From Candidatus Woesearchaeota archaeon (GTDB lineage: Archaea > Nanobdellota > Nanobdellia > Woesearchaeales > UBA583), in NCBI GenBank assembly GCA_965205335.1, contig OZ242164.1:672001-736000 (forward strand): 64,000 nt of DNA, read 5' to 3'. Each line of letters opens with the position of its first letter. Position 1 is the stretch's first letter. The notes beneath the pieces were generated by a model. The model was not told the DNA's origin. It ran no database searches and worked only from the letters and a program-made list of their open reading frames with translations. The translations under genes and the position numbers were made by a program. This document shows positions 1 to 64,000 of this stretch, piece after piece.

Positions 1-53
1 AATCTGAAATCCCAAACAAAACTTTTTAAATCAAATTGACTTTTAAAATCTAT

Positions 54-2021
54 ATGGCAAAGACTGGTTCTAAGAAACCAAATGAGAAGAAAACTGAAAC
101 AAAGAAAAATCCCATAAAAGACTATCTAAACTTTAAAGACACAGAAGAAATAAATGTTGCAGATAAAATTGTTAGTAAAGTCATAGGTCAAGAAGATGCA
201 CTTGAAGTTATAAAAAAAGCAGCCGCCCAGAAAAGGCATATCCTCCTGCTTGGAGAACCGGGGACAGGTAAATCAATGCTTGGAAAAGCACTTGCAGAAA
301 TACTTGCAACAAAAAGTGCACTAGATGTTCTGTCGTATCCAAACCCAAAAGATGAAAATAATCCCATTATTAAAATCACAAAAGCAGGAGATGGAGAGAA
401 AATTGTAAGCAGTTCAAAAGCAACCCAGTTAAATGGCATGAGTAGAGGACAGGGAGGAGCACTAATACTATTTCTAATACTTGGATTTGCAATATCTTAT
501 TACCATTACTGGAGATGGATTACTGAGAAGATTCCCGATGTAGTATATGCTGGATGGATTATTGCAGATGTTATAATAATTGCCTTTCTTGTCTTTGCAA
601 TTGTTCTCTCATCATCTATCTCGAAAAAATCAGGGCTTGGAGGCAGTGCAGATCAAACATCACCTAAACTAATAGTTGACAACTCAAACAAAAAAATCAT
701 ATTTGAAGATGCAAGTGGTGCTCATGAAGGAGCTCTTTTAGGAGATGTGTTACACGACCCTTTCCAATCAGGAGGATTAGGAACACCTGCCCACCAAAGA
801 GTTGTTGCAGGGATGATTCACAAAGCAAATGGAGGAGTCTTATTCGTAGATGAAATTGCAACACTAAAACCAGAAATGCAGCAAGAACTACTAACAGCAA
901 TGCAGGAAAAAGAAATGTCAATTACAGGACGTTCAGAACGTTCAGCAGGAGCAATGGTTAGAACAACTCCCGTTCCCACAGATTTCATTCTAATTGCGGC
1001 AGGAAACTTAGAAACTCTAACCCATATGCATCCTGCTTTAAGATCAAGAATCAGAGGTTACGGTTATGAAATTTATATGAACGAAAATATGGAAGATAAC
1101 TCAGATAACAGAAAGAAAATTATTCAGTTCATAGCGCAAGAAGTAAAAGGAGATGGAAAAATACCTCACTTCACTCCTCAAGCCGCAGAACTAATCATAC
1201 TTGAAGCAAAAAAGAGAGCAGACAAAGGAAACAAACTAACAACAAGATTTAGAGAACTTGGAGGAATAGTAAGAGCTGCAGGTGATATTGCAATTGAAAA
1301 GAAACATAAATTAGTTGAAACCATGGATATGAAAGATGCATTAACTAAAATCAAATCAATTGAAGGGCAGATGATATCTCGATACATCGAAATAAAAAAG
1401 CAGTATTCAGTAATTAGCACAACAGGTTCTGAAATTGGAAAAATTAATGGTTTGGCAGTTGTTGGACAGACACCTCCTTATGCGGGGATGATTATGCCAA
1501 TTGAAGCAGAAGTTGTAAAAGGTTCTAAGGGTGTATCATTTACCGCAACAGGAAAACTTGGAGAAATCGCAAAAGAATCCGTAACAAATGTCTCAGCTCT
1601 AATTCAGAAAATGTTTGGAGAAGATTTAACTAAGGACCATAGTGTATACATTCAGTTTGTTCAGACGCATACTGGAGTTGAAGGTGATAGCGCCTCTGTT
1701 GCAATTGCAACTTCAATTGTTTCAGCCTTAAAGAAAATTCCAATTAAACAGGACTTCGCTCTAACTGGCTCATTATCAATAAGAGGTGAGGTTCTTCCAA
1801 TTGGAGGAGTTAGTGCTAAAATTGAAGGAGCCTTTGAATCAGGAATTAAAAATATAATAATTCCTCAGTCAAACGTTCAGGACTTAGTAATTCCAGAGAG
1901 AATAAGAAAAGAAGTGAACATCTATCCAGTACACAACTTCGCTCAGATTTTAGACAAGATTCTTGATTGGAAAACAAAAGATAGTAAAACAAGAAATAAA
2001 GTTAAGAAATTATTGAAGTAA
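54..2021 (+). CDS. lonB: Archaeal membrane-anchored Lon protease (LonB)
   Basis: Walker A GEPGTGKS, two TM helices inserted in the AAA domain, Walker B LFVDE, Ser-Lys dyad EGDSAS...KIEGA; ATG at 54 preferred over TTG at 36. Confidence 0.95.
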   Translation: MAKTGSKKPNEKKTETKKNPIKDYLNFKDTEEINVADKIVSKVIGQEDALEVIKKAAAQKRHILLLGEPGTGKSMLGKALAEILATKSALDVLSYPNPKDENNPIIKITKAGDGEKIVSSSKATQLNGMSRGQGGALILFLILGFAISYYHYWRWITEKIPDVVYAGWIIADVIIIAFLVFAIVLSSSISKKSGLGGSADQTSPKLIVDNSNKKIIFEDASGAHEGALLGDVLHDPFQSGGLGTPAHQRVVAGMIHKANGGVLFVDEIATLKPEMQQELLTAMQEKEMSITGRSERSAGAMVRTTPVPTDFILIAAGNLETLTHMHPALRSRIRGYGYEIYMNENMEDNSDNRKKIIQFIAQEVKGDGKIPHFTPQAAELIILEAKKRADKGNKLTTRFRELGGIVRAAGDIAIEKKHKLVETMDMKDALTKIKSIEGQMISRYIEIKKQYSVISTTGSEIGKINGLAVVGQTPPYAGMIMPIEAEVVKGSKGVSFTATGKLGEIAKESVTNVSALIQKMFGEDLTKDHSVYIQFVQTHTGVEGDSASVAIATSIVSALKKIPIKQDFALTGSLSIRGEVLPIGGVSAKIEGAFESGIKNIIIPQSNVQDLVIPERIRKEVNIYPVHNFAQILDKILDWKTKDSKTRNKVKKLLK

Positions 2022-2044
2022 TATTATGCAAAATAAATATTTTA

Positions 2045-2497
2045 TTATTTATTTTCTTTTTCAATCACTTCAATTTCATTAATTCTTCTCCTATGTCTGC
2101 TTTCTCCAATGAAATCAGTTTCTAGAAAAACTTTAATTATCTCATAATACTTAGAATGATCAAACTCTCTTGAACGAAGAGTTAAAACATTAGCATCCTC
2201 ATCAAGTCTTGCCATTTTAGATGAATACGTGTCAAATCCCAAAACTGCTCTTATTAAATTAATCTTATTTGCAGCAATACAAACCCCAACACCACTGCCG
2301 CATATTAAAATCCCAAACGAATTCTTTTCACTAAGAACCCTCGCGCAAACTTTCTTTGTAATCATAGGATAATCATCATCTAATTTGAACTCAAAAAAAC
2401 CAACATCCTCATACACACAATCAAGTTGCTCCAAAATATCCAAAATCTCTTTCTTAGTCTCAAACCCAGCATGATCACAACCAACAAAAACCTTCAT
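2045..2497 (-). CDS. rpiB: Ribose-5-phosphate isomerase B
   Basis: GCDHAG, DDDYP, GILICGSGVG, ANK and RHRRRI motifs. Confidence 0.93.
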   Translation of the reverse strand: MKVFVGCDHAGFETKKEILDILEQLDCVYEDVGFFEFKLDDDYPMITKKVCARVLSEKNSFGILICGSGVGVCIAANKINLIRAVLGFDTYSSKMARLDEDANVLTLRSREFDHSKYYEIIKVFLETDFIGESRHRRRINEIEVIEKENK

Positions 2498-2582
2498 AAC
2501 AATTCACAAACTCAATCAATTATAAATATTTCTAACCCAAAAAATATTAGAAACACAAATATCATATTTCATATTAGAACTA

Positions 2583-4367
2583 TCACAACCCCCACAAAGT
2601 ATCTTCCTTTCTCATAATCTCTGCAATCTCTTTTAAAGTCCCAACCTCATCTTTACTTAGAAGATCTGAATTTCTCTTCAAACTTCTAAAATTCTCCTCT
2701 CCCATAAATGAATATAAAACCGAATCCTCCTGAGCATGCCTTCCTATAACCAAATCATCAACAGAAATTGCCGCAGACTTTCCAAACTCTAACTCTTTAA
2801 GATTATTAGAATTATCCTTAATCGACTTTAACTCCCCAACCCTTTTACCATAATCATTCATAAGCCTGACCCCTGTCTTAGCCTTTCCCCCTGTAACCTC
2901 AACTCCCACAATCGCAGGATTTGACGCCCTGAAAATACAATTAGATAAAATCTTTACTTTAAACGGCATAACCAATGACTCTAATCTTTTTCTGTTAATT
3001 TCAATCTCTTTTTTCTCAATCCACTGCGATGCATCCTCAACCAACTTATATATAATATCATTTGAAATAACCTCAACATTATACTCCTTTGCCATTGCAA
3101 GAGTATCATCATCTATCTTCTGTGAAAAATTTAAAACAAGAGCATTCTTAGGATTATGCTTTAAATCTGCACCTGCATCAATTACATCCTTTCTATTCAC
3201 TTTTCCAATCAAAGCCTTTCTTAACGGAATATTATGTTCCTCTAATATATGCGAAAGAGCTTCAAGTGAACCTAAAGTATCTGCCTTGATAAGAACACCC
3301 TCATCACTGTGATTTATTGAAACTTCTGCTTTTTCTCTCTCCAACTCCTCAATGTATTGGTTCAGTTCAATCTCTGTTACATCTGCCCGCGCAGTAATTA
3401 TGGGCATTCCTGCTTTAATATCCTCTAAATCCGGACAGGCTAACTTAATTCCTGATGCAGCCCAAACTTCCTTAACTACTTCAAACTTAGTAGAACTATC
3501 TCTTATCTCCGTTAATTCCTTTGGCTTCAAAATTGATTTTAACCTTGACTTCTGAACCCCATCAATATCAAGTGCTAAAACCACATCATCCGATTTTATA
3601 AGCCCATCATACAAAATCACATCAATTGTCTTTCCAAGTCCCGTATAATCCTTCACCTCAAGAATAACTCCCTTTGATGAATCAAGATTTTTAATTGTTA
3701 ACTTTTCCTCCATGTATTTCTGAGTAAGTCCTGTAAGTGTTGAAATAAGTTCAGTTATACCTTCCCCTGTCTTTGCTGAAATTGGAACAATCGCAACAGA
3801 CTTTGTAAAATCATCAATCCTATCAAACCTCTCAGAATTTATTCCAAACTCAGCAACTTTTCCTACTATCTCATATATCTTTTCCTCAAACTTATAATTA
3901 ACCCTTTGCTCCTGAGAATTTATACTATCAATTAATTTCATTTTAGGATGAGAATCCCACCCTGCAATATTATCTATCTTATTTGCCGCAATTACAAATG
4001 GAGTCTTCATTGACTTTAAAATCTCAAGAGCCTCAATCGTCTGGGGCTTAAAACCTTCATTAATATCAACCACAAGAATTCCAATATCTGATATTGATCC
4101 ACCTCTCTTTCTTAGAGAAGTAAACGCTTTATGCCCTGGCGTGTCAATAAACAAAAGTCCTGGAATCTTTATGGCCTCTTTGGGAATAAACCCCTTAACA
4201 ATTTTAATTAAATTTTCCTTGGAAACTTCTGTTGCTCCTATATGCTGGGTAATACCTCCTGCTTCTTTAGAAATAAGTTTTGAGTTTCGTATAAAATCAA
4301 GAAATGATGTTTTTCCATGGTCAACATGACCCAGAACTGAAATAATTGGCTGGCGTAAATAAGACAT
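2583..4367 (-). CDS. infB: Translation initiation factor aIF5B (IF-2)
   Basis: LRQPIISVLGHVDHGKT, GGITQHIGA, DTPGH, NKID; SD-like GAGGTGA upstream. Confidence 0.97.
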   Translation of the reverse strand: MSYLRQPIISVLGHVDHGKTSFLDFIRNSKLISKEAGGITQHIGATEVSKENLIKIVKGFIPKEAIKIPGLLFIDTPGHKAFTSLRKRGGSISDIGILVVDINEGFKPQTIEALEILKSMKTPFVIAANKIDNIAGWDSHPKMKLIDSINSQEQRVNYKFEEKIYEIVGKVAEFGINSERFDRIDDFTKSVAIVPISAKTGEGITELISTLTGLTQKYMEEKLTIKNLDSSKGVILEVKDYTGLGKTIDVILYDGLIKSDDVVLALDIDGVQKSRLKSILKPKELTEIRDSSTKFEVVKEVWAASGIKLACPDLEDIKAGMPIITARADVTEIELNQYIEELEREKAEVSINHSDEGVLIKADTLGSLEALSHILEEHNIPLRKALIGKVNRKDVIDAGADLKHNPKNALVLNFSQKIDDDTLAMAKEYNVEVISNDIIYKLVEDASQWIEKKEIEINRKRLESLVMPFKVKILSNCIFRASNPAIVGVEVTGGKAKTGVRLMNDYGKRVGELKSIKDNSNNLKELEFGKSAAISVDDLVIGRHAQEDSVLYSFMGEENFRSLKRNSDLLSKDEVGTLKEIAEIMRKEDTLWGL

Positions 4368-4412
4368 AATAAGTCACCTCGTTTAAACATAGAACTAATT
4401 AATCCATATGAG

Positions 4413-4420
4413 TTTATAAA
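4413..4420 (-). promoter_or_regulatory. TATA box for aIF5B gene
   Basis: TTTATAAA about 50 bp upstream of the ATG, with an SD in between. Confidence 0.6.
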
Positions 4421-4434
4421 AGAAATGGTTTAAC

Positions 4435-5328
4435 GGCACTGTCCATAAATTCAAATTTAAGAATTAACAACTCGAAAAAACAATGTTTAATTTTGAAACT
4501 TTTCCAAACTATATACAATTATATACGTTTGTAAACACTTGTATATAAACTACAACAAATCATATCGTTTTCGGTGTTTTTTTTTGTTATTATGCATAAT
4601 AATTATATACATTTGTATATAAACCACAACGAATCATATCGTTTTAGGTGTTTTTTTGTTATTTCCACTATATACAATCATATACGCTTGTAAACAAACT
4701 GTAACGAATTGTATCGTTTTCGGTGTTTTTTTTGTTGAGTTTGAATGACTTGTTAAATTTGTTTGTTATTTTCACCATATACAATCATATACGCTTGTAA
4801 ACAAACTATAACGAATTGTATCATTTTAGGAGTTTTTTCATGTTGAAATCTATTTTTGATGTTTTCTCCCATGATTATCTTTAGAATTTTGATGTTTATA
4901 AAGATATTTATTTGAGGGTTCTGTAACAAATTCTGCTACAATTTCTAATGTGTTTTCCGCTGAAAATCTGAACATTATACTGTTCATCTCTTTGATTATA
5001 GTGATGATGATAATAGTCGGAATAGGATACAAATATAAAATACTTAATGAACTCCGACTTGGAAAGAGCAACACGCAAAAAAGCAAACTCCTCTAAATCC
5101 TTGATTGCTGTAATTATGTTTCTGAATCACTCTCCTCATAAATTCAAGAGAACTTAAAATATTGTATCAATAAAGTAATTTTTGACAAATAATCTTTTTC
5201 TTTTTCATCAATATTTAGAAAATTACACAACTACTCATAATCAGAAAGCACTTTGCTATCTGCTCTTCATTTTTAATTTTCTCTAATATCTCTTTTTAAT
5301 TCCTTTATTTGAATTTATGGACAGAGCC
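4435..5328. mobile_element. 894-bp non-autonomous IS5-related element (composite MITE) with 8-bp target-site duplication
   Basis: Left TIR GGCACTGTCCATAAATTCAAAT (4435-4456) matches right ATTTGAATTTATGGACAGAGCC (5307-5328) at 21/22; GGTTTAAC duplicated at 4427-4434 and 5329-5336; no transposase ORF. Confidence 0.9.
4510..4840. repeat. Imperfect tandem repeats, units of about 75-107 bp, inside the element
   Basis: TATC(G/A)TTTT(C/A)GG(T/A)GTTTTTT four times (~4562, 4636, 4711, 4818); ATATACAAT(C/T)ATATACG(C/T)TTGTAAACA three times (~4510, 4669, 4777). Confidence 0.85.
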
Positions 5329-5342
5329 GGTTTAACCTTTCA

Positions 5343-6152
5343 TTAATAATTATCATAATGAGATAGATATATTTTCTCTCCACAATTCTTGCAATGTATT
5401 GCATCAGGCTCGTGATGGTGAAGCCCACAGGAATTGCACACCACATTTCTTTTTCGAGAATCATGCAATAAAAATTTCAGCAAAGAGGAAATATGCCAAG
5501 GTATAATTATTATACCACCAAGAATCGCAAACATTGTAATTAATCTGCCAAGATATGTTGCAGGAACAATATCACCAAAACCAACTGTCGTTACTGTAAC
5601 AAGTATGAAATAAAGAGCATCATCAAAAGATTGAATATTTGGATTAACTTGATTCTCAAATGCATAAAAGAAACCAGAGGATACAAATATAATCATAAAT
5701 ATCATAAATAACAACCTGATAATAAATAGCTTATGAAAACCACCCTTACTAAGATGTAATCTGTGTGTTGAAAGGTAAATCTCTGAATATCTAAGTATTT
5801 TAAAAAATCTAAAAATTAATAAGAACTGCAAGTCTGATAGCCCAATCCAAAAAGGAATAATTGCAAGTATGTCAATCCAAGTATATACTGATTTAAAGTA
5901 TTTCTTTTTATTTCTTGAAACCCAATACCTTAAAAATATTTCAAATGTAAATACTAAAACTATTAACAACTCAATATAATTAATGACCTCTAAAATCATA
6001 TCTGACAGAGGATATGTTCCAAGCACATAAAGAACTGCACTTAATAAAATTAAAAATACAATTACTAAATCAAAATGATACAATCTCTTGTTATTATTAT
6101 ATCCAAGGTCTTTCATGTGAGACTTTGTTAGATTGTGTTTTGATTTTAACAT
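5343..6152 (-). CDS. 6-TM voltage-gated-type potassium channel with C-terminal zinc ribbon
   Basis: Selectivity filter TTVGFGD, IDILAIIPF, S4-like basic segment, C-terminal CNSC...CKNC. Confidence 0.92.
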   Translation of the reverse strand: MLKSKHNLTKSHMKDLGYNNNKRLYHFDLVIVFLILLSAVLYVLGTYPLSDMILEVINYIELLIVLVFTFEIFLRYWVSRNKKKYFKSVYTWIDILAIIPFWIGLSDLQFLLIFRFFKILRYSEIYLSTHRLHLSKGGFHKLFIIRLLFMIFMIIFVSSGFFYAFENQVNPNIQSFDDALYFILVTVTTVGFGDIVPATYLGRLITMFAILGGIIIIPWHISSLLKFLLHDSRKRNVVCNSCGLHHHEPDAIHCKNCGEKIYLSHYDNY

Positions 6153-6205
6153 CTAAGCCATCTACCATTATTAAACTTTATAAACATTTACTTTTCCCAT
6201 ATAGT

Positions 6206-6667
6206 GTGTATAAAAAAATATATAAAATCATCAACAATAGATTTTTCGATCATTTATCTGCTTTAGGAAGTTTTGAAATATGTACATTGTACTTTATTCT
6301 ACTGCTCATTTTTGAGTTATATCCTGAGGCTTTATTTTATTTCATAGGATTTTTTATAATACATCTTATTGGAATAATAGTTAGAAGTTCTGTTAAAAAA
6401 GACAGGCCAACACCTTCTAAATATTCCGGAATTTTCGCAAGATATTACAATCCTTCATTTCCTTCAATGCACATGGCAAGAATTGTTTTTGTAGGTTTGC
6501 TTTTTATAAACTTGTTTAAAAAAATTGAGTTTAGCATTTTTATGATAATAATTATGATTATTGTAATGCAGTCAAGAATTCATATGAAAAAACATGATTA
6601 TTACGACATATTAGGAGGTATCTTTCTGGGAATTTTCATATATTATTTGATTAATTTAATCTTATAG
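6206..6667 (+). CDS. PAP2-family membrane phosphatase
   Basis: KKDRP, SFPSMH and SRIHMKKH motifs; GTG at 6206 chosen because it follows TTTATAAA at ~6177. Confidence 0.85.
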   Translation: MYKKIYKIINNRFFDHLSALGSFEICTLYFILLLIFELYPEALFYFIGFFIIHLIGIIVRSSVKKDRPTPSKYSGIFARYYNPSFPSMHMARIVFVGLLFINLFKKIEFSIFMIIIMIIVMQSRIHMKKHDYYDILGGIFLGIFIYYLINLIL

Positions 6668-6699
6668 GTTTTTTGTACTAAAAATATTCTACAAATTTT

Positions 6700-7386
6700 T
6701 TATTGTATTATAGTTCCTTTGAATTCATTTCTGTCTAAGTAATTATTTAGGCTTGTTAAATCCTTTCCATTTATGACAGCAACTTTTAATTTCAGTTCTC
6801 TGCACTTTTTTGATGCAATAGGATCAAACGGAGCAGACATCCCCGGACTCCAGGTATCACCTACTATTTCGCAAAAATCATCCCAGCAAATTCTCTCATA
6901 TCTTTTTGCATCAGTATTTACTCTCGGGTCTTCACTATAAACATACTCAACATTTGATAAATTAATTACATCCTCTGCATTGAATTTTTCCGCTAAAAGA
7001 ACTGCAACATAATCAGAACTAAATCCTGGTTTCCAACCCGAACCAATTAATATTTTTTCATTAAATTCTATTTCTTTTAAATCTTTAATAGGGTTTTTAA
7101 TCACAAAGAGGTTTGCCTCACTTTTAAAAATTATTCTAAGCAAGTGACCATTAATTCTTGTTGCATGAATACCAAGCCAATCCTTATCAGAATCATCAAT
7201 TTGTGCAATCTTCTCAGTAGCTATTTGATACTTTCTGGCAGTTTTCCCTCCACCTGTTATTATTATAAATCTATCTCCCTTTTCAATTCTCTTTAATATG
7301 AACTGCTTAAATTCTTTTAGAAACTCAAAATCTATTTCATCTGGAACTATTAAAGAACCCCCCAATGAAATCACATGCAAACCCAT
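6700..7386 (-). CDS. pyrH: UMP kinase (archaeal type)
   Basis: ISLGGS, GGGKTARKY, DWLGIHATRING, PGFSSD, PFDPIA. Confidence 0.95.
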   Translation of the reverse strand: MGLHVISLGGSLIVPDEIDFEFLKEFKQFILKRIEKGDRFIIITGGGKTARKYQIATEKIAQIDDSDKDWLGIHATRINGHLLRIIFKSEANLFVIKNPIKDLKEIEFNEKILIGSGWKPGFSSDYVAVLLAEKFNAEDVINLSNVEYVYSEDPRVNTDAKRYERICWDDFCEIVGDTWSPGMSAPFDPIASKKCRELKLKVAVINGKDLTSLNNYLDRNEFKGTIIQ

Positions 7387-7516
7387 TCTAATAAAACCAA
7401 GAAATAAATCTTATTTAAAGTTTTCTACAAAGATAAGAATTTAAAAATGAACTAAATAAAACTCTAAACAATTACCTCTAACTTTCAATTCTTGAATAGG
7501 TAATTGAACTAACACT

Positions 7517-10500
7517 TTACCCTACAAAGATTTGAACTATTGTATTAAAAACTCTCTCGAAAACAAATTTAATCTTATTGCTTGTAGCTTCATTTCCTAA
7601 ATCATCTACTGCTCTAAGTGACACATTAAACTCATCCTCATTTTTCCCAAACACTCTTTGTGAAATATCTAACTCAATAGTAAATTCACCTTTACTCTTT
7701 GGCTCTTTACTATTCTCTTGACAACAACCATTAATTAAAGTGGAAACTGAAACATCTCTATCAACTGTTCCATTTATTATAAACACATTAAAATTATCTG
7801 CAAACTGCACATCCGAGATATCAAACGGAATTCCACTCTGAGAAAGTCCTATTATTTCAATACTTAATGAATCATCCCGTGTTATAACTATCTCCTTCTC
7901 TGTTTCTTCCCCATCCCAATTTCTTGCATTCAAAGTAAACGAATTAGAACCTCTTGACAAATCAACAAAACACACAAAACTAAAATCATCAAAGTAACAA
8001 ATATCTCCATTTATAATTACATCCGTCAAAACAGATTTACTTGTTATCTGTCCCTGAACTACTCCCTTATCTGCATTTGTCAATAAATCATTCCCATTAA
8101 AATATATCTTGAAATCTATCTCCGCTCTTGTAGGATTTGCATTTAATGTATTTCTAAAATCTTTATATAAAGAATTCCCTGCCATATCTGAAACATTAAC
8201 ACTTATTCTTCTGCTTGTACCCCCATCAACAAAATAGCACTCATCATGCAAACTAATCCTCTCATAACCACTGCAACCACCTAAACTTGATGAATTTCCA
8301 TCTACTAATATACTCAGAGCATTTGCGTCAATATTTGAAAAAGTTCCATCAATTAACACATTAACTCCTCCTCCATTCGAAATAAAATATACCTTAGGTT
8401 TCATATTATCAACACTTATTATCTCTCCATACGAATCAAAAGGATTCCTACTTGACTCAATCCCTCTTAACAGAGGAGTTCTTATCCCTAACCAATCAAC
8501 TGGAGATAACTCAAACCTCTCATCACTAATAACAAAAGGATTTGAATTAGAAGCCTCATAACTATATATCAAAGAATTTGTCTCTTTGCTATATCCATCT
8601 ACCCTTCCAGAAATTAACTTAGAATACCTATCTAATTTCACATCATTTGATGAATCATCATAAAATATAGGTAAGACCTTTTTAATTGCATTATCTGAAA
8701 CATCATAACCCCTAACTCTCAAATCAGATCTGTTGGCTGGATTTGAAAAAATTGCTTCAAAATAATTACCATACAACACATAATTATTACTTCCACCCAC
8801 ACTTAAAGATGAATAATTAAACGAAGAATCTATTATCTGTCCTGAAACTCTTGCAAAAGAACCTTGCCCATAACTTGATTTATCAATATAATTCAACTTC
8901 AAAACAGGTCTCTCAATAGACGAATAATACTTAAAATTAGAAGTAAACACATCTCTATTTGAATTAATGTGTCTAAGTTCCAAATCTCCCGAGGGCTCAC
9001 TTATATTTAACCTTAAATCTACAGAATTATCAGACCTAATATTATAATCAACTACTTCTCTTCCATCTAACCTTATTGACTCAAATGCTATATTCTCAGA
9101 AAAATACAATACTAACCCATTCATTCCCTCTCCTAAGAATAGATGATTTCCTATCCTCTTTGATGACCTTCCATCAAAATCAATTCTCTCAATAGCAGTT
9201 AAACGAGGATTAATACTAAATGTCCCTGAAATAGAACTTAATTTTGATGCTCTATCTCTTGCTACAACTTCATAAGAATTCTCACTCTCTTGATAATTTT
9301 CCAAGTTTACCATATAATAATTTGACACTCTTTGAATTTTATTTGTACTAACCTTAACACCATTAATACTTACATTCATTGTTTCTAAATCCACACCAGT
9401 ATCATCTGTTATTTTGAAGACTAAATTATATGTACCATTTAAAAAAGAAGTACCAGATACCAATTCTATCTGTGGTTCTTGCGTATCATAATATATATAA
9501 CCTGAAATATATTCTCCATTATATCCTTCAATATAAACATAATTCTTCCCTGGCTTCAAATCGCTAATTTCTACAGAATAACTTCTATCCGAGAGAACTA
9601 CTGAATTAATATTCTCCCCATTTACATAAACATTTACAGGTAAGTCCATATTAGTATTTCCATTAATAGTTACAGTATCTTGCGAAACTATTTTGAAATC
9701 CTCTAACGGATTTGAAGTAAACCTGAAATTTACATTCAAATATGTTACATTTACAGAAGTTGAAGCATCCTTTGTTTTAATCTCTAAAATATTCTCTCCT
9801 TTATTTAACAGAACAAACCCTGCAAAAGTATTATCACCTGCTGAGAGAACCTTATTTCCATTAATATAAACAGGAACTCCCTTCTGTGTTGGACTACTTA
9901 ATGTTCCTTCAACATAGAAATTTCTCTTCTTTGAAAAATAACTATTATCACTTGCTTTAACAGTATTTGGCACTGAACTTAAATCAGAAATAGTAATGTT
10001 TTCTACATTCTGCTCATTTGAAGGAGATTCTTCTTCAAAGTAAATTATCCTCTCAATAGTATCAGATTTAATTCCATTTGTATTATTACTATAAAAATAA
10101 ACTAATGCTCTATTATTTGAATTTCTATTACTGAGTTCTAAACTAAACACTCCATTCTCATCAGGCCTTACCTCTCTAAGAACTTCCCCACTCTTGCTCT
10201 GGGCAACAACACTATACAATGGATTTGCATAACCCATAATTGTAATTGTGTTTGCATTAACTCTTAAACTTGGTTCAATTACAGGCGGTTTTGAATTTGA
10301 ATTATCAAATATAAACTCAAATTCCTTTACAGTATGATTCTTTCTCCTATTGTATGCTATCACTTCTAAAACATATACTCCCGGCTCTGTAAACGGATCT
10401 AAATTCTTAATTGAATTACTTTCTATTGAAACCTGAATTTCATTACCTCTGTTATTTTTATTAAATATTCTGGCATTAAAAGAATCCAAATCATTCTCAT

Positions 10501-10648
10501 CTGAAATGTCCAAATTAAAGATATTATATGGAGAGTCAAATATTATACACTCAGAATCATACGAGTCAATTTGGCAGTCTTGTGCATATAACGAAAAAAC
10601 GCAAAATAATGAAACTATTACAAAAACAGTATATATTCTTTTTAGCAT
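7517..10648 (-). CDS. Large secreted/surface protein with repeated Ig-like beta-sandwich domains
   Basis: N-terminal signal peptide; recurring Ig-like motifs (LNKGENILEI, LKPGKNYVYIE, VVARDRA, VSDMAGN, AVDDLGN). Confidence 0.7.
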   Translation of the reverse strand: MLKRIYTVFVIVSLFCVFSLYAQDCQIDSYDSECIIFDSPYNIFNLDISDENDLDSFNARIFNKNNRGNEIQVSIESNSIKNLDPFTEPGVYVLEVIAYNRRKNHTVKEFEFIFDNSNSKPPVIEPSLRVNANTITIMGYANPLYSVVAQSKSGEVLREVRPDENGVFSLELSNRNSNNRALVYFYSNNTNGIKSDTIERIIYFEEESPSNEQNVENITISDLSSVPNTVKASDNSYFSKKRNFYVEGTLSSPTQKGVPVYINGNKVLSAGDNTFAGFVLLNKGENILEIKTKDASTSVNVTYLNVNFRFTSNPLEDFKIVSQDTVTINGNTNMDLPVNVYVNGENINSVVLSDRSYSVEISDLKPGKNYVYIEGYNGEYISGYIYYDTQEPQIELVSGTSFLNGTYNLVFKITDDTGVDLETMNVSINGVKVSTNKIQRVSNYYMVNLENYQESENSYEVVARDRASKLSSISGTFSINPRLTAIERIDFDGRSSKRIGNHLFLGEGMNGLVLYFSENIAFESIRLDGREVVDYNIRSDNSVDLRLNISEPSGDLELRHINSNRDVFTSNFKYYSSIERPVLKLNYIDKSSYGQGSFARVSGQIIDSSFNYSSLSVGGSNNYVLYGNYFEAIFSNPANRSDLRVRGYDVSDNAIKKVLPIFYDDSSNDVKLDRYSKLISGRVDGYSKETNSLIYSYEASNSNPFVISDERFELSPVDWLGIRTPLLRGIESSRNPFDSYGEIISVDNMKPKVYFISNGGGVNVLIDGTFSNIDANALSILVDGNSSSLGGCSGYERISLHDECYFVDGGTSRRISVNVSDMAGNSLYKDFRNTLNANPTRAEIDFKIYFNGNDLLTNADKGVVQGQITSKSVLTDVIINGDICYFDDFSFVCFVDLSRGSNSFTLNARNWDGEETEKEIVITRDDSLSIEIIGLSQSGIPFDISDVQFADNFNVFIINGTVDRDVSVSTLINGCCQENSKEPKSKGEFTIELDISQRVFGKNEDEFNVSLRAVDDLGNEATSNKIKFVFERVFNTIVQIFVG

Positions 10649-10710
10649 AAGGCTTTATCTTCATCAATCTTAAAAAAATTAAGTATTAATAAAAAGTAGT
10701 AAAATAAAAA

Positions 10711-12519
10711 TTACAGATGTAATTCCTTTGCATTCAACACATCCTTTGCACTATCAAACAACCGGCCTGTTAGTTTTAGAGAATTTACTTTAGACACATC
10801 AGAAAATGAATCTTTGGATTGCTCAGAGTTTGTAAATCCCTCCCTTTTGTACTCATAGACCAAGTCATTAGCATAATCAATAAGATATATCTTATCATCA
10901 TAAGATAAAATTTCCGCTTGTTTTTTGCCATCATAAACCAAATTCAACTTCTTTCTATTAGTCTCCAATAACGCATTTGACTCTCTTAAATTCTTAATCT
11001 CAGACATAACATTTCTTAACTCTTTAAGAACCTTGTTTACCTCAGTTACTGTAATCTTTCCCTCATCATAATCTGCCTTTGCCTTAATAATGTCCTTTAG
11101 AGCTGTTTTTGTAAACACTGAAACTTTACCCGTCTGAACATAATCCTCTCTGAATTTCTCAAATAAATCACTCTCAGACAGACCACTATAACCAGGAAGA
11201 TCAGCCAATTGCTTAATTAACTCATTATATGAAGTAGATACGGATTCCTTTGTTCGGCTCTCTGAAATCTCTTCAAATATCTTTTTGATATTTTTTAAAT
11301 AATCTTCCGAATTTTTAATCAATCTATCTAAATCCTTTCCTTTAATCTCAAAAGATTTATCATGTTCAATCTTCTTAAACAAACCAATTGTCTCTTCCAA
11401 TGTGTCAACATCTTTTTTGGAAACAATCTTTTCCTTTTCTAAAAGCACACTTTTAAACATTCTAACTGTTTCCTTTGGTGTTGTGGGATTAAATCCCTTG
11501 AGCATTAAAATTGCCTGTGAAGGTGATAAAACCGCGCTATATATATCATTTACAACTATATCTGTAAAAATTTTCTTTGCCCTCTCAATTAATTGAGTTC
11601 CAACATTCATATGCATATCAATAGCCTCAGGCGAAGGTCTGATCTTTCCAAGTTTTAGAAGTTCTTTCCATGCGGAATAAATTCCCCTATCATAAAATGG
11701 AACTCCATCTCTTAGAAAAGTAAACATTACTGGATGAGCATCCTTTAAAGCATCCCAGAAATCAGTTAAAAGATACACCTGAATATGAATATTAATCCCT
11801 GTAAGAGCACTAACTTCTCTTGCCATCTGCCAGATAATCTTCGTCAGTTGATCCTTTACCTGAAATCTTGGCATCCTCTTAACATCCGTATCATCAATTA
11901 CAACAAACACATCAAAATCATTAGATTTTTCTCCGCGAAGCCACGAACCTGCTCCTGCATACACTACCACATACTTCTCAAACTTTTGCAAAAGCATGTT
12001 TCTGTGAATATCAATTGTTTTCAGTGCCGAAATAAATCCCCTTGAATCCTCAAAAATAAAAGAAGTTCCCAATCTCTTCAAATCATCATAAATACCATCA
12101 AAGCAGTTCTCTCTAATTATTGAAATACTTGTTCCAAAAAACTTTACGTTTTTATCTGATTTTAAAGTATACTCAAAATACTCATGATCATAACCATCTC
12201 TCTTCCTCTCCTCAACTAAAAATTTATCAAACTTATCTTTAAGAATAATTCTGGGATCAAAAAAAGGAATTGGTTTCTCAAAATCATCAAGAAGAAAATT
12301 TAGAGTTAACTTATCAAAATTTGGCTGTGGGACATTATTTTTAATCTCCATCTGAGGGGATAAGTAAAACCCCATAGACTTACCTTTTGAATTAGCATTT
12401 ATTGCATCTACAACTGCTTTAAATGCCTTCTCCTTTGACTTTAACTTGGATTTAATCTGAGGTGGTAACTTCTCAATCTCTTTCTCAAATAAAAATTTCT
12501 GCTCTGATTCTTCCTTCAT
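10711..12519 (-). CDS. Pol-beta-like nucleotidyltransferase fused to a HEPN-like domain, with extra N- and C-terminal domains
   Basis: GSWLRG...NDFDVFVVIDD NTase motif; helical HEPN-like region (DIYSAV...LMLKG...KKIEH); possible degenerate second NTase fold at the N terminus. Confidence 0.75.
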   Translation of the reverse strand: MKEESEQKFLFEKEIEKLPPQIKSKLKSKEKAFKAVVDAINANSKGKSMGFYLSPQMEIKNNVPQPNFDKLTLNFLLDDFEKPIPFFDPRIILKDKFDKFLVEERKRDGYDHEYFEYTLKSDKNVKFFGTSISIIRENCFDGIYDDLKRLGTSFIFEDSRGFISALKTIDIHRNMLLQKFEKYVVVYAGAGSWLRGEKSNDFDVFVVIDDTDVKRMPRFQVKDQLTKIIWQMAREVSALTGINIHIQVYLLTDFWDALKDAHPVMFTFLRDGVPFYDRGIYSAWKELLKLGKIRPSPEAIDMHMNVGTQLIERAKKIFTDIVVNDIYSAVLSPSQAILMLKGFNPTTPKETVRMFKSVLLEKEKIVSKKDVDTLEETIGLFKKIEHDKSFEIKGKDLDRLIKNSEDYLKNIKKIFEEISESRTKESVSTSYNELIKQLADLPGYSGLSESDLFEKFREDYVQTGKVSVFTKTALKDIIKAKADYDEGKITVTEVNKVLKELRNVMSEIKNLRESNALLETNRKKLNLVYDGKKQAEILSYDDKIYLIDYANDLVYEYKREGFTNSEQSKDSFSDVSKVNSLKLTGRLFDSAKDVLNAKELHL

Positions 12520-12691
12520 TTACAATTAAAAGTAGAAGTCATCCTTTTATAAGTTTTTTGTGTTTTTTCAATAGATACTTTAAAAAATTAGAAAAATAAT
12601 CCAATTTCAGATAGAATTCTATAATTATAATTAAATTACTTACTCTTAGATTAAACAACTTATTTAAATTAATAAAGTTTCAATTCTTTGT

Positions 12692-13207
12692 ATGACCCTA
12701 AAGTTAGAACTTTCCAAAATAAGAAATTCATTTTCTAAAGTTAGAGAGGATATGCTGTTTCTATCTAAACAGGTATCTGAAAACTATGACCACTTTTTAA
12801 ATGAGCACTCTAAGATTGAGAAAAAGATAACGGAACTATCTGATGAGGTAAAAGAGCATATTAATAGTATTAAAAGAAATCATATTCATGCCCCAAACCC
12901 CAATATAACAGAAATTAATCATATAAAAGAACAGATTAAAGAATTAAAAGAAGAAGTTTCAAACACACACAAAGAGCACTTCAATCTCTCAAAAGTTTTA
13001 GAAGATATTAGCAAAAATAAAAAAAATATAAAAGAAATAAAAGAAAAACTGCATTCAAGTGAACTTGAGATATTTCTGCTTAAAGAGAAATTATCAGAGA
13101 AAGACATAGAAATTAAGCAGTTAAAAGATGTTTCTAAAACAATTTTTAATATTGTCGATGAGTTATCAAAAGTTGAACTTGAGATGCTCAATGTTAAAAG
13201 TAAATAA
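12692..13207 (+). CDS. Coiled-coil hypothetical protein
   Basis: Heptad-rich K/E/L sequence; stop 2 bp before the next ATG. Confidence 0.65.
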   Translation: MTLKLELSKIRNSFSKVREDMLFLSKQVSENYDHFLNEHSKIEKKITELSDEVKEHINSIKRNHIHAPNPNITEINHIKEQIKELKEEVSNTHKEHFNLSKVLEDISKNKKNIKEIKEKLHSSELEIFLLKEKLSEKDIEIKQLKDVSKTIFNIVDELSKVELEMLNVKSK

Positions 13208-13209
13208 GG

Positions 13210-14037
13210 ATGGACTTTGAGCAGAAAAGAAGGATGAGTAGAAACGAGGAGAAATATCATATAGAGAACCTAAAAATTGCTCGTGAATTCTCCAAAGAAA
13301 TCTTAAAAGAATTCAACGAACTCGTAAGAGCAATTGTTTTATTTGGTTCAAATACTCACGACACTTTAAAGAAGAATTCAGACATTGATGTTATGATTGT
13401 TTTAGATAATGTTTCCGTTTTTGTATCTCCTGAACTTCGTGAAGCATACTCAATTATAACAAAAAAACTTAATGCAAGTGTTGGAAAAAACAAAATTCAT
13501 ATAATGACGATGAACCTATCTGATTTGTGGGATATGTGCCGCAGAGGAGACCCAGTTATGATTAACGTTTTGCGTTACGGACTTCCAATATTTGATAGAG
13601 ATTTAATTGAACCACTTCAATATCTTCTCGAAATAGGAAGAATAAGACCAACCAGAGAAAGTATCTATAATTATATGGCAAGATCCCAAACCCTTTTAGA
13701 TGAAACAAACAAACACATTCAAAGTGGGGTTTTAGATTTGTATTACTCATTAATTGATATGGTACACGCAACTCTTATGTCATTTGGAAAAGCCCCTCCA
13801 TCCCCTAAAGAAATGCCCAAAATCTTTGTCAAGACATTTAAAAATAACAAAAAATTATCTGCTTACTCAAAAGATATTGATGAGATATATAAGATTGGAA
13901 AAGATGTTGAACACAGGAAATGTGAACTAAGTGGCTCTGAACTTGACAGACTGAAAAAAAAAGTTTCTAAAATTGTTAATAATCTAAAAAAAATAGTAGA
14001 TAGCGAAATCTCTAAAAAAGACCAGTTTGAATTGTAG
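13210..14037 (+). CDS. Nucleotidyltransferase (MNT-like)-HEPN fusion protein
   Basis: LFGS...SDIDVMIVLD NTase motif; HEPN-like C terminus (DLYYSL...LMSFG...KDVEH). Confidence 0.8.
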   Translation: MDFEQKRRMSRNEEKYHIENLKIAREFSKEILKEFNELVRAIVLFGSNTHDTLKKNSDIDVMIVLDNVSVFVSPELREAYSIITKKLNASVGKNKIHIMTMNLSDLWDMCRRGDPVMINVLRYGLPIFDRDLIEPLQYLLEIGRIRPTRESIYNYMARSQTLLDETNKHIQSGVLDLYYSLIDMVHATLMSFGKAPPSPKEMPKIFVKTFKNNKKLSAYSKDIDEIYKIGKDVEHRKCELSGSELDRLKKKVSKIVNNLKKIVDSEISKKDQFEL

Positions 14038-14095
14038 AGAATAATTCTGAATTTTTTAATTATAAAAGAACTTAGGTATTACTTCTAAACTGTTC

Positions 14096-14272
14096 CTATG
14101 ATTTGCGTTTATGATAGGTTGGGAGACGATTTAACCCTATTATTCCTCCCAAAATTGCTCCTAAAACTCCTAAGAGTACTCCTAAGTCTGCTCTAAAAAA
14201 TATCCTTCATAACATTCCAAAAATCACTGCTCCTAAAACCGCCCCCATTATTATATACATTATTAGTTTCAT
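14096..14272 (-). pseudogene. Small glycine-zipper membrane protein with in-frame TGA
   Basis: Manual translation MKLIMYIIMGAVLGAVIFGML*RIFFRADLGVLLGVLGAILGGIIGLNR...; TGA at 14207-14209. Confidence 0.55.
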
Positions 14273-14372
14273 ATTTCATCTACTCTTAAATCTTTTATTT
14301 GTTCTTTGTATTTAGAAAATTTCATTCATAAAAATAGGATGCTTGTGTTTTTTATAAAACTATTCTATGGAA

Positions 14373-14500
14373 GGCTCTGTCCGAAAATTGTTTTTTCCAA
14401 AATCTATGCTAACTATCTTCAATCAAAGAAAAAAATTATTTGTCAAAAATTGTTTTATTAATACAATATTTTAAGTTCTCTTGAATTTTCGGACAGAGCC
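14373..14500. mobile_element. 128-bp MITE with 17-bp perfect TIRs and 8-bp TSD
   Basis: GGCTCTGTCCGAAAATT ... AATTTTCGGACAGAGCC; CTATGGAA duplicated at 14365-14372 and 14501-14508. Confidence 0.93.
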
Positions 14501-14662
14501 CTATGGAAAATCTTTCTATTTTGGTTTAATTTCCATTTTCTCAGTATCCTTCTTTTTCTTTTTTCTAATTTTAATGGGAATTATGTTAAGGAAAAAAATA
14601 AAAACAAAGAGTTATTTTTTACATAGTAAAGAAAAGATTTTTCCAAGTCTTGAACTAGATAA

Positions 14663-15595
14663 ATGCCATATGAATTTAAAATTGATGAGAAATATGAAGG
14701 TATCTCTCCAAAGAATTTTCTGAAAAAGAAAATAGACTGCAGTTATGATTCTATATTCAAATACATTAAAGATAAAAGAATAACTCTTAACAAGAAGAAG
14801 ATTAAAAGTGACATTAAATTAAAAAAAGGAGATATTATCAAAGTATGGCTTGATACCATCCCAAAAAAAGAAGAAAAAGAAGAATTAGTAAAAAGAATAT
14901 CAAAGAATTTGAAAATCTCGATGATTTACCAAAATAAAGATTTTCTAGTTTTAAATAAATCTGCTGGTGTTGTCGTTCAGGGAGCACAGGATAATCCTAC
15001 CTCCCTATCGTATCATCTTGAATACCTACGCCAAAAAGACAAAGGAAGTGAGAATTACTTTCATGTTCACAGATTAGACAAAGATACATCAGGGGTTTTG
15101 GTTTGTTCTAAAAATATTATCTCTTGCAGGAATCTAAACAAGGTTTTTCGCGACAAAGATATGAAAAAAATTTATGTCTGTCTGTGCTATGGAAAATTTA
15201 AAAATAAAAAGGGCAGAATTGAAGTTAATTTAGAGAGAACTCCTCCTGAAGTTAGAGAGAAAGTTGTTGTTTCAAAATCAGGAAAATACTCTTTGAGTTC
15301 ATACAATGTAATTCGTGAATACAAATTCAAAGGAGATGTCTACTCTCTTGTTGAAGTTAGCATTAAAACAGGAGTAACCCATCAGATAAGAGTTCACATG
15401 AAATACATCAACCATCCAATTGTCTGTGATAAAATGTATGGCAATTCATTTGTAAACAATAATTTTAAACGAATACTTAACAGACAGTTTTTGCATGCTA
15501 AGATTTTAGAATTTAAATACAATGATAAAAAATATTCTTTTGATGCCCCGCTAACTGACGATTTGAAGAAAGTAATACAGGTTTTAACAAAGTAA
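14663..15595 (+). CDS. RluA/RluC/RluD-family pseudouridine synthase (bacterial type, S4 domain)
   Basis: NKSAG, HRLDKDTSG, TGVTHQIRVH, RQFLHA. Confidence 0.92.
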   Translation: MPYEFKIDEKYEGISPKNFLKKKIDCSYDSIFKYIKDKRITLNKKKIKSDIKLKKGDIIKVWLDTIPKKEEKEELVKRISKNLKISMIYQNKDFLVLNKSAGVVVQGAQDNPTSLSYHLEYLRQKDKGSENYFHVHRLDKDTSGVLVCSKNIISCRNLNKVFRDKDMKKIYVCLCYGKFKNKKGRIEVNLERTPPEVREKVVVSKSGKYSLSSYNVIREYKFKGDVYSLVEVSIKTGVTHQIRVHMKYINHPIVCDKMYGNSFVNNNFKRILNRQFLHAKILEFKYNDKKYSFDAPLTDDLKKVIQVLTK

Positions 15596-15633
15596 CAACA
15601 AAAATTTATAATTGAGTTAGATAAACTTTTTTT

Positions 15634-16628
15634 ATGAAGATAGCATATTTTGAACTTGAAATGTGGCAGGAAAAATTCCCAAAAGATGAATATATTTGTT
15701 TTAAGAAACCTCTTTTGAAAAGTCACATTAAAAAAATTTCCGACTGTGATATTCTTGTTGTGTTTATCTACTCCAAGATCAACTCAGAAATTATTAACAA
15801 GATGCCAAAATTAAAATTAATCTGTACCATGTCAACTGGGTTCGATCATATTGATATTGAGTATGCTAAGAGTAGAAGAATCAAAGTATGTAACGTTCCT
15901 TCATATGGCGAGAACACTGTTGCTGAACACACCTTCTCATTAATTCTTGCTTTGTCACGAAAATTATACCCTTCTATTAAGAGAACTCATGAGGAAAAGA
16001 GATTTGAAACAGATATTAGTCTTAGAGGTTTTGACTTGAAAGGAAAAACTCTTGGCCTTATAGGTGGAGGAAATATTGGACTGAATGTTGCAAAAATTGC
16101 CAAAGCTTTCGATATGAAAATTTTAGTTTTTGATATATATAAAGATAAAAACGCTTCAAAGAAGATTGGCTTTGAGTATGTTTCCATGAACATGCTTTTA
16201 AAAAAGTCCGATGTTATCTCTTTACATGTTCCATACAATAAACGCACTCATCACATGATTAACAAAGAAAATATTTCAAAATGAAAGATGACGTAGTAAT
16301 TGTTAATACATCCAGAGGTGGTATTATTGACACTTCTGCTCTTTTAAAGGCGTTAGCAACTAAGAAAATTCAAGGTTGCGCCTTAGATGTTTTAGAGGAG
16401 GAATGTGACGTTTTAGAAGAGAGTTCCGTATTATTTGATGAATTCAAAAAGTCCTGTAATCTAAAAACCATTTTAGAAAATCATAAACTAATGAAAATGA
16501 ACAACGTAGTAATCACTCCTCACAATGCATTTAACTCATACGAAGCTCTTTTAAGAATTTTGAATACAACCATTGACAATATTAAAAGGTTCAAGAAAAA
16601 GAAAAGAATTATTACACAAAGAATGTAA
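15634..16628 (+). pseudogene. D-isomer-specific 2-hydroxyacid (D-lactate-like) dehydrogenase split by a frameshift
   Basis: ORF 15634-16284 (STGFDHID, GGGNIG, SLHVP) and ORF 16281-16628 (NTSRG, ALDV, TPHNAF) rejoin if one A is added at TCAAAATG (~16276-16283). Confidence 0.85.
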
Positions 16629-16714
16629 AACCTTATTCCTATATGAAAAATTTGCATTAAGTTTATAAATAATAATTTACTACTGTTAAATAATAATGAC
16701 TTTAGAATTGGGAA

Positions 16715-17254
16715 TTGGGAATTGGTATTGAGGATGTGGAACAACACACAAGTATAGAAAAAGCAGAAGAGAGGACATATCCCAAAAAATCTCCTTATGT
16801 GAAAATACAACATCTTGGCTTAATGGGAATAATGGATTGGATTTCTAATTCCAATATATTTAAAGAATTGTATAATCCCAGTAAACCACCATACATTTCT
16901 TTCGATCAAAAGAGAATATTACTAAAAGGATTTGAAGCAGAATTAAAAATTATGTTCTCATATATAGGATATGATAGTAAAAAGATTACTACAAATATAG
17001 ATACTAAGGATCTTAATATAATATTTACCCGAAGAAGAACTTTAGGTTTAGGTCCGGCAGATGAGAGTATTGAGTTTTCACTCACAAATTTTGATGTAAA
17101 GAATAAACATCAATTAGCAAGAGAAATTCTGGATGTGTTAAGAGACTCCAGACTTGTCCGTTATTCTAATGAGAATAAATTACAAGAAAGAATAGATTCG
17201 ATGGAGGAAATCACTCTCAAAAGAAGAGAAGATATATGGGTTTACAGCATCTAA
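16715..17254 (+). CDS. Hypothetical protein
   Basis: 179-aa ORF downstream of TTTATAAA at ~16662; start uncertain. Confidence 0.5.
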   Translation: MGIGIEDVEQHTSIEKAEERTYPKKSPYVKIQHLGLMGIMDWISNSNIFKELYNPSKPPYISFDQKRILLKGFEAELKIMFSYIGYDSKKITTNIDTKDLNIIFTRRRTLGLGPADESIEFSLTNFDVKNKHQLAREILDVLRDSRLVRYSNENKLQERIDSMEEITLKRREDIWVYSI

Positions 17255-17337
17255 CAGAACATTAATAAATTAGATACAATAAAATTTTATATAAGGGGAT
17301 TCCTAACAAGTATACTTATTACATAGTTAAAACCAAT

Positions 17338-18078
17338 TTGTTTATAGAACCAAGTAAAATCTTTTCTATGTTAGGATTAAATCTTCTCAAAAAAAAGAAA
17401 GATATTAATTCTTTATTGGATTTTACTAAAATAGGTTCTGATAATAAATTTATATTTGAGGAGCATATCGATTATCCCATATCATTCATATCTTCGGAAA
17501 GTTTAGACCCAAATACAAAGTCAAATGAGACTCTATTTAGTTTATACAAATCAGTTAGTTATTTAGGTGATGAAAATTTATTTAAAGAGCATGATTTGAG
17601 TCTGGATTACCTTGTCTTAAAACCTAAACTTTTAGGAAGAGAATTTTCAAAAACATCATCCATCTCTCTTAAAAAAAGTGCCTTAATTCAGATTGTTAGT
17701 GGAGAAGGCTATGTCCTGCTTGAAAAAGTAGAAGATAAAAGAATCTTAAACATTGTAAAAGTTAAATCCAATTCTTATGTTTATGTCCCAAAAGGATTTT
17801 CATTTGCATTTATTAACTCTTCAGAAGATAACGATCTCTGTGTTCTGATATTAAGAGATTTGAATTCCAATTACAGTTTCAATTCATTTGAGAGAGAAGG
17901 AGGTTTTTGTTTGTTCTACATTAAATCTGGATTCATAAAAAATATGAATGCACAGCCAGATTATAAGATAAATGATTTTGAAGGCAATTATGCTGAAAAT
18001 TTGAAATTCAATGAGAATATTAGTTTATATGATGAATTTAAAAGACTCCCTAAGGAGTTTCACTTTCTAAAAGATTAA
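17338..18078 (+). CDS. Cupin-type glucose-6-phosphate isomerase homolog, apparently degenerate
   Basis: LFSLYKSV...LKPKLLGREFSKT...IVSGEGYVLL...YVPKGF...IN resembles archaeal cupin PGI; His ligands missing. Confidence 0.6.
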   Translation: MFIEPSKIFSMLGLNLLKKKKDINSLLDFTKIGSDNKFIFEEHIDYPISFISSESLDPNTKSNETLFSLYKSVSYLGDENLFKEHDLSLDYLVLKPKLLGREFSKTSSISLKKSALIQIVSGEGYVLLEKVEDKRILNIVKVKSNSYVYVPKGFSFAFINSSEDNDLCVLILRDLNSNYSFNSFEREGGFCLFYIKSGFIKNMNAQPDYKINDFEGNYAENLKFNENISLYDEFKRLPKEFHFLKD

Positions 18079-18758
18079 AAAATTAATTCATAAATCCTAA
18101 ATACAAAGAACAAATAATATATAGAAATTGCAAGCATTATCAAACCTGCAATTAAATTAATCTGTTTTTTGTATTCTACAAGTTTTGAGATTACCTGCCT
18201 ACTTGCTCCTAACGATAGTAGTGATAATATCAGAAGAGGGAGAGCAATTCCAATTCCAAATGTTAAAAAACTTAGAAGAGATGACAAAGGAGACTCAAAA
18301 AGTAGTGCTCTTGTGAAAAATGCCGCAATAAATCCTGGGTTGCAGGGCATAATTATTGCTCCAAAAAAGAATCCATAAAGCAGTGCATTTATCTTTGGAT
18401 TCTGAGATTTTTTTGTATTTATATGGGGAGTAAGTCTCGAAAAATCAACATTGAAAATTAATAGAATACTGATTATTACAAGTATGAAAAAGGCGATAGG
18501 AGAAATTATCTGTATAATATTTGTCAGAGATTTCTGAAATAATGTTGTAAATAACAATCCCAATATAAGCATAAATGAGATTACCCCTAACGAGACTAAA
18601 AGTCCTAATTTGAGAATCTGATTCTTATCATCTTTATTTGTAATTTGGTTTGCCAGATATGACAGAAACCCAGGGTAAAGAGGAAGAACACATACAGCAG
18701 TTAAAGGTGTTAAAATTCCAAGTACAAAAGATGTTGCTATATCATTTAATAACGCCAT
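18075..18758 (-). CDS. CcdA/DsbD-like transmembrane disulfide reductase
   Basis: Six TM segments with AVCVLPLYP and MPCNP cysteines. Confidence 0.85.
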   Translation of the reverse strand: MALLNDIATSFVLGILTPLTAVCVLPLYPGFLSYLANQITNKDDKNQILKLGLLVSLGVISFMLILGLLFTTLFQKSLTNIIQIISPIAFFILVIISILLIFNVDFSRLTPHINTKKSQNPKINALLYGFFFGAIIMPCNPGFIAAFFTRALLFESPLSSLLSFLTFGIGIALPLLILSLLSLGASRQVISKLVEYKKQINLIAGLIMLAISIYYLFFVFRIYELIF

Positions 18759-18785
18759 TTGGAAATATTTTATTTAATTGATTTT

Positions 18786-19898
18786 TTAATTGTTTGGTTC
18801 TACGCCATATAATTTAGTATTAGGATGAAAGGCATACCATGCAAACCAGAAATCACGCTCTTTTGGAACTCTTTCGTTTGTATCAAGTCTTAGTATATCT
18901 ACATCCCCTCCAATATTTTTTGTAATTTTAATTTCAATCCCTCCTACAATATCCTGAATTGGTGTTTGAGATTTTATGTCTTCTTCTCTATAAGCAGAAT
19001 ATTCACCATTAATTTCAATACCAAATATTACTGTTTTTGGATGAACTCTATCATCTCTATTATCCACAGGAAACATTAAAAAAGAATCTTCATAGTAATT
19101 CCCATAAGGGTCTCTGCCATAATCTCTTTTCATCCCTGTATCCTGACTTAATACTTGCGAGTTTGGATTTGCAATTTTCCAATCTTTCCATACAACAGTA
19201 TCTAAGTCAATCGGAATTAATTCCTGTCCTGTTAATTGTCCTATTATTGCCAATCCTCCTATTTGTTGCCAGTATGTATCAGTTTTTTCATCATACATAA
19301 TAAGATTTGAATTGTATAATTTGCCCGATGTTCCAAACCTTGTTTCAATTCGTTCTCCTTCAATTTCAATTGTTCTCTCGTACCCTATCCCACTCCCGCA
19401 AAGAGGACAGTATGTTATAAGAATTGGATAACCTGCGACTACATCATTCGCAATTTCATGCCAAACCATTATCTGATGAGGGTATACCTTTGTTTCATTT
19501 TTATATCTTAGCACAAGCACTAATTCATTATCTTCAATCCATTTATCAGCTTCCTCTACTGAAACAAATTCGATATTTTCTTTCGCCAAGGCTGGAATTC
19601 CCTTATCAATCCCAATACCTCCTTTAGGAGGACCTCCTCCTCTGATTAAATTAGGATTTACCAAATATTTTGTTCCATCAGGTGTAGTTTTGATTTCAGA
19701 TTCTATTCCATTATTTGCAATCTCTGATTTAATTTGAGAGTCATTAAGAGGGGATTTGGATTGAGGAGAGATTATATTTGAATACACAAATAAAACAAGC
19801 ATAATAATCACTAAGACAATTATTATGTGAATTACATAATTGTTCTTTTTTCTGTTTGCTTCAATGCTTAATCCTTTATGCCTTTTTCTTTTAGACAT
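18786..19898 (-). CDS. DUF3179-family membrane-anchored protein
   Basis: GGPPK..IPAL, WHEIAND, TYCPLCGSG, SGKLYNSNL, FWFAWYAFHP. Confidence 0.85.
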   Translation of the reverse strand: MSKRKRHKGLSIEANRKKNNYVIHIIIVLVIIMLVLFVYSNIISPQSKSPLNDSQIKSEIANNGIESEIKTTPDGTKYLVNPNLIRGGGPPKGGIGIDKGIPALAKENIEFVSVEEADKWIEDNELVLVLRYKNETKVYPHQIMVWHEIANDVVAGYPILITYCPLCGSGIGYERTIEIEGERIETRFGTSGKLYNSNLIMYDEKTDTYWQQIGGLAIIGQLTGQELIPIDLDTVVWKDWKIANPNSQVLSQDTGMKRDYGRDPYGNYYEDSFLMFPVDNRDDRVHPKTVIFGIEINGEYSAYREEDIKSQTPIQDIVGGIEIKITKNIGGDVDILRLDTNERVPKERDFWFAWYAFHPNTKLYGVEPNN

Positions 19899-20544
19899 TT
19901 TGACTGCACTTTTCGTTTATTGATGCTTTCAATTTTTCAACTGATTTAAAGCCTCTGTCAAGAAAGTAAGAGTTTCCGTCTTCACAGATTAAAATCATTG
20001 GAACAATTGGAGCAGATACAACTTCAAGCCCAAATTCATTGGTTAATTCTTTTGTTAAATCAGGAGGAGAGATTGAATAAATCCAATCAAATCCATTTGA
20101 TTGAATATGTTTTAAAATTGTATTTTTATCTTCATTTGAATCTATATCAAGTCCTATTGAAATTACTGTGTCTCCAATTTCCTCATGAAGTTTTTTGATT
20201 TCTCTTTGTTGCTGTGTACATTTAGGACACCATACTGCAAATGATTCAAGAAGAATTGGTTTATCATTTAGTTCTCCTATTGTATAAACTTCACCAGTAT
20301 TTACATCTTCTAATTGTATATTATGCCAATCAGGAGTTTTAAGTGTTTGAGTTTCTTCCTCAACAGTATCCTCAACTTCTGGAACTTCAACTTCTTCAGA
20401 GTTATCTGTTTGAGTATCATCCTGAACCTGCAAACTTGGAGCATTTTGAGGGGCTTCAACTTGACTACTGCATCCATATAAAAATATGGAGATTAATATA
20501 AAAATTGTTATAATTACATTTTTCATACAATTTATTGTATTCAT
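19891..20544 (-). CDS. Thioredoxin-like (TlpA-type) lipoprotein
   Basis: Signal peptide ending LYGC, acidic linker, FAVWCPKC. Confidence 0.85.
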   Translation of the reverse strand: MNTINCMKNVIITIFILISIFLYGCSSQVEAPQNAPSLQVQDDTQTDNSEEVEVPEVEDTVEEETQTLKTPDWHNIQLEDVNTGEVYTIGELNDKPILLESFAVWCPKCTQQQREIKKLHEEIGDTVISIGLDIDSNEDKNTILKHIQSNGFDWIYSISPPDLTKELTNEFGLEVVSAPIVPMILICEDGNSYFLDRGFKSVEKLKASINEKCSQNV

Positions 20545-20681
20545 TTATTTTTAAATCTCATCTTTAATATATGTTTTTAATTTAGTTGAATAAACAAATA
20601 GAAAAATTGATATTTTTGTATCCTTTTCACTAAAAACTCACAGAAATTTTATATAATCTATATACCTCACATAATCTAAGA

Positions 20682-20996
20682 ATGGAAAAAATTCAAGTAA
20701 TAAAAACAGAAAATTACAGGAAATGTTATGAGAAATTAGATAAATCTATACAGAAACAAGTAGATAGACAAGAAAAAATCTTGATTAGTAGTGGTGGAAG
20801 AGGGAAACCACTTTACAAAAATATATTATTTGAAAGAAAATCAGAAAATTATAGAATATATTACTTAAAGAAAGATAATGATAAAATTATTTTAGTTTTT
20901 ATTTCAATTCATAAAAAAACAAACAAGAAAAGACAACAGGAAGACATTAATAAAATAATAAAATTGATGTTAGAAACTAATAATTTTCAACTGTAA
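20682..20996 (+). CDS. RelE/ParE-like toxin
   Basis: Basic 104-aa protein: KLDKSIQKQV...GKPL...ERK..NYRIYY. Confidence 0.7.
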   Translation: MEKIQVIKTENYRKCYEKLDKSIQKQVDRQEKILISSGGRGKPLYKNILFERKSENYRIYYLKKDNDKIILVFISIHKKTNKKRQQEDINKIIKLMLETNNFQL

Positions 20997-21120
20997 ATCT
21001 TCCTTCTTCAAAGTCATCTAATCCTTTTTTAATACCTTTTAAAACTTCTAATGTTTCTTTATCTGTCACTATGATGTCTTTTTCTGTTTCTATAACAACT
21101 CTATTTTTAGTTTTTTCCAC
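20977..21120 (-). CDS. Putative short antitoxin, possibly 5'-disrupted
   Basis: Manual translation from GTG: (V/M)EKTKNRVVIETEKDIIVTDKETLEVLKGIKKGLDDFEEGRFTVENY; IKKGLDDFEEGR resembles RelB/ParD C termini. Confidence 0.5.
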   Translation of the reverse strand: MEKTKNRVVIETEKDIIVTDKETLEVLKGIKKGLDDFEEGRFTVENY

Positions 21121-21310
21121 TTTCTAAATTTAGGAAACCCAAATTAATTGTCCCATGTTTAAAAAACAGTCACCCTTTCACTTGGACTTATTTCCTTAAT
21201 ATATTTTAATTAGTTTATAATTTATAAAATTATCTAATCTCCAAAAATGAAAGCATGTTTTGAAATAAATTAATAAACCAACAATAATTGTAAATCTTCC
21301 TTCTTTAAAG

Positions 21311-22357
21311 TTATTCAATCTTCTCAACAACTTCATACTCAATTCTCTCAAGAACACAAAAATCCGTCTGATAAGTATATGCTCCGCAATTTAAAAACGT
21401 AAGTACATCACCAACCTTGGGATTTTTCAAATAAACCCGATACCTTAAAATATCAGCAGAATCAGGAGTACAGCCCTTTATAACAAAAGGACTTCCCGAA
21501 CTCTTATCAATTTCCTCCTCCACAATCAACTTAACATTTGCAACTATCGTATCAAGCATCCCATTAAACACAGAAACATTAACAAAACAGGTATTATCAT
21601 AAACTGTAATAACCCTGCACTTCAACCTCACAGAAGGAGCGGCAATAAATCTCCCTGGTTCTATCACCAATTTTATCCCAAAATTATCAGTATAATCCCT
21701 TAACTCTTTAATCTTTGAAAAAATAGAATCCAATTCATTATCATGGGAATTCACATACTTTGCAGGAAGACCACCTCCTAAATTAATAACATCAATCTTT
21801 GAAAGATAATCATCGCCTAAACTCTGTTCAACTTCTTCTCTAAGATTCCACTCAGACACATTCTGAGTTTTTCTGTGAAAATGAACTCCAAGACTGACAA
21901 TCATATCATTCCCACTTAACGTATCTATCCACTTTTTAATCTCCTCTGTTCTCATCCCAAACACATAATGCCTGCCCGTAAAAATAGAATTCTCTCTTAA
22001 CTTCATCCTCAAAAGCAAATTTATCTTAATATTCTTCTCAGTCACAAAATCAATCAACTCATCCAAAACAATTGGATTATCAACCACAAAATTTCTAATA
22101 CCACAATTAATCAAAACCTCTTCCAACTCATTATCATGCATCTGCGTGGGAAAATACCAAACCTTACTCTTATCCTTTACCTGTTGCAATTCATTAACCC
22201 CACAAACACTAATATAACAAGTCTCGCTCTCATTTAAAATCTCACCAATCTTTGGATTAGTTTTCCACGAATAAGAAACCTCATCAAAAATTTCTTTTAA
22301 AATTTCAACCTGACTAAATACTTTTGATTTCTCAATTATAAATTTAGGTTTATCCAT
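21311..22357 (-). CDS. PLP-dependent group IV (ornithine/arginine/DAP-type) decarboxylase
   Basis: YSWKTNP (PLP Lys), HFH, NLGGG, IEPGRF, GAY. Confidence 0.88.
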   Translation of the reverse strand: MDKPKFIIEKSKVFSQVEILKEIFDEVSYSWKTNPKIGEILNESETCYISVCGVNELQQVKDKSKVWYFPTQMHDNELEEVLINCGIRNFVVDNPIVLDELIDFVTEKNIKINLLLRMKLRENSIFTGRHYVFGMRTEEIKKWIDTLSGNDMIVSLGVHFHRKTQNVSEWNLREEVEQSLGDDYLSKIDVINLGGGLPAKYVNSHDNELDSIFSKIKELRDYTDNFGIKLVIEPGRFIAAPSVRLKCRVITVYDNTCFVNVSVFNGMLDTIVANVKLIVEEEIDKSSGSPFVIKGCTPDSADILRYRVYLKNPKVGDVLTFLNCGAYTYQTDFCVLERIEYEVVEKIE

Positions 22358-22358
22358 C

Positions 22359-23297
22359 TTAAATTAGTTTTTCATCACTCAGAATTTCCATTGCAAGACT
22401 CATCGCAAGTGGAAAAACAATTGAAACCTCTCCATTAACAGTAACCGCATCACTCTCATCTTTAATCTTCCCCCACGATTTCGCTTCAGAAGTTGTAGCC
22501 CCAGACAAAGACCCTGAAGATGATTTAGCAGTAGTCATATACACCGCATACTCTGCTCCCCCATTTAAAAGAGTTGATAAAATCGCATGATGTTTTGAAA
22601 TTGAACCTCCAAGACAAATCACTCCTTTCTTATCATTATGGTCTGTTGATAAAACAATATTCTTAAAATCCTTCACAACATCAACTATAAAATCAGGATT
22701 CTCTTCCTGAAACAAATAAAGATGAAACCCGAACGCTCCGTCCGTTATTGCAGGACAGAAAATCGGAATATTTTTCTTAGCCGCCTGATACAAAATGGAA
22801 TTCTCATCATTTAAAATCAAACCAATCTCCCTGAAAATCTCAGAAGGAGTCCACCTCTTCTTTATCCCATATAACTTCTTTAAAATTGGTTTAAGTTTAT
22901 CCTCCAATTTCAGATATGACTGATTATCAATTAAAATATTTCCTACACGATTTAAACCTCTCTCATAATTCTCATAATCATCCGAATTAAAATTTCCAAG
23001 TAAAAACTTCTCACCACCTGCTTTCATAATATCTTCCTCAATACCTCCAATTGTTGTAACACATATTTGAGCAAGTCCCTTCTCTATCACCTGTGCAAAA
23101 AACCCTCTAAGTCCAGAAGTTACCATATTTGAAGTAAAAGTCAAAAATACTTTCACACCCTCTCTTTTCATCTTGGCTATCACATAAGCTGCCTTCTTCT
23201 GTTCCGTTGACTGATAACCAATACTGCCCAGACTGTCAGCAAAATCTTTAACACTCATTCCCTTTTCCCATTTAAAATCTTTAACATACTCAACCAT
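22359..23297 (-). CDS. dys: Deoxyhypusine synthase (or homospermidine-synthase-like paralog)
   Basis: TSNMVTSGLR, GGIEED, NRVGN, PAITDG, GSLSGA, EAKSWGK with catalytic Lys. Confidence 0.92.
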   Translation of the reverse strand: MVEYVKDFKWEKGMSVKDFADSLGSIGYQSTEQKKAAYVIAKMKREGVKVFLTFTSNMVTSGLRGFFAQVIEKGLAQICVTTIGGIEEDIMKAGGEKFLLGNFNSDDYENYERGLNRVGNILIDNQSYLKLEDKLKPILKKLYGIKKRWTPSEIFREIGLILNDENSILYQAAKKNIPIFCPAITDGAFGFHLYLFQEENPDFIVDVVKDFKNIVLSTDHNDKKGVICLGGSISKHHAILSTLLNGGAEYAVYMTTAKSSSGSLSGATTSEAKSWGKIKDESDAVTVNGEVSIVFPLAMSLAMEILSDEKLI

Positions 23298-23413
23298 TTT
23301 TATTTAGAATTATTAAAAAATAATAAGAACTAAGTTTAGACATTCCATCTAAAATTAAAAGCCGAATAACCTTTGTTTAGAGAACTTAGTTTATACATAA
23401 CAAAAGAAAACAA

Positions 23414-24154
23414 TCACTTCTTTAAAAAAGTTTCAATTAATTTTAAAACATTTCTTTGGGTAATCTCATCCTTATCCTTTTCAATATAAAACTCACCAAT
23501 ATCAGCAGATTTAACCTTTGGAAGAATTATTTTAACAAACTCTATAAGTTCATTAATTCTCAGTCCGCACCATTCACTATAATAAGTTGCGGGAGCATCA
23601 TCAGGATCAAGCACATCAACATCAATGCTTAAATAAATCTCTTCTCGTATTCCTCTTAGAATTTCTTTTATTTTCTCTGCATCTCTTAAAATATCACTAA
23701 TTGTATAAAAATTAACTCTCTTCTCAGTTAAATATTCAAACTCAGTTCGGGAAAAAGTTCTAATCCCAAACAAGTAAATGTTTTGGGGACTTGTAAATCC
23801 ATTATCAATTAAATTTCTTAAATAATCCTCATGAGAGACAACATCTGTTGATACTTCACAATCGGGATGTGCATCAAAAACAACAAGTTTGCAGCTTTTA
23901 TTCTCTTTGGAAAAAGCCTTAATCAAAGGATATGAATTAGAATGATCTCCTATTACTGAAAGAACAAACTCATTTCTGTACTTGTCAAAAGCACTCTCAA
24001 TTAAAGAATTTGTTTTAACCATATCATTTTTAAAAACAGAAACAAGTTCTTTATTCTCATATTCAGTTAATTCATACAAACGGGAAACAGACTTATCATC
24101 ATGCTCTTGTATATACAAATGCCCATTCCAGTTTGAAATAAATAATAATTGCAT
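23414..24154 (-). CDS. Arginase/agmatinase-family ureohydrolase
   Basis: GDHS, FDAHPD, GIR, SIDVDVLDP metal-binding motifs. Confidence 0.88.
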   Translation of the reverse strand: MQLLFISNWNGHLYIQEHDDKSVSRLYELTEYENKELVSVFKNDMVKTNSLIESAFDKYRNEFVLSVIGDHSNSYPLIKAFSKENKSCKLVVFDAHPDCEVSTDVVSHEDYLRNLIDNGFTSPQNIYLFGIRTFSRTEFEYLTEKRVNFYTISDILRDAEKIKEILRGIREEIYLSIDVDVLDPDDAPATYYSEWCGLRINELIEFVKIILPKVKSADIGEFYIEKDKDEITQRNVLKLIETFLKK

Positions 24155-24233
24155 TGTATATGAAAGTAAATTGCCATTTAAAAATATAATTAAATTCCTT
24201 AAACATATAATCAGATGGAATATTACAAAAATC

Positions 24234-25847
24234 TTATTTCATCTCCTCTTTAAATTTCATATCTCTTTTTTTGCGGTTATAACTAATAACAAAATTATGG
24301 GCACTGTCACGAACTCTTCTTAAAAATAACATCATCTGTGAATTATCATCAAAAATTAAAGGTTTGTTTAATTGAGGTTTGTAAATTTCATTTTTATCTC
24401 TCATCTTCCCCTTGCTTATTGAAATAATATCTATCTTATCTGTTAAACCTAATTTATGAAGAGATTTCAAAGCAGAATTAAGTTGTCCCAAACCCCCATC
24501 AATAATAATCAAATCAGGAAGTTTTGATTCCTCATCAATTAATCTCTTGTATCTTCTGTAAATAACTTCTCTCATTGCTCTCACATCATCATTTTTTCTC
24601 CTAAAAGACTTAATCTCGAATTTCCGATACCCTTCCTTATCCTCAACCTGATTAACAAACCTGACCATCCCCCCAACTAAAAAATCATACGAAAGATTTG
24701 ACATATCAAAACACTCAATTATATTGGGAACTCTTTTTAAGTTGAGTTCTTTTTTTAAAACATTTAAAACATTCTTTTTGCCAAGAGTCTCTTTTGCATT
24801 AGAATCAGCAAGTTTGGACAGTTTCAATTTCTCTCCTCTTTGGGGCTTAGTTAAAATACACTTACTGCCTTTAATCTTTGATAAATAATTTTCCAAAATT
24901 TCCTTCTCTTCCTCATTTTCCCAGAAATCAATATTTACAATAATTTCATAAGGAGCATAATTTGAAGAATAATACATTTTAATAAACGACTCAAACAAAT
25001 CATCATCATACTCAAATTTAAAATCCTTCTTCCCTGAAATAACTCCTTGATTAATATTAAATAAAGTAATCACACAATCATTTGAGTTCTCATCACAAAC
25101 TAAGGAGATAACATCCTGATTGTATTTCTTAACAAGTTCAATACTCTGCTTTTCATTAAGAGACAAAATTGCCTCAATCTGATTTTTTATCAAAAGGGCT
25201 TTTTCAAATTCAGAATTATCTGATGCAATTCTCATTTGGGTTTTAAGACGATTTAAAACAGACTTTGTGTTTTTCCCCTTCAAAAACAATTTAGCCTCCC
25301 AAACAGATTTAAGATAATCATCTCTGTTAATTTTATCAATGCTTGGGGCAGGGGCAAGTCCGATTTCATAATTCAGTTTGGATTTAGTTGAATAAGTTTT
25401 ATTAGTTACAAGTTTAAAAATCCGAACAGTTAAATCAAATAGTTCTCTTCTGATTGAGCCATCCGTAAAAGGTCCAAAGTATTCTCCGTCATCTGTGATT
25501 TTTCTTGCAAACATAACCTTTGGAATTTTCTCATCTGTGATTTTTATGTGTGCGTAAGTCTTGGAATCCTTCAAGAAAATATTATACTTAGGTTTGTGCT
25601 TTTTTATAAGTTTATTTTCCAAGATAAGAGCCTCAACTTCTGAATTAACAATTATGTATTCAACATCAGAAATATTTTTAACAAGAAATTTTGTCTTGGG
25701 GGAACTATCATGCCTTGATGTAAAATATGAACCAATTCTGTTTTTAAGATTCTTTGCCTTTCCTATGTAAATAGTATTATTTCTTGAATCTTTGAAAATA
25801 TAAACCCCACATTTACTTGGAAAAGAACTTCTTGAAAACTTATACAT
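24234..25847 (-). CDS. uvrC: Excinuclease ABC subunit C
   Basis: GIY-YIG (GVYIF...YIGKAKNL), EALILE, ECFDMS, DLIIIDGG, RDSAH; no C-terminal HhH visible. Confidence 0.93.
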   Translation of the reverse strand: MYKFSRSSFPSKCGVYIFKDSRNNTIYIGKAKNLKNRIGSYFTSRHDSSPKTKFLVKNISDVEYIIVNSEVEALILENKLIKKHKPKYNIFLKDSKTYAHIKITDEKIPKVMFARKITDDGEYFGPFTDGSIRRELFDLTVRIFKLVTNKTYSTKSKLNYEIGLAPAPSIDKINRDDYLKSVWEAKLFLKGKNTKSVLNRLKTQMRIASDNSEFEKALLIKNQIEAILSLNEKQSIELVKKYNQDVISLVCDENSNDCVITLFNINQGVISGKKDFKFEYDDDLFESFIKMYYSSNYAPYEIIVNIDFWENEEEKEILENYLSKIKGSKCILTKPQRGEKLKLSKLADSNAKETLGKKNVLNVLKKELNLKRVPNIIECFDMSNLSYDFLVGGMVRFVNQVEDKEGYRKFEIKSFRRKNDDVRAMREVIYRRYKRLIDEESKLPDLIIIDGGLGQLNSALKSLHKLGLTDKIDIISISKGKMRDKNEIYKPQLNKPLIFDDNSQMMLFLRRVRDSAHNFVISYNRKKRDMKFKEEMK

Positions 25848-26010
25848 ACAAATAACTAAAATTCCAATATTAAAAAGTTTTTGCGAAATGAATTATTAAA
25901 CTCTGTGGTTTATATTCATAGTTGAAAAGAAGAAAATTAATTAAAAGAGAAGATATTTTTAATTATAAATGAAGAAAGATAAAAGTAAAAAACACAAATA
26001 ACAAACTCTC

Positions 26011-27171
26011 TTAATCAAACCTTTTTGACCACATCTCCTTTGCAAGTTTTCCTGTCCGCATATATTTATCAAGCAGATTCTTTCTCTTTGCCTCTTTCTT
26101 CCTTTTATTATGCTCCTTTAAAGAAGAATTTACTTTACCAATTAAAATCTCCTTCATTTCTCCTGATAACAACTCCCCTTTCTCATAACTCTTTTTAATC
26201 CTCTTAATCTCATCATCATCTTCCTCAAACAAACTATACAGCCACTGATACGAAACATCAACACTGCAATCCCCTCCTTTCTTTCTGTGCTCCTCAACAG
26301 TCTCCCTGCCACCTGAAAACGCATACTTGTTAACCTTCCTCTTAACAATCTCTGGCTCATCAGTTAAAAGAATTGCCTTATCTGGCTCACTTGCAGACAT
26401 TTTCCCATCAGGACCTGTAAGTGCTGTTAAAAACCTTGACAAAACAGTGCAGTTCTTCTTATACCCTAACTTCTGGGCAAAATCTCTCTGAAGCATAAAA
26501 TAAGGATTCTGATCAATCCCGCAGGGAATTAAACAATACCCCCTCTCAAAAAAAGTCGGAACAATCTGCAAAGCAACATAACCAATCATCCCCACATTTG
26601 AATCATTTGTAAACCCAAAAGTATTCCTGACCTGAGAAAAAGTCAATTTCTTTGCAACTCTCATATACAAAGGATACATCTGAGAAATAAACAGGGTATT
26701 TCTAAAAATAAAAGTCTTGTTAGGATTAAACCCAAGTGCTGCTATATCATCCAAATCAGACTCAGTCATCTCATCTATTTCCTCTCTCTTCAAATCCTTC
26801 TTAAAAAGAAACTTCTCATCATCTGGAATCTGAATATACAAATTACAGTCAAACAAATCCTGAACATACTTCGTAAACCAAAAAGGAATCAAATGAGCAA
26901 TATGCATAGACCCTCCCGGTGCTCTTCCAGTATAAAGAAAAATCCTCTCGCCTTTTTTATGAGAACTAATAATCTTATCCAAATCTATTTGGGCGAAAAA
27001 CAAATTCCGTCTTAAAAAAATATGAAGTTTCATCCCCTTCTTTTTTGCAAGTTCCTCTAAATACTTCTTCTGAGAAGATGTAATCTCCGATACCCCAAAC
27101 TCACGAATTAACTTACCATAATCAACTTTCCCCAAAACACTCCATGGCGTTACTTTCGCATCCTTACCCAT
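26011..27171 (-). CDS. trpS: Tryptophanyl-tRNA synthetase (archaeal/eukaryotic type)
   Basis: VTPW, YTGRAP, HIAH, GIDQ, KMSAS, YAFSGG. Confidence 0.96.
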   Translation of the reverse strand: MGKDAKVTPWSVLGKVDYGKLIREFGVSEITSSQKKYLEELAKKKGMKLHIFLRRNLFFAQIDLDKIISSHKKGERIFLYTGRAPGGSMHIAHLIPFWFTKYVQDLFDCNLYIQIPDDEKFLFKKDLKREEIDEMTESDLDDIAALGFNPNKTFIFRNTLFISQMYPLYMRVAKKLTFSQVRNTFGFTNDSNVGMIGYVALQIVPTFFERGYCLIPCGIDQNPYFMLQRDFAQKLGYKKNCTVLSRFLTALTGPDGKMSASEPDKAILLTDEPEIVKRKVNKYAFSGGRETVEEHRKKGGDCSVDVSYQWLYSLFEEDDDEIKRIKKSYEKGELLSGEMKEILIGKVNSSLKEHNKRKKEAKRKNLLDKYMRTGKLAKEMWSKRFD

Positions 27172-27284
27172 ACTAATATTGGGAAACAACTAATTTATAA
27201 ACATTTAGTTCCATCCTCCTTGCAGATTTGTAATTTCTAAACAGTACGGAAAAATTTATTAACTCCTATTAACATTAAATATTT

Positions 27285-28757
27285 ATGAAAGTCTTAATTC
27301 TTAGCGGACCATTAGAACAAGAATTAGATTACGACCCCAGAAGACTATTTTTAGAAGAATGTGGTTTATCTGGTGCTATAAATATCCCTGATGCATCAAT
27401 AATTGTTAACCATATGGCTAAAATTCAATCCCATAGAGGAGAGGAGGGGATGGGTCTTTCCGCAATTAACGGAAGAAGATTAAGATTAGAAAAAAGGGAC
27501 AGACCACCAAGCAATGCATTTGATGATGACTTCCTAAAAGAAAAACTACAGGGAAAATTGGCAATAGCCCATGGGAGATACTCAACATCAGGCTCAGATA
27601 ACTCAAAGAAGAACCTGCAACCCCTTAGATACGAAAATAAATTTGGAGAAATGGCAATTGCCCACAACGGAAATTTGGTTAATATCAAACCAACAAGAGA
27701 CAGATTAATGAACGAAGGTGTGAATTTTAGATCTGCAACGGATACAGAAGTCATAGCCCATTTAATTGCAAGATCCCCCAAACCCAATCTAGAAGAGGCA
27801 ATAATTGAATCACTGTCTCATGTGGAGGCGGCTTATTCTTTTTTGATTTTAACACCTGACAGATTGTATGCCATAAAAGACAGATTTGGAATCAGACCCT
27901 TGGTTTACGCCCAATATAATGGTGGACACATTGTTGCATCTGAGGATTTTGCCTTTTCCCAATTTGAGAATGTAAGCAATGTAACCGAAGTTGAACCTGG
28001 TGAAACGATAATATTTGAAAGAGATTCAAAAGATGTAAAAAGAATTCAATATAGTAAAAAACCAGACGAGAGATTTTGTATCTTTGAGGCTTTTTACTTT
28101 GCGGACCCTTCAACAAGACACAGAAGATTCTTTCATGAAGAATTCAGAAGAGAAGCAGGAACAGAAATAGCAAGACAGGACCCCTCTATTGCAAACCGAT
28201 ATGACGTTGTCGTTCCTGTTTTGGATTCTGGGAAGAACGCCGCCTTTGGATTCTGGGAAGAAACAAGAATTCCATACAGAGAAATCTTAAAAAGAAATAG
28301 TTTCTATGCAAAAGATAAAAGAAGATCCTTTATAGCTCCAACCCTGCAAGAGAGAGAATCCATAATAAAAAGGAAGTTCTTTCTAAGAAGGGATTTAGTT
28401 AGAGACAGAAGAGTCTTACTTGTGGATGATTCAATTGTTCGCTCTACAACCGCAAAAACATTAGTTAATTGGGTTAAAGGAGCAGGAGCAAAATCTGTTG
28501 GCATTGCGATAGCATCCCCTCCTATCAAATATATCTGTCCTAATGGGATTGACTTTCAAAACAAAAATGAAATAGTTGCATCATATATGAGTATTGAAGA
28601 AATTAGAAAAGAAATAGATGCAGATGAACTAATATATTTAGAATACGAAAGACTTCATGGTTTGGTTCAAAGAACCTATGGTTGTGGAATTTGCGATGGA
28701 TGTTTTAGCGGAAATTATCCTGTACAACCTCATACCTCTTATGTTAGATTGTGTTAA
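27285..28757 (+). CDS. purF: Amidophosphoribosyltransferase
   Basis: EECG Ntn cysteine, QSHRG, HGRYST, HNGNL, VDDSIVR, Fe-S Cys motifs CIFE, CPNGID, CDGCF. Confidence 0.93.
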   Translation: MKVLILSGPLEQELDYDPRRLFLEECGLSGAINIPDASIIVNHMAKIQSHRGEEGMGLSAINGRRLRLEKRDRPPSNAFDDDFLKEKLQGKLAIAHGRYSTSGSDNSKKNLQPLRYENKFGEMAIAHNGNLVNIKPTRDRLMNEGVNFRSATDTEVIAHLIARSPKPNLEEAIIESLSHVEAAYSFLILTPDRLYAIKDRFGIRPLVYAQYNGGHIVASEDFAFSQFENVSNVTEVEPGETIIFERDSKDVKRIQYSKKPDERFCIFEAFYFADPSTRHRRFFHEEFRREAGTEIARQDPSIANRYDVVVPVLDSGKNAAFGFWEETRIPYREILKRNSFYAKDKRRSFIAPTLQERESIIKRKFFLRRDLVRDRRVLLVDDSIVRSTTAKTLVNWVKGAGAKSVGIAIASPPIKYICPNGIDFQNKNEIVASYMSIEEIRKEIDADELIYLEYERLHGLVQRTYGCGICDGCFSGNYPVQPHTSYVRLC

Positions 28758-28940
28758 TACAAACATTGCGAATATCAAATTCATAAGAAATACACCCAAT
28801 CCTAAATCTCGAACTTATTAAAATAAAACTACTGAATCTTGGAAATCTGATGAAGATACTCCTTAAACAAATTAATTACCTCAGATGGACTAGTCCAAGC
28901 AAACATAAAGATTATAAATAGATAGTTGACTACTTTCAAT

Positions 28941-29537
28941 ATGATAAAAAAATTAAAACAAGGAATCGTGGGAATATTGCTTGCTTCTGGCATATCTGCT
29001 TGTGGATATACAAATTATGATCCTGCCCTTACTGAGACATCAAGTATTAACAATGCATATACAGAAGAAGGAACATCAAAGCACTTAGGATTTATCCCCA
29101 TAAAAGACGACTTATTCGGATGTCATATTGGCTCTGGAACTTTTCCAGATATCTACAGGGATTCTGTTAATAGTGAACTGGAAATCCCGTCCAAAAGCAC
29201 ACCTCACATCATTCCACTTCCCAAAGTGACCGAAGGATTAAAAAATTATAAGTCCATAGGAATACTAAAACCTGAACAGATAATGGAACTTATAGAATTA
29301 GAAAATTTGAGATCAAGTATTGATAATTATATTAATTCCACACAAAAAATAACTAATGACCTTGAGGAGGCATTGGATAGAAAATACAATGTAGAATTTA
29401 TTCATTTTCTAGAACTATTAGAAAATTACTTAAGAGAAAATAATGAGATGATGCGTTATATACATGGTTTAGACGAATGTATCCTAGATATATACAAAGA
29501 AATTTCTTCTCAGAGAAACAAGAAATTCCATTATTGA
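28941..29537 (+). CDS. Putative lipoprotein
   Basis: MIKKLKQGIVGILLASGISAC lipobox-like signal. Confidence 0.55.
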   Translation: MIKKLKQGIVGILLASGISACGYTNYDPALTETSSINNAYTEEGTSKHLGFIPIKDDLFGCHIGSGTFPDIYRDSVNSELEIPSKSTPHIIPLPKVTEGLKNYKSIGILKPEQIMELIELENLRSSIDNYINSTQKITNDLEEALDRKYNVEFIHFLELLENYLRENNEMMRYIHGLDECILDIYKEISSQRNKKFHY

Positions 29538-29646
29538 CATCTAAATAAATTGATTATAGTTCCTTCAATCTCTTTCTAGTTTATTAGCATACATTAGTTC
29601 AATACAATTATTTTTAAAACTTTCTTCTGACATATCCCAGAGAAAA

Positions 29647-31218
29647 CTATTGATTCTTAGATATTTCATGAAGATACTCCTTAAACAAACTAATCACTTC
29701 ATCTCTTGCATACTCAACAAACTTAATTGAACCAGCATGCTCATGCCCTCCGCCTTCCGCTCCCGTGTGAGGTATCCTCTTATCAATCCACTCACTGCAA
29801 AAATAAGGCACTGAAAAACCCTTAATATCATCAGACACTCTGATAGTTAAAAAAGTTGAACCTGAAGTCATTGTAATTATAGGTTTATCCAACTCCTCCT
29901 CAAACATTAAATGAATCTGATTTGTTGACTTACCAACTGCTGGAAACTGCCCTCTTGAAGTTCCCCTCTCCCCATCAAAATCACACACATAAAAAGGTCC
30001 AAAATCCTCAACCTTTGTATAATGCTTTCCAATCATTCTTGTCTTAGCATACATCCTTTCAACCTCTGGGTACAGCATATCAACAATTGATTCCTGTATC
30101 TGAGGTGTTGCCCCAAACAAATCATCAACAAACTCTCTTGCCTCACTAAACTTAATATAATGAGACTGCAAATAAATAATCTCTCCCAATTTCTCCATAT
30201 ACTCTGTCTTAAACCCATTCTCATTAGCAAGTCTCACATAAGTAACCCTCTCCAACCCTTCCGTATGATCCAAAATAGACGCCATTGCAGGAATCATAAC
30301 AGAATTAGAATTCCTCACACACACAAACCTTGCCATCTCATAACCCAACATTCCAGAACACACATTAGAATCAAACCCTTCCAAATAAGGATTAATATGC
30401 CCATCTACAATATAATCCACTGCAACTTTTCCGTTTTCATCCAATTCTCCCGGATAATGATGATCCAATACAACAATCGGACAATCATACAACTTCACCT
30501 GCTTGTATCCCAAAATATCCTCCTCAGTTGAACCATTATCTGTAATAATAACAAGAGGAGGCTTTGCCCCATTTTTTACCTTATCTCTTAACCAATAAGC
30601 CATATCCTTCTGAGCATCCTCATACTCATAAAAAGGAGCCCTCGAAGGAGCTCTTTTATAATTCTGATACTTCAAATTCTCATCACCAGTAACCTCATCC
30701 ATAAATCCCAAAATTGCTCTCTCCATGCAAATCGCAGAAGAATAGCCATCACAATCTGCATCATGTCTTAAAACAATTGGTCTTCTCTCAACAACTGCTT
30801 TTCTTATAATTGTTGCAACCTGGATAAACCTTGGCTTCAATGCTTCTAATACTGGTGAATTAATTGAGAACTCCATATCCTTTGGCATATACAATCTCTC
30901 ATTTAACCTTTCAAGATGCTCCTTAAATGTTCCCAACTGCTCATCTGTGAGTTTATTCATCTCAATAACTTCACCTTCAACTTTCCCTTGATGCTCATTA
31001 ACCACTGCCTTAACATAAACACAATCACCCACATCTATTTGAGGAAAAGCCCTGACTCCTGGTTTAACAAATGCCTTAAAAGTAAAATTACAAGTTCCAT
31101 CATTTAAAACCATAAGAGTGGGACCTCCTGTTTGTTTAATTACTTCAACTTTAGCCTGAGCCTCAAAAGTATTTTTAATATCCTTCTTAGACAAATCCTT
31201 AAACTGTTTAATATCCAT
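29647..31218 (-). CDS. Archaeal RecJ-like DHH exonuclease with N-terminal OB fold
   Basis: QTGGPT OB fold, HDADCDG, DNGST, DHH, GGGHEHAG. Confidence 0.9.
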   Translation of the reverse strand: MDIKQFKDLSKKDIKNTFEAQAKVEVIKQTGGPTLMVLNDGTCNFTFKAFVKPGVRAFPQIDVGDCVYVKAVVNEHQGKVEGEVIEMNKLTDEQLGTFKEHLERLNERLYMPKDMEFSINSPVLEALKPRFIQVATIIRKAVVERRPIVLRHDADCDGYSSAICMERAILGFMDEVTGDENLKYQNYKRAPSRAPFYEYEDAQKDMAYWLRDKVKNGAKPPLVIITDNGSTEEDILGYKQVKLYDCPIVVLDHHYPGELDENGKVAVDYIVDGHINPYLEGFDSNVCSGMLGYEMARFVCVRNSNSVMIPAMASILDHTEGLERVTYVRLANENGFKTEYMEKLGEIIYLQSHYIKFSEAREFVDDLFGATPQIQESIVDMLYPEVERMYAKTRMIGKHYTKVEDFGPFYVCDFDGERGTSRGQFPAVGKSTNQIHLMFEEELDKPIITMTSGSTFLTIRVSDDIKGFSVPYFCSEWIDKRIPHTGAEGGGHEHAGSIKFVEYARDEVISLFKEYLHEISKNQ

Positions 31219-31355
31219 ATTAAAACTTAATTACAATTAGTTTATAAAGTTTGGCGGATTATATTTAGAATTAAAACATAAAAATCACATTCCAAATTAG
31301 TAACACATACAAAACAGAAATATTTATAAAATTGTAACCCTAAATAATTTTAGAA

Positions 31356-31901
31356 ATGGATTTCTTAGAAGACGTTAAAAAACAAATTAAAGAATATACA
31401 AAAAAATATAATGAGAATGTAAGTTCAATTTTACTTAAACAACTTGAAGAGAAACAAGATTTAAAGAGCAGAAAAAATTACGAAGGACATATCACTGCCA
31501 GTTGCTATGTTTTATCTAAGAATGAGAAAAATATACTTCTTGTTTTTAATAATTACTTCAATATGTTCTTACAACCTGGAGGACATTGTGAAAGTTGTGA
31601 TGATTCCACAATTTCAACAGCGTTTAGAGAATTAAAAGAAGAAACAGGAATTAACAGAAGTTCTTGTGAATTGCTTGATAGCATCCCAATTAGGATAAAT
31701 ACTCACACTGCCCCAGAAAATATCAGGAAAAATGAGAAAGAACACAGACATCATGATTTTGGATATTTGATAAGATTAAAAGAAGAAATCCCAATCAACT
31801 TAGATGTAAATGAAGTAAGTAGTTTTAAATGGGTTCCTATTCAAAACGTAGAAATTGCACCCAAGAACTTTTACGACAGAATAAAATCCCCGTCGTCATA
31901 G
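31356..31901 (+). CDS. NUDIX hydrolase
   Basis: GHITAS, PGGHCE...AFRELKEETG, HHDF. Confidence 0.92.
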   Translation: MDFLEDVKKQIKEYTKKYNENVSSILLKQLEEKQDLKSRKNYEGHITASCYVLSKNEKNILLVFNNYFNMFLQPGGHCESCDDSTISTAFRELKEETGINRSSCELLDSIPIRINTHTAPENIRKNEKEHRHHDFGYLIRLKEEIPINLDVNEVSSFKWVPIQNVEIAPKNFYDRIKSPSS

Positions 31902-31921
31902 ATTGCAAATCAAATATGATT

Positions 31922-32284
31922 TTATTTAAAATAATCATACAATTCTAAAACCCTATTTTTCAAATCCTCACTATCTCTTATCTCCTCTTCTAAAAGTTGC
32001 CTTATTTCTCTATATTTCTTTGCACCAAACCAAAAAGTCATATACTCATAATCTAAAACCGTCTTATCAGAAAGAGAAATCTTGCCATACACAAACCTTG
32101 ACTCCTCAAATCGTAAAAACGGTTCAAACGACAATTCCTTATTAAAAAACTCTAACTCCTTAACATCATCAATACTCATCTTAGACTTTAACCCCACAAT
32201 AATATCTTTTCTTATATTCTTCTTCTCTACAAAGACTATCTTTCTGAAATTTCTCTGCTCAAACAAAAACCCCAAATATCCCAT
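31922..32284 (-). CDS. Hypothetical protein
   Basis: 120-aa ORF with TATA-like element upstream. Confidence 0.55.
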   Translation of the reverse strand: MGYLGFLFEQRNFRKIVFVEKKNIRKDIIVGLKSKMSIDDVKELEFFNKELSFEPFLRFEESRFVYGKISLSDKTVLDYEYMTFWFGAKKYREIRQLLEEEIRDSEDLKNRVLELYDYFK

Positions 32285-32342
32285 AAAATAACTTGTTATA
32301 AAAAAACTTATAAATTAACTCATTTAAGAATTACTTAGGAGG

Positions 32343-32993
32343 ATGAACAAAAAATCCAATGCGCAGTTGCTAAAGGAAATTGAACAAGACATTTTAGATA
32401 ATATGAAATGCCCTCTAAAAGATAATGCAACTAATTTAGTTTTTGGCAAAGGAAACCCCAATGCAAATATAATTTTTATCGGTGAAGCTCCGGGAGAAAA
32501 CGAAGACTTAGAAGGACTTCCATTTGTCGGGCGTGCAGGAGCGCAATTAGACAAACTGCTTAATACCATAAACCTTGGAATTGATGATGTTTACATCGCA
32601 AACATTCTAAAATACAGACCCCCCAAAAACAGAGACCCAACAATTGATGAAATAAAAAGACACACACCATATTTAATCAAACAACTTAAAACTATAAAAC
32701 CCAAAGTTGTTGCAACACTTGGAAATTACTCAACAAAATTTATTCTCTCAGGGTGCAAACCTGACGAAATGAAAAAAATTCAAGGGATAGCGTCACTTCA
32801 CGGAAAACCCAAAAAATTAGTCTTTAACGATATAGAATTTGTAGTTGTTCCAATCTATCATCCTGCGGCAATGTTATACAGACCCCAACTTAAAGAAGAC
32901 TTAGAAAATGATTTTAAAACAATGAAGAAAATAATTGATGGAAAACTAAACATAGAAAGAGCCCAAAAGGACAAAAGTTTGAATGAATCCTAA
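32343..32993 (+). CDS. Family 4 uracil-DNA glycosylase
   Basis: [26 protein letters not shown]. Confidence 0.92.
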
Positions 32994-32999
32994 ACAAAA

Positions 33000-33575
33000 C
33001 TATAAATTATCCAATTCATAATTTATTATAGTTATTGCCTGAGATGTAAAATAAATCTGCTCCCCTAATGATAACCTATTCACATTCTTTTTAAGATACT
33101 TCTTTGTTTTCTTATCAAACCCATCATAATCTCCAAGTATGAAAACCCCATTTTCCAATTTTTTCTTTTGAATTTTCTTTATATGCTCTCCTGCAAAATC
33201 AAGAATAAACCTCTCCTCATTATTTTCCTCAAACTCCTTTATCAATTCTTCAATTGTCTTAGAATCAACAAATACTCCACCACAAACCTCTTTAATCTGT
33301 CCCTCGCGAGCCTTCCTTAAACACATCTCTATTATCTTTTTAAGATTCTTCTTTGAAATTACATTCTCCTCATCATACTTAATAGTAATATGCCTTGGAG
33401 CATTTGGAGGTCCCATCATAATCAAATGCAACTCAACATCACAACGATAAGTATTTGATGCAAACATCGCTGAAATAATAGAATGAAGAAGAATATCAAT
33501 TCTGCCTGATGCCTTAAGATCTGAGATTTTTGGAGAAGTTGATGCTCTCTGTGAATAAACTATGAACTTTCTCAT
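33000..33575 (-). CDS. trmY: tRNA pseudouridine-54 N1-methyltransferase (SPOUT)
   Basis: GRIDIL, GPP, FILGDYDG, LSLG...TSQAI. Confidence 0.85.
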   Translation of the reverse strand: MRKFIVYSQRASTSPKISDLKASGRIDILLHSIISAMFASNTYRCDVELHLIMMGPPNAPRHITIKYDEENVISKKNLKKIIEMCLRKAREGQIKEVCGGVFVDSKTIEELIKEFEENNEERFILDFAGEHIKKIQKKKLENGVFILGDYDGFDKKTKKYLKKNVNRLSLGEQIYFTSQAITIINYELDNL

Positions 33576-33668
33576 TCTTGCTCCTCTTTCACAACTAGTG
33601 AACTCATTTAAAGTTTTGAATTAATAGTTATTTAAATTGTTTTTCCTATCAAGTTTCATAGATTATCA

Positions 33669-34406
33669 TCATATTTTTCTAATGAAAACTAAAAATGCTG
33701 TATGGTCAATTTCTTTTCTAAAATTTGGTCTTGCAATTCTTCCTGACACTTTCCAATTTCTAAGAACCACCTCAGAAATTTCCTCTAAATACAAATCTTC
33801 CCTACACTCTACTGAATTTGCAATATCAATTATCTGAGTAACAGATGGAACATAACATACTACATAATGCCCTGATTTTAACCCTGATAGATTTTTTTCA
33901 AGTATAATCTGTGGATTTGGCATATCTAAAAATAACATGTCAAAATTCTTTTCCCTATGAATTTTCTCACCTAAATCCAAATTAACAACCTTAATATTTG
34001 AACAATTATTCACTTCAATATTTTTATTTACTATATCACAATAATCTTTTCTGATTTCATACGTGCGAACTTCCTTACAAATTCTTGAAAAAAACAATGT
34101 AGCTCCTCCGCTACCTCCTCCTGCCTCTACAATTATAGAATCCTTTCCAATTCCAGACCTTGCAGCAATATAACCCAAATCCTTAGGAGTTACAATCTGA
34201 GGCCCCCTTTTAATTTTCTTGGATTTGTCATAAGAATTAGCCATAAAACACAACAATTTCCTATCTGTATGAGTTTTAACAATTCCTCCAGAATTTTTTA
34301 ATCCCTCAAATTCTTCTTTTTTCACAACTCCTTCTTTGCAATGAAAATCTCCATCACCATTAAAATAATAGGTATTCCCCTCCTTTAAACTAATTAAAAC
34401 TCTCAT
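33669..34406 (-). CDS. trmI: tRNA m1A58 methyltransferase
   Basis: KRGPQIVTPKD, EAGGGSG, FLDMPNP, RP...HTAFL. Confidence 0.9.
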   Translation of the reverse strand: MRVLISLKEGNTYYFNGDGDFHCKEGVVKKEEFEGLKNSGGIVKTHTDRKLLCFMANSYDKSKKIKRGPQIVTPKDLGYIAARSGIGKDSIIVEAGGGSGGATLFFSRICKEVRTYEIRKDYCDIVNKNIEVNNCSNIKVVNLDLGEKIHREKNFDMLFLDMPNPQIILEKNLSGLKSGHYVVCYVPSVTQIIDIANSVECREDLYLEEISEVVLRNWKVSGRIARPNFRKEIDHTAFLVFIRKI

Positions 34407-34692
34407 TATCAGAATAGAAGATATTAGTAATTATTTATATAATTATTTACAATATAATCTTGAAAATATTTGAGAAGTAAGAATTAATTGCAAACCTATA
34501 TCTTTATTTTTTTGAGGATATATTATTAAAAGTTAAAATATTAGTATCAGAAGAAGTCTGAGTCTAAAAATTCAAACTGGACTATCTTTATATTATAACT
34601 TCCAATATGAAAAAAATCGTCGAATAATCTTTAAATGATGTCCTCTATCATGACCTCTAAAGTGTATCAAATAGACAAATCAGGTTAAATCC

Positions 34693-34706
34693 AAAAAGTT
34701 TATAAA
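34693..34706 (+). promoter_or_regulatory. BRE/TATA promoter of the CRISPR array
   Basis: AAAAAG followed by TTTATAAA (34699-34706), 10 bp before repeat 1. Confidence 0.65.
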
Positions 34707-34716
34707 TATTGGGCGA

Positions 34717-35138
34717 GTTTAATAGAATATACAAATTTCTACTGTTGTAGATTCGGGGTTCATCCTGTGGCTCAGTCGGGAGTTTAATAGAATATACAAA
34801 TTTCTACTGTTGTAGATTTAGCAATTTGACAGCCACAGAGAGAAATAGTTTAATAGAATATACAAATTTCTACTGTTGTAGATGCGAACCGTTGGGATGT
34901 GTTAGGTATTGTTTAATAGAATATACAAATTTCTACTGTTGTAGATTGATAAAATAATCTCATATATTCATTAGTTTAATAGAATATACAAATTTCTACT
35001 GTTGTAGATCCCCCTAAATTACATTTTGGACATGAATTGTTTAATAGAATATACAAATTTCTACTGTTGTAGATCAATGGTCTTGAAGTACCATAACAAT
35101 TAGTTTAATAGAATATACAAATTTCTACTGTTGTAGAT
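34717..35138 (+). CRISPR. Type V-A-like CRISPR array: 7 identical 36-bp repeats, 6 spacers of 27-30 bp
   Basis: Repeat GTTTAATAGAATATACAAATTTCTACTGTTGTAGAT at 34717, 34782, 34848, 34911, 34974, 35039, 35103; the last 19 nt are the Cas12a handle AATTTCTAC-TGTT-GTAGAT. Confidence 0.99.
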
Positions 35139-35157
35139 TCTTAGATATCAAATAATC

Positions 35158-35430
35158 TCAAACAACAACTAAGTCTTCTTCCTCATTCTTTGCATATCCA
35201 AACCTTAAAATCTCACAAGAATTAGACAAACAAAAAATCAACACACTATCACTCTGCTCAAACTTCTTCTCAAACTCTCCTTTTAATCTTGATATGACAA
35301 CTTCCAAAACTCTTTTGCTATTATTAATTTCATACACTGAATACTGCAATCTTCTCCCATATTCCATAATAAACTTAGAAAACTGCGTTCTTAATTTATC
35401 ATCCTTAATATCATAAGCTAAAATTATCAT
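35158..35430 (-). CDS. cas2: CRISPR-associated Cas2
   Basis: ILAYDI..DKLR, GRRLQYSVYE. Confidence 0.96.
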   Translation of the reverse strand: MIILAYDIKDDKLRTQFSKFIMEYGRRLQYSVYEINNSKRVLEVVISRLKGEFEKKFEQSDSVLIFCLSNSCEILRFGYAKNEEEDLVVV

Positions 35431-36401
35431 TTTGGATCCTCCAAAGAAAAAACAGGAAAATCCTTAACATCTCTATCTTTCATTACAGAACGATAATACT
35501 GCTGAACATATAAAAATATCTTCTCTTTATGCTTCAAAATCTCTTTCAAAAAAAACTGTGAATACTTTTTGTTAAACTCTCTTTTAACAAAATATTGTGT
35601 GTTCTTAATTCCAAAATCCACCTCATTAATCTGTTTTAAATTAAACCCTTTCTTAATTTTCCTATCAATAATACACCTGAAAGGTTCAATAATGTCGCAC
35701 ACCAATGATTTTCTCTGATAGAATAACTTATGGTAAAATCCATAGTAAATATCAAAACCATACAATCCCAAGTTCGCCTCAATAAAATTAAACAAATATG
35801 AATATCCAATATCAAATAATAAATTAAAAATATCTTCTCTAACTCTTGGTCTTCTTGCGTTAAAATCTAAATTTTTAAAATAAACTTTGAAAAACAACTT
35901 GGAAGCATTCCCTTCAATACCCAACAATTCATTATTATTTTTGGATTTCTCAATGCTCCCTATGAAAAACTTGACTTTTGCAATAGCTTTCTTCTCTTGA
36001 GGTGTTTTGTATCTTAAAGAGTTCATCAAAGAAAGTTGGTTCATAACTTTGTTCTTGACTATGTGCTTTGAAATTTCAAAATCATTTTTGCTCATGTACT
36101 GTTTCTTACGCAATAAGAAATTCCCTTTATTATCTGGAACTACGCTAAAGTATGGTTTCAGGTTAAAACCTAAAAAGACAATTGGAAAAGCAAATTTTTT
36201 GGCATTTTTTATCAGAACAGAAGTAATGCTAAATTCTCCTACAACAAAAACAACAAAAATCTTATGGCAGGAATGCTGCAATAATGTTTTATTCTCTTCA
36301 TCAATTAACACTAAATTTGAGTTTCTAAATTTTAGTTTTTTTGAATTATCACTCTCTATTAGAAGAATTTGCTTTGTCATAAAATCAGGTCTACTCATCA
36401 T
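35427..36401 (-). CDS. cas1: CRISPR-associated Cas1 (type V-A-associated)
   Basis: MMSRPDF start, LLGIEGNASK.FF, NLLFDIGY, GFYH, SLVCDIIEPFR. Confidence 0.95.
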   Translation of the reverse strand: MMSRPDFMTKQILLIESDNSKKLKFRNSNLVLIDEENKTLLQHSCHKIFVVFVVGEFSITSVLIKNAKKFAFPIVFLGFNLKPYFSVVPDNKGNFLLRKKQYMSKNDFEISKHIVKNKVMNQLSLMNSLRYKTPQEKKAIAKVKFFIGSIEKSKNNNELLGIEGNASKLFFKVYFKNLDFNARRPRVREDIFNLLFDIGYSYLFNFIEANLGLYGFDIYYGFYHKLFYQRKSLVCDIIEPFRCIIDRKIKKGFNLKQINEVDFGIKNTQYFVKREFNKKYSQFFLKEILKHKEKIFLYVQQYYRSVMKDRDVKDFPVFSLEDPK

Positions 36402-36957
36402 TTTTATAATAATCACATAACTCCCTATAAATGCACATTTTACACTTGTTTGGATTTTGTGAAAAACTTTCATCCTCCAAATCAAAATTTTTCATATCAA
36501 AAATAATTTTTTTTAAGTTTTCTTTATCCTCATTTGTTGGCAAATTGATTTCAAATCTTTTATTATCGCTTAGAGAATGGAAACACAAACTATTGATTTT
36601 ATAACCCATTTCAGTTAAGCAAAAATATTGAGCAAAGATTTGCAAAAGGTATCCATCATATATTTTTTTGATTTTCTTTTTTCGTTCAATTAATTGTTTC
36701 TTGTCTAAATCCAGTAAATCTATTTTTCCTGCAATTTCTAATTCATCACTATAAACATCAATTCCCTGAAGAATGGATTTCTTGGAAGAATATTTTGTCT
36801 CATCAATAGTTTTATGTGCATTTCTTCCCTCCTGCTGATAAGAACTATGAAACAAAGTCTCATCATAATCTGAATATAAATTATGAAAATATATACTTCT
36901 TGGACAGAAAGTAAAATCATTCAAATTTGAGATCTTAATGTAATCTTCCACTTTCAA
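36391..36957 (-). CDS. cas4: CRISPR-associated Cas4
   Basis: ISNLNDFTFCPRSIY, GKIDL, IERK, Q..AQ, KCKMCIYRELC Fe-S cysteines. Confidence 0.95.
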   Translation of the reverse strand: MKVEDYIKISNLNDFTFCPRSIYFHNLYSDYDETLFHSSYQQEGRNAHKTIDETKYSSKKSILQGIDVYSDELEIAGKIDLLDLDKKQLIERKKKIKKIYDGYLLQIFAQYFCLTEMGYKINSLCFHSLSDNKRFEINLPTNEDKENLKKIIFDMKNFDLEDESFSQNPNKCKMCIYRELCDYYKNDE

Positions 36958-38134
36958 TTAATCTCTCCACATCTTCATAGTTTTTAATAATTTGCTTATT
37001 CTTCCTCTTTATTCTATCAAATAAATCTCTTTGCTTTTGCGTTAATTCTGAATTGTCATATTTTACTTCAATTAAATATTGTTTTGTCACAAAATCAATT
37101 TCAACCCCATTTTCCAAATAATAATTTATATCCTCAAACGGTTTTCTGTTCTTATGCAGATTTATAAAAACTAAATTCTCAAAGGAGTTTCCTTTCTCAA
37201 AAGGAGATAAGATATTCTTTAAGCCATTATCTATAATGTAAAATTTTTTAGGAGAAGTTATATTTTCATTTCTGCTTCTTGAAGATTTCTCACAAGAGAA
37301 GAACAAATAAGTTTTCTCAAAGTAACTTATATACCTTTTCACTGTTTCTGGCTTTATTTTTAATATATTTGAGAGTTTATTGTATGATGTAGGTTTTCCA
37401 ATTCTTGAACATAGGAGTTTGAATAATTCTTTTATGGTTCTCTCATCTCTTATTTTATAATATAAAATTATATCTTTTTCAATAATGGAATTTACGACTT
37501 CTATTAAATATTGCGGGTCTTGTTCTATTGTATATTGTGGAATTCCTCCTCGTTTTAAGTATTCTTCAAAATATTTTTTGTTTAGACTTTTGTCATATTT
37601 TTGAATGTTTAAGCCTCTAAATTCTAAGAATTCTTTATAATTTAAGGGATACACTTCAATGGTTGTTGTTCTTCCTGTTAGGAATGCTTTTTTATCATCA
37701 AGGTAACTTGCATTTGAGGAAGAGCATAGAACTTTTAAGTTCCAAGAGTCATATAAGTTTTTTAGTTGTTGGTTAAAGTTTTCTAAATAATTAATTTCAT
37801 CAATAAATAAGTAGAAATCTTCATCAAATTTTATATCGTTGATTTCTCTGTATGTGTCGATTATTTCAAAGATAGTTTTGCCTGTGAAAATGATGTTATC
37901 GCAACTTAGGAATAAAATTTTTTGAGGGGATACTCCTTTTTGGTTTATTAAATGGTTTATTGTTTGTTTCATTAGGGTGGTTTTTCCAACTCTTCTCATT
38001 CCTGTCAGAAATAGGATTTCTTTTTTGTTTAGGTTTTCTAAAATTCTTTTGAGGTATTCTTCTCTTATATGTCCTTCTTTGTTAGAATAATTATTCTTCC
38101 AATGAGGGTTGAATCTGATTAATGTTTCTTCCAT
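36935..38134 (-). CDS. AAA+ ATPase of the AAA_14/DUF4143 type with wHTH and C-terminal PD-(D/E)xK-like domain
   Basis: GMRRVGKT, LFIDE, LTGR, GGIP, PKKFY..DNG, FEN, EIDF...IEVK. Confidence 0.9.
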   Translation of the reverse strand: MEETLIRFNPHWKNNYSNKEGHIREEYLKRILENLNKKEILFLTGMRRVGKTTLMKQTINHLINQKGVSPQKILFLSCDNIIFTGKTIFEIIDTYREINDIKFDEDFYLFIDEINYLENFNQQLKNLYDSWNLKVLCSSSNASYLDDKKAFLTGRTTTIEVYPLNYKEFLEFRGLNIQKYDKSLNKKYFEEYLKRGGIPQYTIEQDPQYLIEVVNSIIEKDIILYYKIRDERTIKELFKLLCSRIGKPTSYNKLSNILKIKPETVKRYISYFEKTYLFFSCEKSSRSRNENITSPKKFYIIDNGLKNILSPFEKGNSFENLVFINLHKNRKPFEDINYYLENGVEIDFVTKQYLIEVKYDNSELTQKQRDLFDRIKRKNKQIIKNYEDVERLIESGRLH

Positions 38135-38154
38135 ATAGTTGTATGTATATGATT

Positions 38155-38221
38155 ATTTATAAAGGTGTCGCCCTATAAGGAGATAGTTTTGGTTAAAAGT
38201 GTCGCCCTATAAGGAGATAGT
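38155..38221 (-). promoter_or_regulatory. Internal promoter with two 23-bp direct repeats upstream of the ATPase
   Basis: TTTATAAA about 29 bp before ATG 38134; GTGTCGCCCTATAAGGAGATAGT at 38165-38187 and 38199-38221 (34-bp period). Confidence 0.75.
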
Positions 38222-38234
38222 CTGGAAGTGTCAG

Positions 38235-41200
38235 TTAGTTTTGGGTGTTACTCAGTTTTCCAATGTCCTTATAATCTTTTATTTTCTTTGCAACATTATA
38301 AGTAGCAACTTTATCAGGGTTATCAATTTCTTTTAAAAATTCATACTTTCCACTTATACTATCAGTATCAAAAACACATTCACTATTCTTATGTTCACCA
38401 CATAAATACCTACGCTCCTTCAATTTCAAGTCTTTTATAGTCCTTCCTTTATCATTATTGTTTTTATCCCAATTCCATTGCTTCTCACAATAAGGGCACT
38501 CAGCACTTGTTCCCATCTTACTTACAAAAATAATTGCTCCAAACTGCTCAGAGTAATTTTTCATTTTATTTGTAATCTTCTTTTCCTGTTTTTTACCTAA
38601 TTCTTCTTTTCCAGTTTCCTTCTTTATTTCCTCTCTAAGTTCATTCTCCCTACCCTTTCTCAAATCCTCTCTAATCTCAATCAGATTCTTAATATGTGGT
38701 GGAACTAATCCCAATGTCTGAAACTTGTTAAACAAACTAAACTCCAACCTTCTTGAAATATTAATATATAATTCTTTAAAATGTTTATCAACATCACCAA
38801 CGTTCAAATCCTCTAAAATAACAAATCCCGGATATTTCTTCTGTAAAAAACTAATAACTCCTATCATATTAGCAACAACAGAATCTCTTAAATGATTTAA
38901 TTTCACAACAGATGGTTTATGTTCACTATCCTCTTTTTCTTTAAGTTCTTTCAAATACTTCTGCAAACTATTAAAGATATTCTCTTTTGTGTACTTGAGA
39001 TTATCCTTAACCAACAAACCCTCAAATTTCTTATCAAAAAAATAAATTTCCTTACCATCTAATTTTAAAGGAATTGAATCAACCTCACTCTTTTCCTCAT
39101 CCCATTCTAATTTTGAGTCTTTATTACAATCGTCAAAGATTATTCTCTTAACTCCTTCTTTTTTAAGCTTTAGAAAAGTCAAGACATCTCCATTTAAAAT
39201 AATTTTATCTTTAATTACCTTTGCAGTTGTCAAATCTATGCAAGTGCAGGTTTTTTCATCAAACCAACTCCTATCATCAGTTCTGTCAATAAAATAAGAA
39301 AGATTAGCAATAACTCGTTTTTCTTTTATATCTGTAAAATTAACCATCTTTGAACTCGGTTTTTCTCTTTTATCATAAAATCCCTTCTTTAACTCATAAC
39401 ACTTAATGTCTTCTTCACCTTGTGGAAATTTAGGTTTAACTAATGTGTCTCCATTAACTTCATAAGTTTCGTTCTTATCAAATTTAGCAATGCACAAAGT
39501 CGCAAGTTCAATTTGTCCCCTATCAATTCCATACTTGTAAAAATCATTCCAATTTCTTTCGTTAAATTTATCATTAAACTTATTAATCTCTTCTAATAGT
39601 TCTCTTGTTTCTGCAAATGCTAACTCAGGATATTTCTTACCTGCATTTAAAGAAAAACTCGTAGTTAATGTGTATTTGTCTTCTAAATTTCTATGTTTGA
39701 TTTTATCTAAATCAAAATCCTTATCTATTAAATATTGTCTTAATTCTGCATTCTCTTTTCTAAGATATATTTTTATTTCAGGATTTATCCTAATAGATTT
39801 ATCACGCTCCCAGAACTTATTCCATATTTCTTCTGTGTGTCTTTTATAATTACTTTCAGGAGTTTGATGAGTGTTTTTATTTCTATTCTCCAAGTCATAA
39901 GAAGTAATCTTACATTTAATTATGGAATGATTATCAATCAATTTATTTAGACTCTCATTTGAAATTGAAATCTTTCTCCAATCATAACAAGCATTCTCCA
40001 ACTCCAATTCAAAATCATTCAAATTATTAGTTTCAAGAACTTTTGTCAAATCAAAATGTTTTAAGTCTAATCTTTTTTTAGTATAATTGCTCCTTAATAC
40101 ATTTTTCAAAAATGGAAGCATTAATTCACTTTTTAATTTCTCATCATAATTTCTCCTCTTCCTTTTTTCTAACTCATCTTTATCATCTGTTGCTTTTTTC
40201 ACTCTTTGAAGTTCATTACACAAACTTCTATCTTCTCCTTTCATCTCACTCGCAAAAGTGCTCTCCTCTGCAAAACATAATTTATGAAGTGCTCTTTTTG
40301 TTAAAGATTCCAAAACCCAAATATTATTATCACTTCCTGATTGATTGACTTCTAATTCCTTCAACTCATCCTTAACCTTCCTTCTCTCATCTTTTGGCAC
40401 TAACAAAACAAATTTATCATTTTTATCTTCCAAAAATAAAACCCAAAACTTATTATTCTCTGCTTCAATTCTCTCTCTTTCAATCCCTTTGATTTGTGCT
40501 TTTAGTCTCCCATATCCCAAAGAAATTCTTTTAAAACTCTCTATAAGTCTCCACCAATTTTTAAAATGTTTGTTATCAACTCTTCTATGTGTTTCCCTAT
40601 CAAAATATTTTCTTTTAATCAAAAAGTCTCCTCTTCCTTTTTTCAATTTTTGAGCATCAGGTTTACTTCCATAATTACTGTACTGATTTGCTCTGTTATT
40701 TAATTCAATTTTCTGCGTGAGATTTTTAACTTCCTCAATATGTTGCCTATTCCCAAAAAGAAAAAATCTGTTTTCTAAGTTCTCAAGACTTTCTTTTTTA
40801 CATAATTCAAAAAATAAACTTTTCATCTCTGCTTTCAAATCTTTTATTAAAGTTTTAATTCCAAAAATATCAAAATAAACTTTGTTCTCACTTGAACTCC
40901 TGATTTGTTTATACTCTTCTAAAAATTTAATTTCCTCACAATTAGGTTTCTCTCCAAAATTAAAATCACCAAATCTCCCAATCTGTAAAACTTTTGAATT
41001 CTTATCATAATAGTATTTCTTCTCATCTAACTGTTCCTCAACCATCTTTATTTCTTCTTCATAATATTCCTTTGGTTTTTTATTCACAGTATAATAATTC
41101 ATACTTCCTTTTGCAATACATAAACCTACACTTTGAGAAGGCAGGTACTCCTCTTTAAGCATCTCTAATTGCTTTCCAAATTTATCAATATCTTTTGTTA

Positions 41201-41780
41201 AATTCATAATCTTTATTGTATCATTCTTATGGTTAGCATTTTCAATAAAATCTCTAATAAATCCAAAACATTTATTTGAAGAAATTTTAAGTAAATAATA
41301 ACCCATTTCTGCCCTAAAGCCTATAACTGATTTTTCTGGATCTTTCTTGTTCAGAGGGCTTTTTTCATATAACTTTTTTATTTTTTCTAAGTCATCACCA
41401 AATTCTTCAAACCATCCTTTAAAACCATCTTTGACATATTGGATTTGCGAAATTGAGAAATCCTTTCTTCTATTATTTTGATAAAATTCATTTTTAAAAT
41501 GGATTTTTAACCAATCTTTTTTTACAGTGATAAGTTTGTCATATATTAAATTATCTTCTTTGTCTCTTCTAAATTCATTGTCTTCATCTTTCACATACAA
41601 AAAATCCTTTAAATCTTGAGAAATTTTTGAACCATTTTTATAGAAATTTTCAAAATCAATTTCTCCTTTATTGCTTCCTTCTTTCTCAATATCCCTTAAA
41701 CTTCCTTTACATTCTTCCAAATTAAACCTTATTGCTTTTGTGTACTGGTATTCACCAACACTTTTATTATTTTCTGCCAT
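38235..41780 (-). CDS. Second type V effector, Cms1/Cas12a2/Cas12a3-like RuvC nuclease
   Basis: YTKAIRF WED start; YLPSQSVGLCIAKGSMNYYTVNKK; RINPEI; RuvC-I YGIDRG, RuvC-II ILEDL, RuvC-III PDKVATYNVAK; CPYC...C..C zinc ribbon; ATG 41780 preferred. Confidence 0.88.
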   Translation of the reverse strand: MAENNKSVGEYQYTKAIRFNLEECKGSLRDIEKEGSNKGEIDFENFYKNGSKISQDLKDFLYVKDEDNEFRRDKEDNLIYDKLITVKKDWLKIHFKNEFYQNNRRKDFSISQIQYVKDGFKGWFEEFGDDLEKIKKLYEKSPLNKKDPEKSVIGFRAEMGYYLLKISSNKCFGFIRDFIENANHKNDTIKIMNLTKDIDKFGKQLEMLKEEYLPSQSVGLCIAKGSMNYYTVNKKPKEYYEEEIKMVEEQLDEKKYYYDKNSKVLQIGRFGDFNFGEKPNCEEIKFLEEYKQIRSSSENKVYFDIFGIKTLIKDLKAEMKSLFFELCKKESLENLENRFFLFGNRQHIEEVKNLTQKIELNNRANQYSNYGSKPDAQKLKKGRGDFLIKRKYFDRETHRRVDNKHFKNWWRLIESFKRISLGYGRLKAQIKGIERERIEAENNKFWVLFLEDKNDKFVLLVPKDERRKVKDELKELEVNQSGSDNNIWVLESLTKRALHKLCFAEESTFASEMKGEDRSLCNELQRVKKATDDKDELEKRKRRNYDEKLKSELMLPFLKNVLRSNYTKKRLDLKHFDLTKVLETNNLNDFELELENACYDWRKISISNESLNKLIDNHSIIKCKITSYDLENRNKNTHQTPESNYKRHTEEIWNKFWERDKSIRINPEIKIYLRKENAELRQYLIDKDFDLDKIKHRNLEDKYTLTTSFSLNAGKKYPELAFAETRELLEEINKFNDKFNERNWNDFYKYGIDRGQIELATLCIAKFDKNETYEVNGDTLVKPKFPQGEEDIKCYELKKGFYDKREKPSSKMVNFTDIKEKRVIANLSYFIDRTDDRSWFDEKTCTCIDLTTAKVIKDKIILNGDVLTFLKLKKEGVKRIIFDDCNKDSKLEWDEEKSEVDSIPLKLDGKEIYFFDKKFEGLLVKDNLKYTKENIFNSLQKYLKELKEKEDSEHKPSVVKLNHLRDSVVANMIGVISFLQKKYPGFVILEDLNVGDVDKHFKELYINISRRLEFSLFNKFQTLGLVPPHIKNLIEIREDLRKGRENELREEIKKETGKEELGKKQEKKITNKMKNYSEQFGAIIFVSKMGTSAECPYCEKQWNWDKNNNDKGRTIKDLKLKERRYLCGEHKNSECVFDTDSISGKYEFLKEIDNPDKVATYNVAKKIKDYKDIGKLSNTQN

Positions 41781-41808
41781 TTTAGATTTCACTTCAACTA
41801 CATCTCAC

Positions 41809-44800
41809 TTATGAATTGTATTTAGACCTTTGTCTATTCACAACATCATCCCTCTGAGCATAATTTTGCCAATCAGTTTTAGATATACCTTTAATCTTAT
41901 CTTCTGGATTTGAATCAATTCTATTCAAAATAATAACTCCCTTCCTTGCAACATTATACGCCCCGTTTGCATCACTATCCTGTGGAAGTTTTGAATCATC
42001 CTCACAATTACGACTATCATAAAAAGGCTCAACAGGGGAAAGTATAAAATCAGACTTGTGATTATGAACTCCTTCATTCATCTTGGAACTATCGGTAACT
42101 CGCATATCTAAAAGGCGATTGAAATGAGCAGTTAGTTTAGCAAGAAATTTAGATTTATGAAATTTCTCTGTATTATCAGAATCACAAATCCCTTCTTTAT
42201 AATCCTTTTCTGCTTCTAAAACAAGTCCTTCTTTCTCAAATAAGTCCTTTAACTTTTGATTAACACTAATAACCTCATGAGATTTCCATTTGCCATTCTT
42301 AGCACTTTCATATTCTGGCAAATCTTTTTTATCAGCAGTCAATTTCCTTTCTTTAAATTCTGACCTGTCTATATGACTATGAATTGTCCATTTTGTTCTT
42401 GTTAATTTTGTTTCATCATTTTCGTTTTTATCCTCATAACTACCTGTCATTCCTTTAAGATTTTTTAATTCATAAGTAAATTCAAAATGTTCTCCATTAT
42501 AAATAATAGAATCAAACTTACCAAAGAATCCTTGAGAATTTTTGGCATCCTTATATTTATGATAAAGACTTCGCATATATCCTGTCACAGGGTCAGTTTT
42601 AGATGTGTAACCTGCCGTTGTATAAAAAAGAATTCCAGATTGTTTGCCAAGTTTTTGAAAACTATCAAATTTGTTAGTAAGTTGATAAGCCCTTAAATGA
42701 TGTCCTGCCTTTCCAAATTCATTATTATCCTTAAAAACCGAATAATTTAATTTATCAATTAGAGCCTTCTCAAATTTCTGATAAACTTGTTTTTCAACTT
42801 TAAACCTTCCTCGCTTAAAACCGAAATTTAAATCCTCTAAAACAACAATTGCATTATGCTTAATGATAAGTTTGCTGAGTTGATGAACTACTTGTGACAA
42901 ATAGCCCTCTTTCAATTCTTTAATATTTTCTATCGTCTCCCAATTTTCACGAGCACCTGCCCTCTCTTTCTCTTTATCATTAAGTTTATCCCAATAGTTA
43001 ATTTTTCTTGTCTTACTTTCGCCTTTAGGCTTAAAATCATTATCAATTTCATTAAAACTTCCTTGCTCACTTCCCTGTCCCAAAATATCACCTTGCTGAT
43101 CAATAACTGTATAATATAACAAATTTCGTTCTCCCCTATCAATTCCTATGATATTTACTTTCTCCAAATTATCCTTTATGTGTTGATTGATTTCCTTGTT
43201 GATATAATCAGTTCCTATTGCCTTAAAGTTAAGAGTGATAGGACAATGAAAAAGCAATTTATCTTCACTATACCTTTTATCTTTTAAGATTGGATTTCTC
43301 TCACCTTTCTCAATTCGTTGTTTAATCTCCCCCTTAATGATGTCACTATGGTGTCCTTTCTCCCGTTTACTTTGAGAATATTTAATCGAAGTTTTACGAT
43401 AAAAAATTTCTGCTTCCCCATTAAGTTTAGAGACTACATCTTTTAAATTATTTTCATCAAACAAAGATTTCCAATACAAAGTATGTAAATTCTTTCTTCC
43501 TTTGCTATGAGGTGAAAAATCTTTATTATAAATCTGGAAAAGATAAATCTTTTCATCATCTATCATCTTGTTAATATAATTCTCACTTATATTAGAAAAT
43601 GTGATTTTATAAATACACCCCGATAGTTGATTGTAAAATTTATCCAAAGAATCATAATTTCTTGTAAAAGTATCTTTGTAGTCGTAATTTGCTTCTGCAA
43701 CACTTGTATAACATTCACAAAAATTTCTACAAAAATTAATCCATTTAGTAAGAGCATCCCTATAACCTTTCTCATCTTTTGACAATTCCAAATATTTCTT
43801 TTGAAACTTTTTTGGTCTTGTATCATTACTCCTTTTAGAAACGAAAGAATTTGTGTTTTTATCATAAACGAAATTATTTAATTCAAAAATTTCTTTTGTA
43901 ATAATCAAATCTTTCTTGAAATTTTCTTGTTTTTTCTTGTCTTTGCTTTGCTTAAATATAGAAGTATTAAAATCATTATCGCTATTTGTAAAATGTTTTT
44001 TAACTTCGTTTAATTGTGTACTACATTTAGGAATCATTGTTGTTCCATCTTTGAAGAATTTATAGTTCATCTTCTTATAAATGCTGCCTTCTCCTTTAAT
44101 TAGCAACAAATTTTCTAATTTCTTTCTTAACTCGCCAAGTTTTTTTAACTCCTCCTCATAAACTCTTGTACCTTGACTTTTTTTGTTAATTTTATTTTCT
44201 TGTTCACTAATTTTTCCTCTTAAACTCTCTATTTCCTTTTTATGTTTATCATCATCAGCAAACTCAAAAAGTCTATTATTTTCTTTATTCATAATTGCTA
44301 AATAGAATTGTTCATCTTTAACTAATAAGACTGCAGTGTTGTCAGTTTCCTTATTCAAGTCCCAACCAGCAGCTAAAGTGGAATTTTCAAAATTCAGTTT
44401 AAATTTCTTAGTTGAAAAATCTTTTTTGGTTAAGAAATTACGAGCCATATTATAAAGACGACTAATCCGATTTTCATCAAGAAAACTTTGAATGAACTTT
44501 TTCCATGAGTCATTCTGCTCTTCACTTTTATCTAAATCCTTTTCTTTTACACTTAAACTTCTAAAAAAACTGAACAAATCTCGAGAAGCATCCAAATATT
44601 CCTTAATAGGCTTCTTTTCTTTTTTATCTAAAACTTCATCATTTAAATTTTCCTTATCCTTTAAAGACCCAGTACATTTCTTATAATTACAAAGAGTTTC
44701 CTTCCTCTGATTTAGCAGATAATAATATTTAGATTTAAAATAAGATAAAAAAATATTTTCGGATTCCATCTTCCCATCCTTTAGCCAAGGACGGTTTGTT

Positions 44801-46479
44801 TTATCTGCAGTTTCTATAAATTGCTCATAAAAATTACTTTTCTCTTTATTGCTTTCATTTGTATCAACCCATTCTCTTTTCTCCTGAAGTTTATCCTCTA
44901 TCTCTTTAATCGTAAATGCTTTTCGTTTTGCTTGTTTTTTCTTTTCTGTATCCTCAAATCCGTCTAAATACCATTGTTCCAAAGCATTCCAACTTCCTGT
45001 TAAATCATTAGAGATAAATCTCAAACTTTCTTTGCTGATATAAATCTCATTTCTATTTTCTTCTTTCCTAGACTCTTCTAATTCTTCTAATAAATCGCTG
45101 AAAGATAATTCTCCACTTTCTTTGTTACCTTTCTCAATAAAATTAATTAATTTAGTCTCATCTTCCACAAACTCATCAATTTTTTCAATAAGACCTTCAT
45201 TACTTTCAAAAGCCTCAATAAATTCCCCATCTTGTTCGCTTAAAATTTGTTTATAAAACTCTTGTAAAGGTGGAAATTCTTTACGTCCTGCTCCTGCTTT
45301 TTGGCGTGTTAAATTAACCAATTCATTAATTCCTTGAACTTTTGATTTTCCTTCTTCTTCAGGAATACCTCCAAGAATTTTATTATACATATCAATTCCC
45401 TTTTGTGATAAAAAAGATAGAAAACATTCATATTTAAAAATTTCTTCCGCATTGAAATTTAACTTGCTCTCAACTTTTTGTAACTCCTTATCCCAACTCC
45501 AATCTTTTTCTTCCAGAGTGTCTTGATATTTTTTTATTGTTTCCCTCAAATTTTCCCATTTCTTGATATTATCAAAATGAAATTTTATGTTTTGCTCAAA
45601 CAAACGATGAGCAACAGAAGTTGATTTAAAATGCCAATTATCATTATTACCTTCACCTTTAATATCATAAACATTTTCCCTATTCTTATTAAAGCCCCCA
45701 AAGTAACTATTAAAACCATCAAACTCCTTTATTGACTTTGTGGCTTTTTCATCCTGAATATAAAACAATCGTAAAAGAGTAAAAAGAGTGTCAGTTTTCT
45801 TATATAAATGCGATGTTTCACGAAATTCGTAGCCCAAACATTTTTTATATTCTTTGAGTGTTCTTTCTAAATCTTGAATTTGCTTGTCTAGTTTCCTTCT
45901 TTCTGTTCGTAATTCTTCTAACTTTTCAGTTTCACTTTTAGAAGCCTCTTTAATTTGCTTAGCAATACTTTCTCTTTTTTCTTTCTTTCTTTTTAATTTT
46001 TGTTCATCATCTGCCCGCTGTTGCTTTAAATATTCTCTCTTCTCTTTTAGAGTTTCAAAAAATTCAGAAGTACTATTATCCAAAATATCAACCAATTTAC
46101 TTGCCAACTCCTTTTGAATTCTGTTAATCACAACATCATCCCAATCTTTCTTGCTTTTAGTATATTCATTATAAAATAACCCTATTTCCTTATTTAGATT
46201 ATCCTTTTGAAATGGAGAAATATTTTCATCAGATAAAGCAAAGCATAAAAATTCACGATGTAAATCATCTATCAGCCTTTTAACTTTCTTATATGCTTCC
46301 GCTCTTTCCTTATCTTCCAAAATCAAATCCGCCAAAGACAAATCAAAATCCTTCTTCTCTTTTATATTTCTCACTAATTCCTCTGTTTTCCCAACAGGTT
46401 TCAACTCAAACCTTAAAGTCTTAGACAAACTATATTGATTTGTAAACTCATCCCATATGCAATTTTCTGATTCTGCCAT
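41809..46479 (-). CDS. cas12a: Type V-A effector Cas12a (Cpf1), 1556 aa
   Basis: FTNQYSLSKTLRFELKPVGKT, FKLNFENSTLAAGWD.NKE, MIPKC, YLFQIYNKDFS, NLHTLYW, GIDRGERNL, LEDLNFGFKRGR, DANGAYNVARKG. Confidence 0.97.
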   Translation of the reverse strand: MAESENCIWDEFTNQYSLSKTLRFELKPVGKTEELVRNIKEKKDFDLSLADLILEDKERAEAYKKVKRLIDDLHREFLCFALSDENISPFQKDNLNKEIGLFYNEYTKSKKDWDDVVINRIQKELASKLVDILDNSTSEFFETLKEKREYLKQQRADDEQKLKRKKEKRESIAKQIKEASKSETEKLEELRTERRKLDKQIQDLERTLKEYKKCLGYEFRETSHLYKKTDTLFTLLRLFYIQDEKATKSIKEFDGFNSYFGGFNKNRENVYDIKGEGNNDNWHFKSTSVAHRLFEQNIKFHFDNIKKWENLRETIKKYQDTLEEKDWSWDKELQKVESKLNFNAEEIFKYECFLSFLSQKGIDMYNKILGGIPEEEGKSKVQGINELVNLTRQKAGAGRKEFPPLQEFYKQILSEQDGEFIEAFESNEGLIEKIDEFVEDETKLINFIEKGNKESGELSFSDLLEELEESRKEENRNEIYISKESLRFISNDLTGSWNALEQWYLDGFEDTEKKKQAKRKAFTIKEIEDKLQEKREWVDTNESNKEKSNFYEQFIETADKTNRPWLKDGKMESENIFLSYFKSKYYYLLNQRKETLCNYKKCTGSLKDKENLNDEVLDKKEKKPIKEYLDASRDLFSFFRSLSVKEKDLDKSEEQNDSWKKFIQSFLDENRISRLYNMARNFLTKKDFSTKKFKLNFENSTLAAGWDLNKETDNTAVLLVKDEQFYLAIMNKENNRLFEFADDDKHKKEIESLRGKISEQENKINKKSQGTRVYEEELKKLGELRKKLENLLLIKGEGSIYKKMNYKFFKDGTTMIPKCSTQLNEVKKHFTNSDNDFNTSIFKQSKDKKKQENFKKDLIITKEIFELNNFVYDKNTNSFVSKRSNDTRPKKFQKKYLELSKDEKGYRDALTKWINFCRNFCECYTSVAEANYDYKDTFTRNYDSLDKFYNQLSGCIYKITFSNISENYINKMIDDEKIYLFQIYNKDFSPHSKGRKNLHTLYWKSLFDENNLKDVVSKLNGEAEIFYRKTSIKYSQSKREKGHHSDIIKGEIKQRIEKGERNPILKDKRYSEDKLLFHCPITLNFKAIGTDYINKEINQHIKDNLEKVNIIGIDRGERNLLYYTVIDQQGDILGQGSEQGSFNEIDNDFKPKGESKTRKINYWDKLNDKEKERAGARENWETIENIKELKEGYLSQVVHQLSKLIIKHNAIVVLEDLNFGFKRGRFKVEKQVYQKFEKALIDKLNYSVFKDNNEFGKAGHHLRAYQLTNKFDSFQKLGKQSGILFYTTAGYTSKTDPVTGYMRSLYHKYKDAKNSQGFFGKFDSIIYNGEHFEFTYELKNLKGMTGSYEDKNENDETKLTRTKWTIHSHIDRSEFKERKLTADKKDLPEYESAKNGKWKSHEVISVNQKLKDLFEKEGLVLEAEKDYKEGICDSDNTEKFHKSKFLAKLTAHFNRLLDMRVTDSSKMNEGVHNHKSDFILSPVEPFYDSRNCEDDSKLPQDSDANGAYNVARKGVIILNRIDSNPEDKIKGISKTDWQNYAQRDDVVNRQRSKYNS

Positions 46480-46530
46480 ATACTAAGGGAAACAATAAAT
46501 GAATTATAAACATTTCTCATCTAGTTTTCA

Positions 46531-47514
46531 TGTATTGTCCGCAAAAAATTTCCCACCTTGGAAATTGAGTCTTTTATGAAACTAAATGCTTTGGACATTG
46601 AAAAGATAATTAAGCGTAAGAATAAAGGTGTTTCATCTGTTTTTATTGCTAAGCAGTTCAATATTAGTAAAAGAAGAGTTAATCAACTTTTCTTAGAATT
46701 TAAGAAAACAGGGTTACTTCCTGTTTTGCAGAAGAATGGCATGAAACCAAAAAGAGTCTATCTTAGAAGTTTAGAAAGAAGAATTCTTTCTTTGCATTCA
46801 AAACTAGGGTTTGGAGCAAATTACATTTGTCAATATCTGCGTAAGAAAGAAAACTTTAAAATTGCAAATAACTATGTTCATATTGTGTTACTTGCAAATA
46901 ATAAAGCAACTGCCAATCCTAAAAAGCAAAAGAGAAGAAAGCCATGGATTCGTTATGAAAAACCATGGTCTTTAGATATGGTTCATATGGATTGGCACTA
47001 TAATTCACATTTGCAAATGTGGATGTGTGCGGTCTTAGATGATAAATCAAGGAAAATCCTTTGTGGAGGCGAGTTCAAAAAACAAGAAGCAAAACACAAT
47101 ATTGGGTTGATCAAACAAGCTTACAAAACGTATTTGCATATAAGACCAATTGATATTTGTTTGACTGATAGAGGCAGTCAGTTTTATGCAAATAAGCAAG
47201 AGGGTAAACAACAAGGCATATCTGAGTTCCAAAGAGTTCTTGCCAGGTTAGGAATTACACATTCAAAATGTAGATATAAACACCCTCAAACCAATGGTAA
47301 GTTTGAGAAGTGGAATCATACCTATGAACTTCATAGACAGAAATTCAACACATTTAATGAATTTATGGACTGGTATAATCATAGACCGCATGGTAGCTTG
47401 GATTTTGATACGCCTGAACAAGTGTTCTGGCGTGAATTAATGCCATGGACATTAGGTAGGTTTATAAAAATGATTGGAGGTAATAAAAGTGGGAAAAAGA
47501 ATTAGGACAACACA
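46531..47514 (+). mobile_element. IS481-family insertion sequence
   Basis: Ends TGTATTGTCC...TTTCCCAC and GTGGGAAA...GGACAACACA (TGT...ACA); no flanking duplication. Confidence 0.85.
46558..47505 (+). CDS. IS481-family DDE transposase (integrase core)
   Basis: N-terminal HTH, VHMDW, LTDRGSQF, HPQTNGKFE, YNHRPHGSL. Confidence 0.92.
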   Translation: MEIESFMKLNALDIEKIIKRKNKGVSSVFIAKQFNISKRRVNQLFLEFKKTGLLPVLQKNGMKPKRVYLRSLERRILSLHSKLGFGANYICQYLRKKENFKIANNYVHIVLLANNKATANPKKQKRRKPWIRYEKPWSLDMVHMDWHYNSHLQMWMCAVLDDKSRKILCGGEFKKQEAKHNIGLIKQAYKTYLHIRPIDICLTDRGSQFYANKQEGKQQGISEFQRVLARLGITHSKCRYKHPQTNGKFEKWNHTYELHRQKFNTFNEFMDWYNHRPHGSLDFDTPEQVFWRELMPWTLGRFIKMIGGNKSGKKN

Positions 47515-48301
47515 CTCGAAGAACTAGGTGACGATATTTCAAATTAAAGAATTTAATTGAGATGAAACTGGAAGTTTACTTCCATGGAAGCGATGGCTTC
47601 AACTCCCAAAAATTCCTGCTAAATCCACATTACATGATTGGATGAAGTCATTTAATTTAGAATTTATTAGAGAATTGTTACATCAAACAATTTCGGAGAT
47701 TAAACCTGAAATTGTTGCAATTGATGGATCAGGAGTTGATACTCAATATAAATCATCATATTTTCAAAAACGTTTAATGGACTTTGGATTTAGAAAACCA
47801 AAAACTCCATGGCATAAATTAGACATCATAGTTGATGTTAAATCTAAAGAAAAATGGATTTTAGATTTTTCTTTTTTAATTAAACAACAACACGATTCAA
47901 AAGTTGCTTGGCAACTTTTTAAGCGAATTTAAAGAATTGCACTTTGGTAGTTCCACCAAAGAATTATGGAACTAAATGTGTTCATAGAAACTATGAACGT
48001 GAAAAGTTCCATAAGCAATATTATGAAAATGAAAAATTATATTCATTAAGAAACAATGTTGAAAGTGTGTTTTCTTCTTTGAAACGAGCTCAAGGACTCA
48101 AAATCCGTTCTAAGAAAGGATTTATGAAAAAAAGAGAGATGGGTTGGCAAATGGTTTGGTATAATATTAGAAAAAAACTTTCTTGCATAAAGTTTTTTGT
48201 TCAATTTATAATTAAGAATTTGATTGAAATTATTAAATATTTGAATTTTAATTTGAAAAATCAAATTTCAACTAATTAAAAATTAGTTTCCGGACAGAGC
48301 C
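47515..48301 (+). mobile_element. Truncated IS5-family element: pseudogenised transposase and right TIR only
   Basis: Fragments IPAKSTLHDW, VAIDGSG...WHKLDIIVD (47642-47932) and YSLRNNVESVFSSLKR (47944-48279); right end TTTCCGGACAGAGCC at 48301 matches the MITE ends. Confidence 0.85.
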
Positions 48302-48344
48302 AACCTTACAAAAATTTTATAAACATTGAATTATAGCAAATAAT

Positions 48345-48713
48345 ATGCCTCACCAATGTTTAGGATGCGACAGAATTTATAACAACTCATCAGATGTAAT
48401 CATAAAAGGTTGCCCTGATTGTGGTAAGAAACTATTTCTATACATAAGAGATATGCCCAAAGAAGAAGAGGAGCAAATTGAAATCTCAAAAAGAAACAAA
48501 GAACTAATCCTAGAAGAAATTGAATCAATGACAAACATCCAAGACATCGAAGAACCAATTATCCTAAAACTTGAAAACGTAAGAGTCCTTGCTTCAGGAA
48601 AATACGAAATAGACATCAACCAACTCATGAAAAAAGAAAAACCCCTAATCTATAAAGTTCAGGACGGCACTTATGTAATTGACTTAAACTTTCTGGTGAA
48701 CGAAAATGAATGA
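48345..48713 (+). CDS. Zn-ribbon protein (DUF2072/OapC-like)
   Basis: MPHQC..C...GCPDCG, GKYEID, GTYVID; TTTATAAA at 48316-48323. Confidence 0.8.
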   Translation: MPHQCLGCDRIYNNSSDVIIKGCPDCGKKLFLYIRDMPKEEEEQIEISKRNKELILEEIESMTNIQDIEEPIILKLENVRVLASGKYEIDINQLMKKEKPLIYKVQDGTYVIDLNFLVNENE

Positions 48714-49389
48714 AAAAAAACTATCACTAAACAAGAAACTTGACAAAATCCTAGAAAACGAAGAAGAAATCCTAGAAAACCAAAGAAAAATACTAAGCAA
48801 AGAAGAAGAAATAAAAGAACTTGAAGAAGAAGAAATCTCTAAAGAAGAAGAAATAAAAGAACTTGAAGAAGAAGAAATCTCTAAAGAAGAAGAAGGTCTT
48901 AAAAAAGTCATTAAAACAGAAGAAGAAACCCTTGCTGAACTTGAAGAACTTCAAAAAAACTTGAAGAAAAGCTTCTCATCAACTCTGAAAAAAATTACCA
49001 AAAGAGACATATTCAAAGGTTTCATTGGTGCATTCATTGGAGTCATAGGACACTTTGCCTTCATCAAAGCCGCAGACATTGCAGTAAAACTTAGCATAAC
49101 AAGAGCAACAATCTTATACCTCATTGCATTCATCATAATTATAATTATGCTTTATTACTCAGGATTTAGAAAAGTTGAAATGAGAATCACCATGAAATTC
49201 ATGCCCATTCGGGCAAGCCTTTTATTCTTAGTCTCCATCATAACAGTTATCTTTGTAAACCTCATTTTCGGGGAGATTTATCCTCCAATTGAATTTAGTG
49301 AACTTTATAAACTTGTAGGTGCAAGTATTATATTAGCAGTTATAGGTGCTGGCACAGCAGACTTGATAGGAAGAGTTAATGAAGAATGA
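48706..49389 (+). CDS. Membrane protein with acidic coiled-coil N terminus
   Basis: About four C-terminal TM segments; E/K-rich N terminus. Confidence 0.7.
   Translation: MNEKKLSLNKKLDKILENEEEILENQRKILSKEEEIKELEEEEISKEEEIKELEEEEISKEEEGLKKVIKTEEETLAELEELQKNLKKSFSSTLKKITKRDIFKGFIGAFIGVIGHFAFIKAADIAVKLSITRATILYLIAFIIIIIMLYYSGFRKVEMRITMKFMPIRASLLFLVSIITVIFVNLIFGEIYPPIEFSELYKLVGASIILAVIGAGTADLIGRVNEE
48799..48894 (+). repeat. In-frame 42-bp tandem duplication (KEEEIKELEEEEIS x2.3)
   Basis: Exact repeat at 48799-48840 and 48841-48882, plus a partial third copy. Confidence 0.9.
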
Positions 49390-49796
49390 AAAATCCATTT
49401 AGATTTGGCAAAAAAAAAGAATCCAATGAATTTAAAATAATTGACGGAATAATTAAACTTATGAATACATTGAAAAATAAAATTGATGTTACAATCTATA
49501 CTCTTACCGATGATCAGACTTACAAGGACATAGTAAATAATGACAATGAAGGATTTACTAAGAGAATAGATACCATCAATGAAAGCAGGGATATTATGAT
49601 AAGGAATATTAAAGATCTAATAGGTGAAAATGCAAAATTCACATTCATAAATGAAATTCAGATAATCAAAAAACCCATAACCAACAACAGAGAAGAATTA
49701 CGCCGTTATTATACTAAAATTAATGAAATTCTACCCCATGCCATACAAGCACTTGTTAAACTAAGAAATGAAAAAACATTAGAGAAAAAAGATTAA
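49386..49796 (+). CDS. Hypothetical protein
   Basis: 136-aa ORF with ATGA overlap with the upstream gene. Confidence 0.55.
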   Translation: MKNPFRFGKKKESNEFKIIDGIIKLMNTLKNKIDVTIYTLTDDQTYKDIVNNDNEGFTKRIDTINESRDIMIRNIKDLIGENAKFTFINEIQIIKKPITNNREELRRYYTKINEILPHAIQALVKLRNEKTLEKKD

Positions 49797-49848
49797 TCTT
49801 TAAATAATACAAACTTTTATAAAAAATTACTCTATAATAACTTATAGG

Positions 49849-51000
49849 ATGACAGAGAAAGAAAAGCTTTTTGAAGAACTAATTAAAAAATCAGGCAAAT
49901 CCAGAGAAGAACTTGAAAAACTTGTATCCGACAAAGTTAATGAACTATCTGGACTTGTATCAGAAGAAGGAGCAATATACATAATTGCAAACGAAATGGA
50001 GATTAGACTTGACACAGACAGACCCAAAAGAGAACTTAACCAACTGAAAATTGATGAAATTACTCAACCAAAAACCCCTGTAAGTTCGGTTTGCAAAGTT
50101 GTCAAAAAATATGACAAAGTAAATTTCTCAAAAGACTCAGGCTCTGAAGGAAGTGTTCAATCAATACTTGTGGGGGATGAAACAGGAGTTATAAGAGTTG
50201 TTTTTTGGAACGACAAAACAGAACTTTTAGATTCTGTTCAGGAAGGAGACATTCTAAAAATTATTAATGCATATGCAAGAGAGAACACAAACTCGGAGAG
50301 AATTGAAGTTCACTTCGGACAATACTCTGACATTGAAGTAAACCCGCAAGGAGTTGAAATTGAAGTAAAAGAATTTGTCCCAGAAGACATTGAATTTGAA
50401 GAAAAAAAAGTAACTGAAATTAATGAAGGGGACAAAAACATTAAAATCGCAGGGGTCATCACCACATTCGACATCCCAAGATATTACCTCGGATGCCCTG
50501 AGTGTTATAAAAAAGTCTTTCAAGATGAAGGAACTTACAAATGTGCTATGCATGATGAAGTTGAAGCAATGCGAATTCCAATTGTAAACATTGTCGTTGA
50601 TGACGGAAGCGGAAACATATCTGTTGTAGGATTTAGAGACAGAGCTCAAGACTTAACTAAATTAGACAAAGAAAAACTACTTGAACTAACAGAAGACATT
50701 GACAAATACAACGAATTCAGCAAATCCATAGTAGGTTCTAAAGTAGAACTTGGAGGAAATACCAGCCTAAGCCCTTTAACAGGAGAAAACCAAATCCTTG
50801 TAAATCAAGTTATGTCTCTTGACTTGAAAGAAATTGATGAATTAGCAAAAGAAATCATCAGTGAAGACGAGAAAGAAACCTCACAGGAATCAGAATCTGA
50901 TAACGAAGACAAAAAAAATAAAACCGAAAAAGAATCCGATTTCTTAGACGATGAAGATTTAGACATTGAAGAAATTGACTTCAACGATGATTTAATGTAA
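49849..51000 (+). CDS. rpa: Replication protein A (ssDNA-binding, OB folds plus zinc finger)
   Basis: GLVSEEGA, GDETG.IRVVFW, CPEC...C..H, DDGSG, acidic tail. Confidence 0.88.
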   Translation: MTEKEKLFEELIKKSGKSREELEKLVSDKVNELSGLVSEEGAIYIIANEMEIRLDTDRPKRELNQLKIDEITQPKTPVSSVCKVVKKYDKVNFSKDSGSEGSVQSILVGDETGVIRVVFWNDKTELLDSVQEGDILKIINAYARENTNSERIEVHFGQYSDIEVNPQGVEIEVKEFVPEDIEFEEKKVTEINEGDKNIKIAGVITTFDIPRYYLGCPECYKKVFQDEGTYKCAMHDEVEAMRIPIVNIVVDDGSGNISVVGFRDRAQDLTKLDKEKLLELTEDIDKYNEFSKSIVGSKVELGGNTSLSPLTGENQILVNQVMSLDLKEIDELAKEIISEDEKETSQESESDNEDKKNKTEKESDFLDDEDLDIEEIDFNDDLM

Positions 51001-51125
51001 ACACCCCATCTGTAACACCTAACATTTACAAATTCAATAACTCTTAAATTTTCCTCAAATTCTTAATTTATACAAAAATTCTTTTTTGCGAAAAAATTTA
51101 TAAACAATCTCTTCTTTTTTCTGTT

Positions 51126-52253
51126 ATGAGCAAAGACTATTACAGAATTTTAGGCATTGAAAAAAACTCTTCAAAAGAAGATATTAAAAAAGCATATAAA
51201 AAATTAGCTAAAAAATATCATCCCGACATTTCACAAGAACCAAACACAGAAACTAAATTCAAAGAAATAAATGAAGCCGCAGGAGTTCTCTTAGATGATG
51301 AGAAAAAACAAAGATACGACACATATGGAACAGAAGAAGGTTCCTTTGGATTTAGTAGTGAGGGAGGATTTGACCCTCGTGACTTTGGAATAAACTTAGA
51401 TGACATCTTTGAACAGTTTGGATTTGGTTCAGGTTTTGGTGGAGGGTTTGGTGGATTTGGAGGAGGTTCAAGAACCCACAGACCAAAAAGAGACATGAAC
51501 ATTTACATTGAAACCCAAATTGACTTAGATGATATTTACTTCGGTGCAGAAAAAGAAATCACAATCAGCCGAGAGGAAAAATGTGAAACCTGCAAAGGGA
51601 AAGGTGCTAAATATTCAAAAGACATATCAGACTGTTCCAAATGCAATGGCTCGGGAATAATTTCTGAAACAAAACAATCTCTCTTGGGCGTAATCAGAAC
51701 CCAAACAATCTGTCCTATGTGCAAGGGTTCAGGAAACATCATCTCAAACCCTTGTCACACATGTTCAGGAAGAGGAACTGAAAAAATAAAAGACAGAGTT
51801 GAAATTAAAATCCCAAAAGGAATTGAAAACGGAGTAACCCTAAGAGTCTCAGACAAAGGAAACTACGACAGAGACTCTAATTCCTATGGAGACTTATATA
51901 TAAAAATTCACATCAGAGATTCAAAAGATTATAGTGTGGACGGGGCAGACTTGCATAGAACAATAAACATCAATTTCATATCTGCAATAATTGGCGATGA
52001 AGTTGCAATAGAACACTTTGATAAAACTCTCAGTGTAGAAATTCCGCAGGGAACTCAGCCCGATACAACTCTCAGATTAAAAGGAAAAGGTCTTCCTCAT
52101 TTCAATTACACAGGAAAAGGTGACTTATACATGAAAATAAATATAGAAATTCCCAAGAAAACTACAAAAGAACAAAAGAAAATTCTAATGGAATACGTGA
52201 AAACTCTAGATGACAAAAGCATCTTAGAAAAAATGAAATCACTATTTAGATAA
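51126..52253 (+). CDS. dnaJ: Chaperone DnaJ
   Basis: J domain with HPD, G/F region, four CxxCxGxG repeats. Confidence 0.97.
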   Translation: MSKDYYRILGIEKNSSKEDIKKAYKKLAKKYHPDISQEPNTETKFKEINEAAGVLLDDEKKQRYDTYGTEEGSFGFSSEGGFDPRDFGINLDDIFEQFGFGSGFGGGFGGFGGGSRTHRPKRDMNIYIETQIDLDDIYFGAEKEITISREEKCETCKGKGAKYSKDISDCSKCNGSGIISETKQSLLGVIRTQTICPMCKGSGNIISNPCHTCSGRGTEKIKDRVEIKIPKGIENGVTLRVSDKGNYDRDSNSYGDLYIKIHIRDSKDYSVDGADLHRTININFISAIIGDEVAIEHFDKTLSVEIPQGTQPDTTLRLKGKGLPHFNYTGKGDLYMKINIEIPKKTTKEQKKILMEYVKTLDDKSILEKMKSLFR

Positions 52254-52335
52254 ACACACATACAAAGAATTTATTCTCTGTCCTCTTTATTAAATAGTTA
52301 CTAAATACTATATAATTTAATTGAGAGATTTCTTT

Positions 52336-53436
52336 ATGCCACAGAATAAAATTGCGGATTTTAGTGTTGATTACATCTCAATCCTTGACAAAGAAGGAAA
52401 CAGCGACAACGAACTAATGCCTGATTTAACCGAAAATCAAATTAAAGAAATGTATCACTTAATGGTCCTGACTCGAACATTAGATGAGAAATTATTCAAC
52501 CTTCAAAGATCCGGAAAAATCGGAACATACGCTCAGGTTAAAGGACAGGAAGCTTCAGAAATTGGAAGTGGATTTGCTCTTTTGGAAAACGACTGGCTTG
52601 TTCCCTCATTTCGTGAGATGGGTGTTTTCATTGCAAGAAAAGTTCCCCTAAAACCATTGGTTCAGGGCTGGAATGGGGACACAAGAGCATTTGCCGTCCC
52701 GCAAGGCGGAAGAAACCTTCCAATTGCAATCCCAATTGCATCCCAATGTTTACATGCAACAGGAATTGCTTGGGCAAGCAAACTAAAAGAAGAAAAAGAT
52801 GTTACAATAGTTTACTTTGGAGAAGGTGCAACAGCAGAAGGAGATTTCCATGAAGCTCTTAACTTTGCATCAACACTAAACCTTCCAGTTGTATTCTTCT
52901 GCCAGAGAAACGGCTGGGCAATCTCAACACCTTCCACAAAAGAAATGAACTCTCAAAGCATTGCCCAAAAAGCAATTGCATATAACATGAAAGGAATCCA
53001 AGTTGATGGAAATGATATTTTGGCTGTTTACAGAGTAACAAACGAAGCCATTAACCGAGCCAGAAACGGAGAAGGTCCAACTCTCATTGAAAGCGTAACA
53101 TACAGAATGGGTGACCATACAACATCCGATGACTCCTCTAAATACAGAACACAGGAAGGAACACAAGAATGGGAAACAAAAGACCCAATACTTAGAGTTC
53201 AGAAATACTTTCAAAAAATAGGAACATGGAATGATGATTACAAAAAATGGCTTGATGAAACAGTCTCGAAAGAAGTTGAAACTGCAATTGAAGAAGGCTT
53301 AAACGTTCCTGCCCCAGACCCATCCCAATTATTTAACAACACATTTGAAGAAAAACCATGGATGCTAATAGAACAAGAAAAAGAAATGCTTGAAGAAATA
53401 CAAAAAAATTCAGAAGGTGAAAATCAAAATGGTTAA
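52336..53436 (+). CDS. pdhA: 2-oxoacid (pyruvate) dehydrogenase E1 alpha
   Basis: GQEA, GEGATAEGDFHE...N, YRMGDHTTSDD. Confidence 0.92.
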   Translation: MPQNKIADFSVDYISILDKEGNSDNELMPDLTENQIKEMYHLMVLTRTLDEKLFNLQRSGKIGTYAQVKGQEASEIGSGFALLENDWLVPSFREMGVFIARKVPLKPLVQGWNGDTRAFAVPQGGRNLPIAIPIASQCLHATGIAWASKLKEEKDVTIVYFGEGATAEGDFHEALNFASTLNLPVVFFCQRNGWAISTPSTKEMNSQSIAQKAIAYNMKGIQVDGNDILAVYRVTNEAINRARNGEGPTLIESVTYRMGDHTTSDDSSKYRTQEGTQEWETKDPILRVQKYFQKIGTWNDDYKKWLDETVSKEVETAIEEGLNVPAPDPSQLFNNTFEEKPWMLIEQEKEMLEEIQKNSEGENQNG

Positions 53437-54409
53437 AATGCACATGGTTTCTGCACTTAATAATGCACTTGACATTGCTATGGCAGAAAACAATAAAATC
53501 ATCTGCCTTGGTGAAGACGTTGGAGTTGATGGTGGAGTTTTCAGAGTAACAGAAGGACTGCTCAACAAATACGGTGAAAAAAGAGTTGTAGACACCCCTC
53601 TTGCAGAAGCAGCAATTGTTGGTTGTTCAATTGGCATGGGTTTAAACGGAATTAAACCAATCGCTGAAATACAATTTAGCGGTTTCTCATACCAAGCCTT
53701 CCATCAGATAAAACAACACATGGCAAGATTTAGACAGAGAACAAATGGAACACTCACATGCCCAATGATTTTAAGAGCACCTTGCTCAGGAGGAATTCGC
53801 GCCTTAGAACACCACAGCGAAAGTCCCGAAAGCTTTTTCATACACTGTCAGGGAATTAAAGTCATCATGCCAAGCGGACCTTATGATGCAAAAGGTTTAC
53901 TCCTCTCTGCAATAGATGAAAAAGACCCAGTCATATTTCTAGAACCAAAAAAAATTTACAGAGCATTCAAAGAAGAAGTCCCAGAGGAAAAATACACAAT
54001 TGAAATTGGAAAAGCAAATATAAAAAAAGAAGGAACAGATATTTCAATAATCACATGGGGAGCTATGACAAAACTTGTTTTAGATAACATAGAAGCCATT
54101 GAAAAAGAAACACAGAAATCAATTGAAATCTTAGACCTTAGAACTCTATGGCCATTTGACATTGACGCAATAACACAAACTGCCAAAAAAACAGGAAGAG
54201 TGATTATTGTCGCAGAAGAAACTAAAAGTTGTTCTTTAAGTTCAGAAATTACAGCCCAAATCCAAGAAAGATGCATTCTTTACTTAAACGGCCCAATCCA
54301 GAGAGTCACTTCTTGGGATTTACCATACCCTCAATTTGCTCTTGAAAATTTCTTCCTGCCCAATGCAAAAAGAATAACAAAAGCAATCAAAAAAACTCTT
54401 GAATATTAA
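53429..54409 (+). CDS. pdhB: 2-oxoacid dehydrogenase E1 beta
   Basis: GEDVG..GGVFR, DTPLAE, EIQF, EHHSE. Confidence 0.92.
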   Translation: MVKMHMVSALNNALDIAMAENNKIICLGEDVGVDGGVFRVTEGLLNKYGEKRVVDTPLAEAAIVGCSIGMGLNGIKPIAEIQFSGFSYQAFHQIKQHMARFRQRTNGTLTCPMILRAPCSGGIRALEHHSESPESFFIHCQGIKVIMPSGPYDAKGLLLSAIDEKDPVIFLEPKKIYRAFKEEVPEEKYTIEIGKANIKKEGTDISIITWGAMTKLVLDNIEAIEKETQKSIEILDLRTLWPFDIDAITQTAKKTGRVIIVAEETKSCSLSSEITAQIQERCILYLNGPIQRVTSWDLPYPQFALENFFLPNAKRITKAIKKTLEY

Positions 54410-54410
54410 A

Positions 54411-55982
54411 ATGGTTTACGAGTTCAAATTCCCAGACGTTGGAGAAGGAATCACAGAAGGAAAATTAGTCTCATGGTATGTTAAAGTTGGAGATGAAATA
54501 AAAACTGATGAAACCGTTTGCTCTGTTGAAACAGACAAATCAATAATTGAAATTCCCTCGCCAGTCAGCGGAAAAATATTAGAATTAGTAAACAACGAAG
54601 GTGATGATTTGAAAGTTGGAGACATCTTCATGAAAATAGACAATGAAACATCTAATGAAGATACAAAAGAAAACAAATCTCAAAAATCAGAAGAACTCCC
54701 CCAAGAAATCCACAAAGAAGTAGAAGAAACCATTTTTACTGAAAACTTTCCTTCCCCCGAACCGAATTCTCCTCAAATATTAGCAATGCCAAAGATAAGA
54801 AATATTGCAAAGGAAAAAAGAATTGACTTAAGTACAATCAAACCAACAGGTTCAAAAGGAGAGATTACTCTCTCAGATTTAGGACAAGAAAACGAAACTC
54901 CTATTCAAGACAACATTTCACAAACTTCTCAAATACCACAAACCAACAATCAGGAAGAAACACAATCTCACGACCCAACTCCTCACAAAAACGTCCAGAA
55001 CATAGAATCTCATCCAAACTCACAAAAAGAAACAATTGCATCACCTTCCGTTCGTCAATTAGCCCGCGATCTAAACATTGATATTAAAACTATTGCAGGA
55101 ACGGGAGAGAACGGGAAAATTCTTGAACAAGACATTAAAAAGACAGCACAGCAAATTGAACCAGATGACACACAACACAAAGAAAATGAAGAAGTAATAG
55201 AAGAAGAGAAAGCAGAATGTAAAGTATCTCAGAAAATAAATACAGACCACTTAAACAAACAAAACTGTGAACTAGATCATTCATCGGATAAAAGAATTCC
55301 AATTGATGGAATAAGAGAAGCCATTTCAAAAAAGATGACACAATCCCTATCTAAAGCCGCTCAAGTTACGATTTGCGATGAAGCAGATGTGTCCGAACTT
55401 GTTAAACTAAGAAATCGCGAAAAAGAAAAACTAAAAGAAAAAGGGATTAAGCTTACATACCTTCCATTCTTCATAAAAGCATTTATTGACACTGCAAAAG
55501 AATATCCTTACTTCAACGCAATTGTTGATGATAACTCCAATGAAATAATTTTAAAATCTCAATACAACATTGGCATTGCAACAGACACTCCAAGAGGACT
55601 CTTAGTCCCTGTTATTAAAAACGCAAACAACAAAAGCATTATAGAACTATCAAATGACTTAGTTAATTTAACTAATCTTGCAAGAGAAGGAAAACTAAAA
55701 TTAGAAGATATGGAAAACGGAACATTTACAATTACATCAATTGGAAATTTAAGAGGACAGTTTTTTACTCCGATTTTAAACTACCCACAAACTGCCATCT
55801 TAGGTATTGGAAAAATTACAAAAAAACCAGTAGTTAAAAACGATAAAATAATTGCGCGTGACATTCTCACCTTATCTCTAACTTTTGACCACAGAGTTAT
55901 AGATGGTGCTGATGCTTCAAGATTTTTAAAAAAATACATTGAACTAATTGAAGACACAGAATTATTATTTATGGAGAGTTAA
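54411..55982 (+). CDS. pdhC: Dihydrolipoamide acyltransferase E2
   Basis: Lipoyl ETDKS, two peripheral-subunit-binding domains, DHRVIDG. Confidence 0.93.
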   Translation: MVYEFKFPDVGEGITEGKLVSWYVKVGDEIKTDETVCSVETDKSIIEIPSPVSGKILELVNNEGDDLKVGDIFMKIDNETSNEDTKENKSQKSEELPQEIHKEVEETIFTENFPSPEPNSPQILAMPKIRNIAKEKRIDLSTIKPTGSKGEITLSDLGQENETPIQDNISQTSQIPQTNNQEETQSHDPTPHKNVQNIESHPNSQKETIASPSVRQLARDLNIDIKTIAGTGENGKILEQDIKKTAQQIEPDDTQHKENEEVIEEEKAECKVSQKINTDHLNKQNCELDHSSDKRIPIDGIREAISKKMTQSLSKAAQVTICDEADVSELVKLRNREKEKLKEKGIKLTYLPFFIKAFIDTAKEYPYFNAIVDDNSNEIILKSQYNIGIATDTPRGLLVPVIKNANNKSIIELSNDLVNLTNLAREGKLKLEDMENGTFTITSIGNLRGQFFTPILNYPQTAILGIGKITKKPVVKNDKIIARDILTLSLTFDHRVIDGADASRFLKKYIELIEDTELLFMES

Positions 55983-55983
55983 A

Positions 55984-57429
55984 ATGGTTGTTGGCGAATT
56001 AAGTATAGAATGCGATATTGCGGTTATCGGCTCAGGACCAGGCGGATACGTTGCAGCAATTCGGGCGGCCCAACTAGGCAAAGATGTAGTAATTGTTGAA
56101 AAAGAAAAAAAATTAGGAGGGATCTGCTTGAATCTTGGATGCATTCCAACAAAAGCTCTTATTACTTCCTCTGATTACTTCAATGTTCTAAAGGAACTTG
56201 ACATGATGGGAATCAATGTTGAAAATCATTCTGTTGATATTAACAAAATGAATGAATGGAAATCAGGAATTATAAACAAACTTGAATCTGGAATTCGTAT
56301 GCTCTGTGCAAAATACGGAATTGAAATCATTGAAGGCATTGGAACATTCAAAGACAAAAACACATTAGCAGTTGCAGGACAAAGTGATGTAAATGAAATC
56401 AAATTTAAAAATGCAATCATTGCAACAGGTTCAATCCCAGCGCAAATTCCTAACTTTAATTTTGATGGAGAACATATCATATCATCAAACGAAGCAATTG
56501 ACTTATCAGAGATTCCCGAAAAACTTGTCATAATAGGTGGAGGATACATTGGAACAGAACTTGGAACAGTTTATGGGAAACTAGGCAGTGAAGTTCACAT
56601 CCTTGAAGGAACAGACAGATTAATAGGTGTTTTGGATAAAGAAATTGTTGATGTCGTAACAAAAGAAATCTTAAAATTTAATGTTAATTTGCATTTTAAA
56701 TCCTTAGCTAAATCATCAAGAATTGAAAATTCCAAAGTTCAAGTTAATTTTGAAGAGAATGAACAACCACAAAGCATAATATGTGATAAAGTAATGGTTG
56801 TAGTAGGACGCATCCCAAATTCTAAAACATGCAACCTTGAACTCGCTGGTGTTGAATGTGACGAAAAAGGATTTATTAAAGTTGATAGCCAGATGAGAAC
56901 AAATATAGAAAATATCTTTGCAATTGGAGATGTGGTTTGTAATCCCATGCTTGCCCATAAAGCCTCTCGTGAAGGAAAAATTGCCGCAGAAGTTATATGC
57001 GGAATTAATTCTTCTTTTGACAATGCAGTAATCCCAAGTGTTGTATTTAACGACCCAGAATTAGTTAGTGTTGGAATGACAGAGGATGAAGCAAAAGAGA
57101 AAGGGTATGAAATCTTAGTTAAAAAATTTCCATACTCCGCTTTGGGCAGAGCTTATATGTTTGATAGAACATCTGGATTTATTAAAATGGTATGTGAAAA
57201 AAAAACCAAAAGAATTTTAGGAGTTCATGCCGCAGGACCTCATGTATCAGAAATAGTGGCAGAAGCAACTCTTGCAATTGAAATGGGTGCTAACGCTGAG
57301 GACATCTCACTAACAATCCACCCTCATCCAACCATCTCAGAAGGATTATCAGAAGTAGCTGACTCAATTCTTGGAAAAGCCATAAACATTTATGAACCCC
57401 CAAACAAAGAAGACAAAGAAGATAACTAA
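55984..57429 (+). CDS. lpdA: Dihydrolipoamide dehydrogenase E3
   Basis: GSGPGG, GGICLNLGCIP, GGGYIG, HPHPTISE. Confidence 0.96.
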   Translation: MVVGELSIECDIAVIGSGPGGYVAAIRAAQLGKDVVIVEKEKKLGGICLNLGCIPTKALITSSDYFNVLKELDMMGINVENHSVDINKMNEWKSGIINKLESGIRMLCAKYGIEIIEGIGTFKDKNTLAVAGQSDVNEIKFKNAIIATGSIPAQIPNFNFDGEHIISSNEAIDLSEIPEKLVIIGGGYIGTELGTVYGKLGSEVHILEGTDRLIGVLDKEIVDVVTKEILKFNVNLHFKSLAKSSRIENSKVQVNFEENEQPQSIICDKVMVVVGRIPNSKTCNLELAGVECDEKGFIKVDSQMRTNIENIFAIGDVVCNPMLAHKASREGKIAAEVICGINSSFDNAVIPSVVFNDPELVSVGMTEDEAKEKGYEILVKKFPYSALGRAYMFDRTSGFIKMVCEKKTKRILGVHAAGPHVSEIVAEATLAIEMGANAEDISLTIHPHPTISEGLSEVADSILGKAINIYEPPNKEDKEDN

Positions 57430-57734
57430 AACCGATGAAGATATTTTTTTAAATCCACCTTATTATCATTTGAAACTTCAATCCCATCTCCTTCAAGCAA
57501 TCTCTTTTTTTCATTTATTCCCAACTGATATGAACCCAAACCACCATCAGATTTTACAACCTTATAACAAGGATTTCTCTTAATATCCTTATTCTTGACC
57601 ATAGCATTTCCAACTGCTCTATATCCAACAGAGCCAAGAGAATGTGCTATTTGCTTATACGTTGTAACCTTTCCTCTCGGTATACCCTTCAGCAACTCAT
57701 AACATCTCTCATTAAATGATTTTTTCATATTCAT
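57426..57734 (-). CDS. MGMT/Ogt-family O6-alkylguanine DNA-binding or repair protein
   Basis: IPRGKVTTY, RAVGNA, PCYKV active-site variant; start approximate. Confidence 0.85.
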   Translation of the reverse strand: MNMKKSFNERCYELLKGIPRGKVTTYKQIAHSLGSVGYRAVGNAMVKNKDIKRNPCYKVVKSDGGLGSYQLGINEKKRLLEGDGIEVSNDNKVDLKKYLHRF

Positions 57735-57745
57735 ATCACACAAAC

Positions 57746-58134
57746 CTAATTTCCCATAAAAAAAGCACTCCATATATGTCCATCCAAATCTTCAAAATTT
57801 CTTCCATACATAGTCCCATAATCCTGCGATTTATTAACCTCCTTTCCTCCTATATCTATTGCCTTCCCAACTAACTCATCCTCTTCTTCTCTACTATTCA
57901 TAGACAAAACATTCACAACCTCCGATGCCTTACTAACATCCACAATCTCCTTACCTGAAAAATCCTTAAACTTACTTTCCTCAAGAAACATTGCACATAC
58001 ATTCTCATTAATAATCATACAAAGTGTATCCTCACTACACCCCCCTTCATTAAATGAAAATCCTAACTTTGAAAAAAACTCTCTCGAACTCTTAACACTT
58101 TTAATTGGCAAATTAATAAAAACATCCTAACCAT
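57746..58134 (-). pseudogene. VOC/glyoxalase-family protein, probably frameshifted near the 5' end
   Basis: FINLPIKS..SREFF..LGF, MYGRNFEDLDGHIW; upstream ATG (~58134) is one base out of frame at a T run. Confidence 0.65.
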
Positions 58135-58281
58135 AATTCAAATATCACTCATAAATTTAAAAGCTTAATCATTTCTGAGAATAAATCTGACACAATCTCA
58201 TACAAAATAAAAATTACAAAAGCACTTAGAAAATCTCAATAAATCTTATATCCACATAACCTTATAAATAACACACAACAT

Positions 58282-58857
58282 ATGATTCATATGAATATCC
58301 TAATAATTACTGCTCACCCATTAAAAGATGGATTTTCAAACAAGATTGCAAATGCATATTCCAAGGGGAAAAAATCAATAGGAGACAATGTGAAAATTCT
58401 ACGTCTATACAACAACCACAAAAATATTAATTATTTTCAATTCAACAGCAACTCAAAAAAAGAAATGGAATTCATTAAAAAATCCCAAAAACTAATCTTT
58501 TGGGCAAATGAAATCATTCTATGTTTTCCAATATGGAACGTGGGCGAGCCTGCAATACTAAAGAACTGGTATGACTCAGTTTTCATCTCAGGCTTTTCTT
58601 TTAAATTCAAAAAAGGGGGCTCTCACGACAAATTACTCTCTGGTAGAACAGCAAAAATATTTGTAACATCTGATGGAGAAGCATGGAAATACAAACTAAT
58701 AGGAAACCCCATTAAAACCATATGGAGATTTGGGAGACTTGGATTTTGTGGAATAAAACTAAAAGAATTTAACTATCTTGATAAAATGAGAAAAAGAGAT
58801 GAAAACAACCGCAAAGAATCTCTAAAAATGATTGAAAAGAACTCAGCAAAAAACTAA
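58282..58857 (+). CDS. Flavodoxin-fold NAD(P)H-dependent oxidoreductase
   Basis: ILIITAHP...FS, FPIW...PAILKNWYD. Confidence 0.85.
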   Translation: MIHMNILIITAHPLKDGFSNKIANAYSKGKKSIGDNVKILRLYNNHKNINYFQFNSNSKKEMEFIKKSQKLIFWANEIILCFPIWNVGEPAILKNWYDSVFISGFSFKFKKGGSHDKLLSGRTAKIFVTSDGEAWKYKLIGNPIKTIWRFGRLGFCGIKLKEFNYLDKMRKRDENNRKESLKMIEKNSAKN

Positions 58858-58861
58858 TTAC

Positions 58862-58971
58862 AAACAATAGATAATTAAACGGCAGGACTGGGATTTGCTC
58901 AGTCACTACGCTTACGCTTCGTTTGGAGGTCAGTGAGACAAAACTTACACCCGACAACAAGTTCAAATCCC
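58862..58971. repeat. Duplicated tRNA-Ser 3' end followed by a structured hairpin element
   Basis: 58862-58897 matches 58990-59025 at 34/36; GGGATTTG (58890-58897) and CAAATCCC (58964-58971) form an inverted repeat. Confidence 0.75.
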
Positions 58972-59007
58972 TTAATAGGATTTAATCAAAAACAATAGAC
59001 AATTAAG

Positions 59008-59090
59008 CGGCAGGACTGGGATTTGAACCCAGAATTCCAAAAGGAACAAGATTTCAAGTCTTGCGCAATACCAGATTATGCAATCCTGCC
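59008..59090 (-). tRNA. tRNA-Ser(TGA), CCA not encoded
   Basis: GGCAGGA/TCCTGCC acceptor stem, CAAGA-CTTGAAA-TCTTG anticodon arm, long variable arm, GTTCAAATC T loop, G discriminator. Confidence 0.95.
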
Positions 59091-59288
59091 TTAAACCCAA
59101 ATATCATTACAGTAAAACAATAACAAATCCACAAGAATACAACCCAGATTTGTAATAAAATAAATGCCAATTCTTTTATATATCTTACTAACATATAATA
59201 TATTGTAATCCTTCACAAAACCAAAAATCACAAAGAAGTAAACCTTATAAATTAAATAAATTTCTCATATCATATTAAGGTAACAAAA

Positions 59289-59813
59289 ATGACAGACTTA
59301 TGGCATGATATTGATAGAAAAAGTGTAGAGGAATTCAACGTAATTGTTGAATGCCCCAAAGGAAGCAGAGTAAAATATGAAATTGATAAAAAAACAGGAC
59401 TAATAAAATACGACAGAGTCTTATATTCTCCAATGCATTACAGCACAAACTATGGGTTTGTTCCCCAAACCCTTTGGGAAGATGATGACCCATTAGATGT
59501 TCTAATATTAAATGAAGAACCAATTGTTCCAAGAGCATTAGTTAAATGCAGAGCAATTGGAGTACTTAATATGATAGACAGCGGAGAAGGAGACGCAAAA
59601 ATATTAGCAGTCCCAACCAAAGACCCAAGATGCTCACACATTAAAGACATAAACGACATATCACCACACATCTTAGAAGAAATAAAAGAATTCTTTAAAG
59701 TATACAAAAACTTACAAAAAAAAGAAGTCTCTGTTGGAGACTGGAAAAATAAAGATGAAGCAATCAAATACATCAAAAAATCATTTGAAATGTATGATGC
59801 CAAATTCAAATGA
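59289..59813 (+). CDS. ppa: Inorganic pyrophosphatase (family I)
   Basis: KYEIDK, NYGFVPQT, DDDPLD, DAKI, FFKVYK. Confidence 0.96.
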   Translation: MTDLWHDIDRKSVEEFNVIVECPKGSRVKYEIDKKTGLIKYDRVLYSPMHYSTNYGFVPQTLWEDDDPLDVLILNEEPIVPRALVKCRAIGVLNMIDSGEGDAKILAVPTKDPRCSHIKDINDISPHILEEIKEFFKVYKNLQKKEVSVGDWKNKDEAIKYIKKSFEMYDAKFK

Positions 59814-59887
59814 TCTTTTCACTCTTTTCAAAAACAATTAAAAACAAAATCAAATAATTTTTTAAATAGATAAATTATACTTATTTT

Positions 59888-60358
59888 ATGACAGCATGCG
59901 AGATGTGTGGAAATGATGTTAAATCTTTAACAAAAATTAAAATTGAAAACTCATCAATGCTTGTATGCAATTCTTGTAAACCACTTGGAAAAGAAGATCA
60001 CACTACAAACAAAACTCATACATTCAAGAAAATAAAAAAAACCAATGAATCAAACTATGATGTGGTCTCAAACTACACCAATATAATTCAATCAAGTCTC
60101 TCAAAAAAAGGAATAAACGTCAAACAACTTGCAAGAGCCACAAACATAAAAGAAAGTTCTCTCAACAACTACTTAAAAGGTTCAATCAAATTAGACATTG
60201 AAACTGCAAAAAAAATCCAAAATTTTTTAGAAATTAATTTGGTGTATGAATGTGAAAATGACTCAGATGTAAGAACAGAAGACTTTATGAATGATGAAAG
60301 CCCACAAAAACCATCGCTTGGAGACTTAATACAAAAACAACTAAACAAAAATAAATAA
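59888..60358 (+). CDS. Archaeal multiprotein bridging factor 1-like (Zn ribbon plus HTH)
   Basis: CEMCG...VCNSC, Cro-like HTH, C-terminal SLGD. Confidence 0.85.
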   Translation: MTACEMCGNDVKSLTKIKIENSSMLVCNSCKPLGKEDHTTNKTHTFKKIKKTNESNYDVVSNYTNIIQSSLSKKGINVKQLARATNIKESSLNNYLKGSIKLDIETAKKIQNFLEINLVYECENDSDVRTEDFMNDESPQKPSLGDLIQKQLNKNK

Positions 60359-60360
60359 AA

Positions 60361-61440
60361 ATGGAAATCTCACAAATCATACTAAATATTTTAAACATTG
60401 AACTCTTAGGAAGCGAAATATGGAGATATCTGGCATTTGCATTCTCACTTGTATTATACTTTCCAATATCAAAAATTACCAGACATATTCTAAACAATGT
60501 TCTCATTCAATGGGCAAAAAAAACAAAGATGAAATTTGATGACATTCTCATAAAAAGTCTAAACCCTCCCGCTAACATGTTTGTTTTCGCATTATTATTT
60601 TACATAGGCTCAAAATTCATCACAAACGAAGGATTACAGGTAATCTTTGCAAAAACCCTTAACTTCCTTCTTATCATCCCCATAGTTTACTTCTTAATTA
60701 AATTCACAACAGAACTTGCGAGGCAATACATAACAAAAGGATTAGGAAATAAAAAAATAAGCGAGTCTGCTGTTAACATTCTAATAAGAATAATGAGAAT
60801 AATGCTAATATTTGTGGGTGCATTATTAATTCTTGCAAATCTTGGATACAACATATCCGCTCTTCTTGCAGGACTTGGAATTGTTGGTTTAGCATTCTCG
60901 CTGGCGGCTCAGGACATCATAAAAAATTTCTTTGCAGGACTCTCATTAATCTTTGATAAAACATTTATCAAAGGAGAAAGAATAAAATTCAACGGAAACT
61001 CAGGAATTATTGAGGAATTAAAAATTAGAACAACAAAAATTAGAACATACGACGGAGTTCTTCTAACTGTTCCAAACTCAACACTTGCAGATAACATAGT
61101 AGAAAACATCACAAAAACTCCAAGAATTAAAGTAAAGCAAACAATTGGTGTAACCTACGATACCTCGTCCAAGAAACTAAAACAAGCAAAAGAAATAATA
61201 CTAAAAGCAATAACTGAGGAAAAACATGCAGATGAGAAAAGAATATGGATTTATTTTAGCAACTTCGGGGCTTATTCTTTAGATATCATTGTCATATATT
61301 ACTCAAAAGATTTAAACGAAGATGACTGGCCTCAAAAAGTAGAATTCAAAGAGAGAATTAACTTTGCAATCAAAGAAGGTTTTGAAAAAGCAGGAATTGA
61401 AATGGCTTTCCCAACCCAAACAGTAGAACTAAAAAAATAA
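60361..61440 (+). CDS. MscS mechanosensitive channel
   Basis: LAGLGIVGLAFSLAAQD, VPNS, GIEMAFPT. Confidence 0.93.
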   Translation: MEISQIILNILNIELLGSEIWRYLAFAFSLVLYFPISKITRHILNNVLIQWAKKTKMKFDDILIKSLNPPANMFVFALLFYIGSKFITNEGLQVIFAKTLNFLLIIPIVYFLIKFTTELARQYITKGLGNKKISESAVNILIRIMRIMLIFVGALLILANLGYNISALLAGLGIVGLAFSLAAQDIIKNFFAGLSLIFDKTFIKGERIKFNGNSGIIEELKIRTTKIRTYDGVLLTVPNSTLADNIVENITKTPRIKVKQTIGVTYDTSSKKLKQAKEIILKAITEEKHADEKRIWIYFSNFGAYSLDIIVIYYSKDLNEDDWPQKVEFKERINFAIKEGFEKAGIEMAFPTQTVELKK

Positions 61441-61441
61441 A

Positions 61442-62386
61442 TCAAGGCAAATCATACTTTTGCTTCATTCCTTCTTTATCAATAGATTCGGACAAATCAT
61501 GCTTTTGCTTCATTCCAATATAAACTATACCTGAAATATCCCTTATAACACCTCTCATTAATTTCCACCACCTTTCCTCACCAGAAGGCTTCTCTTTCTT
61601 CTCAATAATTGCAACAAATACATAAGGAAATTTTTCTGCAGCTACAATCCCCATATCTCCATACAAATGAGCAGTAGTTCCAGTTTTATTGTAAACCAAC
61701 ACTTTGTCTTTTTGTATCTCTTTTGCTCCGTACAACCTATTTCCTCTCCGCGAGCCCATCAACCTCAATATTTCTTCATAACGAGGCAGTTCTCTTTTCC
61801 GCAATGATTGCAAAAACCTTCTATAATCATGTGCTGAGGCTTTATTCTTATAAGTTCTCCCTAAAGGAGGAATATTCTCAACTATCTCTGTATTCTTAAA
61901 CACATACCTGTAATTCTCATTCAAAATCTTCTGTGCTTCCCGGGGGCCACCTATCCGTCTTAAAACCCAATTTGTTGCCCAATTACTACTCCCTTGAATC
62001 ATCCTTCTCATTCTTGCTTTGCTTTTTGGCCCATACCTTAACTCTCTCTTCTCAACTTTATGGAAAAAAGCAAGAGCCACCAGTGGCTTTATCATACTTG
62101 CTGCCTGCATAGGAACATCTCCATTAATATCTACAACCACCTGTTCATTCGTAAGATCATAAACTAACCATGCCGTTCTCACATCTGAGGAAATAACTCC
62201 CTCCTCCCTATAATCACGTATTCTCTCTAATACTTGATTCTCAAGATTCAAATCTGACTCCCTTTCTACAACTCTGTTGTTATCATACATCCCCCGAAAT
62301 ACCTTTTCAGCCTCAGACACACTCATATCTGAAGAAGACATAATTGCAGCTACCAATCCTGTTACCAAGACCTTTCTAAAAAACAT
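61442..62386 (-). CDS. Secreted class A beta-lactamase-like serine hydrolase
   Basis: Signal peptide; SxxK (ASMIK), SxN (SSN), KTG. Confidence 0.85.
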   Translation of the reverse strand: MFFRKVLVTGLVAAIMSSSDMSVSEAEKVFRGMYDNNRVVERESDLNLENQVLERIRDYREEGVISSDVRTAWLVYDLTNEQVVVDINGDVPMQAASMIKPLVALAFFHKVEKRELRYGPKSKARMRRMIQGSSNWATNWVLRRIGGPREAQKILNENYRYVFKNTEIVENIPPLGRTYKNKASAHDYRRFLQSLRKRELPRYEEILRLMGSRRGNRLYGAKEIQKDKVLVYNKTGTTAHLYGDMGIVAAEKFPYVFVAIIEKKEKPSGEERWWKLMRGVIRDISGIVYIGMKQKHDLSESIDKEGMKQKYDLP

Positions 62387-62509
62387 ATATACATATAAAT
62401 AGCTTAGAAGTTATAAATGTTTTTACTGTTTAGTGATTAATACTGGGTCAGCTCCTCTTTCTCAACTTTAAGCAAACCTTCCACAAACACCAAACAATTA
62501 ACAATCCTC

Positions 62510-63049
62510 TTAAGAGTTAGCAACGATCTTATCCTTCATCATCTCTACCACGCTCTCAACATCCAAATCATTACTTATTGAAAAGATCCTCCCAGACCTT
62601 CGCACTCCACTCCCAATACCCCCATCACTCAAATCCCTATACCCTCTCTCAATACCCTCATAAAAACAAACATCAAGAGCCTCAACCTCTAAATTCTCCT
62701 TAACCTTTCTATCACTATATCTTCTCTGTATATAAACACTCTTCAAATCCCTCAAATCCCTATTAATAACAAACAAAAAATCCACTAACTTAAAATCAAT
62801 AAAATGAGTAAAATGCCCTTCAAGAATTAATGTCCTATCTTCTCTTCTGCATTCTCTTATCAACTCACAAACATCCTCAAGCAAAGCATCAAGATCAAAA
62901 CTAAATGTCTCATATTCTGGCACATCTTCCACCTTATGCTTCCTTGCCAAATCACTAAGAGAAACAACCAAACAATCCAATCTCTTTCCCAAACTATCAG
63001 CTATCGTAGTCTTCCCGCACCCAACACTTCCACTTATCGCAATAATCAC
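62510..63049 (-). CDS. Archaeal adenylate kinase 6 / Fap7-like P-loop kinase
   Basis: ISGSVGCGKTT, ILEGH, Y...KVKENLEVE. Confidence 0.8.
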   Translation of the reverse strand: MIIAISGSVGCGKTTIADSLGKRLDCLVVSLSDLARKHKVEDVPEYETFSFDLDALLEDVCELIRECRREDRTLILEGHFTHFIDFKLVDFLFVINRDLRDLKSVYIQRRYSDRKVKENLEVEALDVCFYEGIERGYRDLSDGGIGSGVRRSGRIFSISNDLDVESVVEMMKDKIVANS

Positions 63050-63999
63050 CTTAAAACCTCAATTTTTGAATCATCCAAATCCTTAAACAAAAAATCCACA
63101 TACTTCTCTAACTGTCCATATATAAACTTAGTCAAACTCTTTGAATCCCCCATATCAAGAGCCCTTAAATACTCCTCACGATTCTCAACAGAAATATCAA
63201 TCATAGGAAAACCAGACCTATCTAAAATAAAATTCATAAGAAGTCTTGCCATTCTTCCATTCCCATCCGAAAAAGGATGAATAACAACAAACCTCATATG
63301 AAACTCAGACGCAAGTTCTATTGGATGAACCTTATACTTATTTCTCTTATAAAAAGAAAGCAGTTTTCTCATCTCATAAACTATATCAAGTGGGGGAACA
63401 GGAACAAAATCTGCTCCCTCAATAAACCTCATATCACACCTATATCCCCCAATAACAAACTCATCATCGTCCCCTTTAAACTCTAAAACAGAATCCATTA
63501 AAACCTCATGCAACCTCTTAATAAAATCCTGGGACAAACCAGAAAACTCACTCATCATATAATCAATTGCCTTCTTATGATTTCTAACCTCTTGCAACTC
63601 AAGTAACTTCTTCCCCTCTATGGACTCATTTTTATTAACTACCAAATCAACCTGATAACGTGACAAAGTATTCCCCTCAATAGAACACGAATGATAAGTA
63701 TATCCTGTCTTAAACCTCTTAATCAACTGCGACTTCCCCTCACTTGATAAACTTGAAACATTTCTAAAAAACCTTCTCTTGAGCCTCTCGCAACCATCTA
63801 AAAAATCAGAACTCACTTTATAAGGTTCAAACTTCAAACCCGAACGAATCATTTTCTGAATCTTCTTCTCATTAAACTCAACCTCAAGATTTCTAATAAC
63901 TTCTTGTGTAGGCACTACTTTTCCCAAATATTTCAAAGTCTTAGAATAAACCTTATCACGTATCCTATAAGACTCAACATAATAACAATACTTCTCATT
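63046..63999 (-). CDS. Fic-domain protein, 5' end beyond the window
   Basis: SIEGNT, HPFSDGNGRMAR; frame stays open to the window edge. Confidence 0.92.
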   Translation of the reverse strand, partial: NEKYCYYVESYRIRDKVYSKTLKYLGKVVPTQEVIRNLEVEFNEKKIQKMIRSGLKFEPYKVSSDFLDGCERLKRRFFRNVSSLSSEGKSQLIKRFKTGYTYHSCSIEGNTLSRYQVDLVVNKNESIEGKKLLELQEVRNHKKAIDYMMSEFSGLSQDFIKRLHEVLMDSVLEFKGDDDEFVIGGYRCDMRFIEGADFVPVPPLDIVYEMRKLLSFYKRNKYKVHPIELASEFHMRFVVIHPFSDGNGRMARLLMNFILDRSGFPMIDISVENREEYLRALDMGDSKSLTKFIYGQLEKYVDFLFKDLDDSKIEVLR

Positions 64000-64000
64000 A

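What the first reader, a model, noticed from the sequence alone, without database searches (positions are those of the whole stretch)
14351..14508. Possible promoter-targeted transposon: three related elements each end exactly 14 bp from a TTTATAAA box
Seen: reading outward from the element, the flanks are GTTAAACC-ATTTCT-TTTATAAA (end 4435, TATA 4413-4420, infB), TTCCATAG-AATAGT-TTTATAAA (end 14373, TATA 14351-14358) and AACCTTAC-AAAAAT-TTTATAAA (end 48301, TATA 48316-48323, Zn-ribbon gene). The 8-bp target sequences are unrelated, but the spacing (8-bp target + 6-bp BRE position + TATA) is identical, and each element sits upstream of the promoter of the adjacent gene. Known: archaeal TBP/TFB bind TATA/BRE, and yeast Ty3 is positioned by TFIIIB at Pol III promoters. 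Inference: this IS5-family transposase may be positioned by TBP-TFB or by TBP-bent DNA, giving safe-harbour insertion in a compact genome. I know of no description of this for an archaeal IS. Caveats: n=3, the intergenic DNA is AT-rich, and the third TSD is unconfirmed because its left end is lost.
Basis: partly seen in the sequence, partly recalled or inferred. Interest (0 to 1): 0.8.

Follow-up and report, generated by a model that had tools for sequence, protein, structure and literature searches.

The report
Archaeal transposon that targets TATA-box promoters
A small family of jumping genes in a tiny archaeal genome almost always lands at one exact spot, 14 bases upstream of the TATA box of a gene's promoter, which leaves the promoter intact and recalls how the yeast Ty3 element is guided to promoters.

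Summary
In the window's 1.2-Mb genome I found 111 ends of this IS5-like element (about 1030 bp) and its 128-bp MITE. A TTTATAAA box with at most 1 mismatch starts exactly at flank position 15 in 57 of them. No other position has more than 6, and the intergenic background is 0.73%.

Of 29 copies with a perfect 8-bp duplication, 27 have the box on exactly one side. The box is the TATA of the neighbouring gene. The gene points away in 50 of 57 cases, with its ATG mostly 22-28 bp past the box. The 6 bp between duplication and box match the genome's BRE logo. The element therefore sits just upstream of BRE/TATA.

Relatives with 38-63% identical transposases show the same register: 54 of 138 ends in 80 metagenome loci. 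An unrelated rve IS in the same genome does not. Orthologous infB promoters in three relatives have the box but no element.

Targeted insertion is shown. How the site is recognised is not. I favour docking on the TBP/TFB-promoter complex (about 0.5) over direct DNA reading by the transposase (about 0.35). I found no description in nine literature searches. Verdict: new variant of a known kind, high interest.

The parts
4413..4420 (-). TTTATAAA TATA box of the infB (aIF5B) promoter, which fires leftwards. The infB ATG is at 4367.
   Evidence: infB orthologues in G002, G007 and G013 keep TTTATAAA at a similar distance and have no element.
4421..4426 (-). 6-bp spacer at the BRE position, between the TATA box and the duplication. 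Read outward from the element it is ATTTCT.
   Evidence: This is one of only 3 of 57 TATA-side flanks without A at flank position 12.
4427..4434 (.). Left copy of the 8-bp target-site duplication, GGTTTAAC.
   Evidence: 0 TSD mismatches.
4435..5328 (.). 894-bp non-autonomous derivative with the family's inverted-repeat tips (GGCACTGTCC and GGCTCTGTCC). It has internal tandem repeats, a MITE-like piece and no intact transposase.
5329..5336 (.). Right copy of the duplication, GGTTTAAC.
14351..14358 (-). TTTATAAA box 14 bp from the MITE. The BRE-like AATAGT lies on the element side, so it should fire leftwards. No clear gene follows (28-aa ORF at 14193-14279).
14365..14372 (.). Left copy of the duplication, CTATGGAA.
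14373..14500 (.). 128-bp MITE, one of about 36 full copies in the genome. Two other copies are 100% identical to it.
14501..14508 (.). Right copy of the duplication, CTATGGAA.
47515..48301 (+). Degenerate, left-truncated copy of the IS. The transposase frame is split into ORFs 47642-47932 and 47944-48279. The right tip GGACAGAGCC ends at 48301.
48302..48309 (.). The 8 bp at the duplication position, AACCTTAC. The partner copy is lost with the left end.
48316..48323 (+). TTTATAAA TATA box of the OapC-like zinc-ribbon gene (ATG at 48345, 21 nt after the box, so leaderless geometry).
   Evidence: PF09845, 7.5e-23.

Best explanation
These are an IS5-like DDE insertion sequence and its non-autonomous derivatives. 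The IS is about 1030 bp, encodes one 304-aa transposase and has tips GGCWCTGTCC. The derivatives are a 128-bp MITE and an 894-bp element.

The transposase inserts into a defined register of archaeal promoters. Its staggered cuts make an 8-bp duplication whose promoter-proximal edge lies 6 bp upstream of the TATA box, at the upstream border of the BRE. The element therefore ends up 14 bp from TTTATAAA, in either orientation, with BRE, TATA and gene left intact.

Shown: the target register, its side, and its conservation across a clade of related elements.

Inferred, and my preferred mechanism: the transpososome recognises the promoter as the TBP-TFB-DNA complex. It does so by contact with TFB or TBP and/or by the bent DNA, and it integrates at the first free DNA on the complex's upstream edge. 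This resembles Ty3 integrase docking on TFIIIB. The result is a safe harbour in a 1.2-Mb genome that is about 85% coding.
For: Register:
- 57 of 111 ends have TTTATAAA (at most 1 mismatch) starting at flank position 15; any other position has at most 6. Background is 0.73%.
- 40 of 43 paired copies have the box on at least one side. Of the 29 with a perfect 8-bp TSD, 27 have it on exactly one side and 2 on neither.
- Both MITE orientations occur next to the box.

The box is a real promoter:
- Genome-wide, TTTATAAA peaks 26-35 bp before ATGs.
- The TATA-side gene points away in 50 of 57 cases, with its ATG 44-57 bp from the element in 32.
- The element-to-box distance is fixed, whereas box-to-ATG runs from 22 to several hundred bp.

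Side:
- A at flank position 12 (BRE) in 54 of 57.
- The flank logo of 56 occupied sites matches that of 357 unoccupied promoters. The lowest per-position p values of 50 positions are 0.005-0.014, uncorrected. I take this to mean the target carries no strong sequence information beyond the promoter itself.

Empty sites: infB promoters of G002, G007 and G013 carry the box without the element.

Conservation:
- Elements with 38-48% identical transposases in other genomes of the genus and order show the same register. One has a 9-bp TSD and still a 6-bp gap.
- In 80 metagenome loci (43-63% identity), 54 of 138 unique ends have the box at position 15, with at most 4 at any other position. Of 10 loci with a perfect TSD, 8 have it on one side.

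Specificity: an unrelated rve IS in the same genome (5 copies, 15-16-bp TSD) has no such register.

Repeated use: at least 12 non-TATA flanks begin, directly after the TSD, with the tip of another related element. This is what repeated hits on one promoter would produce.

Activity: three IS copies are 99.9-100% identical with an intact ORF, and three MITE copies are identical.

For the host-factor step specifically (all indirect):
- The box is a palindrome, yet only the BRE side is used.
- Only one side of a presumably symmetric transpososome sees a motif.
- The cut falls at the border of the region that TFB covers in solved TBP-TFB-DNA structures (recalled knowledge).
- Promoter occupancy rises with TATA quality: 20 of 160 exact, 9 of 233 with one mismatch, 0 of 675 with two or more.
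Against: There is no direct evidence of contact with TBP or TFB.

The transposase is a minimal 304-aa protein, with an N-terminal helical domain and a DDE core and no spare domain. It has no profile similarity to TFB or TBP.

The strong bias to the exact octamer would equally fit a sequence-reading protein: 39 of 57 occupied boxes are exact, against 160 of 393 canonical promoters with at most 1 mismatch.

The one-sidedness could come from selection removing insertions between TATA and the start site.

Gene calls were crude (ATG ORFs of 70 aa or more). As a result 21 of 57 TATA-side flanks, including the one at window 14351, lack a gene at leaderless distance.

Many metagenome contigs lack a TSD and may be chimeric: 39 of 49 pairs.
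Confidence: 0.5

Rival explanations
1. The transposase reads the DNA itself. One protomer, probably through its N-terminal helical domain, binds the BRE/TATA sequence and places the active sites 6-14 bp upstream. No host protein is needed. This would be a built-in target selector, functionally like TnsD at attTn7 or IS1397 in REP sequences.
For: Precision is to the base in 57 of 111 ends. Occupancy falls steeply with a single mismatch: 12.5% to 3.9% to 0%. Sequence-specific targets are the usual solution in prokaryotic IS (recalled). The N-terminal region is highly conserved across the clade, for example the KLFxNYQR motif. The register persists between elements only 38-63% identical.
Against: The flank logo adds no strong signal beyond the host promoter logo. 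The transposase would therefore have to copy the joint specificity of TBP and TFB. The octamer is palindromic yet only the BRE side is used (54 of 57 with A at position 12), which needs either BRE reading or selection. The best consensus boxes should be the ones most often covered by TBP in the cell. The same small domain must also bind the unrelated terminal repeat.
Confidence: 0.35
2. There is no targeting. Insertion is random or merely AT-biased, and selection in a compact genome leaves only copies just upstream of promoters.
For: The genome is about 85% coding by crude calls. Only 3 of 111 ends lie in crude ORFs. Selection must also act.
Against: Selection cannot fix the distance to the base. 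There are 57 ends at position 15 and at most 6 at any other of 60 positions, although intergenic DNA offers about 184,000 positions. An unrelated rve IS in the same genome survives at other places, without the register. Three IS copies are 99.9-100% identical, so recent, and each already has a box with at most 1 mismatch at the register on one side.
Confidence: 0.03
3. The box belongs to the element: a longer element carries an outward promoter, or promoter-plus-MITE modules spread by recombination.
For: The box always accompanies the element at a fixed distance.
Against: The 14 bp in between differ from copy to copy, and 8 of them are the duplication that directly abuts the tips. The box is on one side only, next to either end of the MITE. 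The sequence beyond the box is the unique leader and ATG of different genes. Orthologous infB promoters have the box without the element.
Confidence: 0.01

Closest known systems
IS5 family insertion sequences (DDE_Tnp_1 transposases) and their MITEs. From recall, the ISH1 subgroup has 8-bp duplications.
   Same: Single ORF of about 300 aa with a PF01609 DDE domain, and invariant D115, D188, E245 and K252 in the alignment. Short terminal inverted repeats, element length about 1 kb, 8-bp duplication, and MITE derivatives sharing the tips.
   Different: The score is below NCBIfam's IS5 equivalog cut-offs (109 against 140 bits). IS5-family target preferences that I recall are short motifs inside the duplication. 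Here the determinant is a 14-bp BRE/TATA block outside the duplication, on one side only.
Ty3 LTR retrotransposon of yeast, positioned by TFIIIB (TBP plus the TFB homologue Brf1) at Pol III start sites. Related cases from recall: Ty1, Dictyostelium TRE5-A and Tf1.
   Same: Base-precise insertion at the edge of a TBP-containing promoter complex, in either orientation, at many different genes. Repeated hits pile up at the same promoters. The adjacent gene stays functional.
   Different: A DNA transposon with a bacterial-type DDE transposase, not a retroviral-type integrase. It lies upstream of BRE rather than at the start site. Protein contact is not shown here.
Tn7 with TnsD at attTn7, and IS that land in defined sequences (IS1397/ISKpn1 in REP, IS30 hot spots) - recalled.
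   Same: Fixed distance between a recognised sequence and the insertion point, and a safe-harbour logic.
   Different: There is no separate target-selector gene; the element has one ORF. The target is not one locus or one repeat family but the general promoter element, present before hundreds of genes.
PIF/Harbinger-type MITEs such as rice mPing (eukaryotic relatives of IS5) that favour regions just upstream of genes - recalled.
   Same: A MITE burst from an IS5-superfamily transposase with promoter-proximal insertions that spare coding sequence.
   Different: mPing's preference is regional, over hundreds of bp, not a single-base register relative to the TATA box.

Membership tests
IS5 family (DDE_Tnp_1) insertion sequence | Transposase with a DDE_Tnp_1 catalytic domain | tested here: met
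   PF01609, E 8.9e-22, 78 bits against a cut-off of 23, residues 109-280. The AF2 model (pLDDT 79.8) matches Tn5, ISCth4 and piggyBac transposase folds.
IS5 family (DDE_Tnp_1) insertion sequence | Passes a curated IS5 family model | tested here: inconclusive
   The best NCBIfam hit is transpos_IS5_2 at 109 bits, below its cut-off of 140. The next is IS4_1 at 60 bits. ISfinder was not available.
IS5 family (DDE_Tnp_1) insertion sequence | Conserved D, D, E triad with K/R seven residues after E | tested here: met
   D115, D188, E245 and K252 are invariant in 32 homologues. Calling them the catalytic triad is inference from their position in the Pfam match.
IS5 family (DDE_Tnp_1) insertion sequence | Terminal inverted repeats and a fixed-length target duplication | tested here: met
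   Tips are GGCWCTGTCC. A perfect 8-bp TSD is present in 29 of 43 paired copies.
MITE | Short, non-coding and multi-copy, with the tips and TSD of an autonomous IS in the same genome | tested here: met
   128 bp, about 36 full copies plus fragments, the same tips as the 1030-bp IS, and 8-bp TSDs.
Host-factor-tethered integration (Ty3/TFIIIB type) | Insertion at a fixed register relative to a TBP-bound promoter element | tested here: met
   57 of 111 ends are 14 bp from the TATA box, on the BRE side.
Host-factor-tethered integration (Ty3/TFIIIB type) | Physical dependence on the transcription factor | not testable with these tools
   Needs biochemistry or genetics. Profile comparison only shows that the transposase is not itself related to TFB or TBP.
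Host-factor-tethered integration (Ty3/TFIIIB type) | LTR retrotransposon with a retroviral-type integrase | tested here: not met
   This is a DNA element with inverted repeats and a PF01609 transposase. The comparison is of mode of action only.
Tn7/TnsD-type sequence-directed targeting | A separate DNA-binding target-selector protein encoded by the element | tested here: not met
   The 1030-bp IS holds one ORF of 60 aa or more besides an overlapping antisense 68-aa frame.

The most novel reading that the evidence does not exclude
The transposase is recruited by the archaeal TBP-TFB-promoter complex. That would be the first transcription-factor-guided DNA transposition in a prokaryote, and an archaeal counterpart of Ty3-TFIIIB targeting. 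It would mean promoter-complex tethering of mobile elements arose independently of, or before, eukaryotes. The element would also be a natural base-precise reporter of TBP/TFB occupancy in uncultured DPANN-like archaea.
Probability: 0.45. Interest if true: 0.92.

Novelty: new variant of a known kind. Interest (0 to 1): 0.85.

Why it matters
Site-specific IS and promoter-tethered retrotransposons are both known. A prokaryotic DDE element that uses the general archaeal core promoter (BRE/TATA) as its landmark, to the base and across a whole clade of elements, is not something I could find described.

It explains how a 1.2-Mb, gene-dense genome tolerates about 50 copies of one element.

It poses a clean, testable question: does the transposase read BRE/TATA itself, or does it dock on TBP/TFB? 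The reagents are few: one small transposase, a 128-bp donor, and TBP and TFB.

It marks real promoters in organisms that have no transcriptome data. It also suggests a compact tool for promoter-proximal insertion.

The stacked elements upstream of single promoters, and the 14 of 43 copies without a duplication, indicate that the family also drives rearrangements in this genome.

Tried and rejected
- Complex prediction with TBP, the TFB core (residues 100-317) and the transposase as partner, all as alignments: verdict 'no answer', score 0.00, controls not run. This is not evidence either way.
- hhalign of the transposase profile against TFB and TBP: no similarity (probability below 1%).
- Structure prediction and PDB fold search: a generic DDE transposase with an N-terminal helical domain. 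No extra domain gives a clue to target choice.
- The look-up of sequencing runs and read laying on window 13900-15000: three runs of one sample, held as contigs only, no RNA holder listed. Contigs break at the multi-copy MITE. No joint across an empty site was seen, so nothing can be said on polymorphism or expression.
- tRNA promoters as targets: none of 32 aragorn tRNAs lies within 200 bp outward of any end.
- Rfam on the window: only one tRNA, at 59008-59090. No RNA gene lies behind the box at 14351.
- A second DDE_Tnp_1 gene at G000:C1:589204-589959: single copy. My simple inverted-repeat search found no clear ends, and I did not pursue it.
- The search for related loci in genome contigs with the single protein found only 3 loci, none useful for ends.
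- The listing of cluster members for TFB and TBP gave no names. An mcrA search was negative, so the organism is not a methanogen. The only organism labels seen on homologues are 'Nanoarchaeota archaeon' (P0053; L005) and 'uncultured Methanosarcinales archaeon' (two MAG records).
- Literature: searches, plus term look-ups inside PMC13343696 and PMC10969869, found no description of TATA- or BRE-registered insertion of an archaeal IS or MITE. I saw only listings, abstracts and the matched passages. The 2007 MMBR review of archaeal IS was not held under the id I tried, most subscription journals are not searched, and supplements are closed. Absence from print is therefore not established.
- I considered that insertion is registered to the ATG or start site rather than to the box. 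I rejected this because box-to-ATG distance varies while element-to-box does not.

Full report
**1. The observation**

- At 4435 the tip GGCACTGTCC is preceded by GGTTTAAC (4427-4434), AGAAAT (4421-4426) and TTTATAAA (4413-4420).
- At 14373 the tip GGCTCTGTCC is preceded by CTATGGAA, AATAGT (read outward) and TTTATAAA (14351-14358). The same CTATGGAA follows the other tip at 14501-14508.
- At 48301 the tip is followed by AACCTTAC, AAAAAT and TTTATAAA (48316-48323).

The pattern GGCWCTGTCC occurs 5 times in the window, against 0.05 expected.

**2. What the elements are**

The window lies in a one-contig genome of 1,199,749 bp with 30.9% GC. BLAST of the copies against the genome shows four things:
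- About 36 full 128-bp copies of a MITE, plus fragments.
- Seven long copies of 1017-1031 bp in two subfamilies about 89% identical to each other.
- The 894-bp window element (4435-5328) as a non-coding derivative.
- A degenerate remnant at window 47515-48301.

Three long copies are 99.9-100% identical and carry an intact 304-aa ORF. That protein matches Pfam DDE_Tnp_1 (8.9e-22). Its best NCBIfam hit is an IS5 model at 109 bits, below the cut-off of 140. D115, D188, E245 and K252 are invariant in 32 homologues. The AF2 model (pLDDT 79.8) has an N-terminal helical domain and a DDE core resembling Tn5, ISCth4 and piggyBac transposases.

The element is therefore an IS5-like insertion sequence with MITE offspring, recently active.

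**3. The register, genome-wide**

I collected every end with at most 1 mismatch to the tip and the conserved inner AAAxT. This gave 111 ends.
- TTTATAAA sits at flank positions 15-22 in 39 ends, and with at most 1 mismatch in 57. Any other start position among 60 holds at most 6.
- Over all 368,504 intergenic position-directions, the chance of a box at that offset is 0.17% (exact) or 0.73% (at most 1 mismatch). This gives binomial p of about 6e-79 and 3e-90.
- The genome holds only 411 TTTATAAA.
- Of 43 paired copies, 40 have the box on at least one side. Of the 29 with a perfect 8-bp duplication, 27 have it on exactly one side and 2 on neither; those two have 3-mismatch AT-rich octamers.
- The 14 pairs without a matching duplication include 3 with a box on both sides and 1 with none. 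I read these as recombination between copies (inference).
- Either end of the MITE can face the box.

**4. The box is the promoter, and the element is upstream of it**

With crude gene calls (ATG ORFs of 70 aa or more, 1068 genes, 85% of the genome), TTTATAAA and TTTAWA peak sharply 26-35 bp before start codons. Most genes are therefore leaderless and this octamer is the TATA box.

On the TATA side the nearest gene points away from the element in 50 of 57 cases. Its ATG is 44-57 bp from the tip in 32. The box-to-ATG distance runs from 22-28 bp (29 of 50) to several hundred bp, while the element-to-box distance is constant. The box, not the start site, is therefore the reference point.

The six bases between duplication and box are A-rich, with A at flank position 12 in 54 of 57. 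Position by position, the flanks of 56 occupied sites have the same composition as 357 unoccupied promoters aligned on their box. The lowest p values of 50 positions are 0.005-0.014, uncorrected. Two conclusions follow:
- The element always lies on the BRE side of a palindromic box.
- The target carries no strong information beyond the promoter consensus.

Among promoters at canonical distance, 20 of 160 with an exact box are occupied. So are 9 of 233 with one mismatch and 0 of 675 with two or more, though many of the last group may not be promoters.

Caveat: 21 of 57 TATA-side flanks have no called gene at leaderless distance. One is the box at window 14351, behind which I find only a 28-aa ORF and no Rfam match.

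**5. Controls**

- Orthologous infB promoters in G002, G007 and G013 keep TTTATAAA at a similar distance, followed by unrelated upstream DNA and no element. The box therefore predates the insertion. G014 has no TTTATAAA in the 140 nt read, and G019 has one about 90 nt upstream of the ATG rather than at the infB-like distance, so these two are not clear-cut.
- An unrelated IS of the rve type is inserted into the third window element at 46531-47514. It is 984 bp, has 5 copies at 98-99% identity and makes 15-16-bp duplications. It shows no box at a fixed distance.
- No tRNA gene lies within 200 bp of any end.

**6. Conservation outside this genome**

With the transposase as query, 13 of 41 genomes searched had a match (G000 plus relatives of its genus and order). 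Ends of elements with 34-48% identical transposases in G007, G012, G018, G019, G032 and G039 show TTTATAAA-like octamers at positions 15-22. One G007 copy has a 9-bp duplication and the box at 16-23, so the 6-bp gap is kept. A 139-bp MITE in G019 has a perfect duplication and TTTATAAC on one side.

A profile search of metagenome contigs returned 80 loci at 43-63% identity. Among 138 unique motif-defined ends with at least 22 nt of flank, the box (at most 1 mismatch) starts at position 15 in 54, with at most 4 at any other position. The exact octamer starts at position 15 in 26, against 3 elsewhere.

Of 49 loci with both ends, only 10 have a matching duplication. Eight of those 10 have the box on exactly one side. 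The other 39 split 17, 8 and 14 for zero, one and two sides, and may be chimeric assemblies of a multi-copy element.

The only organism labels on homologues are 'Nanoarchaeota archaeon' and two MAGs labelled 'uncultured Methanosarcinales archaeon'. G000 has no mcrA. I take the host to be a small DPANN-type archaeon, without proof.

**7. Stacking**

At least 12 non-TATA flanks begin, directly after the 8-bp duplication, with the tip of another element. These tips are of related but distinct kinds:
- GGTTCTGTTAAG...AGAGACC
- GAGTTGTTAAGTTAAAGG
- GGCTTTGTACGAAAAGT

This is the arrangement expected if a second element hits the same register of a promoter that already carries one (box, 6 bp, duplication, new element, duplication, old element).

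The GGTTCTGTT family itself has the box at position 15 in 9 of 44 occurrences of that 9-mer, with single counts at other positions.

**8. Mechanism**

Shown: base-precise, one-sided, orientation-free insertion at the upstream border of BRE/TATA.

Not shown: how the border is found. I favour recognition of the TBP-TFB-DNA complex (about 0.5) for four reasons:
- The target equals the promoter consensus and nothing more.
- Only the BRE side of a palindrome is used.
- Only one side of the transpososome sees a motif.
- The cut coincides with the edge of the DNA covered by TFB in solved archaeal ternary complexes (recalled, not tested).

Direct reading by the transposase (about 0.35) fits the steep dependence on an exact octamer and is the usual prokaryotic solution. 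It would require a 304-aa protein to bind both its own tips and BRE/TATA, and it needs selection or BRE reading to explain the one-sidedness.

Selection alone, or a box carried by the element, are excluded by the exact register, the negative-control IS, the variable 14 bp and the empty orthologous sites.

The IS drives its own gene from TTAATAAA at 30-37 nt from the tip, with the ATG at 59. Whether that weaker box limits self-targeting is speculation.

**9. Comparison and novelty**

The element is an IS5-like IS by domain and anatomy, although it fails the curated IS5 score. It works like Ty3 at TFIIIB-bound promoters, or like a TnsD-type fixed-offset selector, without being a member of either kind.

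None of the listings, abstracts or passages I saw in nine literature look-ups describes TATA- or BRE-registered insertion in archaea. The main review of archaeal IS was not available and supplements are closed.

**10. Verdict**

The finding is confirmed and greatly extended. It is a new variant of a known kind, the mechanism is open and directly testable, and I score interest at 0.85.

Noticed in passing
window 46531-47514 (G000:C1:718531-719514): A 984-bp rve-type IS (315-aa ORF, PF00665 3.1e-10; tips TGTRTTGTCC...) is inserted into the degenerate IS5-like copy. There are five copies in the genome at 98-99% identity with unusually long 15-16-bp duplications. One copy appears to lie in coding sequence.
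   Followed up: partly
G000:C1, e.g. 38741/38751, 137390/137400, 183756-187521, 827526-829751, 1044577-1045492 (outside the window): A second element family has tips GGTTCTGTTAAG...AGAGACC and no transposase of its own found in this genome. Some tip-bounded segments carry cargo ORFs: the 916-bp unit at 1044577-1045492 has an 85-aa and a 134-aa ORF, the latter with a DTGA motif. Pairs of tips often lie back to back, 8-9 bp apart.
   Followed up: partly
G000:C1 near 95700, 463750, 541400-542440, 1000000 (outside the window): A perfect palindrome GTGACATATGTCAC recurs beside several insertion sites. In at least three places it is followed by the same roughly 60-nt sequence (CAGTCTAAAA.TTAACAA...ATGAAAAAATACGAAATTAGGAAAG). 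It may be a repeated gene leader or another mobile unit. Unexplained.
   Followed up: no
window 4480-4850: The 894-bp derivative contains imperfect tandem repeats of about 75-110 bp (units such as ATATACAATTATATACG.TTGTAAACA). Similar repeats occur at five or more other genome places (BLAST rows).
   Followed up: no
G000:C1, 14 of 43 paired copies (e.g. 47345-47472, 147223-147350, 460577-460703): These copies have no matching duplication, and three of them have a TATA box on both sides. This is the pattern expected from recombination between copies, so the MITE family probably mediates inversions or deletions. The flank of 147350 is identical to that of 520986.
   Followed up: partly
L001 1179-1236 (G000:C1:928578-928635): The IS's own transposase promoter is TTAATAAA (one mismatch from the target octamer), 30-37 nt from the tip. 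An A-rich BRE precedes it, and the ATG is 21 nt behind it.
   Followed up: no
window 14193-14358: The TATA box next to the MITE points to a stretch with only a 28-aa ORF (MKYETNN...) starting 72 nt away, antisense-adjacent to the 3' end of a nucleotidyltransferase gene. It may be an unannotated small gene or RNA.
   Followed up: partly
G000:C1:589100-590300: A second, single-copy DDE_Tnp_1 gene (291-aa frame, 88 bits) lies next to a tip-like GGCTTTGTACGATAAGT. The same tip type abuts two MITE insertions (520859, 34174).
   Followed up: partly
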